Shown: positions 1 through 64,000, counted from the stretch's first letter. The stretch: 64,000 nt of DNA from Lama guanicoe (GCA_013239625.1 MU054936.1:1419829-1483828), one strand, 5' to 3'. The notes: generated from the sequence alone by a model not told the origin. Numbers and translations: made by a program.

Positions 1-1246
1 AAAAAAAAAAAGCCAAACTAACACAAAATATCCAAGCAGCAAATTTATAGACATCACTTGTTAAGGTAACACCTTGTTTTAACAGAAAAAGAAACCAAAG
101 TACTTAAAGCTTCCAAATTTTTCATGTTCTGATTTTCAATCAACCAGATAGCCTATAATTACTTCCACTTCACTCACATGTCATAAAATAACCATGATTA
201 AGGAGAACAGATAACCATCCTTTTTGTTTATTTTCCCCATGTGACCAAAATAATTTCATAGCTGAAAGGAATCTTAACAACAGACACCAAATTATCATCC
301 AATCCCCTCATTTAAGACTGAAAATCAGAGGTCAGGACTTGAATGAAATCCACACCTCTTCAGCAGCAAAGCCAAGATCAAACTTCTTCCATGAAATTTA
401 GCACTATTTCTCTTGGTATGTCATTGTGAGGGTTAATACTTTCTGAAAAAACACAAGCCCTAAAAATCATTTAAATTAGATCTCAAAATCAGCTTTGTTT
501 CTCACTGCCAGATAAAAATCTCATCATTACAGTTTGCAAGGGATCACCGATGTCCCCACTTGTTCACTTACTTTCATCCGGTTTCATCTGTCTTTGCTAC
601 TGTAGTTGTGATTATTTGTTTTATCTTAGAACAAACAGCGAATTCACAGTAACATAAGTAAATTAAATCTATTTTCACTGTACAAGCACAGTTGGCAGTT
701 TGATGAATCTCTTTATCATGGAAAACAATTTGTTTTTATCTAAGAGGAGCACAGATTTTGAAAACTTACCCCAGGTAATTTATTCCTAGGGAGAAAATAT
801 GTCATCTCATACGATTACCTCCTGTCTGATGTGCTGATTTGAATCTGTTAGAACTTTCTGGATCTTGCTAAATTATTCATTTTTTTCCTGAGTCTTTTTT
901 AATATAAGAAGTACCAATAGGAAGAGAACACCTACTTAGAGCTAAAATATCATTAAAATGCTACTAGTCTACTTGTGCAACTCTTCAAAAACTGAGCCAT
1001 AGAAAGAAAAAAGCCTTTTTTTTTTTTTTTAAAGCCCATAAATTTTTCAAAAGGTGGTCTTCTGAAAAAAGCTCAGGAGGAAAGAGATGATCTCCAACAC
1101 CAGGCTAAGTGTAGAGCGGCAGTTTGGAAGATAAGAAGAAATGGTTTTTTTAAACCAGAACTTGGTTTTCTATGGTAAAAAGGAAAGGAGCAGAAAGGTT
1201 CAAGGCAAAAGGGAGACAAAGCTGGGAGAGAAAATTTCACTGTGTA

Positions 1247-1490
1247 ATTTTTTTATATTTTCTCATTTTTTTGGTATATATATGTATTTTTATTGAAGTA
1301 CAGTCAGTTTACAATGTTGTGTCAATTTCTGGGGTACAGCACAGTGCTTCAGTCATACATGAAGACACATATATTCGTTTTCATATTCTTTTACACTGTA
1401 AGTTACTACAAGATATCAAATATAGCTCCCTGTGCTGTACAGCATGAAGTTGTTGTTTATTCTATATACATATCAGTTAGTATCTGCAAA
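1247..1490 (-). mobile_element. Young 5'-truncated L1 3' end
   Basis: T-rich tail then ttttattgaagtacagtcagtttacaatgttgtgtc..., similar to the copies near 12150, 46630 and 56700. Confidence 0.85.
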
Positions 1491-1850
1491 TATTTTGATT
1501 TTTTGAGTCTCATGAGTGTGCTAGATATTAAAAAAATTAAATTCTAAAAAACTAGTCTAAAAGTTAACTGGAACCAAGTGATCCAGCTAATTTATATAAC
1601 AACAGAATAAAAGACTAGTGAAAAGTAAATAGAGTAAATAAAATTCCTTCACTTCCATCATGCTTATTCTTCCCACAATGAATGTACCTTAAAATTTTGA
1701 CATGTTGCAAGAGAAAAGTCATTGTTCCATTCTGAAGAACTAAAGTAAAATCTTTACAGTGGCTAGCCCAGGAGGCCAGTAAAAATGAGAACAGTTTAGG
1801 GATTTATTTAAGCTTTTTTTTGCCAAAATCCACGTAAAAGACAGTACACG

Positions 1851-1965
1851 TGTTAAAGGATAAGGAAAAAGAATATAGATATGTACATGTATAACTGAAT
1901 CGCTATGCTGTACACCAGAAACTAACACAACATTGTAAATCAACTATATCTCAAAAAAACAAAAG
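1851..1965 (+). mobile_element. Short L1 3' tail with 12-bp TSD, 55 nt from the CYB5R4 exon 4 donor
   Basis: ...acattgtaaatcaactatatctcaaaaaaa; TSD AGACAGTACA(C/T)G at 1839-1850 and 1966-1977. Confidence 0.85.
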
Positions 1966-2019
1966 AGACAGTACATGCATGTCACACATCAGTGCCAGTT
2001 TCGCCCTGGCACCACTTAC

Positions 2020-2101
2020 CTTTAGGAAGAGCAGGTTTAACTGCCATCCTGCCAACCAGGCATCCTTTCAGCATGGATTCATAGTTGACCCAACGATGAA
2101 C
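2020..2101 (-). CDS. CYB5R4: CYB5R4 coding exon 4, VHRWVNYESMLKGCLVGRMAVKPALPK (82 nt)
   Basis: Second heme ligand His112; acceptor ccAG|GTT, donor G|GTAAGT; later exons fall outside the window. Confidence 0.96.
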
Positions 2102-2277
2102 CTGGTGTGGAATAAAAAAGACAGAAAAGCAACATGACTCTTCACTCCATGAGATGCTCTAATTTTCTTCTGATCAAAACTAGACATTATGACACTGCTC
2201 TGAAAAACTAAGAAACAGATTCAATTTGCCAACAAGGGAGTGACAAACAGCAGCATACATAGGGATTGTTCAGAACA

Positions 2278-2850
2278 ATGTCCTCAAAGTGCTGTCTACA
2301 CACCTCTGAGGTTCCTGATACCCTTAGTTTCATAATAATACTGTGACATCACTTGCCTTTTTCACTGTGTTGACATTTGCACTGATGTTGAAAACACAAC
2401 GTTGGGTAAAATTGCTTGCATTTTAGTACAAAGTAGTGCCAAAGCAGTGGTTTCAGTCATTATATTCTTCACTACCACAGACCCACAGGGGTGGGGGAAG
2501 TTGATTTCATTTAAGAATATCCTTCTTGAAGTAGAAAAACCAATTAATTTCCTTAAATCTCAACCCTTGGTTACAGGTCTTTTTTATATGCTGTGTGACA
2601 AAAATGGGAAGTTCTCAAAAATACTTCTGATTCAAAGATGGTTGCCCGAAGGAAAAACACTTAGGCTACTGTTTGATTTGCATATTAACACTGTGCTTTT
2701 TCTCTTGAAAGGCTGTTTATATGCAAAAGAAAAAGAATGACCAGTAAACTAGTTATTCAGACTCAAGTATGCGATAGAAATTTTCTTCAAAATGAACAAA
2801 GTGAGACTGTCACGTCAAGAAAAAAAACTGACACATTTGTTGCCAGACTT
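2278..2850 (+). mobile_element. hAT-Charlie DNA transposon fragment
   Basis: Charlie1-like 5' sequence (ttttcataataatact...cactgtgttgacatttgcactg), shared with the element near 9125. Confidence 0.6.
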
Positions 2851-3752
2851 AGTGGTGGGAATTAAATTTAAACAGCCTTGCTGGAGGGCACCTTCTCAAT
2901 ATACATTAAAGCCTTACAACATGCAGGTCTTTCACTTAGCAATTCAGACACTTACTTGAGAAAATATTTATATAGACACAAAGATGCAGGCACCAGAATA
3001 TTCATCATAGCAATATTTATATTAGCAAAATATTGGGAGCAACTAAATGTCCAATTATGAAAGACCAGTGGAGGAAAATCAAAATATATTGCTCAACAAA
3101 ATACTATATAATCACTAAAATAATCAAGTCAAAAAAATACTGATACCAGCATCTTTATGTATATCCCTGAGTAAACAAATATATACCAAAATAGCAAATG
3201 TGTAAAATATATATATGTAATTATAAATGGGCACTCGCTAATTAATATAAATTGAAATTTTATTTATCAAATATTTATGGAGTATCCAGTAATGTGTCAA
3301 GCACATCTCTGGGGCTATGGGGTTGCGGAGCATTCTAACAGATGGATGAAGGAGAAAGATATTCAAGGAGGCAAAGGTATGGAGTTTGTCAATCATGGAA
3401 CTAGTGATTTACTCAAATCTATATAATAACAGAATAAAAATTCACTCAAAGCAGGTTGCATATTGAGAATAGTTACCATGATACAGTATTTTGAGGCCCT
3501 CAAATGCTGGGTAATGACTTCAAATTTATTACACTCAATGGTAGAGCAAGGTACTAAGACAATGGTCTTTAAGAATACTACGCTAGCTGCCATGTTATCT
3601 AAATTGGTACTGAAGGTAAAGATATCAGGATGGTATTAAAATATTAGGGTTAGAGAGGGTGATGATGACTTAAGGTAGTGGGAGGAGAGAAAAGGGAGCA
3701 ATGTTTAAAGACAGCACCATGGAATTTCAGTCATTGGATATTGAAGCACATC

Positions 3753-4376
3753 TGTTACCAAGGCTGTTGCCCCAGAATCATACCACTGCCCCTGCCTCAT
3801 GTGGAAACTAATTGCCCTTATCTGAGTTTCAGGCCCAATTACAAAAGGAGGAAGCAACAAAGAGAAAAACAAGAGCTGGTTACAACTAACTAGTCCTAGT
3901 TAGTTGGACTAGTGGAAGACCTTACCTCCAGTGGACCTTGAGCTTCCTTATAAGCTCATTCTAATATATTAGCATGCTAAATGACACACCCACCAGCGAC
4001 ACAACAGTTGACAACTGCCATGACAACCAGAAAAGGACTGAAAAGGAGTGTTGCCTCAGTTCCGGGTCCAAACCACACTCCTGTTCTTGGATAAGTCATG
4101 AATATTCCTCCCTCTCTTTACTCAATTCCCTCCTTTTTTTCTTGACCTTCCTATATATATAGTGTCTCGGTCGAAGTTAAGTTGAGAATTTAATTTGCAG
4201 ACTAAGTTCCCACTTCCCCATTCTCTGGCCATTGAATAAAGTTTGTGCTATGCTCTCAGCATGGGTTTCCACTGGCTGAGCAAATCTGAGCAGAAAAAGA
4301 ACCTCCCCAGCCAAGACAAGGGGTCTGGGCCCAGGCTAGGATCCTGGTGTGTGTTTGGACGACCAATTTGGTAATA
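3753..4376 (+). mobile_element. MER41-like ERV1 solo LTR
   Basis: Termini TGTTACCAA...TTGGTAATA; core ttagcatgctaaatgacacacccaccagc...cctcagttccggg...catgaatattcc resembles MER41; TATA-like run near 4152, AATAAA near 4235. Confidence 0.75.
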
Positions 4377-4762
4377 GAATGAGAGAAGGCAAAGATTATG
4401 CATGTGCTTTCAAGTCCCCCAAAACAGGAAACAGACTAGGGGACAAGAAGGGAAGAAGAGGATGAGTTGATATTATTTGAGGGCACACTGAGGTCAAGTG
4501 CCAACAGGTTATCAAATTGCCCACTAGGCATTTGGAAATGCAAAACAAGAAGTTAAAGTGAGATCAAAACTAGAGACAGAAATCTGACAATCAAGAGATT
4601 ACTTAATATTCTTTGTACATCAAACACTAGACATGAATCGATTCTCAAATATTTAAAAATAAAAGAAGCTTCACCACAGTTTCTAGACTATAAAGTTGTT
4701 CACTTCTGCAGTGAGTAAAAGTCATTAATAAACATCACTGGTCTTATTAAAGCCAAGGGGAA

Positions 4763-5214
4763 TGTAGCAATCTGGTAACTAAAGCCTGGACAAAGAATGC
4801 AGCCTGCCATTTCAGTAAACAAAGGATGTCGCAGCCATAAAGCCATTGCGGCCATTCCCTCTGGGGTGCCCTAAGGAAAAATAGGATACTGGTCCTCGAT
4901 AGGCTCCGTGCATATCAAAGGAATAATTTCAATAGGCCCAGACTCTTGCATCTTCCCATACACGGAAAAGCACTAAAATCATTAACATGAGATGTCTGTT
5001 TTTTGTGATCAGTAGTTATCTTTTTGATATTCACATGTTTTGTTTTGTTTTGTTTTCCAGCAAAGAATTCCTATATATCCTGGCTTCTCCCTTTTCTCTT
5101 TGGAACAGTTCCTCAAAGATATCTGAGAGGTTGTTTCTAGCTATAGGCCTCAGGAATGTCCCAAATTAAACATAATTCTCATCTTTTCGGTTGTGTGGGT
5201 TTTTTTAGCAGACA
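4763..5214 (+). mobile_element. ERV1 (MER4-group-like) solo LTR
   Basis: TG...CA termini, ATTAAA near 5165 and a typical U5 end (ttttttagcagaca). Confidence 0.65.
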
Positions 5215-6521
5215 AAAGTACTGCTGAGACTGCTAAAGATCAAAACAAAAACAGCAGTTCTTGTGACTTCCCCAAAACAAGCTTACCTAAATAAGGTCCA
5301 TATAACCACACAACACTGAGATATATAAATAGGACGAGATGTTACTGGAAACTCTTCTCATAGAATGTGCTTGAAGAGTACATGCAGCATCACAAGGTTA
5401 CAGCACAGACACCAAAGTATAGCAGACAAGTTTTCTGGCAAATGTTCCCAAACTTTTCTATTTGGCTCACATTGCCAGCCAATAACAAGCCCCAAATGAT
5501 AACAGGAGTTTACTTCAAATCAGCAATAAGAACCCCCAAGGAGAACCCAATCATCACCAATGGGCAAAAATGACTTTTCTCCATCTCAGGAAGAACATTA
5601 ATAGCAAATGGGATTCTGCTATTTAAGCAGATGCATGTTAAGTACATTTAAATAAAAAACAAATTATATTTCTGGTAGCTGGTCAAAAAATAAATCCTAA
5701 AATGGATGAGAAGATAAAAGGAACAGAAATCAAACTTCATTATTCAGAGGACAACTCAAAAGTAACCTAACCTGATTCAGGTATCTTAAATGGTAAAAAC
5801 CCAGTACTAGAACATGGTTAACCATCACTGAAAAACAAAGATAGAAGATAAAGCATATGTGAGACAGAGGCAAATTTCTATTCGTCTCAAGAGAGTTGTT
5901 TCAAAATAACAGTTCAGCCAACTGATAGTAATTAACATATTCTACATAATTTTAAAATAGTATAAGAACTAATAATTGTTTTTAATAAATATAAGGGGGG
6001 AAAGTAACTAATTTAGGTATCTTTTGACACATACATACAGAACCTCTGCTATCACTCTAGGAAAAATTCGTTTTCTGTTTGTTCATGATCTTTCTACATA
6101 ACACGCAGATTCAATATAAGCAAGACAGGCTGATTATGCAACAATCCCCCAAAGAGAAAAGGCAAAGAGCCAAGAAGCTAAGTGACCTGTTGTTCCCTCT
6201 AACCGTCACTACCTCCCTTAAGGCAGTCATCACCATCATCAAAACTGATCAAAACTGAGTAAACGGTCCAGCAGAGGCAGCAAGCACTAAGAGTAGACTC
6301 CCAGATACAGATTTGAAACCATCTCTAAAATGTTAGTAAAGTAATTCAAAGGAAAATTAAATAAACAGTTGTTACTTATGAGCATCTACCCACACTTCAA
6401 GATTCAAGCCAACATACCTGAGATTTATGCAACTACTTTTTTTTCCTTCTACCACCATCACACTACTAAACCTAAGGGTACTCTTCCCACTGTGACAGAA
6501 TGATTACTTTCAGCAACTTAC

Positions 6522-6622
6522 CTGATCAAAAAGGTCAGTGCCATCGGATCCTGCTGCTCTCATAAGTTCATCTTCGCCACCAGGATGATACTCCATATAC
6601 GGGCTGACATTATAAACAAACC
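6522..6622 (-). CDS. CYB5R4: CYB5R4 coding exon 3, (G)[33 protein letters not shown] (101 nt)
   Basis: Contains the cytochrome b5 HPGG heme motif (His89); acceptor tgtAG|GG, donor CAG|GTAAGT; cumulative CDS 330 nt. Not in the ORF track. Confidence 0.97.
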
Positions 6623-6759
6623 CTACATCAAATAAGGAGAAATAATACCCTAAATGAACTTCTTAAAAACTGTACAAATTAGAAACATGTTTCAATAAAT
6701 CTATCCAAAAACATTCCATTTAACAAACGATTATTCAAAGTTTTAAGAATATAAAAGGT

Positions 6760-7242
6760 CTGAGATTTTACCATACTTACAAGCTAACAAGTTAGCCTGC
6801 CAGTTTCATGGGTCCTGACAGAAAACATGGGACTCCTAGATTAGAGACAAAGGATAGCTTCTTACATCAACAGCAGTAACTAAAACAGCAGCCTCTGCAT
6901 AAGTTCCCTGAATCCCAGTTCCCACAGAGCCATGTGAAGAGGTCCTGATAATACCCGTACACTCAATGTGCTGTGTGATGGAAAAGGCATCTTGAACTTA
7001 GGAAACTCGAATCTTTTATAATAGGCAGTAAATATATTTGCCCTTTGTTCTGGCAGGAGACATTATCTTTATTACATCGAACAGTAAGGAAGCCTGTCCT
7101 TTGCTCTAGAGGGAGACACTAGCTCTACCATCTAAGGTCGTTCACTATGCAAACATCCCTGAAAAGACTGCCTGGAACAAAGACAGTCAGTGACTCCGCT
7201 TGCAAGATGTGCAGATATGCAAAAGACTTACAGAGAACTGCA

Positions 7243-7244
<2 letters not shown>
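6760..7244 (-). mobile_element. MER54/MER74-like (ERVL-group) LTR
   Basis: Recognised segments acaagctaacaagttagcctgcc and cctttgctctagagggagacacta. Confidence 0.65.

Positions 7245-7280
<36 letters not shown>
7245..7280. repeat. (AC)18 microsatellite
   Basis: Perfect dinucleotide run. Confidence 0.98.
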
Positions 7281-7283
<3 letters not shown>

Positions 7284-8264
7284 AGTGTTGACGTACATCA
7301 TTTTTTAAATGCCCTAGCAACATTCAGGAGTACATTTTATAGCTAATTCATACCAAGAGAACTGCAGTGCAACTGAAAGTACACAAGTCAAAACAACAGC
7401 TACACTGAGTTCTTTAGGCAATGTACAGTGGTACCTGTTCTAATAAGTTTACCCTAAATTATCTCTTTTGTGTTGTATGTCTGGAACTCTGAGCTCTCAA
7501 ATAAGTTCTTAGAACAAAAATCATGCACTTTAAAATGACCACTTAGTGCTTTGTATTGTCAGAAGCTCATACTGCCAATTTAATCACAGAACGAAGAGTC
7601 TTCAGACTGGGAGGACACTAAAGGCAATTTTCAGTCTGCTCTCTCATCCAGTACAGGATTCATGTCTACAGGATCTGCAGACAGACCGTCATCCAGCATC
7701 TGCCTGAACAGTAGCAGCCTCTAGGAGCTCACTGCTTGTTTAAAGCTCAGCTCAACGATCAACATCATTTCAGGTATAACCTGGAAACTGATGTTGCCGT
7801 TTTACACACAAAGAGCTCTTTTCATTCTTGGCAAATGCTGCCTCTAGTTTTTCACATATACTTTCTATATCTGCTGTAATTTAAACCCCAGCTGCTTACT
7901 GATAAAGACTACAGGCATCTTAAAATAAAATAAGTTTGTGTAAGTTTGCATGTAAAAATTTAAAAAACCCACAATAAAACATGTAAAAGAAAAGAAAATA
8001 TACCAGTTATCTAACCTAGCTAGTTACTGTGATTGAGCAACTAAGTACAGTCCTGATCTTCCTAGCAGCCAAGGCCAAAAGAGACACTAGTCACTACAGT
8101 CTCATTATCTGGTCTTAAAAAGTATTAAAAGGAAACAAACAAACAAGCAAACAAGAGTGACTCATTCATTAGTTCTTTAAAGGGGAGAGACTCCCTTTGA
8201 GGCTTTGATAATTGATATCGTGAAGAATTATGAGTTCCAATATAGGGGCCACTGGCCACATAAC

Positions 8265-8750
8265 AGATATTACAATTTAACCACATGCAGAAACATTCTC
8301 CAAGTACCATTCCTCCCACCCTCCCCAGCCCTAGGCAACGAGCAAGGTACTTTCCGTCTCTTTAGACTTACATATTTTAGGCATTTCACATAAATGGACT
8401 CATACAATACATGGCCTTTTGTTATTTNNNNNNNNNNNNNNNNNNNNNNNNNNNNNNNNNNNNNNNNNNNNNNNNNNNNNNNNNNNNNNNNNNNNNNNNN
8501 NNNNNNNNNNNNNNNNNNNNNNNNNNNNNNNNNNNNNNNNNNNNNNNNNNNNNNNNNNNNNNNNNNNNNNNNNNNNNNNNNNNNNNNNNNNNNNNNNNNN
8601 NNNNNNNNNNNNNNNNNNNNNNNNNNNNNNNNNNCAAATATTTTTATTTCTTTTAAGTATATGCCTTGGAGTGAATTTGCAGAGTCATATGGTACCTTTA
8701 TGTTTAACCTCTGAGGAACTACCAGACTGTTTTCTATTCTCTGCAGCAAT
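8265..8750 (-). mobile_element. Old L1 (L1MB-like) 3' fragment interrupted by an assembly gap
   Basis: ORF2 C-terminal-like translation (IKVPYDSANSLQGIYLKEIK) and 3' UTR motifs. Confidence 0.75.
8428..8634. other. Assembly gap (N run)
   Basis: N bases. Confidence 1.
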
Positions 8751-9124
8751 GTGTGAAGGCTGCAATTCCAGAGAACTCTTTCTTAACTCACTACTCCAAC
8801 TCCCCTCAGAGAGGAAACACCTTTTCCCATCTATAGAAACTGAATCACACCTTGTGTCTCAGATAACTGAACTCAGAACTGGACTGCGGCATGCACTAAA
8901 CTATGCTCAACTCCCAGTCCTATATGAGACAGACAATGTAAGACTCAAATACCTATTTCATATCTATTAATCTATCTCCCAGATGAGGCTGCCACAATTT
9001 TTCAGGTTAGGTAACCATGTATGTGAAACCTAAGAGCCCACCAATAAGGAGTGAACTGTATCCTCATGGTTCAGGCCACACATTCACTATTAAGTTTTCA
9101 CTTTCCCTTTGTTCTATTTTGAAA

Positions 9125-9592
9125 GTCAGAGAGTTTCAGTGTGGTCCAGGGGCTCCTGCAGAGCTCAAGACTCTTTTGGTGGTCCAAGGCCAAAACTTTT
9201 CATAATAAAACTAAGATGCTGTCTGCCTTTTTAAAAATCTCATTTTTTTTCACAAGTGTATAAGATTAAACGCAGAAGGTGATATGAGAATATAGTTGTC
9301 ATCTATTAAGCCACATATTAAAGATATTTGCCAAAATGTAAAACAACATCATTCTCATTATATTTTATTTTGTTAAAATTTCATTTTCCATGAAAATATT
9401 ATTGTTTATGATAACACAGAGTGAATTTACTTTTATTTTTAAATTAATTTTAAAAATTATTTCCATTTCTCAATTTTAATTTCTAAAGGGTAAACATCAT
9501 TAGCCATAACCACCATAAACAAAAGTTCTTTGGGGTTTTCAATAATTTTTAAGAGTAAGGGATCTTAAAACCAAAAAGTTTGAGAACTACTG
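9125..9592 (+). mobile_element. hAT-Charlie non-autonomous element
   Basis: Ends in the TIR tttgagaactactg; Charlie-like 5' part. Confidence 0.65.
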
Positions 9593-9929
9593 CTATAACT
9601 AAAAGTGCTTTTTAAATTAGATTTTAAAATAATTTGTTTTAAAATTCAAACACAAATGTAACTCCAAAGCCCAACATTATATTCATTCAACAAAAATTTA
9701 TTTATATGTACCATGTATGTGCAATGTATTATGCTACTACACTGCGGTATTCCTATTTATTTCACTAATCATCACTGTTCATTTTGTTGGTTCTAAAATA
9801 AGTGAAGGAAAAAGGTGTGCTCACCTAGTAAAATCATGGCATAGTTCACTGTATTCAAATGCATGGATCCATTTTTGCAAGTACTGTGACTACTTTGCCA
9901 TCTTGTGTTCATTAAAGGAACTACACATT

Positions 9930-12112
9930 ATTTTTATTATCTCTGATGTTTAGTTCTTCTAACTTAACAGGGGATGTTAAAATGTGCAACAATGGTTATC
10001 GATTTGAATTCTAGCTTTCAATTCTATTAATGTTTGCCTCATGTATTTTGAAGCTTTGTTATCAGGCATAAACAGTCTTCCTAAAGAACTGACCTTCTCA
10101 ACATTACGAAATCTCTAGTCTAAAGATTCTTCGTCTGGTAATACTTTTTACCTAATATTAGTACAGTCTAACTTTACTATATTTACTGTTTAGATAGTAT
10201 ACTTTTTTCTACACATTTACTTTCAACCTGTGTCTTTATAGTTAAAAGTGTGTCTTTCATAGATATCATGTAGTTGCGTCTTGACACAGAAACACACAAA
10301 GAAAATTCCTTTCAATTAGAATAACTGGTTAATTTATACTTGAATTAATTATTGATGTGACTGAATTTTGAGCAACCATCTTATTAGGCTCCCTCCTCAG
10401 CCCCAAGTTTTCTTTTTTGTTTTGCCCTCCAAGGTTTCTGTTTGTGTCTCTGTTCCTCTTTCCCTGACTTCTTTTGGGTTAACCAAATTTCTTTAAATTT
10501 CATTTTACCTTATGTATTGTATGTTTAATGTAGCTCTTTGCATTATGTTTTGAGTGATTATTCTAAGGTCTATAATATATATCCTTAGGTTTAAGCAACA
10601 TTACTTGTGTTACTGTTGTACCCCCCACAGGTAAGAATCATTTACTGCTCTCCATTCCTGATACTTTATATAACCCCACAATACAATGTTACAGTTTTAG
10701 CTTTTATTTTTAAAATTTTTTTGAGGTTAATTTTTGCTTTTATTTGCCAGTGTAACTTAATTACAGTGGCTTACAAACTTTTTTGATCTAAAAAATACAT
10801 TTTACATCACAAGCCAGCACACACACACATATATGTATATAACTGAAACCAAAGTTTTGCCTGAAATGTCTACCCTGAGTTTCCTTGTTTTTAAGACTTT
10901 TTTTTTTTAAAGCAGTTTTAGGTTTACAACAAAATTGACAGGAAGGTACAGAAATTTCCCATATACCCCTTTCCACACATATGTGTAGTCATTATTTTTA
11001 TTTACCAGAGTGGTACTTTTTCTTTTTTTAAACTAAGGATGAACGTACATTGACACATCATAGTCAAAGTCCACAGTCCATCTTAGTTTGGACAAAAGTA
11101 AAATGACATGGATAGCCATTGTTCTAATGTCATACAAAGTATATTCACTGCTCTAAAATCCTTCTGTCCTCAGAATGGCATATGGAATCTCTCTTTTCCC
11201 TTGAAAAGAAGTTCAAAGCCTTCATGTCTGTAAGTACACTCTTGGCCCACCCATGCATGGACCGGACAGGCTCTAGGTGGCAAATTCCCCCACTAAATAC
11301 TGTGGTTTTTCTTCCAATAGTGATCCCTGTCCCACTGGTCCTGCCCAGCAGCCATGTGGAGGTGCAAGGGGACACGTGTAGCATGTGTTCATAGGAAGGC
11401 CCCCAGTTTGGGGTCCCTTGTCACAGTGAGCCCAGATTCCTGTCAGGTGTGTTGTGAACAGAGGAGCTCTCTCTTTAGGCCCCCTGCTGAGCACACCCCC
11501 AGTTATAGCTTTTAAAAGTCACAGATTTTTTAAAGGAGGAAGAAAAGTAATCCTATGTCTTTCCTTACATATTTACTATTTCCTGAAGACCTGAGCTTGC
11601 ATCTGGTATCACTACCCTTTAACCTGATGAATTTCCTTTAGAACTCCTTATAGTGAACTTGTGCTGATAAAAAATTCTTAAGTTTTTGTTAATCCAAAAA
11701 GGCCTTTATTTCATCTGAATCTTTAAGGTGTCTTTAAGGATACAGAATTCAGTGCTGGTGGTATGATTTTCTTCTCTTCAACATTTTTATTGTGTCCAGG
11801 TGTTTTTCTTCTGGCTATTTTTTTTAATTGACAACTTTATGTCTTTCACCAAATTTGGAAAATTTTTTGGCCAGTATTTCTTCAGGTATTTTTCTGTTCC
11901 ATTTTCCCATTTCTCTCCTTCTCAAATTCCAAATAAACATATACTAGACATTTTAATTTTACCTTATAGGTCCCTGAATCTCCATTCATTTTAATTCCAG
12001 TAATTTTCCTCTTTGTTCTTCAGATTGGATAATTTCTATTAATCTATCTGTAAGTTCCCTAAGCTTCCTTTTGTTAGGTCCAATCTGCTATTAAGCCCAT
12101 TTGATAAAATGT

Positions 12113-12152
<40 letters not shown>

Positions 12153-13200
12153 TTTATTTATTTATTTGTATTTTTTCATTGAACTATAGTCAGTTTACAA
12201 TGTTGTGCCAATTTTTGGTGTACAGCACAATGCTTGTCATACATGGTTATACATATATTAATTTTCATATTCTTTTTCACCATAAGCTACTACAAGATAT
12301 TGAATATACTTCCCTGTGCTATACAGTATAAACTTGTTTATCTATTTTACATATACCAGTCAGTATCTGCAATCTCGAACTCCCCAAATACTGTATTTCT
12401 CAGTTCCACATTCCTGTGTTTTATAGTCTCCTGTTCATTACGAACACAATGTGATTTCCTGAGATTCTGTATTTGTTCATTCATTACATACCTATATTCC
12501 TTTACTTCCTTGAATATTGCTATAATAGATGCTTTAAAATCCTTACGAACTAAATTCAACATCTGGATCATCTCAGGGTCAGTCTTTAATAATTGTCTTC
12601 TCTCTTGAGCATGTCTAGAAACTCTGGATTATATCCTGGCCATTGTAAATAATGTTTTAGAAACTCTGGATTCTATTACATTCCTCTAAAGAGTACTGAC
12701 TATTTTAATAGGCAATTAACATGACGGGACTCACACTCCAAACTCTGTTTTCCTTTCGGAGGAGTGAAAACTAAAACATCTGTTCAGCAGGCTGCCTAGA
12801 ATCTGTCCGTATACAAGATTTAAACAGTTTATATCCCTCTCTGGATATCTCTTTTTCTACATTTTCTTCCTCATTTTCCAGTTAGTACAAATGCCCTAAA
12901 ATTTGTCATCTAGTTCTCCTAGCCAGTAAGACTGGGAGTCTCAACCTGAATTTTGGCTACCCTTCACAGTACCAACTTGGGCATGACCTCAAGTTAAATG
13001 CCGTAAAGAAATGGCAATTCACGAAGTGACAATTCCTTCTAAAAATAGATAACCTTTACTCTCTAGTTTCTGTCTGCTTTTGGTTGCTAAGTTTTTAGAT
13101 AGTTTTTTTTTTCAAATTGAGTTTACAGTTGATATCTGCCAGAGAGTTAGTTTAATAAGAGCTATAACCAGATCAGCTATAACCAAAGCAGAACTCTGCA
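9930..13200 (-). mobile_element. Ancient fragmented L1 with nested L1MC-like 3' end (~10895-11185) and young L1 tail (~12113-12390)
   Basis: T-rich antisense L1 composition; ORF1-like remnant MIQMLNLVRKDFKASIIAIFKEVKE (12347-12571); (TTTC)n-expanded tail at 12113-12150. Confidence 0.7.
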
Positions 13201-15981
13201 TATTATTTTAGAAAACTAGGCAATTACCTCGCTAATGTCAATGGAGACAAACAGAAAGTAAGTCAATAAAAGATAAATGGATTTTATAATGATTTAAAGT
13301 AAATGTGGCCATGGCACTTAAGAATAGTAATTAGAATGCAGGCTGGCAAGGTGTTTGATAATAGAGTATCTTAGGACTTTGGGATTAAAAGCATTCATTT
13401 GTCTCTCACATTTCTGAAAACTTTCTAATGATTATAAGCTAAAACCACAGAGACACAGAAATCATAAAAGGAGATGACAGCAACAAAGTTTTGGAAGATT
13501 GAAAGCCAAATGATAAGCAATAATATACTTAGCAGAATGAAGAAAGGTGAAATAAGGCCTAGGTGTAAACTGGAGGGGAACTTATTTGAAAAAAAAAAGC
13601 TAATATGTGCATCAGATCCCCCAAAAGGTACAGTCGTCAGAGATTCCAGGTAGTTCTGAAAGTTAGGGTGCAGGAGGGTCAAATTCAATATAAGCTGTAT
13701 GGCCCTTAAATCCTCTCCCCACCCCCCACAACCATGTAACAAGCCCCTTCCCAACCCACAGGAAGTGTAGGTTTTCTTTGTAGAGATAGTGAACCACAGA
13801 GACACTACACTCAGGGAAACAGCACACAGTGGAGGAGGAGCTTGAATTAAAAATGAGAAGCAAAAGTCTACATGTCAAAATATTAAGATCTACCTCCTAC
13901 CACCTATCACAGCAGAACACCTATTTGCAGGTGACTGGAGGATTCTAGCCCAAAAGAAAAGACTAACATTAGTAGGTTAGGGTGCCCTGGCACTGCCCCC
14001 AGTCAGTTCATTAAAAAAAGTTCTGCCTCTACACATGAAACTTCCATTTAGCTTTCTGGTCCATCACTCTCACCATGAAGGGACAGAACATTTGGAGAAA
14101 GCCACTAAAAATTAAATTAATGTCTTAAGCATTTATTACATTGTCAAGGTCTGATGCACAGTTTTTAAGAGCTTAAAAAAAAAGAGAGTAGAAATGAGAC
14201 CAACACTACTTCAGTGAAATTAGAACCAGGAAAAAAAACTGTTCTGAAGACAACTCAGAGCTTCAGATTGCTCCAAACAACTTCAATAATGGTCGCTACA
14301 ATTTACAAAAGAACTAAAAGCATCTGGTCTGAATGCCTCAGTTTGCCCAGGAAAATTTAAACGGAATGTGATAAAGGGCTTCTAAGCATTTCAGAAGGTC
14401 AACTGGCCATAATTATCAAGGTCATCTTATGTGACATTATTAGTATCAGGAAAAACAGCAGTAACATTTACCTAAAAGGAAACTGACCGGTAAAAGCATT
14501 AAAAATTAACCGACAGTCTGAGTAGTCAGTTATACTCTGAATATTTTGAAAAAAAAACCTACAAACTTCCCCTGGAAAGAATAATGATCAAACATCATTA
14601 GCAACAGCCACATTTACTATTCTTAAACTAGATTTACAACTTATATCAATATTAAACAAGGCATTCTATCTCTAAAAGATCAGTCTTCCTACCTTTCCCC
14701 ACCTCTTTCTTATTCTATGGGATCATTTCCCTCCGTCCGCCTGTGCCTTAGGTCTACCAATGACAGCTACCAGCACTCACTGCCTTGCAATTAGTAACCT
14801 GAGGGTAGGGGAGGGAGGCTAAACATGTCCTTACGCTTTGGGTTATTTCCTATTTTCCAAAACTTTCCAAGCCAGCTGCAAAGATCGATTAAGGTGTAAT
14901 GATGAACTTAAAAAGTAGAACCCATTGCAAGATTTATAGCATATGGAGAAAGACAGAAATATAAAAAGTATCTCCAAAATGTTATAGATGGTCTAACATC
15001 AAATGCTAAGGAAGAAAGCCCAGGGGAAGAAGCAAAGTCCAAGAGGTCAGGATAAATGAAGAGAGTGAAAGGAAGAAACTGTTGGAAGAAAGGAAGGAAA
15101 GAACTGAGGATGTTAAGCAATGTAAGATAAGCGACTACCCGAGATCACAGAGGCGGCTAGGGAGGATTGATAAGAGCACACGAAGGGTCAAGTCTTAGAA
15201 AAAAGTGTGTCTTACAAAGAATGATGCCTATGAAAGGACTATGCCTTTCCAATATAAGAGAGAGAGAAGAAGGTATACAGATATCACTAACTTTAAGTTC
15301 CTTATATTCACAGTGAACACATACGTATGTGCACTTGGTCTGTCTCTCTCTCATAAAATCACCACATCCAGCCTCCACACATGCTTTTTCCAGAACCTGT
15401 AAAACTGTTCCCCTTCCTCTGTGCCTGGTTAAGGGCCATTTAAGATTCCATCTCTGCTCAATCTTCTGGAATCTTCACTCAGCACAGCAGACCTCTCCTT
15501 CACAATGCTTGTCGGACTTGATTAACACTTTGTGTTCCCCACCAGATTGTAAATTCCATAAGAGCAGGGGCCAGCTCTGTTTTAAACTTCCATATTACTC
15601 TCCAGAACCTGGTACAGTGAATGACACATAGTAGACTCCGAGAAATATTGATTACATGAGTGAAGCAATACAGAGAAAAAGAAAAAACATAGAGTCTCTG
15701 TTTTCTATGAATGACAATTACAACAAAGTCACAAAAAAAGCAAAAGCTATGTCTCATTAAGTTACTAAAAATAAAAACTGTCTCAGAAGGATATCCTATA
15801 TGATTGTTAATTAGCCATGTTAATTATCACAAGAGAAGAGCTACAAGTAACAGGCACTTCATCGTAATTTCTTAATGAAGTTGCATATGGTACTCAAAGT
15901 GAGTTACACACAAATGCTAAGCCAGGAGTTGTATATGGTAAAACAGGAGGCATTATAGTGTAGTTTAAGCATAACAGCTTA

Positions 15982-16556
15982 CCCTAGATCAGGTATCCAG
16001 AGATTTTTACTCCCTGACAGGCAGGGTCAATACCCCTACTCAGCCCTGAAGCAGCTGCAGAAGATGGACTGTTGAACTTCTGTCTCCCATAAGATTGTGG
16101 GAATAAAATCTCTGAAGGGAATGAGACAGGAGGGAAGGGGGCAGGGTACAAGCATTACAAGAATGCCACAGCTCTTGAGGATATGATATAAACTGGTTAG
16201 AACCAACTTGGCCCAAGATGGCTAAAGATTTGACTTCCAGTAGACCTTGAGCCTCATTATACACTCACTGGAATACATCAGCTTGCTAAATGACACACCC
16301 ACAGGTGCCATGACAGTTCCCAGGCTGACCATAAAAGGCAAAAAAGTAAGCTGGGCCAAATTCCTGGAAATCCCCACTCCTTCCCCAAATAGCTGGAATA
16401 AGCCTCCCTCTTGTTAGCATATGCAGTTACCCAGCCGATAAAAACTAACCCCCCCACACACATCAGGGCCACCCCCTTGCCTCCTGAGACAGCAGCACTC
16501 TGTCTATGGAGTATGTATTTCCCTGAATAAATCTACTTTCACTTAAAAAAAACCCC
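15982..16556 (+). mobile_element. Retroposed (processed) MER41-like ERV 3' transcript: internal 3' end, U3-R and poly(A), inserted in a MIR
   Basis: LTR starts TGAGACAGG at 16122; AATAAA 16526-16531; A8 at 16545-16552; no U5; 14-bp TSD at 15968-15981 and 16557-16570. Confidence 0.8.
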
Positions 16557-17619
16557 AGCATATTAGCTTAGAATCAAGTTGCCTAGGTTAGAACAGTGGC
16601 TCCATTCTCATCAGCTATGGCTTTAGCAAGTTGGTCTCCTCTCTGCAGTAGGCATTTTCCCTACCCAGGATCCACTCCTCTTCCAGCAACAGCATCACTT
16701 TTTCATCAAGGAGGCACATCTTTCCCGATTTTTCAGTCTGGTCCCTCTCTAGGCTACGGGATGAAACTGTGGCATAGGTTTAATTGATTAAGTATACATT
16801 TTCCCCTAAATAGAACTACTGTTCCAGTAATGAGAATATGATTAAAACTGTGCCAATCAGAGCCAATTCCAAGACTTTTATTTTAGCAACCAAGTAAAAG
16901 GAATAGAACTTGAAAATAACTGGGGTTAGAGCTGACAAGGTCATCTTGCTGCTATGAAGAGTGAGTCCTACAATGCAGCAATCCCAGAAGGGAAACTAAA
17001 AGACAGTGTGAAGGCAGATCCTGGGGACACTAGCTGAGCCCCTGTACCACTCCTCACCTCAAGTCAGCTCTATCTGTTACTTTTTAGTTGATCTTTGCTT
17101 TCTGCTTAAATCAGGCTAGGCTGAAATTTCTGTCACTTACATCCATGAGTCCCTAGTAATTATACTTCCTCAGTTTCAGTGTCCTAATTTGGAAAGTGAG
17201 GATTCTCTAAGCTTCAGTGCCCTCATTCATGAAGCAGAATACTGACCTCAGGTTTGTTGTGAAAATTAAACACTTAGCACATAGCACAGATCTGACAGAT
17301 CACCAACCTGCTAAGAGATTTAAAAATAGAAAACACTTCTTATAAAGAATATTGAGCTATACACATGATTTTAATTAAAAAACTGAGACTTATGTGACTG
17401 GATTATAAGTTCAAGTGAGCAAAAACCTCTGGCAAAAAGAAAATGGCAATAGCTAAAACATAAGTTGGGATAAAAATCCCAACACTGAGTTTGCTGTCAC
17501 TGGGTAATCCAGACATTAACTAAGCCTACAATGAGAGTTATTGCAAATCATGTCCATAAAGATACTGATGCCAATGCGAAAGGAAAGAAATTCAAACAGT
17601 CAACCCCCCACCAGTAACA

Positions 17620-18050
17620 AGAGTAGAAATCAATGAAATAGAAAAGAGACAAGCAAACGGGGAAAATCAAAACCAAAAGTTAATAAAACTGATAAACCTC
17701 TAGTAAGATTGATCAAGCAAAAAAAAGAAACCATAAATTATCAATAAAGAATAAAAGAAGGTATATCACTTTATGAAGTATATCACTTTAATGAAGACAT
17801 TAAAGAGACAATAAGGGAATATGGTGAACAACTTTATGGTCAATAACAGAGATGAAATTAACTTAGGTTATGTTTTGTTTTTCAGTGAATGTGTCATTTC
17901 TGACACAAGAAAGAGAGAAAACATGAATAGCCCTATAAATTTTTTTAAAACTGAATTTGTAATCAAAAACTTCCTTACAAAGAAATTTTCTAAATGTTGG
18001 TTGAAGTCTGTAAACCACTGTGTCAATCAAACAAAACACTTGAGGGTTAG
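17620..18050 (+). mobile_element. Degenerate L1 ORF2 fragment
   Basis: agtagaaatcaatgaaatagaa...gataaacctctagtaagattgatcaag; translation ENMNSPI...VIKNFLTKK resembles ORF2. Confidence 0.75.
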
Positions 18051-18762
18051 ATGAGGTCCCAGGAACACCAGTGTTTTTCCCCTCTATTGGATTTTTAGTG
18101 AATGGAAGGGAGGTACACAGAGAGGAAGAGTCAAAGAAAAGAAAGAGACTGAATGACAATTAAGGAGATAATGACAGATAAAAGTAAAAGAAAGCAAAAC
18201 GTCTGGGATGTCAGTAGGACAGAACTAATAAAATCAACAAAGACTAGATTACATGCATTAATGATGTACACTGGGCAACCTGAGAACCTATGGGGTGGAT
18301 CAAAAATGGATGAACTAAGGGGAAAAGATCTGTAAAAAAATGTTGGTTTGTATTTTCTAAACAAGCAAGAGATAGCAGAAAAGAGTTGTTCATAAATCTG
18401 CAAACTGTCAAGACGGAGAACAGTCTACAAAGCACGACAATCCACAGAACAGCTGAGCTAACTGTAATGACACAATATTGTTTAGAGGCACTTTATATTA
18501 CTGGATGACATCTTGTATTACATATTAAAACATTAGTTCCAAACCTGAAAACCTGCTCCTAGAAGAAAATTTTCAGATAGAAAGTTTCTCAGTTGCGGTT
18601 TCTCAAAACACAATTGAAGCAGGGAGCTAAGGAAGCCTGGAGAAAAGAACTTACTGTTGGAAAAGTCAGCTCTATTCTTAGTGGGTCTGACTCTAACCTA
18701 AAAAGCATAAAACTTACTTTACTTTATTATTACTGCAGTATAAATAAAAGCCTGGAGAAGTA

Positions 18763-19102
18763 CAGTCAATTCTCATTACTCTGGGCAGTTGAGTTCCATA
18801 AATTGACTTCGAACACTGAATTAGCCAACACTGATCCACTGCTTCTAAGGAGAAACACAAGGCGAGGTTCCGGCCAGCCTCTGGTGGCATTTCTGTCAAC
18901 CAACCAAAACATGACCTGTTTAATGTGTGTTTCTGTTTAAAGACGTCTTATTCAATACACACTGCAGACTCATGAACACTGAATTCACAGCGAACAGCAC
19001 TAATAACAGTGAAAGTACTATGAGCACTGACTCAGGGGTTACAAGTTAATTTTAGTGAGTAGGCAAATTTGCAGATTTAGAACAGAATAATGAGGATCGG
19101 TA
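18763..19102 (-). mobile_element. MER82-like TcMar-Tigger element
   Basis: TA|CAGTCAATTCTCATTA left TIR and GAATAATGAGGATCG right TIR. Confidence 0.7.
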
Positions 19103-20049
19103 TACGTACAAAAATCACACTATGAATAATTTTTTTAAAGGTGTACTGTAAATGAACCTAGGAATCTAGAAAACTGTAATGGGAAAAATATCGTTTCTTG
19201 GAATCAATTTGCCAAGATTTTTTAGTTATGAAACATTAAAAATACAAACCCATGAAAAGTCACTTTTACAATGGTCTTAAGCAGGCGTCTTCAATTTACT
19301 AGCATATGACAATCAGCTTTAGGAGAAATCAAAGTATGCTCATTTCTAAGTTATAAATGAAATCCGTTAAATCCCATTTGGGGAACTTAATTCACTAAAT
19401 TTTTAACAGCAGACGGCCAGTATATTGACTGTAATCAACTTTTTAGAAATACCATTTACTCAAATGGACTGTTATTGAGTATCAGGCCACACTTCCCGCA
19501 CCCTAAGATTAAAATGCTGCCAAAAGATGATTTCATGACTTAATACATCACTACCCACATTGATTATACACTACTGTAAAACAAAGTCTGATCTAGGCTC
19601 AACAGAGCTCTCACAGGTGAGTGATTTAGATGTTTACTCAAACACCTAAATGTCATGTTCAAAGCTTCACATATTTGTAAATCACCTTTCATTATTGCAG
19701 GGGGTGAGGGTAGAGAAATAGCAATAAAGGAGAAGACTACAACTGCATGAATTAACGATACATTCAACTAAATTTTTGAAAAAGCAATCTCTCTCCCATC
19801 AATTCCCTTAACGTTCCAACCAACTCCTATTGCATTACAGTAATTACATGCTTTACGGAGAAAGGTGAGAATTAAGTGCACAAATTAGAAACTCTATATA
19901 CCTGCCTTAGAGATCATTCTAGGCCAGTGCCCATGTTTTACAGGCAGCTGCCAGCCGGTAGTGCTCCTTCTACACCACCATTTTTAGGAACGTGACCAGA
20001 CTCAGCATAGCTTAACATGAGACAGACAGAACTGCTGCTATGTACTCAA

Positions 20050-20084
20050 AAAAAACAAAAACAAAAACAAAAACAAAAACAAAC
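20050..20084. repeat. (AAAAAC)n simple repeat
   Basis: About 5 units visible. Confidence 0.9.
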
Positions 20085-21781
20085 TCAAAATATTAGCTAT
20101 AAAAACCCATACCAAAATGAATATTTTATAAAGAGACTGTCACTCTTGGCTCAATCAAGCCAAAATCTGAACTAATTTAAAAACAGGGCAATTGTTAGAA
20201 AGTGAAGAATTCAATATTTTAAAGAAAGAGAAAAAAATTACACCGTGATACCATACTTCCTTGTGGTACAGCTTTGATTAAAACTTGGGTCCAAACATTA
20301 ATTAGCGCTGACCTTTGAAGCTAATTTGGCGTACATTCCCTTTAAGAAGATATCATTAGTATTTTAAGCTAGAACAGCTAAGAAAAAGACAATTACATGT
20401 AGCCTGTGCTTTCTTCTACTTTTATATAGGATTGTGTTAGAAATTACCAGTAATCTGTCTCACGTTCATCCTACTTTGTTGCCTTTGTCAACATCCTGGT
20501 TCACCTATTGCTCCTGCACTTCCGTAAGAGCTAAAAGCTTTTCTAGACCCATCTCGATCCAGTACACCCACCACAGACTGATCTTTCCACAGCCTTCTCT
20601 GACCACCTGTCCCCACATTCGAACACCTCCAATTGTTCACACTGCCATCAAAACTAAGAACACATTTCTTGGCTTGGCTTTCAAAGTCCTCTGCCATCTG
20701 CCCGAACATGCCTTCTTTCTTATAATTCTCCAGCAAGTAACCTAAACTCCAGAACATCTCCAGCTTTTCTGTCTCGACCCTTGTTGAGGAATGTCCCTTC
20801 CCTTGCATGCACTTCCTCCTCACTTCCTGTTGAAGTCCTATCCACCACTTCAAAGCTTATCTCTATCACAGAAGTGTCTCTGATTTTCCCAACCCACGTC
20901 TCCCACCCTGAAATACGACATCACTTTCTTTACAGCCCCTATAGACAGCCAGGCTTGTCTAAGAGTCATTCACCCTCTCTTGCCAGAGTGGAGGGTCTAA
21001 GGGCAGAACCTAAATCAAGTGTTTCTTTATTAAAATTTAAAACCAAACTCTTTCAAAAGGAGGAAAAAGGACACATCTTACTTTGCAATCAGGGGAAAAG
21101 CCTTGTTATTAATAGGGTAGAACATATTCTCCAACAGAAACTTTAAAACAATTTATCCTTGAATCAGCAATCTTACCGGAAGAGTGCCATCGATACAAAT
21201 CTTTATGGGAGGTATGGAACTGGGAACAATGTGTATTACTTTTCAAACAGAGCAAATCAGCCCCTTATCTCCATCAATACATCAAATGAGTAATAAAGTA
21301 TGACTGTATTACAGCAATGCCTCATTTATCTAATAGCACTAGGATGTGAAGGGTTCACATGAAAGAGTTTTCTGGAAAAGTGGCTTCCTACTGCAGAAAC
21401 AGCGCAGACACGCCTGTCACATGGACCAGCTGAGAGACATCCCAGGGAAACTGTCCTCCAATTCACCCAGGCCAGCAGGAAACCCCTGGGCAGAGTGGGA
21501 AGGTCATTTTGTACCAGTTACTTGCACCTGGTAGACAGGTATGCAGCATGGAGAGAAGGCAAGGGGGCTATTAAAAACCCTGCAAAATGGCAAAAGGAGC
21601 TTTTTGCACCTCGCAGAATCCTTATTCCAAGTTACTGATACTATCCACAGCTATATTTCCCTGAGAAATTTTGAAAAGTTGAACAGCTATTCTTCTGTCT
21701 CGGAACAAGCTATATCATCACCTGCTGGAAGATTCCATATCCTCTGCCACTGAAAAAAGAAATTCACACTCTGATTGTATC

Positions 21782-22222
21782 TGTTATAGATTGAATTGTG
21801 TCCCCCCAAACTTCATACGTTGAAGTTGTAACCACCAATACTTCAGAACGTGACCTTATGTGGATACAGGGTCAATGCGGATGTAATTAGATGAGGTCGT
21901 TCAAGTAGGGCAGGCCCTTAATCCAATATGAATGGTGTCCTTATAAAAACAGCCAATTTGGACACAGACAAGCATACAGGGAAAACGCCATATGAAGATG
22001 AAGTCAGAGATCAAGCTGATGCTTCTACAAGCCAAGCAACTTCAAAGGTTGCCAGCAAACCACCAGAAGAGAGGCGCGAGGCATGGAACAGATTCTTCTT
22101 CGAGTCCACAGAAGGCGCCCTAATCTCAAACTTTGGCCTCCAGAACTGTGAGAGAATAAATTTCAGCTGTGTAAGCCGCCCTGTTTGTGGTACTTTGTCT
22201 GGGCATCCCTGGCAAACTAACA
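21782..22222 (+). mobile_element. MLT1 (MaLR) solo LTR
   Basis: tgttatagattgaattgtgtcccccc start, cagaactgtgagagaataaatttc, ...gcaaactaaca end. Confidence 0.88.
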
Positions 22223-23198
22223 GCACTGCTGGTCTCTTTCATTCGCCATATCGCTGGGTCTGCTGTGACAACCACACACCTCCTCAAGGAACCAAGTTTC
22301 ATCAAAATGGTAGGTGCTGCATTCGTTCAACAAACACTTATCGATGACCTCTACGTGCCGGGCACTGAGGTGACTGACATGGTCCCTCCCTGCCCTCATA
22401 CAGGTGACAGTGTCATCAGGATATCTGACAACAAACGAAAATGATATAATAATAAAGTTACAATTGTGATAATAGCCATAGATGACACACTTCCTTTCTT
22501 TTTTAAGCAGAGGACAGTGGAGGTACTGAATCCTGTCTGGGTGACTCGAGGACATTGCTATGGAGGCCCAGCATACAGCTGCAAGTGCCTTATAGTTTTT
22601 GCTCCCCTCCCAGGTGCCAGGTTGTAGGACACCAGGAGATCTACTTTCCCCAACCACCATTCCATTTCTCCCTATTTCTCTGCTCACTCTTTCCAGTCTA
22701 TCCATTTCTAGTTTGGGGCTTCTAATTTGCTGTGGACTAGAAAAATCAGGTAACTAATATTGCTAAGAAACATGAGTTAAGAAATAAAAATTGCTGCAAG
22801 GGAGAACTAAAGATTTGGCTTTAATGTGGCCTTTCTGACTTTAGATTCTCAGAGATACTTTTCCCTACTGAATCCTGTTACACAGCACAAAGGTGGAACA
22901 TTATTCCATATAAACTATGTGTTATCGAATAATTTTATTACTTTGGTATTAATAAGCCTGGCAAACACTTGTTTTCTTTCAAAAGGGGAAACACTAGGGG
23001 GATACTATGTGAACAGTGACTTAGGGAAGAAATACTGTCCAAATTCAGAATTAAGAGAATTTATTACTCATTGGAAGGCATATTTTTGTTATCTAATTGC
23101 AAATCGTATCACCAAGTAACAGGGCCAAGGGGTTATACAGCATTACAGCTGGAAAGCCCAGCCAAAATGTCCTACAGTACATAACAAATGCCACCTAC

Positions 23199-23352
23199 CT
23201 CTTATGCATATCCAACAATCATCTTTTTTATTGTGTTTTTTAAGTTCTTCTTCAGTTACTTCAATTAATCTGCCTTTTAATCCCGTTAGGTCTTTTCCAC
23301 TTTTGGTCAGTCGAATCCAATCCATGAGACTTCTGCCCTGCTTCAGAGGGAC
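23199..23352 (-). CDS. CYB5R4: CYB5R4 coding exon 2, VPLKQGRSLMDWIRL...KKDDCWICIRG (154 nt)
   Basis: Matches the start of the CYB5R4 b5 domain; acceptor tttctGAG|GTC, donor G|GTAGGT; phase 0 start, phase 1 end, in frame with exons 1 and 3. Confidence 0.97.
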
Positions 23353-23625
23353 CTCAGAAAGGAAAAGGGAAGAACTCAATGTGGCTTCTTCAAACTAGCT
23401 GCTTTCCCTCCCCCTCCTGCTGTTGGTCTTCAGGCCACTTCATTACTCTGATTCCCACTCAAAAAGATAAGAAAACTCAAATTCCATAATTGTAAAATCT
23501 TCTTACAGCTTTAGGAGGTTGTATTAGAATTATAAATGGAACACTATATAAAATACCTGGGCTACGAGGCAGGGCTTAGAAATTCTGTCACACACAATGC
23601 TGTAAATCAACAATACCTCAATAAA

Positions 23626-23729
23626 ATAAGAGAGAGGGGAAAGAAAGAAAGGAAAGAAAGAAAGAAAGAAAGGAAAGAAAGACAGAGAGAGAGAGAAAGG
23701 GAGAGAGAGAGAAAGGAAGGAAGGAAGGA
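23626..23729. repeat. Compound polypurine microsatellite (GAAA/GA/GGAA)n grown from an L1 tail
   Basis: About 100 nt of almost pure purine directly after the L1 end gctgtaaatcaacaatacctcaataaaa. Confidence 0.92.
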
Positions 23730-24334
23730 CATTCAATTGCCTCCAAAATACCCAAGTTAACAGGTCCGAGTGCCCTTCCAATTTCACATTCCTTCTTATC
23801 AATCCACACATCCCATTCTTACCATCACTAAAAGTCTCTAGGTCTCTTGGTCTTCATAAATGAAATAAAGTGTGAGAACATACATGATCTCTCCCATCCC
23901 AAACCAAAATCACTTTACTTTCACCATTCCGTAACTGCAGCGTAGTTAAAAGTAATCTTTTGGAAATGCAAATCTAACCAAGGGTCTTCCCTCCTTCAGT
24001 GGTTCCCCATATTCCTTATAATAATGTCTCTAAATTCCCTAGAGTGGTTTACCAGGCCCTTCATAATCTGGTCAGAGTTTACTTCACTAGCTCCATGTTT
24101 TAACTTTTGCCCCTTCCCATCATATGCCTTAGGTAAATGGAAACGGATTCCTTGATTGCTATGAAAATTCTGTCCCTCTGTCTGCAAAGACTCCCCCGGC
24201 CCCCACCTCCACAGACATTACTTCCTCCAGAAGCTTCCTTGTGGTCTTAACAGGCTGTTACAGTACTCACAGCATTTACAACTGCCTCTTTACTAGTCTG
24301 TGAAGCCTACTGGACTAAACTCCTTGAAAACAGA

Positions 24335-24807
24335 TGTTGGGGTCCAGGGCAGGCCATGCAAGAGCAACACTCTGACCATCCTCTGTCTCCCTGAAAGCAG
24401 GAAATAATCTTCCATTGGACGGTCTCCTCCCTGTACTAGGAAGCAGAAAGACATCCTTTTCACCAGAGATAGGAAATTCAGGGCCAAGAAGCCTGTATAA
24501 ACAAACCTTGTTACTTCTTTCCTCATTTACTACCCAAACCCAAACTTTGCTTGATTTCCTTACTAATTAAAGACCCAAGCCTACATTTCTTTGTCCCATC
24601 AATTCCTCTAAAATTTATTGTTTGTCTAAAAAGTATAAAAGCTGCCTGCTTCGGCCACTTCTTAGGTCTCATTTCCATGAGACCTCTGTGTACGCAAATT
24701 AATTTTCTTTTTCTCCTGCTAATCAGTCTTGTGTCAATTTTATTATTATCCTAGCCACAAGAATTCAAGAGGGATGAATAAAAGTGGAAACTTCCCCCTC
24801 CCCAACA
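24335..24807 (+). mobile_element. ERV1 (MER34-like) solo LTR
   Basis: Perfect terminal inverted repeat TGTTGGGG...CCCCAACA; 4-bp flanks caga/gaga; TATAAAA near 24634. Confidence 0.8.
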
Positions 24808-25260
24808 GAGACCACATCTCTAGCATATGGTAGATTCTCAATAAGTATTTACTAGCATTCATAGAAATAATAATAGCTATGAAGTCTTGAATGCACACTC
24901 TGCACCAGGCACTGTGCTAAGGGCTCTTTTACACAACAATCCATGAGGTCTGAATAAAAGCGTAAGGGCTAACTAATAACACTGAGTAAGTGCTTACCAT
25001 ATGCCAAGACTGTGCTGAGAGAAATATCTCATTCAATCCTATAAAATGGGTACTATAATTCCCATTTACTCCCGAAGAAACAGAGACTCAAAGAGGTTAA
25101 ATGGTGGAGGTGGAAAAAGAATGGGTCTTTGCCAAATCAAAAGTCTACTCTTCCAACAATTATGATATACAACCTCCCCCAACTAAGTTCTATTTTCTCA
25201 CCCTCTACCATTTCATACAATCCTAAGACAAGTTCTAACACGTTTAAGATTAGCTTATTC

Positions 25261-25821
25261 TGCAATAAGCAGGACCCCACAGGACCCTCCCTGTTCCTTG
25301 TTTGTAGAAAAAGTTTTAGTCTCCTAGGTCTTCCCCAAGTTTCAAAGAGCAGATTCAAACAGTTAATGATTAAAGAAGTGGGAAAAGGCAGTGGGACTCC
25401 TAGTCCCTCCTGAAGGGATATAGATAACAACTTGATACATATCCTTGGGTTCTACAGAAATGAAGGCTCTCATGGGATAGAAACCGCTAAAACCACAAGC
25501 ATGTATAGACCCCAGACTGGTTGGAACCAGAAGGCTGATAATTGAGATTTCTAAAATATCCTCATGTTACCTCACCACCAATCAGAAGAATGTCCATAAG
25601 CTGATCACTCATCCTGTGACCCTCACCCCTAATGTTGCCTTTAAAAACATCAGGAGTTGCCTGAAAAACATCAGGAGTTCAGGTCTTTTGAGCATTAACT
25701 GCCTGTTCACCTTGCCTGGTGCCCAGTAATAAACACTGTACCTTCCTTCCCCACTACCCACTGTCAGTAGGTTGGCTTTACTGTGAGTCAGGCAAGTGAA
25801 TCTGAGTTTGGTTTGGAAACA
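25261..25821 (+). mobile_element. ERV1-type solo LTR
   Basis: CCAAT, ttaaaa TATA-like element, AATAAA near 25728, U5 ending ggtttggaaaca. Confidence 0.7.
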
Positions 25822-27289
25822 AGCGGGAAAAAGTCTAAATTTTCTCTTGATTTGCAAAATAATCTTATTTTGTTCTCTTTTTGGACTCAAAGACTCACCT
25901 TTGCCATCACTACCTGTGGACCTTTTGTCTTTGCCTTTAAGTTTACTCCTTTAAATGATACTGAGGACATGGTTGGTAGTTTTAATGGAGAAGGGCAGCA
26001 ACTCTCATATTCTTATTCAGAAATTCTTTCTGTAGAAAGGCTATACTATTTCAGCCAGCACTTAGTTTAATGAGAGAAACAGGTCAAATGCCAAAGAGGA
26101 GAGGACACACAATTAGATGGCCGAATAATATACGGAGCAACAAATGAAATGTCATAGAGTCACATCACATGAAGTCTATAGCATCCAGTGCAGCATTTCT
26201 CAACCAGTTTCCTTTTCTGTGAAATGGAGATAACAAAAGTACCCACTTCATAGGATCATGGGAAAGATTAAACAAATTAATACATGTAAAGCACTCAGGC
26301 TGTCAGTAAGCAATGAATACATCTCAGCTATATTATCATCACAGTTGGGGTTATAGACTTCTGAAAAGTTAACAAAAGCTACAGATCCCTGAATCTATAA
26401 TTCTGATCTAGGGTCAAACTCCAGGTCCATGTGGAGAAAATAAAGAAAGTTGGTTAAAGTCCCAAATGATGTTAATAATGCTAAGACTCAAGAGTCCAGA
26501 AATTAAAAAGGGTGGCCCAAGTAGGTGGAAGTCTTGAAAACAAAACATAAAGATGTGGTTATTGAATGAGGAACTAACAAACAGGCGCAAGCAACATTCA
26601 TGCTGCAATAAACACAGGAGTCAATTTTATTAAATTCTGTAAATACAAAACACATTTGTACTTCACCTGTTGGTAACAGTAACTATGTTCAACAAAAACT
26701 TGAAGAGTATTTTATAACAGCTTCAAAGTCAGCAAGTGATACCAGTAGAAAAGGCAGTGATAAAACAACCAGGTACCAGAGGAAGAGAGAAGGGGAGTGT
26801 GATTTGGAGAAGTGTCCGTAAACCTAACCGCGGGTTTGCAGACATTTGTTCTCGCTTTTCCAAACTTCCCTAGCTCCCGGAGTCCCCACCCTTGGCGGGA
26901 TGATCACTGCTCACTGTCGCTACAGCCCAATCTTTCCCTTTTTCTAGGGAACCCACATCGCTCAGAACTCCTTCGTCAAGTGAAGAACGAAAGAACGGAG
27001 GATACGTTGAGGGAAGGAAGCCAACAATGAGTGCCTACAATTTGGGAAGCACAGTGCCCGGCCCTAACATACATCTTAATTTAATTAGCAAGGAAAGACT
27101 TGGAAGAAGGGAACTGACATAACAGGATCAAGGGATGGGAAAGAGAAGGGGCCAGCAGGTAAGAGGGAGGGAGGTTAGAAGAGTTCGAGGACTGGACACT
27201 GCTGGGATCTGAAAGGGATCGCCAGCAAGGGCAGGAGGGAACGAAGGCTAGAGAAGGGGACAGCAGGTGGGAGAGGGGACGGAAGAAGA

Positions 27290-27740
27290 GAACAACGGAC
27301 TGTGCCGGAGCACGAAACGCCGGCAGCAGGAGAGAGCTGCTGCGTGAAACCAATAGTGTCACCCGCTTACCTTGCTACGCCCCCCGGAGGCGACGCGCTG
27401 CTGCGAGCTGAGGCCCGGGAAAGACTGGGAAGGGACGTTCAGCATCCTGAACCCTTGACCCGGGCCCTGCCCAGGGTCCGCCGCGGGACGGGTTAGTTCT
27501 GCTCGGCTCCTTTGAGGTAACACCTCCCGCTCCGGCTCCGAGGCCGGGCAGAGGCCAAGCCCCCGACCCACTTCCGGGGTCGCCCAGGGTGAGGCGCGTC
27601 ATGACGCAGCACGTCGAGCCGCTGGGGGCGGAGCCAACGTAGAGCCGGCAGGAGTGGAACCGGGGCGAAGTACGCATGCTCCGTTAGTCCCGCACCGTGA
27701 ATTTCAGCACCGCAGGGAGGTGACAGCTATTCCGTGGAAA
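27290..27740 (-). promoter_or_regulatory. CYB5R4: CYB5R4 CpG-island, TATA-less promoter
   Basis: CpG-rich; ETS site CACTTCCGG 27569-27577; palindrome GCGTCATGACGC 27596-27607; GC box GGGGCGGAGC 27625-27634; NRF1-like ACGCATGC near 27672. Confidence 0.85.
27371..27445 (-). CDS. CYB5R4: CYB5R4 (NCB5OR) coding exon 1, MLNVPSQSFPGLSSQQRVASGGRSK (75 nt)
   Basis: ATG at 27445-27443; translation closely matches the CYB5R4 N-terminus; donor AAG|GTAAGC at 27370; lies in a CpG island. Confidence 0.97.
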
Positions 27741-28194
27741 GATTAAAGAATGAAGCTGTTCCTTAGCCTTGGTGCTGACTGAATCTGAGAATAAATTCTT
27801 ACGGACGCCTGTTAACCCAGAACACAAGTGTCTGTCCGTTGTTAAAGCACTACCATCACACTACTTGAAATATGGAATAAACTAACACTATTAAGGCATT
27901 CTGATTTCTCTGAAACTCTCTCCTCTAAAGCACCAGGCTGTACAGGAAAGAGAATCTTTAAGAATTAAGATGCCGAATGCAAACAGCCACTCCTGCGAGG
28001 TAAGGAGAAAACTTCACCTTTAAGAGCTCTCGCTAATGACTAACGAATGAATCAAAAAGGTTAGTAAAGTCTCCTTCTGCTCCATTCACTCACACACAAG
28101 TTCTTCCTCCTCATCTAACTTCCTCTTTTTCCTGAAAGATAGAGGGAATTGTTTATTGATACAGCCAACCCCTAAATGTAGTGTTGAACAGCTA

Positions 28195-28405
28195 GCCAGG
28201 TTTACAAATCATATAGGTTTAATTTGGATGCTATCCCCGCACTTAATAAATGAGCAGCCTTATGCAAGTTACTTTAGTATCCCAAAGCCTCATTTTCCAT
28301 CCGCATAATGGGTTTAGGTTTTAGTAAGGATTAAATGAGATGTCATATGTAATTTACCTAGTAGAGTGCCTGGCTAATAGTAGGCACTCAATAAATGTGG
28401 CTGTG
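28195..28405 (+). mobile_element. MIR SINE between RIPPLY2 and CYB5R4
   Basis: MIR core caagttacttt...cctcattttcc...aggattaaatgaga...gcactcaataaatg. Confidence 0.8.
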
Positions 28406-29773
28406 GTTCTTCATACTACTCCAACATATTAATGACAGCAGCACAAATACTGTGCAGGTAACACCAGTCCCTAATGCTCAGGGTCCAGATTGGTGACCTG
28501 GTGGGTTTTCTGCGTATCTCTTGGGGGAACACGCACAGCCTTGAGAAGAATTCAGTGAAAGGAGAAAGTCTTCAGAAGAAATATAGTTCTAAGTAACTTT
28601 CTCCATCCTCCTGCCATGACTAACTTATCCTGACTCTGAAACATGGTTTGAACTTGCGCTATTTCAATTGCCTTGTCCTTAACGTGGCGGTAAATCAGTG
28701 TTTGTAGTATCTTTACAATTAGAAGGAAAAGTGTGCAAATGTATGTAGTCATTCAAGTAAGGGGCATTTCTTAGCTAGACAACCATCTCTGGCATTCACC
28801 TCTGCTCATATCATTTGCAGTGGAAATGTGTATTTCAATTGCTTGAGATTGAAAAGATTATATCTGAGCTAAAAGAATTTCATGATCATAGCTTACAATA
28901 TTACCTTTACCATGCAAAGTGCTCCTGCTTTCTCTTTCATTAAATGATGTATTCTTCTCTGAGTCTATGTTTTGAAAAAATGTAATCACAAAGAATGTCT
29001 TATTTCACTTCCCATGAGAAAATTTTTACATGAGAGTATCAGGAGCAGGGAACAAGAGCAACAGAAGGTAATGCTGCTGGAGAATGTTTCCTATCTGCAA
29101 ATTTCTTAGCTCCCTTATGGACAGAAATGTAAAAATACTATCAAATTCTGGCCTTTGGGATCCCCTTTTTTAGACTCCATGTAAGCCACATCCACTTAGA
29201 TGTTTTGTTTTAATTATGGGGAATCCCTCAATGTAGTGCTATAAGGACTGAAAACCTCTGCTATTTTACTTCTGGATTTAAGGACAGCAGAAGAGTGTTA
29301 ACGTCAGAATTACTTGACTCATCATTCATTAAAATCTGTAAAACTTAATAGCCCTAACATTGATTCCCAATCTCAATTATAGAAAATGATTTACATTTTT
29401 CACCATCAGCTAGCTAATACATAATAATAATGTGTGATTGGTAACATAAGGTGCTTTTCCTCATTATCTAATAAGATAATATTCATTTGTAACTACAACA
29501 TCCAATGGGGATCAATAGGAAATATCAGCTGTTACAAGATTCAGTCTTGAAAATTAAATAATGTCATTCTTTGACAAGTCATATATAAACATTTTCAAAA
29601 TTATAACTAAAGATAAATTTGTAATTTGATGAAGAGATCCAAATTATCTTTTGTAAGCCCCAAATGTTTACAGTACAGTCAAGACATTTGTAAGTGGAAC
29701 CTATCTTTAAATTCCAACACTGAATTATAGTGTAGGGATAAAAAAAGCCAAACTCCCATAGTAAATATTTCAT

Positions 29774-29779
29774 TTTATT
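29774..29779 (-). terminator. RIPPLY2: Probable RIPPLY2 polyadenylation signal AATAAA
   Basis: TTTATT on the + strand about 100 nt past the stop codon in an AU-rich 3' UTR. Confidence 0.7.
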
Positions 29780-29881
29780 AATAATTTATATACAAATAAA
29801 TTAGTTTATACGAATTATGATACATTTGTACACTAATCTAATTTGTACCTACAAGCTTTGAATGTCATCAAAATAATTAGA

Positions 29882-30029
29882 CTAATTTTCACAGATCAGC
29901 TCCTCAATTTCTTCTTCACTATCAGAATCTTCATAAATTGAAATTGTGGCTTGAATTGGAAAATTTTTCAGAAGAGCTTCTGCTTCTTGATATAAGTAAT
30001 CATAACACTTTGATTTTGGCCAAAACAGT
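29882..30029 (-). CDS. RIPPLY2: RIPPLY2 coding exon 4, (R)LFWPKSKCYDYLYQEAEALLKNFPIQATISIYEDSDSEEEIEELICEN*
   Basis: Ripply homology domain and acidic tail; acceptor ttacAG; TAG at 29884-29882; total CDS 402 nt = 133 aa. Confidence 0.97.
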
Positions 30030-31329
30030 CTGTAAGAAGCAGACAACATAATATGCTTTACTTTTTTCACATTCAGAATCCTTATGCTCATGAAATGTTC
30101 AAATTTCAAGAGCTCCATATATTTAACAACTGGTTTATGCATTTAGATAGAGAGTTTTAAATGCTACTAACAGAGCTTTCATGGAGTCTACTTGACAAAA
30201 TATCAGTAACTGGTTGATTATTTTAAACCTTTATCCAAGCTGTAAATTGGGTCAAACAAATTCACACTGAATCCTTGAAGTGCATAAGATCAACATTTAG
30301 CTTATGTCAGGCATTATGGGTACATTTATTCTCACAAAATATAGAAGGTTTGTCTTCCAATTTTCAAATTCCTTTGGGGAAAAAAATAAATCCTACCAGG
30401 ACATTAAAAACTGTGATAATAGCCAACTTTATAAAGATGACAAAATATTCTGCACCTTACACCAAGGCAGAAATTACCTAGTATCTTGCTTGAAAATCAG
30501 ACTTAGCTCTTAGTTACAGATGTAGCCAAAGCAAGTTCAGAAAATTTAAAAAAGCAACATTTTAAAAAGCTTACCTCTGACCCCAACTTTGATCCCATCT
30601 CTCTCCCCTTTCCCTACCCAACTAAATTTGGGAACAACATATTGAGATATTGTGAATGATACTGGTTTTATACAACTTAAGTTGCATGTAAATGTGATTA
30701 CCTCAAAATTTCAAATTTCTGACAACTATTAATCTAGCCATCTGGTCTTCTATTATTTTTCATCCAAGCAAAATAAAAGAAGGACAAGGCTGAATCACCA
30801 ATTACAGTGCAGTCATTTTAGTGTACAATAAACAGTCCCATGCACCCATATAATAGATTGATTCTAACAAAGAAAAGGTTACATTATGTTCAGTATACTT
30901 CATTTTAAAAGGCAATGTAGTTTATAAATGTTGCTAGCCAAATAGTTTGTTTTTAATTTACAAATTTGGTGCCTAAATAAACAACCATCAGTAATTCGTC
31001 ATTTAATAAACATTTTAGGGACCTCTTGTCCCAAACATAATTCGTAATTCAAAGATGAACAAATCATGGTCCCAACCCTCAAGAAATTAACAATGGAGTA
31101 AAAAGAATCAGAAACACACAATATTACTCAAGACAGAACCTAATAAAAATAAACTTGAGAGAAATACAAAGATATTGCTACAGTAGTTCAGAAAAGAAAG
31201 GAATTGCTTATATAGGAAACAACTGATTTTCTAATGTGTAACTGAAACTACCAAACCCAAAAAAATGTAGTTTAATTGTCACACTCTCTAAATAGCACAC
31301 ACTCTCTCTCTGGAATCTCTCAGTGACCA

Positions 31330-32440
31330 TTTTTCTTCCAGGGACTTCATACTTCCCTGAATTTCCCCCTATTCTGAGTAATTCTTCCCAGCCATCCTTG
31401 TGAATCTCTCTTTGCATGCAGATTAGATGTTGGCCTTCCCCCAGTGTTTTATCAAGACTGAGCATCTCTCATCTCTCACTCCTCCAGATGACCTGACCCA
31501 CTGCCATGATTTCTCCAATTGTTTATTTGCCAAAGAACTTAACTATGACCTCTGGCCTATATATGCAGCTCTCTACTGGATATACCTATTTGAAGGCTCC
31601 ACAGGCATAATAAACATGATAAAGGGAAATCTGATTCATTATCTTGTTCCCCAGATCTGTTTTAAGCACTAATTTCCATTCTTTTGGTACAGCGTTCACC
31701 TGGTCATCAGCCACCAACTTGGGAGCCATTCTGTCTTTCTACCTCTTCTTTAACTACTGTATCCAATACATTATAAGCCTAATCTATTCTGTCACCTAAG
31801 TATTCCCCAAATTCACCCAGTCCCATCCCCATTTCCAGTGCCTTAGAATGGCTCTTTATCATTTCTTGTCTGAATTGCAATAACTTCCAGTTTCACCTTT
31901 GGTGTTCTAAGCCTTCATACCATTTCTTTAGTGATTGTTCTGAAACATAGTTCTGATCACACTATTCTTCTGGTTAAAATCCCTTGAGTAACCCCTAGTA
32001 CCACTTACAGAGTAAAGTTCATGCATTCCCAATGCCACATACATGATCAGAACAAAATTCTTGTACAACATCTGTGCAAGGTATAGAAGATCTGGCATCT
32101 GGCTCCCCTGCTGGAATGACCACAGCTTCACACACCCAAATTCTAATTCCTTGATGGTCCCAGAAGGAACCATGCTGTTCTCTTTTCTGTGCTTTTTTTT
32201 TTTTTTTTTGCCCCACCACTTCCCCAACCTACCATCCATCTGGCTAACTTCAAGACTCAGTCAGGTAATCACACCTATGATACATACTTCCCTGCCTCTT
32301 CCCTACTCCCTCTGGCAGTTAGGCATAAAACTGACCAAACTAAACTACTGCAACACTTTCAAGGGGCTGTGGTTATTTTCAACTTGAGTCCTTCACCAGT
32401 GCTAGCACAGGGCAGGAAATTAATCAACATGTATTGACTA
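31330..32440 (+). mobile_element. L2 LINE remnant in RIPPLY2 intron 3
   Basis: L2 3'-region motifs (gatcacactattc...ttaaaatccctt, ccagtgctagcacag). Confidence 0.6.
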
Positions 32441-33141
32441 CTATGTGCTCTTATAAACACATACATGTCCTACAAACATATAGCTCTTCATTTAACAGCT
32501 GGCTGAAGCAGGCAACTGCAGAATTAAACTTTCACTTGATTAAAAGCTACAAAGAATCTTGCAGAAAGGCTGACTTTCTGTAGCAAGGAACAGTAAACCA
32601 GCTCCTCCTTGTTAGGTCAGATAACTTTTGATCCCTTTTATGATCCTTAATAATCTTTAGGATTTTCATCACATTTCCATTTTCTCTTACATCTCAAGCT
32701 CGATTTGTTCGATTTGCTGTAATCCGCAATTGTGAACACCATTTTTTCTTCTGGTTTGCAAGAGAATAAGAATATACATACTCCGCCTGGTGTGAAGTCA
32801 GTTTCACATGAACTCTTTGGCAGTAGGAAAAATTGCTTTGCACGCACAAGATGTCACCGTCCTACTTTTATCAATACTACCCACTTTCCCACTTTATAAT
32901 ATTTCTTCAAGTGTTTACCGAGTGTGCACTGATAAACAGTTCTTTTAGGTGAGAACATGGGCTCCTACATTTTATCAGTTTGATGAGTAAAGGACCTCTG
33001 GTACTAGGAAGATAAACATTGTAGATAGATTTTCCCAGACAGAAAAACTTCAGGGCCAGAGTTTGAGCTGGGCTATGTGATGCCCCAGGCTCTTCCCTGG
33101 GGCTGCAGGCGCAGGAGACCCCCAGTAAGGCCTTCACTCAC

Positions 33142-33206
33142 CTGACGGGGTGTTTGTATCGGGAAAGCTTTCCTGAGGCGTCCGTTATTCCGGGGCCATC
33201 GGGAAT
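33142..33206 (-). CDS. RIPPLY2: RIPPLY2 coding exon 3, IPDGPGITDASGKLSRYKHPV(R) (65 nt)
   Basis: HPVR start of the Ripply homology domain; acceptor ccAG, donor AG|GTGAGT. Confidence 0.96.
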
Positions 33207-33536
33207 CTGGGGGTGTAAGGAGATGAATCGCAGTTATTACTCACCTTCTTCTAAAAGCTGGAAACCCAGACGACCAAGCGTTTCTCGCGCCTGCAGGCAA
33301 TGTGACCCCGGGGCTCTCAGGAGCCTTGCTCCGGGCCCAATCTGTGCATTCCAGTTGCTCCGGAGGACGCACTCGCCGCATCAGCACCGACAGGGCCATC
33401 GGTACTGCCACCAGCAGGCGCGACCTTAAGCGAGGGGCAGGCCAGGCGCGAGTGCTCCCTGGGGCCACGCGTACCCAGCCCTGGTGGATCAACTGCGCGG
33501 CTGGCAGGCGCGGCCCGCCTCGCGTGGCTCACTCAC

Positions 33537-33615
33537 CGCCTCCGCGGCCTGCTGCGGCGCCTCCTCCGCCTTCTCGCCCCGGTTGTCCACCCACGGTCTC
33601 CAGAAGCCTGCGGAT
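33537..33615 (-). CDS. RIPPLY2: RIPPLY2 coding exon 2, (G)SAGFWRPWVDNRGEKAEEAPQQAAEA (79 nt)
   Basis: WRPW Groucho/TLE-binding motif; acceptor cgcAG, donor GCG|GTGAGT. Confidence 0.96.
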
Positions 33616-33794
33616 CTGCGAGGTGGGGAGCACAAAACGCGCAGAGGAGACGTGAGCCCAGACCCGCGAGAACCGACCGCAGCCGAGCGAGGGCCGGGAG
33701 GGTGTAGGGGCGGAGAGCCGAGGGGAGGAGCTGGGGAGGCGCGGGCGCGAGGGATGGGGTGGGGGAGGCGCAGGGCGGGGCAGAGGCGCGGTAC

Positions 33795-33904
33795 CCGGAG
33801 TCCGCGCCCCCGCGCCGCGTCGGGCGGTCGGGGGCTGCGGGCGGTTGGCGGCCGCGTCGCGCGCACTGGCCGGCTCGGCTCTCCGTGCGCTCCGGGATCT
33901 CCAT
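33795..33904 (-). CDS. RIPPLY2: RIPPLY2 coding exon 1, MEIPERTESR...PTRRGGADS(G) (110 nt)
   Basis: ATG in cccATGG context 44 nt below a TATA box; PTRRxGADSG matches RIPPLY2; donor GG|GTACCG gives phase 2, compatible with exon 2. Confidence 0.9.
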
Positions 33905-33947
33905 GGGCAGGCTGGCCCCTGGCACCCACCAGGCCGGAGCCCGAGCC

Positions 33948-33954
33948 TTATATA
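33948..33954 (-). promoter_or_regulatory. RIPPLY2: RIPPLY2 TATA box (TATATAA)
   Basis: Isolated AT run in GC-rich DNA 44 nt upstream of the ATG; predicts a TSS near 33924 and a very short 5' UTR. Confidence 0.8.
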
Positions 33955-36900
33955 GCTCCCGCGGCCCGCTGCATCTTTACACGCTCGCGCCCTCTCCGCC
34001 CATCTCTCCCCTGCCGGCCGCGTAAACAAAAAGGGAGCGCGTGAAGGCGCCGCGGCCTGAACCCCGGGGCGAACGCGTGCAATGCCCAAATGGCCCGGGA
34101 AGCGGTTTGCCGAGAGAGTGTTAATCGCTCTTCGACACTTGGCTGCGGGGAGTGGGGGACAGCGTTCGCCCGAGCAGACAAATTCTAAGTGAAGAGACTA
34201 GGAGGGGTTAAAATTAAGCAATTCTACACGTTTTGTGTATTTCTGCAAAAAAAGACCAAGTGGCAGCTAATTGCTTGACTGGCCCAGTCTCACCACTTTT
34301 GGCCTTCGGCAAATACAGCTGATTCTGGACTTCTTACAAAAGGAAGATCAGATTTGGGGGGTTTGTTTCTTTAACGTATTGAAGGACTAGTTTCCTAATC
34401 TGCTGTTACTAATTGAAGATAAAAGATTCCCAAGAGTTGGATTGTGAAAGACTGAGTGTTCCAACCTAGAGGGCCAAAGACTGGAGCCGTGCGATTTGGG
34501 CATGTATCTCTGCTCTCTCTTCCTGAATCTTTGTGATTTTCCCCAGGTCCTTATCTTCCTCCGAAGATAAGTCTTGAGTTTCATTTGTACAATTCTGTGA
34601 CTGTTGGCATTCTGTCACTCAATGATAATTAGAAATGTCTTTCGTGGGTGTTGGGTGTGTGTAGAATAATAATGAAATCTTGGAAAGTTATGATGTGGGA
34701 CAAGTTAGTCAGCCTCTCTGTGCCTTTTTCTCTTATTTAAGTTACCCCTTACTTACCACGAAGGTCCATTAAACTTGGTTAAAAAAAATGTTATGCTTCA
34801 AAGGAAAGATGATATATAAAGGTCATAATTTTTACTCAAAATATTTTGAATAACAGAGCTGAACTTTCTCTTGAAAGTTGTGGATACAAACCCCGAAAGT
34901 AAGCAACAGCGTCTCTGTTATTCTTTCAGTTACTGCGTAAGAAAGTAATCCTTCTAATTAATACCCCAGGGCCTATAATGATCAGGAAGGTGAGATATGG
35001 TTTGTTTCAGTTAATGAAATCAGTAAGGATAGGTATCTAATGCATGTCTCAGGGCCCTAGAATTATGGTTAGGCTAAATAAAACAAAACTTACAGAATGC
35101 TTGCTACAGTGCCTGACACACAGTAAGCTCTCACCAAATTCTAAGCTATATAAAAAATAGAAGCCCTTAACAAATACTAAGCTATCTGATGAAATGGCTT
35201 ATCATTTCAGTTTTGTAAACATCGTTAAGATGTCTGTATTGTGCTAACTGGGGTGCTTTCCAGATATAATTGTGAATAAGATATCTCCCTATTCTCAAGA
35301 GGATTACTGTCATTGTGATCTATGGCCATCACAATAGCCACTTAAGGAAGGTTTTTTTTTAATTGCCACATTCAATAACAAAAGCACATTTTAAGCAGAG
35401 AAGTAGTACAAGGGAGAGAATTGATAAGTCTTTTTGGGACAACCCAGAAAGCCTTCTTAAAGTAAAAGAAACCTAAATTGGGATTTCTAGAAGGATCAGT
35501 TGAGAAATAGTGTAGTCTGTGTGTGTGGTGCAGGAGTGGGAGCAGAAGGAACAGTGCTTCCAGGGCTGGGGTACTGCTGAAGCAGAGATGTGGCTGAAGA
35601 GATAGAAGGGGCTAGGACTATTGAGAGTCAAATATACCATGTTAAAACATTTCAGCTTTGTTCTGGAAGCACAGGTGAGAGATTTTAAGCAGGAAAGTGG
35701 AGTGATCAAAGTTTTCATTTTATAACAGTCACTCTGGCAGCCACATACAGGGAAGACAGATTTAGGGAAGTCTGATCCTGGAGACAAGGAAGTCATTTAC
35801 AAACTCCTAGCAGTAGTTCAGGGAACAGATAATGAGAAGCTATGTACTAAGGATGGGAGTGAAAGAATGTATTTGAAGGATACTTAGAAATAGAACCTCC
35901 AGGACTACCTGAATCCTAAAATGTGGGTAGACGTGAAAGTGAAGTCTACATGTGTTTCCAAGTTTGTAGCCTGCTGAGGTGGGTAGATGGTGATGGCTCA
36001 AAGAAAGATGCAGAAAATGGGACGTGGGAGGAAGAGCAGGTGAGATGCTTTTATGTTCTTTTTTCTGTTAATAGTGCTCAAGGAAAAAAACAATCAATTT
36101 GGTTTGGGATCTTGAATCAGTCAGGTTGGGCTAGGCTAGACGGCAATAACAAATGACTCCAAACTCTCACAATTGTAAAATAATAGAGCTTTGTTTCTCA
36201 CTTAAGTTATATGTTTCTTTTTGCTTGGTGGGAGATCACTGCACATCATCTTCACTGAAGGACAGAAGCCTGTGGAGACTCTTTCCTCTGGAACATTGCA
36301 AGTTGTCATAACATAGGGGGAAGGGAATAAAATTAATACATTTTAGAAGGCTTAGGAAAACATACATTGAGAAAATATCCAGAGGACAACCGGAAATATG
36401 AGATCTGGAGTTTAGGAGAGATTTTAGGGCTAAAGATTTAAATGTGGGAATTGTTAAAAAGGAAGCAGAAATTAAAATGACAGTAATTAATTAGTTCTCC
36501 CATAGAAATTTGGTAAGCTTGACAACAGAACCAAGGACAGAGCTCTGGAAAGCAACATTTGATTTTCAAGTGAGAGAGTATGCAAAAAAAATCATAAAAC
36601 AAAACAAATAAACAAACAAACCCTCTGGGTAAAGGAATGGGGAAGGTGTAGAAGGAGCATTTACAGAACAAGTGTGGTGGAAACATGGGATGAAAGAATT
36701 CCAGCAAGGAAGGAAAGGCCCAAGATATTAAGTGCCACCAAGGAGTCAAACAAGATAAAGACACATGTTAATTAACTGTGGCAATGAAGGGGTTTTAAGT
36801 ACCTGTAAAAAAAAATCTTGAGTGTGTGTATGGAAGCTTTTTTACAGTAAGTTGAGCTCTAGAGGTGAAAAAATAAAAACAGTGGGATGAGGTTACCCGT

Positions 36901-37555
36901 GTACAGGAGAAAAGAGAGAGAAGGGGACTGCTGGGTCAGTCAAGGGGTTTTGTTTTTAGGGTGCAAGAGGCAGGAGAATGTTTATAAGATGAAGAGAAGA
37001 AGAAGGAGGGGAGAAGCCTCTAGAGAGAGGACACTGGATGATGGGCTCATGGTCCCATAGAAGGAAGGAAGCTTGGAAAGCCATAGCCTTGGGGAGGAAT
37101 CTCCTGAGGCTGGAGCGTGCCGCTCAGTGATGGTAGTAATCCAGGTCTGGGAACACTCAAGAAACAAGTTTAATGAGGGTGACTAGATCTGATGTGGGGA
37201 AGGATGGGTGGAATGTAATGAGACATAAATCCAAGAAAATGCCAATTGTCTTAAAATAGTGGGGGAAAAAAAGAGAGAATTAATTTCTATAAGGAAAAAA
37301 GGGAGAACCAATTGATAAAAATAGGGCAAGATTTATACTTAATTGTATTTTGGTAAACTGAGGAACAGAAATATGAATGATTAGAGCTGGGAGATCCTAA
37401 ATATTCCATTTATAAATTTCTTCCATTTATGCCACCTATTTATACAGACATTGAAGCTGATCTCCATTGTGGCAATGACCAGTCAATATTCTTGTTACAT
37501 TTTAAATTAATTTTAGAATTCTATATGAGATCACTAGTACATTTAAATTATGTGC

Positions 37556-38345
37556 TTTTTAAATTGAGATAATTCACATATAAAATTATATTCTTTTGAA
37601 ATGTACAGCATAATGACTCAATGTATATATATTGCAAAATTATCATCACAATAAGTTTCATTAACATCCATCACCACACATAGTTACAGAACTTCTTTTT
37701 TCTTGCGATGAGAACTTTTTTTTCATTTTTTTAAACATTTTTTATTGAGGTATAGTCTTTTTACAATGTTTTGTCAAATTCCAGCATTGAGCACAATTTT
37801 TCAGTTATACATTAACATACATATACGAAAACTTTCAAGATTTATTCTCTTAGTAACTTTCAAATATACAAGACAGTATTATTAGCTGTAGTCACCAGGC
37901 TGTACATTACATTCCTAGGACTTCCTTATTTTCTAACTTGAAGACTGTATCTTTCAACCACCTTCGTCCCATCCACCCACGGCCCCCTCCACCTCTGACA
38001 ACAGCCAGTCTGTTTTCTATACCTATGAGTTTGTTTTTTGGGGGGGTTGATTTTTTTTTCAGGTACCACATGTAAGTGAGATTACATGGTACTTAATCTT
38101 TGTCTGACTCATTTCACTTAGCCTAACACCCTCAACGCCCATTCATATTGTTACAAAGGTCAGAATCTCCTTCATTTCTATGGCTGTTCACTTGGGAGGT
38201 TTTTGATTACTGAGTCACCCACGTTACTGGTGATTGGTCCGCTCAGATTTTCTATTTTTTCATAATTCAACTTTGGTAGGTTGCATGTTTCTAGGAAATG
38301 ATCCATTTCTAACATGTGGGCTTTATATAACATATCAACATGCTT
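37556..38345 (-). mobile_element. Internally deleted L1MA-type element with a nested young L1 tail (~37717-37825)
   Basis: 3' UTR and ORF2 end joined near 38186 to mid-ORF2 (EMDHFLETCNLPKLNYEKIENLSGPIT); nested insert flanked by atgagaacttt/acgaaaacttt. Confidence 0.8.
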
Positions 38346-41300
38346 TCCATAACACATCAATGAAGATTAAAAGTATGATTAGAATAATAAAAAACCTTAA
38401 TTCATACAGCAAGTATTTATTGAACACCTGCTATGTACCAGGCACTGTTCGGGGTGCATGGGATGTGTCAGTGAACAAAACGGACAAAACTCCCTACCTT
38501 CCTGGAGCTTCCATTCCAACAGACATTTAAGCCACCAGCTTTTACATTTTACTAAAAGAAAATGTTACAAATTCACCTTACACATGATGCATGTGTACCC
38601 AACATGCTTTTTTTTTTAATCTTTGGATTTTTGAATGACTATAAGATGAAAGATGTCCTGGAGAAAGAGTGCTGGGTGAGGGTTCCTGAGAAGAAAGAAG
38701 GGAAAAAATCAAGACCACAGAAAAACAATGGAAAGATGCTTCTGTCTTACCCAGAAAATGATAAGCAATGAAAAGAAATATTAGAGCTCGAACTAGGTTC
38801 CCATTTTGAATGTGACCCAATGTTTCCCTGCTCTTTTCCATGGATGGGATGACTTAAACTCGGGTATGACATCTTCTCCACTTGGAGACTGAGGTGAGAA
38901 ACAGCAGCGTGAAGGAGTGAGGGGGTGTCGGTGGCTCCCAGCTGCTGTGGTCACCACGGGCCTCCTGAATGAGGCTGCTTTCACTTGTGCCAAAGCAGGG
39001 CCAGTCTCGGTTCCTACATGGCTCCTTTTAGCCATGATTTTATGAATATTATTTTTTTTAAACTGTAATATCTGCCTACATAGCTAGACTCCTTTTAAAA
39101 AGATTATCCATACAAAATGTGCTCCTTTCTGGGAAAATTATTTATTTGTGTCTGAATGCCACCAGAATCAAACTTATTAACATTTTCGGTGGTTTATTTC
39201 GATGATGTAATTGTGTTCTTACACAGAAAAGTGAAAAATGCAAGACAAAACCCTAAACGTATTATGCATGAGGGATCTATTTGAAGGGATGTTAACGTTC
39301 TAAAACTGGATTGTAGTGATAGTTGCACAACTCTGCAATTTACTAAATATTATTAAATTGCAGTTAAAATTGGTGAATGTTATGGTGTACAAAAAGTATA
39401 GCTCAATTCAAAAACTTTAAGTATGACATGAAAGGACAGATTCCTAACCAGACTCAGCCCAGGCTTGAAGAACTAAACACCACAGTCAGAATCAAGCCTA
39501 GTTTAGATGTTTCTGATTTGCTGGTTTTCAAAAATATGCACCTTTGGTAGAAAAAGTGATTGCTGTAATGTCTGTGATAACTTGAGAATTCATTTAAAGC
39601 AGACGTTGTATTTACACTGGTCTCTGGACAGTCTCCCTGAGGCTCCATGTGGATGCCCTGGTCCACGGCAATCAGAGCAAGTTCTTTAGAAAAAAATCGT
39701 CTTGGGTCTGCAATAAGGACCTCAGCTTCCAAAGCATCGAGTGCAGTGACAAACTATCTGTCAGGCCTTTGTCAGCAAAACTCCACTACTGCTGATTTGC
39801 CAGAACCCAGGACCTCACACTGAGGCCATTATAAAAGGAGCATTTGCATCACTCTAACTTGAGATTGAACCAAAGACCAAGCAAGTGTCCTCAACTGACT
39901 AGGAATTTTATTTTGCATTATTAGAAAATTAAACACATGAGTGTGTTCTAAACTTAAAAGTAAGCTGCAATACTCCTTTTGTGACCCTTACAGTCAGATT
40001 GGCACTTCTATGGTCAACATTTTCTGCCAGTAAAATCTCATTTGAGATAATTGACCTAATAGAAATCAACTTTTTTCAATTTGAGGATCAGATTCTCAGT
40101 GAAAGGTGGTGTTTCCAAACATCAGGCATTTGAGAATCTTCCCAGGTTTAAGATAAAGATAGCAGTTGTGGTAAAAACTAAGAACTGAGCAGAGCTAGCG
40201 TGTGTTGTTTTAAATCAAGAAGGTGCTCACAGATGGCTCAGAGAGAGATTTAGCAAGTCTGTGCTAATCACACTCATACATGGGAATATCTCCGTTGAAA
40301 ACAGCCAGATTTCATCATCCTCCTTCAGTAACAAAGAAGTATAATATTTAATGGCCTAAAATATTCCGTGTTTTATATTATAGTTACAGTTGGACGTATA
40401 TTATTAAAACCACAATGCAAGTTCGTGAGAGATGGTTCCCATTCAAAGTATACAAAAGGAGTATTCAAAATATTTTGAGGATACAAAATATTTGCCAAAG
40501 TCTAGATTTCGATAAATTAAGTCTTATGAGTTCTTGGATGTCTTCACTTCTTGACATTTCCAAACTTCTGTGTTTGCCTCAAATAGGTTAATTCCTCATA
40601 CCTAATAAATTATACAAAATAAAAATACAGTATATAAAAAGGTATCCATTTTACATACAAATAGATTTACCTGTCCTATTATAAAACTATTTTACCACAT
40701 CTGACACCTTATGTTAAATGCCCATTAAGTATGCAATTTTAATATCATATATTAGTAAGTATCAGTGGCCAAAATATGACAAACACCACGTTTAGTTTTA
40801 AATTTTGCTTTCAGAATATAACACAAAATAAAGAGATGATTCAAAAAAAGTGATTCAATTATCTTTTGACCACTATGTGCCAGGCATTGTATTAAGTTTT
40901 GAGCATGAAGTGTAAAATAAAACCAACAGGTTTTCCAGCTCTCGTGGTGCTTGTATTCTAGTTGGGAAACAGAAAATAAACAAATGCATGAACAAGATAA
41001 TTATAGGTTTGCCAGAGTGCAATACACAGGATTAGAAGTGTGATTTATAAAACGTAATTGGAGGAGGCTTCTTTTAAACAAGGTGGTCAGGGAACATCTC
41101 AGTAAGATGACATTTAAGTTGAACCTTGAAAGAAAAATGACAGTGGACTAATTCCTAAATGATCTATAAGTCGTTCCTGCTATGGCCAGACCATACAAAG
41201 TCATAGCAGAAAATGCATATCTGCTCCAGTTGTCTCTGCTGTTAGTGAGAGACCAGACAGCTGGTGTGTGGGTTATTACAGAAAAAGAAAGACACATTAA

Positions 41301-42650
41301 GTAGTATTTTTCTGTATATATTTCTGACTTTTATTAATTACTTAGAGAATTACTTGGACTATAGAATGAAATTTAATTCTTTTAAAATATAAATGCTCCC
41401 AATGTAATGGAGAGTCAAATTGTAACTGAAAGTGTTGAGTTTAAAAGGCGTGATAATACTTGCCAGCAGTGACGTGTGCAATAATTTAAGTAACGAAACA
41501 AAAATATGGTAGTATTAAACTGAATAGAATTGACTTTTTGTTACTTTGAATGAATTGTAGAAGACTACAAGCTAAGAACTGAACAATCGATAAAAATTTA
41601 AGGAACTGAGACTTTTTCTTTAATGCTGCTAGGCATTCATTAGGTTCTCAATGACTACTGATTAATTAAAAGAGGGAAAACAGGCAAATATGATCTTTAT
41701 AAAACTTCTCTGAATTTCATCAATTACCATAATAGTCTGGGTTACCACAATGGGACATTTCACAATGAGACACAGATTGTGCAAGAATCTACTGCTTGCC
41801 TATCCCATAGCTATTCCCTAACCCCACACACTTCTTGCTAAAAAGAACCCCAATGTCGTGCAGATATGAAGAAGTTAAATGCTTTGGAAGAGCTAGGTCC
41901 TTCCTCAGCCTTCCACAGAGAATCATGATTGGTCTAAGCCAATTGGTAACCTCAACTCCACTCGCCAGTGATTGGTTTGAGCAGTCACATGATTCAACTC
42001 TGACCAAAGATATTTGAAAAGGAGTCAATGTTATAGTGGCATGGTGCTTCCATGAAAAGTCTTTCTTGCTTCCTAAAAGAAAATGATGGGGGGAAATATG
42101 CCACGCTTCCATGTTCTTGATCTTCTGTTTAGTTTTGATATCAGGATTTGGGGCTCATAAGAGCTTATATGAGCCAAGATCCCAAAACCAGCAGGTTGGA
42201 AGGGTGTAAAGATCCTAGGAAAGTTTTGACACTGTTGAAGTTGTCAAATAATCATCTGTGGAAATATCCAACAACTAGACTTCTCATATGAAAATATGAA
42301 TTTTCTTATTTTTAATGTTAGCCTCATTTTAAGTGAGTTTTAGTTATTTGCATCTGTGTTTATCTTCATTCAGTGACTAGTTCTATTCTCAGGTAACATT
42401 CAGTAGATTAACTGAACATACTCTATTGTAATCCAAATATACAGTTGACTTGGTATTTCAATGTAGACAGTCAAACCACTCTTCCCAGCAGCAGGATGAG
42501 TATTCACAACACAGTGCTCCTTGTGTAGGTAAATACAAACTGCTTCTCTTATCTCACTGATCCTTAAAATCTTCATTGTAGAGAAAATGTTTACTAGTTC
42601 TCTCCTCTGAAAGATCAAATTGACATTACCAAGTAGCATATTGTCTAAGG

Positions 42651-43197
42651 CAGTGGTTCTTAAGCCTTTTAGTCTTAGGACTCCTTTAAACTCTTAAAAA
42701 TTATTGAGGATAATTATTTCAAAATTAAAAGTTAAAACAAAAATTACTGAAGGCCCCAAAGACCTTTACTTTATGTAGATTATATCTAACAACATTTACT
42801 GTGTAAAAAATTAAAACTGAGAACATTTTAAACTATACATACACAATTATTAATTCCTTAATGGATAATGGATAATTAAGGAATGGATAATTCCTTAATG
42901 GATTAATGGATAACAGTTATCCATTGCATATTAATATAAAATATGTTTTTATATAAAAATAACTGTATTTTCCAGAACTAATTTCTTCTGCAAATCTCTT
43001 TAATGTCTGACTTTGTTGAAAATGACTGGATTCTCACATCTGCTCTACATTCAATCTGTTGCTGTATGTTGTCTTGGTTGAACTATATGAAAAAAATCTG
43101 GCCTCAAACAAATATGTTTGGGAAAGAAATCATTTTATGAACCCTTAACTGAATTCCAGAGATTCCCTGGAAGTCCTGCACGCTCCATGAACCACTG
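42651..43197. mobile_element. hAT-Charlie element
   Basis: TIRs CAGTGGTTC...GAACCACTG; flanks gtctaagg/atctgaga resemble the NTCTAGAN target. Confidence 0.75.
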
Positions 43198-43832
43198 ATC
43201 TGAGATAACATGGTCACACTATGAAACACTGTTTCTTGTTCCATCATCAAGAAGTCACAAGCAAACACTGGCAGATGAGAAGCATCAGAGTCAATCCTCT
43301 GTCTCTTTAGGAAAATTTCACTGTCCATAATCATGATAAATGGCTCATTCTATTAACCAACCAAATCTGTCTTAGCTTTTAAAATTATTGAAAGCAAATT
43401 CAGGAGAAGACTGAGACGAGAAGCCATGAGCACAGAATTAATTGTGAAATGCTTTATCTGGTACTCATTAGTGTTCTCTGGTGATTCTGGGATGCCCACC
43501 CTGAGTGGGTACATGGCAGAGTGCACTTCCTGCCTGTCACTGGAAGTCAAGTGTCGCCTTGTGATGTATGAATGGAAGCAATATGCCTTGTTTCTAAATG
43601 AAAGCCTTAAGGACCAATGGGCAATTTGTCATGTTTCTTTCCCCCATGTCTGGATGGAGGAGAGTCCATCAGTCTGAACAAGGAAGATAATGGAGCAGGG
43701 CCTCCCACTGACCAGAAGTAACTCTTTGTGATTTTAAACTAGTGAGATTTTGGAGTTGTTTGTTCCTGTGGCATAACACTGTGGTACCTGATTCACTTTA
43801 CTTTTTGATCCATTAATGAAGAACATCATGAA

Positions 43833-43986
43833 GGGGGAGAGTATAGTTCAGTGATAGATCACATGCTTAGCATGCACAAGGTCCTGGGTTCAATCCCCAG
43901 TACCTCCTCTAAAAATAAATATATAAATAAGTAAACCTAATTACCACCCCCAAAATACATAAAGAAAATTTTTAAATTAAAAAAAA
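43833..43986 (+). mobile_element. Camelid tRNA-derived SINE (Vic-1-like)
   Basis: A box tagttcagtgatag, B box ggttcaatccc, A-rich tail; TSD aagaaca(t/c)catg. Confidence 0.88.
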
Positions 43987-44369
43987 AGAACACCATGGAA
44001 GCATACAGTATAATCATAAAATCCTTTCTACAATTCTATCAAGTTGGAAGACCAGATAAGGATTGTATTGCTTTTGATTAAAGGTTTATAGGGAAAGAAA
44101 TACATTTAATGTGATCTTTGAAGAAAATTATAATTATCAAAACAATCTCAAATTGGGATGACTTTCTAATGCCAAAGGCAACATTTTGGAGTATTTTTTT
44201 TAAGGATCTTCATTCATTCTAAAAAATATTCATCTACTGAAACAATGTGAAGACTCTGCTAGGCTCTAGAGATACCTTGATGGGATCCACCCTCATGGAG
44301 GGGACCATCTGAAAACTTCATAGAAACTATGAGTCTAAGTCAGACCTTAGGTGCTTATTTAAAAAAAAA

Positions 44370-44865
44370 TACTGTTTTATGATGAATAGTAGAATCTCAA
44401 ATTAACAGTGACTTAAAGTTGAAGTTTATTTTTCCCTCATGTAAAATAGTTTACCAGGTAGACATTCCAAAGTTAGTATGACAACTCTTTTTAATCAGAG
44501 ACCCACACAGTTTCCTTTTGTCTCTTTGTTCCACTATCCCCAGAGTATGGGCTTTGCCTTCATTGCCCAAGATAGCTGCTAGAGATCCAGCCATCACATC
44601 TGTACTCCAGGTAATATTATGATAGAATAGACAAAGAAGAAAGGTAAAAGAGCCTATGACTGATACTTTTAAAGAAGTGTCTTAGAAGTTGCCATATAAC
44701 TTTTCTTTTTATTCTCTTTGGTCAGAATTTAGCCACATAACCACACTTTGCTATAAGGAAAGCTGGAAAATAAAGCCTTTATGGTGAGCAACCCTATCCC
44801 TACCTAAAAATCAGAGGGATTATTGCCAGGGAAGAATGAATATTGAGGTGGCAGCTAGCAGATTC
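44370..44865 (-). mobile_element. Old MLT1 LTR
   Basis: acagtgacttaaa...ccaagatagctgct...cagaatttagccacataaccacac motifs. Confidence 0.65.
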
Positions 44866-45159
44866 TGCCACACTGTTCTATAGCAATTGCTACATAAAAC
44901 TACCTGCAAGAAATTTTATCAGAAGAATAATTCATATATTTGTTGATTCCCTCCTTCCTGCTTACATATTCACTGGGCTCTGGAAGTCTGGAGCTGTCAT
45001 ACCTTTGATCATAGCACTGGATATGGTTTGAAAGCGAGTTTTCTCTAGGTTTGGAAAGGTGAATGTCAGGATAAATTGATCTACTGGGATTACCCTTAAT
45101 CATCGAATGATACCTAGACAAGATTATGTCCAGGAGGCAATCTTTTGGTTATAGTGTAT

Positions 45160-46040
45160 TTATTTTTTAAAACTTTTAGTATTGTATTATTTCAAACTTA
45201 CAAAAAGATTACAAGGACTCCTATATTCCCTTTACCCAAGTTCATTAATTGTTAAACATTTTGCCTCACTTGTTTTATGGTTGTATGTGTATATTTTTTC
45301 CCAATAATTTGGGAGTAAGTTGTGGACATCTTGCCCCTTTATCACTAAATGCTTTAGTGTGCAAATGCTCAAATCAAGGACAGTTCTTTAAAAACCACTG
45401 TACAGTTAACCAAATCAGGAAATTCTACATTGACACCATGACAGTTATCTACTTCCAGCCAGTATTCAGATGTCACCAATTATCCCTATAATACCTTTTA
45501 TTGCTGTTTGTATTTTCCTGGCCCAGGATCCAATCCAGGATCACACACTGAATTCAGTTTGCACATCTCCTTAGTCCCTTTCATTGGTGACAGTCCTTCA
45601 GCCTTTCTTTGTCTGTCATGACCTTAGCATTTTTTCAAGAGCACTGGCCAATTATTTTGCAGAATGCTCCGCGAATTAAGAGTATTTGATATTCCCTCAT
45701 TATTTATTCAGATTATGTAAATTTGGGAGGAATAACTCAGCAATGATGTTTTATCTCTAGCAAGGCATCCTAACAGGGAGTACATGATGTGGCTTTGTTG
45801 CATTATTGTGATATTAAATTTAATCACTTGCTTAAGGTTCCTCCATTGTGAAGTTGTTTCCTGTTTGTTATTAATAAGTAGTTCTGGGGATATGCTTTGA
45901 GACTATATAAATATCTTGTTTCTCACCACATGTTCACCACTAGTTTTGGCATCCATTGATTCTTGCCTTAATCAATTACAATGGTGGGTTCAAATTTCTA
46001 GTTCTGTCATTTCTTCTACATCATTAGTTGGCATTCTACA
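45160..46040 (-). mobile_element. L1MC/ME-type 3' fragment
   Basis: tttcaaacttacaaaaagattacaag...caggatccaatccaggatcacac characteristic sequence. Confidence 0.7.
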
Positions 46041-46156
46041 CCATAGTACTTTGATTTTTTAAAAATCCAGAGATGCTATTTCATTCAGAATTCTGTTTGA
46101 TATTTAAGTCTATAGGCATGGAAAATAATAAAATAACTTATGGTTTTGTAAATGAA

Positions 46157-46355
46157 GTATTTTAGTCAGTTTAGGCTTCTGTAACAAGTTGCCATTGATG
46201 GGGTGGCTTATAAACAATAGGAATTTATTTCTTTCAATTCTGTAAACTAGAAGTCCAAGATCAGGGTGCCGGCATGCTCATTTTCTAACAAGGGCTCTCT
46301 TCTAGCATGTGGACCACCACCTTCTTGCTGTGTCCTCACCTGGAGGAAAGAGCTA
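46157..46355 (-). mobile_element. MLT1 LTR fragment running into a gap
   Basis: tattttagtcagttt...ggtggcttataaacaataggaatttatttct...gaagtccaagatcaggg. Confidence 0.8.
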
Positions 46356-46533
46356 NNNNNNNNNNNNNNNNNNNNNNNNNNNNNNNNNNNNNNNNNNNNN
46401 NNNNNNNNNNNNNNNNNNNNNNNNNNNNNNNNNNNNNNNNNNNNNNNNNNNNNNNNNNNNNNNNNNNNNNNNNNNNNNNNNNNNNNNNNNNNNNNNNNNN
46501 NNNNNNNNNNNNNNNNNNNNNNNNNNNNNNNNN
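46356..46533. other. Assembly gap (N run)
   Basis: N bases. Confidence 1.
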
Positions 46534-46631
46534 AATCTGTCTTTGAGCACAGTGTAATTTTGATGGGTGGCTTTTTATAGACAACCAAAGTAAGTCATAG
46601 GTGTATTATAACTACCATTATATAACTAAAA

Positions 46632-46860
46632 ATGTATTTTTATTGACGTATAGTTGATTTACAATGTTGTGTTAATTGCAGGTGTACAGCAAAGTGATTC
46701 AGTTATATGTATGTGTATATATATACACAGATTCCTTTTTCAGATTCTTTTCCATTATAGATTATTATAAGATACTGAATATAGTTCCCTGTGCTATACA
46801 GTAGGTCCAAGTATTGTGTAGTTTTTAATCCCAAACTCCTAATTTATCCCTTCCCACCAT
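46632..46860 (-). mobile_element. Young L1 3' end
   Basis: ttttattgacgtatagttgatttacaatgttgtg...gttccctgtgctatacagtagg. Confidence 0.85.
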
Positions 46861-47748
46861 GGTTATAGATTTACCCTGTTCTCAGAGCCAAGGATTATCA
46901 AGAGCAAGGCAGGCTTCAGTCCTAGGAGGGCTGATAGCTAAGCAGTGATAGCTAAGAAAGGTTATATTAAAATAGATAACTTGATATTAAAAATTTTGGA
47001 ACATATGTGGCAGTGATTACTTATGGTCTACTAAAGTTTTTAGAGGGTAAGATGCTTCCTTGTAACAGGGACATTTAGCCCCCGTCATTTCAGTACGGGG
47101 CCTCCTCCCACACACTTCAGCTGTGCCTGTTGTCCTCGGATCCAAAACTTGTCGGGTCGACCTTTCCTGGCTTCAGCTGTGGTGGGGCAGGGGTGTTTGC
47201 CTGGGGCCTGTGCTGGGGAAGGTGGGGGTCTAGCTTCTGCAAACACAGCCTTTTAACTATTACTTCTGTGTTCAGCATCTCTTTACATTCTCATCTTCAA
47301 TGGTGCTGGCACCTCCAATTCTTGGGGCCTCGCAGGGTTCTGCAGCATGAATCAGCTTGTTTCTGGCTATTACTTTCCCCACTGCTGGTTTGGGTGTCAG
47401 CTTTCTTCAGATCAATGAATCAGTCACTAGTTCTCCACTCACTCCCCTTCTCTTTGCCCTTGAACATGTACACCTTTTTTTTTTGTTCTTTCACCATCAT
47501 GCTGAGTAGGGTTTTAGGAGAGAACTGAGATGAATGTGTGCATTTAGTCCACATTTCCAGATATCTCTTTAATTATGTCATTAGAGGTAAGCTGGGTTGA
47601 AGCAGAACCAAGAACAACCGCCTAGTCAGTATAAATTCAGAAGCATATGCTCTTATTCTAGAATAAGACTATTATTGACAATCTGCTATATGAATGCTAA
47701 TTTCTTAATAAATGTTAATTCTAACAAGATTATTCCAGAGCTAGTTTC

Positions 47749-47915
47749 TTTTTTCATATATATTTTATTTAGTTAGTTTGTTTCGGGTTTTTTTTGGGGG
47801 GGGTAGGTAATTAGGTTTCTTTCTTTTTTCTTTATTTTAATGGAGGTACTGAGAATTGAACCCATGGCCTCAAGCATGCTAAGCATGTGCTGTACCGCTG
47901 GGCTATACCCTACCC
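47749..47915 (-). mobile_element. Camelid tRNA-derived SINE (Vic-1-like)
   Basis: Reverse complement of the 43833 family; TSD tcca(g/a)a(g/c)ctagtttc at 47734-47748 and 47916-47930. Confidence 0.88.
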
Positions 47916-48439
47916 TCCAAACCTAGTTTCCATAGACAATTTAATACTAGTTGAAAATGTACCATAATGCACATAATGCACACCTGATGTCGAATCCAGT
48001 AATTTGTTGCACAAACTAGCAGAGGGTCACAGAATGTTTGGGGAGGGTGACGATGCTACTTCTGCAGCCCACTCCACTCCCCACGTTGTCTTCTGCCCTG
48101 TTCAGTGATCGCTGCATCAGTCTGACTGCTGCTAACTTAAGGAAAAGAGAATCTGTTGGAAGGATACCAGGAATGTGTGGGCTCAAAGGGAGGCTGGAAT
48201 TTGAGAGAAGGAAGGACAGGGACGAAGCAGGGAATACTGACTATCACCCACACAGATCACCTTGGTCAAATGTTGCAGCTGAGGCCACCACTGTATAAGG
48301 CTGATCATTAAAGTGCCCCATCCTTGGTACACTCCCTCAGGATTCAAGGTCCAGGAATATCCTTTGTCCAGCCCAAGCCACTGCAAAGGGTTGATATCAG
48401 GTTGCTCACAACCGTAGGAAACTGAACTTGATCCTTCCA

Positions 48440-49146
48440 GGACCTTCCGAGGCATGTACAGCCTGCCTCTCAGAGGCATCCACTTACCCACCAGGTAAGC
48501 TTCAGTCAGGCAGAGGACAGATCTGTATCCTTGGCTTTCAGTTTCCGAGAAATGGGAGATTAGAACCATGAATTCCTGCCCCCAAGAATTCCCCTTAAGA
48601 AATCAGGATTTCATCGGAAAGGGGGCTGTGTATCAGACACCTGTTGGGCCCCGCCTCACATCCTCAGCCTCAGCGCTGTTTGCACCCGTGGCTTTGACAA
48701 ACTGCTATGTGGGTTCAAATGGCTTCATGCTGCCGGCACCTTGCCTCCAGCCCTATGAGCATCCTTTACTGCCTGCCCGGGGCTGCTGTTCCAGCTGCTC
48801 GGGAGACTCCTCAGCATGCTCCCACGCACATCGCTGAAGTCAGGGGGGTTATTGCCTCTGGGGCCACCTCAACCAGTGGGTGATGGATAAATACTTCTCC
48901 TGGTCAAATTGTTCAGTGGACAGTTCTGAACTGTCTATCCCTCCTCAGCAAGTCCTGGAGGGATCAAATCCCAATTACCCACTGTGGTGAATAACTTGAT
49001 AAAAGAAAAAGTAGTTTTTTTCTTTCTTTACTGTGTTATGCTTTCTGGTTCCTTACTCTGGCTCCCCGAGACCACATGCTAACTAAACTGCCTGCAGGCA
49101 AGTCTTTGTTTCAGGCTCTGTTCTGGGGGAAGCCAGGCTAGGACAG
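48440..49146 (+). mobile_element. Old ERVL LTR (LTR16/LTR33-like)
   Basis: Ends ctaaactgcctgcaggcaagtc...tcaggctctgttctgggggaagccaggctaggaca. Confidence 0.6.
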
Positions 49147-50639
49147 AATGAAAGCTGAGGAGACAAAACAAAGACAGCTTCAGGGGTTACGTCCATGAAA
49201 GCAGCCATCATTGTTTATGTGGGTTCTGTTTGTTCTAATTTTAAGTGTTAGAAAAATAATAGTACAGTGTATCCAAGGTGTTGGTAACTGTGGTCCCACC
49301 TCAAAGGTCCCTTGCATGCACAGAATTTGCATGTACAGTTCAGTCCCCCAAGTACAGTCCAGACCTTCCCACCACTCCCACTATCTTACTAGGTGTCCAG
49401 GATCTGACATGTCTTGGGCTCACTGGCATCCTGAGGTACAGAGGGGGTAACCGGGGGACAATCAGAAGGAACCCCAGAGAAGTCTTTCTTTCTCATATGT
49501 CCCCCCTACTGTAAACTCACTGGGTCTGGTGTCAGTGCCCTCATAGTGATGTTCCCTTGGGGATGAAAAGCAAAATCAATTGATGTTTTATTCATGACAG
49601 TGCTGCCTTAGCCAATATACCCCAGACTTCAGTGGCTTAATCCAATAAAGTTTATTTCTTACTTTTGCAAAGTCCAATGCGCATACCCCTCATCATGCAG
49701 CTTTCCAGGGTGGTGTCCTCCAAGCCCTTTCCATCCTGTAGATTCACAGAGTGCAGTGAAAAGAGAAGCAGGGTCAAGCACAGATGATTTCTCATAGTCC
49801 AGGCCTGGAAGTGGTACTCGCTACTTCCATCCAGTCCCATTGGCCAGAACCAGTTACATGGTCTCACCTGAATGCTGTGAGCTGGAGACTGTAGACTCCT
49901 TGTGTGACCAGGAGGAACATGAAATGACTTGGTGAGCTCAGGAGTGTCTCTGCCTCATCTGGCAGGAGGTTCTTGCTCAGTGATTGCTGGACCATCGTAG
50001 AAGAGGACTCAGATCCCTCCTCAGGCCTGTTCTCATGGCATGGGGCTTTTTCCCATCTTGGGCTACTTCCCCCAGTTTAATTCCCAGGCTCCTGGGGTCC
50101 CAACTGGTCTTGCTCATCTCCGGCCCCTCTCATCAGTCTCCCCCATCCCCATGCCTCATCCCTCTCCATGCCCTGGGTTCTCTTCCAGCAGACTTCAATG
50201 ACTTTTGAAATCTAGGGCCTAAATCAAAAGCAGCCAAAATAGTCAAATCCCTTCCTGAGGGAATGGAAGTTTCAGTCTTTGAACCCTCCCATGGGGTAAG
50301 AAGTAATTACATCCCATCCATCTAATTCAGCAAAGAATAGGCTGAGAAAAAGAGCAAAGCAGCCAAGTTTTCACATTCAGAGTGACTGGATATTTGTATT
50401 CTGCCATGACTGTCTCACGTCCCCTTTTCTCCATCCACATTGCCTTGTTTCCGGTTCATGTCCTCACCATCTCCTACCTGGACCAGTTGGGAGTCTTTGC
50501 ATCTACCCCTCAGTCATTGTTATCTTCTAACGTGAAAACCTGACCAAGTCATTCTACAGTGTAAAAACTTACAATAGTTCTCCATAGGCACATCGATACG
50601 CTTGTACTCAATGGCATGATACTTCTGGCAGGAAAAGTA

Positions 50640-51097
50640 ATGCATCTTCCCACCCTGTGAAGGTGTCACACCCTAATCCCCAGAACTTGTGAATATGTTT
50701 TAGTAAAATGATCTTGCAGATGTGAGTAAGGATCTTGAGATGGGAGATTATCCTGGATGATCTGAGTGGGCCCGAGGTAATCACAGGAGTTTTCATAAGA
50801 GGAAGGCAGGAGGATGTCAGTAATAGGAGATGTGGTAATGGAAGCAGAAGCTTGAAGTGATGGGAAGAAGGGATCATGAGCTAAGGGATGCAGGCAGCCT
50901 CTGGAAGCTGGAGGAAGCAGCAAACGGATTCTCCCTCTGGAGCCTCCAAAAGGAACCAACCCGGAGACACCTTGATTTTAGCCCCGTAGACTTATTTTGG
51001 ACTTCTGGCCTTCAGAATGGTAAGAAAATTAACTCACGTTGTTTTGAGCCACTAGGTTCATGGTAATTTATTACAGCGGCCATAGCAAGCTGTTACG
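50640..51097 (+). mobile_element. MLT1D-like LTR
   Basis: cctaatccccagaacttgtgaatatg...gagattatcctggatga...ggattctccctctggagcctcca. Confidence 0.85.
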
Positions 51098-54000
51098 GTT
51101 CCCAAGGCATTTTCCATGCTGGTCCCAGGCTACTGTTCCAACTTCTTGTCCAACGCCCCCTTCTACCCCCTCCACCCACAGCGGAAGAATCACTGTTTTT
51201 CAAATATTTTGAAACCCTGCTTCTGCTGTCCCCCTACTCCTGCTCCTGTCCACATGATAACCTGTTAAACTCCTACTCAGGCTCCAAGGTTTGGTCCAAA
51301 TGTCCTTTACTCAGGAGAGCCCTGCCCTGCTCTTCCTTCTCTCACTAGGATTCCACCACTTCAGAGATAACTAATCATTTACTTGGCCTTTATCCATTAC
51401 CAGAGAGTGAACTCCTCTCCAGAAAAGATTACTGAATATTTCTAGTTTTTAAGCCACTGGCTAAACTACAATAGGTATTAATAAGTGTTTATTAGGGGGA
51501 ATTTAATTATACATATTTGTCCATATGCAATGCTTTAGATGTGACAAAGGGAACTGCTATCAATCAGATGAGGAATTTTCCACACGTGGACTTCTGTTTC
51601 TATGCAGAGTCAGGCAATCTTCTTACCTGTACTACCCAACCTCCACCCATTCTTAAATTATCATAAGATGAGAAGTAATAATGATATATTAGATAAAATC
51701 GTTTGCTGGATCTGGACCAAGCTTTATAAATCTACTTTTAGGTAATAGATAATATTTATATATTTCCACTACATCTGCATCACTTGTAAACTCAAAAGTG
51801 TATGAGGGCTTCAGAACAATATAATAATCATTGCAGAATTTCCTGCAATGACGTTAACTAATTTTTTGAGTGAACACTTTAAGCAATTAAAAACCATCTC
51901 ATCACTTTACTGTACACCTGAAACTAACATTGTAAATCAACCACACATCAATAAAAATTTAAAAAAAAAACTTCTCACATTTTAACAAGTCAAATTCTAG
52001 TTGAAAGATAAAGTTATCTTTCAATTAGATAAAACATTCAATTAGATAAAAAATTAGAACAGAAATATGCTTATACATCAGACATCAGGTTTTATTATCT
52101 AGACACAGCTGCCAAGGGACTAATCTTGGGCAAAATTTTCCAAATCTCTGACTTAAAACATCAGAACCCTGAATACTTACAAAAATATCATTCCAAAGAA
52201 AATTTGGGGACTCCCTACTGTTGTTTCTTCTTTTGAAGGAACAAGAGAGGCAAACTTTGGTGACATGCTGCTGTTAAAAATCTGGCCTTTTCAGAATTTA
52301 CAAGAAGAGCAAAGAACATTGTACAATCACAAATCCATCCACAGTCTTAACAACCCTGAGGACAGAAGTTAGCACAGAGTTTTCGTGATAATTTTACCTT
52401 CATCTTAGGGATGAGGAAACTGGTACCAGCAGGCTAAGAAACTTACCTGCGGGTCCCACAGCTGGTAAATGACGGGGCTGGGGTTTGAACTCAGGCAATC
52501 CAGTGCTGCGCCTGTGGTCCCAGCTATGAGGCCATCCTGCCTTCCACGGCAGGGCATCCATCATCCTGCTGCCCCCAAACAGCGTCTCTGTTTCCTAGGT
52601 GACCTCCACAGTAGGGTGTCTTCTCAACACCCAGATGATCACAAAAGGTGGGTCGGCGTTGGACAGGGCTAACCAGAACATAGCAGGTGTGCACACTCCT
52701 GCCTCTACTGTTGTCTGAAGCTGTTCCAGGCTGTGAAGTTCTAACTGCAATGTCCAGAGGCTCCAGGCCCCTCGGGACCAACAGGAGGTTTCTGTCCCCA
52801 GACAGATGAGTGGTGGGTGGGAGAACTGTTTCTGAGAGAACTCATAGGCTCCAGCCTCTGCTCTTCATGGCATAGCCACTCAGTAATATTAGATTTAATT
52901 ATTTAAATTTAATTTGTTAATAGACTGAAGTTTAATTTTAAAAATAGAATGAATTTTATCAGTGAGGCTCCAACTTCTTTAAGTTCTTAATAACCAGAAT
53001 TGCTTCATCCAATGACACAGTGAAGTATGACCTCTGAGAAATTCCTCACCTCGACCAGGTTCTGCCCTAAACCACACTCCTGGTTCTCTCTTTACTGTCA
53101 GCCTTCACTGTGGAACCACCATCTTTGGGTCTATAGTTGGATATGGACACTGCTCTCCCTTCCCCAACCCCTGAGCTGGGGAGAACTGAAGATAATGATG
53201 TCCCCAGATTATACACAATGAATCTGCTTTTTGTCCTGCCTTTGCTGAAGATTTAGCTTTGTCTCAGGGTCTGCTTATGGGAAATGAAAACAAAGGCCAA
53301 ATGAATCTCCATTGTGGGTTCAATCCATGGCCTTTCTGAAAACTGGATCTTCAACCCAAAGACATCATACTTCATTTCTAGGCTTGACTATTTGTCTCTA
53401 GGTTAAGAAACCTTCTGCAGAGGCTGGAGGCTTACCTGCAGTCCTGGGAACTAGGGTAGCCAAGCACCGCTATTGGACACTAGCTGGTGACTGCTAGGAA
53501 TGGCTCTGGAGTCAGACAGCTCCAGGCGTGCACAGGAGGCCAGTGCTTGGAAAGAGCAATAGGCTTGGCTGCAACAGGATCTGTTGCTGTATGAAGCCCT
53601 TCCTAGTCTCCTCATCCCCAAAGGAGGAATAACTCACCTCCTCCTTTGTGCCACCCTCACCATGGACACACTTCTGGCCTAGTAGAAATCACATGGGATT
53701 ATACTCTTTGTACACATATGTGTCTTCACATAAACAGCAAGCTCCCTGAGAAAAAAGACCATAATTTCTTCATCATGGTGTCCCTGCTTCCCAACAAGAT
53801 GCCAAAAACCACTATTATGGAGGCACTTTAATCAATGGATGATTGATGAATGACTGGATAGATGAATGGATGAATGAATGGATTTTCTACGATCCCTTCC
53901 CAGGAGCTCCAGAAGTAAGATATTGCGAATGACGGGTCTGCAAAACTGCATCCATCCATCATGCTCACCTGAGACAGATCGGGCAGCTGGCTGTGTCAGT

Positions 54001-54798
54001 GTGCAGTCCAGTCAGAGCACTCAGAGGCAGGAGGTGAAGAGGGGCTGAGCAGCTTCTGCCTTCTCTGGCCTCTTGAGGTATATGGCCCCTTGAGCTATTT
54101 CCTGGAGGTAGAAACCAAGAACCTTCTGGCTGCACAGGCTTTGGGGGTTGTCCTTGGAGTTTCCTATGCTGGGAACAGGGCCAGCCTGGCCTCTCGGTGT
54201 GGCCAGTGGCAACCTGTTCAACTGCTACAAGCATTAAGCCACCAGTTCAGCAGAGGACAGGCTGCAGGATGGTGACTCACCCCTCTCCTCCCTGCTGGAG
54301 CCATGAATAGCTGTGCTCCTGTCCTCTGATTTCAGACGAGGGATGGGAGAAGGCTGTCAGCCATCACCTGCAGCTTTTTCAGGAATCCTGGGCTGTTGTT
54401 TCTGAGCACAAAGAAGGGCATATCAGAGCACCTTATTTTGCCCTTGGCTGTTCTGTCCAGTTGGAGAGAACTGTGTTCTTAGCTGTAGAACAGAAGCTGC
54501 TTCCCTGAGAAAAAGACATAATGAAAAGTTAAATCCATATTTTACATTCAGTTAGAGGGAAGATGCGCAGAAAAGACCAGAACCTCTTATTCATAATGAG
54601 CATCAAAATATACGCACAAGAGTGTACAGAAATAAAGACATGGTGAGACAAACTACACAACACAGCACCCAAATTTCATAATACTATGGAGTTTTTTTTA
54701 ATGAGTGAGGAATATCTATTAGTACTGACAAATAACTATAATATACTTCAAGTGAAAAGGCAAATGATATAATTTATGTTTTAAAAAATACTCTATGG

Positions 54799-55025
54799 CT
54801 AGACTGGGATTCAAAATGTAGAATAGATAAACAAGATTATACTGTATAGCAGAGGGAAATACATACAAGATCTTATGGTACCTCACAGAGTAAAAAAATG
54901 TATCAATGAATATATATATGTTCATGGATAACTGAAAAACTGTGCTCTACACTGGAATTTGACACAACATTGTAAAATGATTATAAATCAACAAAAATGT
55001 TTAAATAAATAAATAAAATTAAAAA
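54799..55025 (+). mobile_element. Young L1 3' end with TSD
   Basis: TSD aaaaatac(tc/ct)tatgg near 54784-54798 and 55028-55042; ...acattgtaaaatgattataaatcaac followed by an A-rich tail. Confidence 0.85.
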
Positions 55026-56699
55026 TTAAAAATACCTTATGGATGTGTATGAATGCTTGTGTATTTTATAAATACACAAGCAAATTTTTATAAGAAATAT
55101 ACAAACAAACTATATTTGGGAGAGGAGAGTAGAAGGTAATTTTCATATTTTTATTCATAATTTTATTTTCTTTAAATTTTTATAACAAGTATCTGTTTTT
55201 ATTTTAAAAGTAAAAAAAGAAGAAAAAGTTAATAGAAAAAGAAAAAAGGACAAAGAAAATGAACAATTCTTAAAAGAAAACAAATTTAAACCTACTAAAT
55301 TTTAAATGTATATTTTAACTAGTTTTAAAGAAAAGGAAATTAAAGCAATAGTGAGGTGCTATTTTTGGTACATTAAATTAGAAACCTTTTTTTTTTTACA
55401 CTAATAAGTTGTCTGGATGAGAATCTGGTGAGGTAGATAGCCACATTCTTTTCCACTGATAGTGGGAGTTAATAATTTACTTTGGCACATTAATTCAGAA
55501 CAATACAGGCGAAATATATTTGAACCTGAAGAAAGTTTTACTTTTATATTGTACTCACCAATTCCCATTCTACAGAGTATCCAAAGGAAATCATCAGAGA
55601 TGTGATTTAAAAATTTATGTATCAAAATGCTCATTACTATATAATTCTTAAAAACAAAAAAGGAAAAACAATCCACACGTTCAGTAATAATGAGATTGTT
55701 AAAGGGTAATATTATGCAGCCATTTAAAATCTTGTGCTCAAAGAATGTTTAATGACATGTTAAAATCTCATTTTATAGTTCAATGAAATCAGAGACAAAA
55801 AGTATTTAAGGTGTGAATTCAATTTTGTAAGTTAAAAACAAATCTAGATATGCATATACATTTATACAATTACAGACAAAAGACTAGAAAAAAACAGACC
55901 AAAACTTTAAAATTTGTGATAGCTGATGTAGTTGCAATTACAGATGATTTTTATTTCTTTATAATTTTCTACATTTTCCAGTTTTTAGCAATTTTTTCCC
56001 CACTTATAATCAAGAAAAATGGTAAATTTAAACTAAAATAATATCAAACGTAAAAAGGGAAAAATTTCTTTTTGACTAGCATCAAACAGATAAACCATTG
56101 ACTATGTTTATATAGTGTATGACTCTTAGTGAAATATGTTTTAAGGCAGAGAAAATTTGAAAAGCCAGTAATGTCTACTTGTAATATTCCATAAGCTTTC
56201 AATGTAGAATATATTGGGTTTTTTGAATTTGGAATCGCATAGTTCAAATAAACATATGACTGCTTTGAAAGGTCCATAAGTGTTTTTACAACATTCAGAG
56301 AATTCAAGTAGATTCAGTTGAGTTGTCCCTGCTAAGTATAGCCAGTCATATACATAAAGGCCCTGTTACAAAGGATCTGCACTTTCACGGTCCAGCTCCA
56401 ATTCGCTTTGAGCTACACACTGAAACGGGATTTAAGGCATCTGTATTTTGGACGCAGAGGATAAAAGAGCTCCCTTTATCTCACCACGCTCTCCATGAAA
56501 CAAATGCTCCAGATATCAGCCTGGCACCAGCAAATGCTCCCCAGTTGTTTCACTAATGCCTCATCTTTACGGAAATGTTACTTTTGCTGAGAAGTTTTTT
56601 GTTTTGTTTTGTTTTAATATGAGGAGAGAAGATTCTTGGGGAAAGTATTTTTAAATGACTTAGCTTTAAAAAATATTCCTTAAAAACCTAACCTCTGTA

Positions 56700-56900
56700 T
56701 ATATTTCTTTTCATTGAAGTGTAGTCAGTTTACAATGTTGGTTTCATTTCTGGTGTATAGCATAGTGATTCAGTTATACATATTCCTTTTCATATTCTTT
56801 ATCATTATAGGCTATTACAAGATATTGAATACAGTTCCCTGTGCTGTACAGTAGGATGTTGTTGTTTACCTATTTTATATACAGTAGTTAAATCTGTATT
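56700..56900 (-). mobile_element. Young L1 3' end
   Basis: Same family as 1247-1490. Confidence 0.85.
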
Positions 56901-58459
56901 CTTTACACGGGTGATGCTACATAGTCACCATGCTTGATAAGAACATTCCTGCTAATTCCCTCATCTTTCCTTGGGAGGTCCAGATCATAGGAGAAAAAAA
57001 CATTCAAGTGAATCTCGCTATTTTCTGTCCAAATTGCTCTATCGATATTGAAACACATTTGAGAAAACAATAGAAGCCACGGCCAAACTCTCTGGAGACT
57101 AGGCAGTCTAGTCCAGATTTGGTAAACATTTATGCTTTGCACTTCCTTTAAAGTAAACAGAAAGCTCTGGTGTTGGCTGGAGACCCGTCTCTACGTGCTA
57201 ATGAAAACACCCCACATGCTCCAGGTGGTATGTGACAGGAGAGTGTTACTCACACAAGTACCTGGGAAAACAGTGCTCCCACACAGCTCAGGCAGCAAGC
57301 TTGGTCCTGCTAATGTGATTTGTCAAGATACTTGAAAGGTTCCAGCATTCAAACTGGTTTCTTTAACTCGTGCCATTGTCTATTTGACTCTCTTTGCTTC
57401 TGATTTACAATGTCATACCATATTTCACTCTCCTACCATTTCACAGAGAGTGAGAAACTATTAGGGATAAAATAGACTGTAACTTAAAATTTTCTCTCAT
57501 TTGGCTCAATTTCTATGTATTTTAGGCTTTTTTTTTTTTTACCATGGAGGGTTCCTCCTAGAAAGTACTATATCAAAGGCACTTTGTAAGAACTCTCATT
57601 ATTCTTTGTGCAATATTTATCTTAATTTTCAAATTATGTAATCAGTTCCAAAATACTCCAAAGAAGAGGCAAGGTAGCTAACTAAGATGTGTATAAGGGT
57701 AACCAGTTGCCAATGGCCCCTTGGCAAACTCATGGCATATCTACATATGTGGTACATGTGACGTGTCAGCACGGACACTCTTCTCTGGGGCTGTCAAGTC
57801 AGTCAGACTGAGGGTTGGAAGAGTACCGACTCCTGGGCACATGTTCTTTATTCACCGTACTTATTCCAAAGCTCTTTGAAGATCCTAAGTGATCAGAAGC
57901 TCTTTGAAATACAGTCTGGATTCTGTTTCTATTGGGTTATGTAAGTCTAATGTTTTCATCTTTTACCTTCTGACCATGATGTTCTAGTTAATCAGATAAA
58001 ATGGCCTTTTGTGAAAGAAATTAGATGTCGGTGCAGTTATGACAGGCCGCTTCTTTTTTTTTTTAATAATGAGAAACAAAAATGGAAATAAAAGTTTCCA
58101 GTGACCTCCAGAGGCTCCCCAAAGGCACCATTGTGGAAGCTTGAGTGCCTTGAGCTCAGGGACCTGCTGCCTGTGGGTCACCCTCTTCCAGAGCTGACCT
58201 GCCTTACAAGTGTGCTGTCTCCAATGTGACTGGATCGTTAATTGTGCTGTCCCTGGAAGGGTTGTCCAGATACTCTTCAGTTATCTAAGTCCACTATTTT
58301 CCAGGCTCATTTCACCTAGACCCAGAGGGTCAGAATTGGTTTGAACCTGATTCTGCCGTGACTTTGGATAATTTATTTAATCGTACTTTAAAACCTGAGT
58401 TTACCTGTCTGTGAAATACCTGTCAGGTCTATGAGATAAAGTGTTTTAAAATGCTGTCA

Positions 58460-59255
58460 CAAAGATATACAGAAGGCCAACAAATACATGAAAAGCTGCT
58501 TGACGTCATTAGTCATTAGGAAGATGGAAACCAAGAACCACAGCAAGACATCACTTCACATCACCTAGGAAGGCTAGAATCAAAAAAAAAAATGTGGGTG
58601 ACAATGTGGAGAAATTAGAACCCTTGCATATTGTTGCTGGTAATGGAAAAAAGAAACTGTGAAAAAGTTTGGCAGTTCCTCAATAAGTTAAATATAGAAT
58701 TACCATATGACCCAGTAATTCCCCACCTGGATTTATACCCCAAAGAACTGAAAACAGGTGCCCAAATGGAAACTTGAACATGAATATTCACAGCAGCACA
58801 ATTCCCCATAGGCAAAACATAAAAACAACCCNNNNNNNNNNNNNNNNNNNNNNNNNNNNNNNNNNNNNNNNNNNNNNNNNNNNNNNNNNNNNNNNNNNNN
58901 NNNNNNNNNNNNNNNNNNNNNNNNNNNNNNNNNNNNNNNNNNNNNNNNNNNNNNNNNNNNNNNNNNNNGAAAGAGGCTAGATCTAAAAGGGTTCAAATTA
59001 TATGAATCAATTTATATGAAATATAAATTGGCAATATATGAAATATAAATAGGCAAACCCATAGAGACAGAAAGCAAATTAGTATCTGCCAGGGATTGGT
59101 GGGAGGGGAGACTTGGGAGTGTAATGTAAGTAGTGTTTCCTTTTAGGGTGATAAAAAAATGTTCTGGAACCAGATAGTGGGGATGGTTGCGCAGCATTGT
59201 GAATATAAAATGTTACTAATGGTAAATTTTATGTTACATGTACTTTCCCACATTA
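58460..59255 (+). mobile_element. L1MB-type 3' region spanning a gap
   Basis: gaattaccatatgacccagtaattcccc ORF2 end and 3' UTR gttctggaaccagatagtggggatggttgc. Confidence 0.85.
58832..58968. other. Assembly gap (N run)
   Basis: N bases. Confidence 1.
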
Positions 59256-60586
59256 TTACCCAGCAGATATTACCCAGCAGTTATTACCTCACAATATTAT
59301 GCATTGGGTTTTATTCTATTATTCTCTAATTGATGTAATTCTCATTTCTCCAACTAAATTGTATACTCCATCAGATCAGGTTAAGACCTCATCATCTCTT
59401 GCCCAGACATCCCTGTATGTAGCCAGGACTTCCTGTGCAAACTGATTTGAGAGGTGCTGAACATCTTCTCTGCCCCAAGGTCTTTACCCCGTGGGCCCAC
59501 TCTGCGCTCTGGGATTCCATATAAGAAAGACTCCTTTGCATAAGGCACTGTGTCTCTACAATTGAAATGCAGGTTTATTATCTGGGAGAGTTAATACAAT
59601 GTACCACTCAGACCTGAAGATTTAACATCTTAGCATGAATTAAGTCAGTCAGCATGGAACACATCTGAGGAAAAGGGACTTTGCACTGGAGACTTGGTGG
59701 GGGGATGAGGTAAGAGGTTGGCTTGTTAAGGTGACCTTCAGTGAGTGGCTCTGAAACCCCTGGGTGGGAGTGGGAGAAGACAAGCCTGTGGAGGAGGGCA
59801 GATGAAAGGGAAGTGAGAAATTTGAGAAGCCAGTTTCACCTAATTGAGATTTTACCAAGATCTTGTATTGTACCCAAAGCCATTATGCCTACCCCAATTG
59901 GTGGGCACTCAATATGACAACCAAGGTACTTCTTTTGAATGAAGAAATGAGTGAATGAATGATATCTGGAATACGTTTTAAAAGACCCACTTACTGAACC
60001 CCTCTCTATTATCACCAGTATAATGGAAGTAATAATAATAGTCAACATTTATAGGGCTTATCATGGGCTAAACAACATATATGATAATTTCATTCAGTCT
60101 GCCCATAATCCTCTGAGATACTTACTATGTTTACCCCCCAACTCTCACACACACAGAAAGGAAAATGAAACTTAGATAGGCTAAGCAGTTTGCCCAAGTT
60201 ACAGCCTACAGCCTGGTAGGGCTGGGTTTCAAGCCATCCAGCCCCTCCACTCTAACCACGATGCTGACTATTCTTGTTCCCTCTGGCACTCTTGGTGGGA
60301 ACATCAGCGTGGGTTAAATGAATGTGAGAGAATGAGTCAGAGCCAACAGGAGCAGAAAGCAGCCCTGCACACTGTGGGGCACAGGGCCACATTGATCCCT
60401 TCCCTCTCTGCCCTTTCCAGTCACCCGCACCTCCCACCAGAGTCTGGGAGCTGTCATTGTCAATATCAAGGTAAGATCATCGCAGCCCCTGTAAGGAGAG
60501 CCTACTGAGTGCTTGCCCCAGTTGGGCTGGCATGCTCCCTCTGCGGAAAACAACACTAAAGAAAAATGCATATTGAAATAATGGTT

Positions 60587-60760
60587 GGGGGGAAAGGTAT
60601 GACTCAAGTGATAGAGTGCATGCTTAGCATACACAAGGTCCTCGGTTCAATCCCCAGTACCTCCTCTAAACACAAATAAATGAACCTAATTACCTCCTCC
60701 TCCCGCAAAAAAGAAGAAGAGGAAGAAGAAGAAGAAGGAGAAGGAGAAGGAGAAGGAGAA
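60587..60760 (+). mobile_element. Camelid tRNA-derived SINE (Vic-1-like) with a (GAA)n/(GGAGAA)n tail
   Basis: A/B boxes; TSD gaaataatgg(t/a)tg at 60575-60587 and 60761-60773. Confidence 0.88.
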
Positions 60761-63700
60761 GAAATAATGGATGAAACTCACAATTCTTACTGGTCATTAG
60801 GTGATCTTTGTTGCATGGGCTATGTTTAGCACGTATGGAAGATTGATAGCTTGTATTATTTCTTTTCTTTTGTCTCAGTGTACCTACCGAATGGCCATTC
60901 ATGAGTTACAGTAACATGTCTGTTATGTCATCTGTCTTTGCTCAGTGATTTCTCAGGGGAGACTATCACCAGCAACTCCAGGCAATCTAAAACCCTGTGT
61001 TGAATATTTCTTAGCATTGACACGAACTATTGTATAATTACTGCCTACACCTATGCAGACTTGTTTATCAGACTTACGTGCTTTCAAAGCAGATGAAAGA
61101 AAAAGATTTGGGGTCCAAAATATCTGGGTGTACAGTGTCGTATAACCAAATCATCTGAGGATGCTTGGAATTTCTCACTTTCCACTCCAATATTTGGATA
61201 GTGCCTACAAATTAATCTCCACATGTGTAATTTGGGAAGACAAGTAGTCTGAGTCTGTTTAGCAATCACTTTTCTTTTTCTGTCATTCTCTCTAATAGCT
61301 CAAAAACTCAGCGTGGCTTTTATCTAGAATTGTCATTATTTCTTTGACCTGTAGAATTTTCCTTTCATTGCTAAGGAACTGCAAGGCTAGAGCTTTGCAA
61401 TTAACTGTAAAACCGTTCTCTCTTCCGCACTGTGATGCTCTGTGGAGGCACTGAGCAGGGAATATATCAGAATTTCAACCCAAGCGTGGTGTGACCAGGA
61501 GCAGCTGTCCTTTTCTTACTTGAGCAGAGGCATGCAGTGACTGCGTACATGTTACAAACCCGTCCTATGCACATGTGGTAACGTGTTACTCCAAACACCT
61601 GACAGCCCTCCGCTCCCCCCTCACTGCACACACAAACCCACATGCTGGCAAATGGCAAAATCAATGCAGCCAGATGGGTGAGTGGCCTGAGAGTTGCTGA
61701 GACCATATGATGCAATCAGAGATCTTACTTGATGGAGATGTTAATTACTTTGTGTTGGCATAAATATCTCATGTGTCGGGGAAGGAACTATTATTTGGAG
61801 TTGACTCCTGTTTTAGAGCCTGGGCTGTCAGGGGGCTGCTCTGGTTGGTAGCTTTAGGAACTACACTCACAACAAGACTTCCTGAAAAGATAATTAAAGG
61901 ACTCCCAGCTCAGCTAAGCGCATAATGTTTACATCAAGCAGATAGTAACCAAAAAAGCTTCTCCAAATTTTTATTTTGGTTTATGAGCTTCTGCAGGAAT
62001 CCATAGAAAGTGGGTTAAATTTATGTGTCTGTTAGCTCACAGTGTGTGTGTTGAACCTCTCTTGCTTACAAAGTAGATAGCTGTCTGGGACTCTGGAAAA
62101 AAAAAAAAAGATAAAGCAAAGATATAAAGAGAGGGTGTAGGGGTTGCCCTGAACAGCAGTTAAGGATTCAACAATCACTCACTTACTGAATGCTGCTATG
62201 TTTTCAAGACTGTATTGTACACTCTGGGGAGTAAAGATGTTGTTTCTCCTTTCAAGGAAACTATAGTCAAGAGTGAAAGTGCAAGAGAGAGGCAGACACC
62301 AACCAAGATGCCTATTCAAAAGTCATTTCTTTCTTTTTCCTGGGAGAACTCCCATTTCATTTGGGTAGCAAAGTACCCTGCCTTGAGTGAGAAATTATCT
62401 ATCCCAATTATGGCATCCTTTTTCTCCTGTCCCAGACACTCCTTTTGCTAGCCTCTCCAACAAGAATTGACACACTTGCCATTGATTCTTTCTTCCACCT
62501 TGGGACACTGAAGAGACGATGTAATGCCTGGAACTACAGCAGCCACACTGTGATGGTGAGGTAAAAAAAAAAAAGACACACAAATGAAAATATGACAGGC
62601 TCAGAATGTTGAGACCAAAGGGCAGAAAGACATTTATAAGTTGTTGACAAAACTTTGGAAGCAGACAATAAATATTTTAAGGGTTTAGCTTTCCATTAAT
62701 GTGGTCTTCTATGACATGTAACTGAAGGCTTTCTAACTGTTACAGCATATATTCATAAATTCTCAATCAAGGAATAGACAGTTCTAAAATCTGTATTGCT
62801 GAATACTAGAGAAAGGACAATTAAAACTGGAATATTTATCAAATGCTTACAATATGCCAGGCATTCTGCTTGACATTATTAGACACAGGAAAAGCACAAC
62901 TGCTGTACAGAAGAGGTGGGGACTTGAACTGAGACTTGAAGAACTTGAGTTGGACCCTGAAAAGTGGTTAGAATTGAGACAGGTAGAAAGTAAGAAAGCA
63001 GACCTTTCTAGGGAAGAAAAGCAACCTAAACACGGGTAAGAGAGTATATGTCTTCACTTCCTCAGGAGACAGGAAGTAGGTCCTGTTGCAAGGAGAGGTG
63101 AAGCACTGGGGAGCAGAGAGGAGTTGCGTTGAGCGGGTGGGGCTTGACTCCTGAAGGTCGGGATAGTCAGACAAAGGAGTCTGAGCCTGATCATCAGATC
63201 AGTGGGGAACTACTGAAGATCAGAGTACAGTTAAGATAACGGTTACAAAATTAAATGCAGAATGGAATGGAGGGGATAGAGTCTGGAGATAGATGGACTA
63301 GTTAAAAAACTGTTATAGAAATAATAATATTAATATAGCACTATAATAACAATAGCTAATGATGTATAGCATTTATCATATTCCAGACTCTCTTCTAAGT
63401 GATCTCCATTTATTAACACGTTTAATCCTCAAGTGACTATGAGATGGGTATGAACACTTTTACAGATAAGGAGGCACTGAGGGTTTTCCTAACTTGCCAA
63501 AGGTAACACAATTAAGACAAAGCAGTAACAAAGTAATTTAAAAATACGGGTGTGAGGGCTTAGACTAGGGTGATGTAGCAAGGAAAAGATAAAGCCAGTC
63601 TAGTGAGCTCTGTAGTCTTAGCAGCACCCTTCCTGCCCCCAGAAGCACCAACAGAAGCTCATAAAAGTTCCTTTGCCCTACATCCATGCTTCTAGAACCC

Positions 63701-64000
63701 TTTATAAACCTTGCTTCTCAAACTTACTTACTCTGTCTTGCAGTTTCTACACTGTACCCCCCCCATTTTTCTCATTGTTGTTCTCTGTCCTCTCCCATGG
63801 ACTTGCTGCTTTGACCTCTCTTTGGTTCATAGAACGTGAATCCCCAGTGCCCTGTGCTCTGATCCCATGGTCACAGCCAACCTCCTTCCATCCATATGCT
63901 CAGCATGCCTTCGCTCTTAGAACCCCAAGCCTCCAGCTTGCCCTGTAGGAAGAATAGGCAGAATGAATATGAAGGACATGTATCAAAGAAGAACTGGTTT

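Follow-up and report, generated by a model that had tools for sequence, protein, structure and literature searches.

A putative L1-copied ERV1 3′ end in an intron of a CYB5R4-like gene of Lama guanicoe, and the tailed copies of its LTR family

The insert in the CYB5R4-like intron

The window analysed here is a stretch of 64000 nucleotides from Lama guanicoe (GCA_013239625.1 MU054936.1:1419829-1483828), which carries on its minus strand exons 1–4 of a gene that we take, from its peptide motifs, to be CYB5R4, at about positions 27445, 23350, 6620 and 2100. Upstream of this gene and on the same strand, an exon with a WRPW motif lies in a CpG island (33492–33947, minus strand) and presumably belongs to a RIPPLY2-like gene. 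A 575-base insert, composed of an ERV inner piece, U3–R and a decayed tail, lies between direct repeats, and the minus-strand positions of the CYB5R4-like exons place it in intron 2, as the preliminary description of this DNA had proposed, in the antisense orientation. A second and more distant ERV1-like LTR occupies 3876–4240 in intron 3 of the same gene, has AATAAA near 4235 and shares 74% identity with the insert across 134 nt. The features of the locus are as follows.

6522–6623, minus strand: CYB5R4-like exon 3 (approximate), bounding the host intron on its downstream side
15933–15967, plus strand: MIR-like SINE, 5′ part (approximate start)
15968–15981, plus strand: left target-site duplication (TSD); the site, TT/AAGC, is an imperfect L1 endonuclease site
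15982–16121, plus strand: 3′-terminal part of the ERV inner sequence, 5′-truncated, with a purine run at its end (by sequence comparison)
16122–16465, plus strand: entire U3 of an LTR from the short-U5 subfamily, 81–85% alike to the best solo LTRs
16361–16369, plus strand: candidate GAS-like (STAT) motif, at a position common to sister short LTRs
16438–16444, plus strand: TATA-like box (from sequence)
16466–16544, plus strand: R region, about 78 nt, its start placed from the starts of R-start copies
16526–16531, plus strand: poly(A) signal AATAAA (from sequence)
16545–16556, plus strand: decayed poly(A) tail replacing U5, A8 (16545–16552) and CCCC (16553–16556)
16557–16570, plus strand: right TSD
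16571–16665, plus strand: MIR-like SINE, 3′ part (approximate end)
23197–23352, minus strand: CYB5R4-like exon 2 (approximate), bounding the host intron on its upstream side

The anatomy previously read from the sequence, i.e. an inner piece, an LTR beginning at 16122 with TGAGACAGG, AATAAA at 16526, A8 and a flanking direct repeat, is present in full. The layout given for its 3′ end, A8 and then the repeat, stands as regards A8 and both repeats, but left unmentioned the CCCC at 16553–16556 between tail and repeat; C runs within tails are also found in two relatives, L051 and L072. The A8 begins 13 nt past AATAAA and the R region 26–27 nt past the T of the TATA box. The inner piece consists of 140 nt of ERV1 inner sequence, for which the best matches among seven compared were L061 (120/137) and L072 (116/134), and homology to the LTR family begins exactly 3′ of the left repeat. 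The two direct repeats are alike at 12 of 14 positions, with two mismatches, and a repeat of at least 12/14 in the same register occurred in only 2 of 20000 random downstream stretches. Their length lies within the 5–15 bp or more that characterize HERV-W-type processed copies, and the site TT/AAGC is two mismatches from TT/AAAA.

When both flanks were joined, they aligned as a single piece to MIR-core segments with a mean score of 35.3, compared with 27.4 ± 1.4 for shuffled sequences (0/200). By this pairwise test the direct repeat divides a single MIR-like SINE, in agreement with the preliminary description, and we take this SINE to be a MIR. A single-sequence nhmmer check of the flanks for MIR found nothing, a profile HMM built from 25 core-bearing segments detected nothing, its controls included, and the right flank, used as a query against the genome, matched only itself.

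When the insert was searched against the guanaco genome, 4451 candidates were obtained, of which 40 were scored and 30 loci kept. Among the 29 loci other than the window, 26 begin near the same TG and extend beyond the position of the window's tail, entering either a shared U5 or another R unit; three (L004, L007 and L019) have an A-tail at that position. Since sister LTRs continue there, the part missing from the window copy is U5; the earlier reading stood to fall if U5 followed position 16552, and comparison with these genome relatives found that the sequence beyond it is not the U5 of this LTR. The 3′ LTR of the insert thus stops at the R/U5 border and is followed by a poly(A) tail, as in HERV-W-type processed copies, and the insert, judged from its sequence, is a processed ERV copy of this type and a probable product of L1. 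As the copy starts below all acceptors, it agrees equally with a spliced and an unspliced template.

The imperfect TSD and the short tail would also suit an ordinary provirus that had lost its 5′ part and its U5 and had acquired an A-run and a flanking repeat by chance. We consider this extremely improbable, because U5 has been lost at the same base as in more than 200 other tailed copies, the flanks are the two halves of one SINE, the repeat has the low chance frequency given above and the integrase products of this family have 4-bp TSDs. We hold with little reservation to the route through L1, in which the element would have been transcribed and its RNA would have undergone cleavage and polyadenylation where R meets U5; L1 ORF2p would then have nicked TT/AAGC in the MIR-like SINE, started synthesis from the tail and halted some 563 nt further on, and repair would have left the 14-bp duplication.

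The 5′ junction of the insert is spanned by contigs of the runs X2, X3, X15 and X20. Those of X15 and X20 differ from the window at 5 of approximately 195 and 6 of approximately 372 letters respectively, and, being filled and yet diverged, they indicate that the insert is likely to be older than that divergence. No joint skipping the insert, as expected of an empty site, was present among the matches listed for the four runs, the two DNA runs providing cover to 16573. The RNA contigs of X15 and X20 flank the insert at low depth and have no bearing on its transcription. The paired LTRs of two proviruses of the family are 91% alike (564/619 and 357/391), which, at a rate of approximately 2 × 10^-9 per site per year, corresponds to a provirus age of roughly 20 million years.

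The LTR family and tailed copies carrying inner sequence

On sequence characters the LTR family is class I (ERV1, gammaretrovirus-like), given its TG...CA LTRs with a 4-bp TSD, found with no more than one mismatch in 15 of the 19 scored among 20 complete long-subfamily LTRs, and the remnants in the two-LTR provirus L067 of a broken Gag p30, protease, RT, RNase H and integrase. No family match to env was found in the three short 3′ stretches of L067 that were scanned. We assume the family to be MER41-like, and the wording around its poly(A) site and U5 presumably resembles that of primate MER41; a GAS motif occurs in 24 of 34 complete LTRs, which is a weak criterion for this assignment, and a search for integrase homologues gave no informative name for the family. 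The family comprises two inner types, that of L067 and that of L061 and L082, which differ in their primer-binding-site sequences but have the LTR family and the last 350 nt in common. L061, which represents the type of the closest inner pieces (L061/L072), has parts of the gag region and the last 350 nt in common with L067 and no pol region, and this second type, having no pol match to L067, may be non-autonomous. Some LTR subfamilies have an R built of approximately 75-nt tandem units (L210, L215, L220, L223 and L225); L210 itself is a 398-nt insert within a 16-bp repeat whose first bases are R-start-like. LTRs of the family have also inserted beside or within each other: L043 contains two inverted LTRs upstream, and in L080 a complete LTR lies directly 3′ of the poly(A) signal.

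The preliminary description had suggested a search for other copies ending at the same R/poly(A) point, and more than 200 such tailed copies exist in the genome. The exact R end followed by A6 gave 207 matches and the R end followed by U5 gave 877, a ratio that is rough because the two patterns differ in stringency, whereas reversed controls gave none. In the window's own short subfamily, 66 U5 ends were counted, and the best 100 of 111 matches to the tailed pattern, among which minus-strand entries repeat, represent at least 46 separate places; both figures are rough for the same reason of stringency. If about a fifth of the approximately 4–5 thousand LTR candidates are tailed, the family would contain about a thousand such copies.

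We examined all 40 matches to the inner piece, window included, and found that 31 have an A-rich tail at the R end (one of them, L065, a degenerate member), five keep U5 and four are interrupted or ambiguous; the ratio of 31 to 5 is presumably inflated, as proviruses collapse to solo LTRs. A TSD at the homology border was found in 22 of the 31 tailed loci, compared with 68 of 930 swapped pairs, one of the 22 (L038) being called at the junction of a 5′ inversion, with its 17-bp repeat further up. Seven tailed copies begin at the R start and have U5 at their 5′ end (L044, L052, L054, L061, L074, L087 and L088). In addition, in eight copies the leader is fused directly with the 3′ part, and the position of the join varies among them; several of these joins use AG acceptors, a GTGAG donor is present in the unspliced L067 and L074 and mutated in L073, and the spliced copies lack the whole coding region. 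The proposal that a polyadenylated ERV RNA was copied by L1 is supported, for the locus and for the family as a whole, by tails at the R/U5 border, long TSDs, TT/AAAA-like sites, R–U5 starts, splicing and a 5′ inversion, and these sequence features make it likely that L1 has moved the family at scale.

One of the three tailed LTR loci, L007 (833–1935), consists of 667 nt of non-family sequence, a whole U3–R and a tail, all within a 15-bp repeat, a structure suggesting that a read-through RNA was probably polyadenylated at the poly(A) site of the LTR. L231 is 84% alike to the first 280 nt of this copy; the match to a possible parent covers approximately 280 nt only, and no LTR was found in the next 20 kb. 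Two further copies, L211 and L143, start at the first base of the LTR and have a tailed end.

Copies of the R segment alone

We examined 90 of the 207 tailed copies, namely those left of the first 92 in the list once the window and a locus that occurred twice had been removed. By alignment, 58 of these start at the R start, 12 within R and nine in U3, and 11 have inner sequence (inner sequence is also present in L099); the commonest tailed form of this LTR family is the R segment alone. TSDs of 8–21 bp were found in 53 of the 90, compared with 82 of 1335 swaps, one of the 53 (L100) being misplaced; the other 37 copies have none at this threshold. A TT/AAAA site with no more than one mismatch is present at 28 of the 53 TSD-defined sites and at 4.7% of random sites. 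When the 5′ ends were defined by the TSD, in the 48 copies without inner sequence, 37 fell 0–39 nt past the T of the TATA box, with one and two in the adjacent bins, and 18 of the 37 begin exactly at a GGCC-like motif which, in complete LTRs, lies 24–28 nt past TATA. Full-length processed copies begin at the same motif. The R-only inserts are about 75–190 nt long, R itself being 150–180 nt in long subfamilies, and they contain neither a TATA box nor U3.

In the short subfamily, 11 of 15 other loci align over the last 70–75 nt only, three of the 11 having tandem R units. A TSD score of at least 8 was reached by only four of the 11 (one of them, L200, far into the tail), compared with 3 of 110 in the null set, and the clearest case is L203, a 73-nt R-only insert within a 15-bp repeat. 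A further example, L068, is an R-only tailed copy (minus strand, oriented 8270–8475) with its own 12–13-bp repeat, nested in a 2.1-kb processed copy of the family. The 3′ flank of that host copy looks MIR-like by eye.

The preliminary description had also proposed that L1 spreads LTR enhancers by this route. That is possible in principle for the approximately 13 of 90 sampled tailed copies which retain a whole U3, and the window copy itself keeps the TATA box and the GAS-like motif common to sister LTRs; it is nevertheless a minor outcome, and with so few whole U3 regions L1 will have spread few candidate enhancers compared with integrase.

For the origin of the R-only copies we favour, as moderately probable from their sequences, the direct copying of LTR RNAs that ran from the transcription start to the poly(A) site. 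An LTR without a downstream splice donor, i.e. a solo or 3′ LTR, would leave its poly(A) site unsuppressed, and the resulting RNA of 75–190 nt would be copied in full by L1. A less probable origin, although one that deserves weight, is from full-length processed copies reduced by recombination between their two R regions, or by a jump of the reverse transcriptase from 3′ R to 5′ R, in either case within the same TSD, comparable to the reduction of a provirus to a solo LTR; the reading of the window insert is the same under both origins. The start place shared by full-length processed and R-only copies, and the R of 150–180 nt in long subfamilies, are in keeping with such a reduction. It would require, however, that about 38 of the 53 TSD-defined copies (72%) had once been full-length, from RNAs of at least 1.4 kb, and that nearly all of these had collapsed, whereas only 7–8 of the 31 tailed copies with inner sequence are full-length. 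Moreover, some R-only inserts are only about 75 nt long, a short length for homologous recombination.

The R-only copies might instead have been a self-propagating, SINE-like family with master copies of its own, as they are short, tailed, TSD-flanked and numerous, and as the nearest neighbour of an R-only copy by identity is usually R-only, in a set which holds 37 R-only copies to 12 solo LTRs. In a tree of 64 rows (37 R-only copies, 15 long processed copies and 12 solo R regions), of low resolution with 30 of 61 inner branches open, the R-only label required 21 changes, compared with 20.9 for shuffled labels (301 of 500 as low), and the starred clades mix R-only, solo and long copies. We rejected the self-copying SINE on account of this mixing with solo LTRs on a low-resolution tree, and consider it very improbable. 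The unclustered labels point to repeated origin from many LTR subfamilies, and the R-only copies appear to be dead, with no lineage of their own. Mixing on the tree is also predicted if R-only copies arose by reduction of longer ones.

Taking the locus and the family together, we are confident that the insert is an L1-copied, tailed 3′ end of an ERV1, belonging to a family which is tailed mostly as R alone, likely from short capped RNAs made within one LTR.

Comparison with known systems

The 3′ end of SVA (SINE-R) is likewise composed of an ERV 3′ inner piece and an LTR up to its poly(A) site, and is moved by L1. The window insert resembles it in this respect, but SVA is a composite and self-propagating family, and the copies described here lack both an added head and a separate lineage. 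In form, the R-only copies are like the L1 retrocopies of U6, Alu and other short RNAs, which are short, mostly full-length and tailed, with a long TSD, except that L1 would in this case have copied a Pol II RNA with both its ends in one retroviral LTR.

The closest parallel is with the processed pseudogenes of HERV-W, which have an R–U5 5′ end, a U3–R 3′ end, poly(A), a TT/AAAA site and a TSD of 5–15 bp, some of them being spliced (PMC5537654, PMC5016936). The R–U5 and U3–R ends, tail, TSD and spliced copies are common to HERV-W and the camelid family, and in both the processed copies outnumber proviruses, by 135 to 65 in HERV-W and by 31 to 5, inflated as noted above, in the camelid sample. 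Unlike HERV-W, the camelid family has a non-primate host and spliced copies that lose the entire coding region. HERV-W is named as the sole HERV group mobilized by L1 in PMC5537654, and it was the only ERV group so described in the literature we searched, as far as the accessible text extends; in New World monkeys, the ERV-W account reports no processed copies (PMC6995185). The commonest length class of an older HERV-W dataset is 0–0.5 kb, although the descriptions of HERV-W contain, in their accessible parts, no R-only class (PMC5537654, PMC5016936). Within the accessible main texts of the literature searched, we found no description of R-only copies.

Among cetartiodactyl elements, MER41_Vpa is a Repbase entry and MER41_BT and MER41_Vpa are ERV1 LTRs, according to one study (bioRxiv 10.1101/2021.10.01.462810). 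These elements and the present family are both ERV1-type, mostly solo, with a 4-bp TSD and GAS motifs, a likeness by description rather than by library alignment. The same study, which counted only elements more than 80% full length, makes no mention in its accessible text of tailed or L1-made copies, and the accessible text of a camelid transposable element survey (PMC8605555) mentions neither MER41 nor solo LTRs nor processed ERV copies.

What is new here is the scale outside primates and the R-only class; the locus itself is of a known kind. We regard it as an evenly balanced proposition that a camelid ERV1 has fed L1 on the scale of HERV-W, independently of primates, and that its main product has been an undescribed class of R-only retrocopies, probably about a thousand, of capped and polyadenylated 75–190-nt RNAs with both ends in one LTR. 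If this is true, the R-only copies would preserve, as fossils, the places where LTRs began transcription and used their poly(A) sites prematurely in the ancient germline, mapping the start and end of extinct LTR transcription there at near base resolution, and promoterless AATAAA cassettes would be scattered through the genome. This suggests that unsuppressed LTR poly(A) sites may have made abundant L1-copyable micro-RNAs. Some of the short tailed LTR fragments in annotation may have been inserted independently by L1 rather than being the decayed remains of solo LTRs, with consequences for ERV counts and dating. The published accounts leave open why L1 took the RNA of HERV-W and almost none from other ERVs (PMC5537654, PMC6995185), and a second, non-primate family with many subfamilies would provide a natural comparison for the capture of HERV-W.
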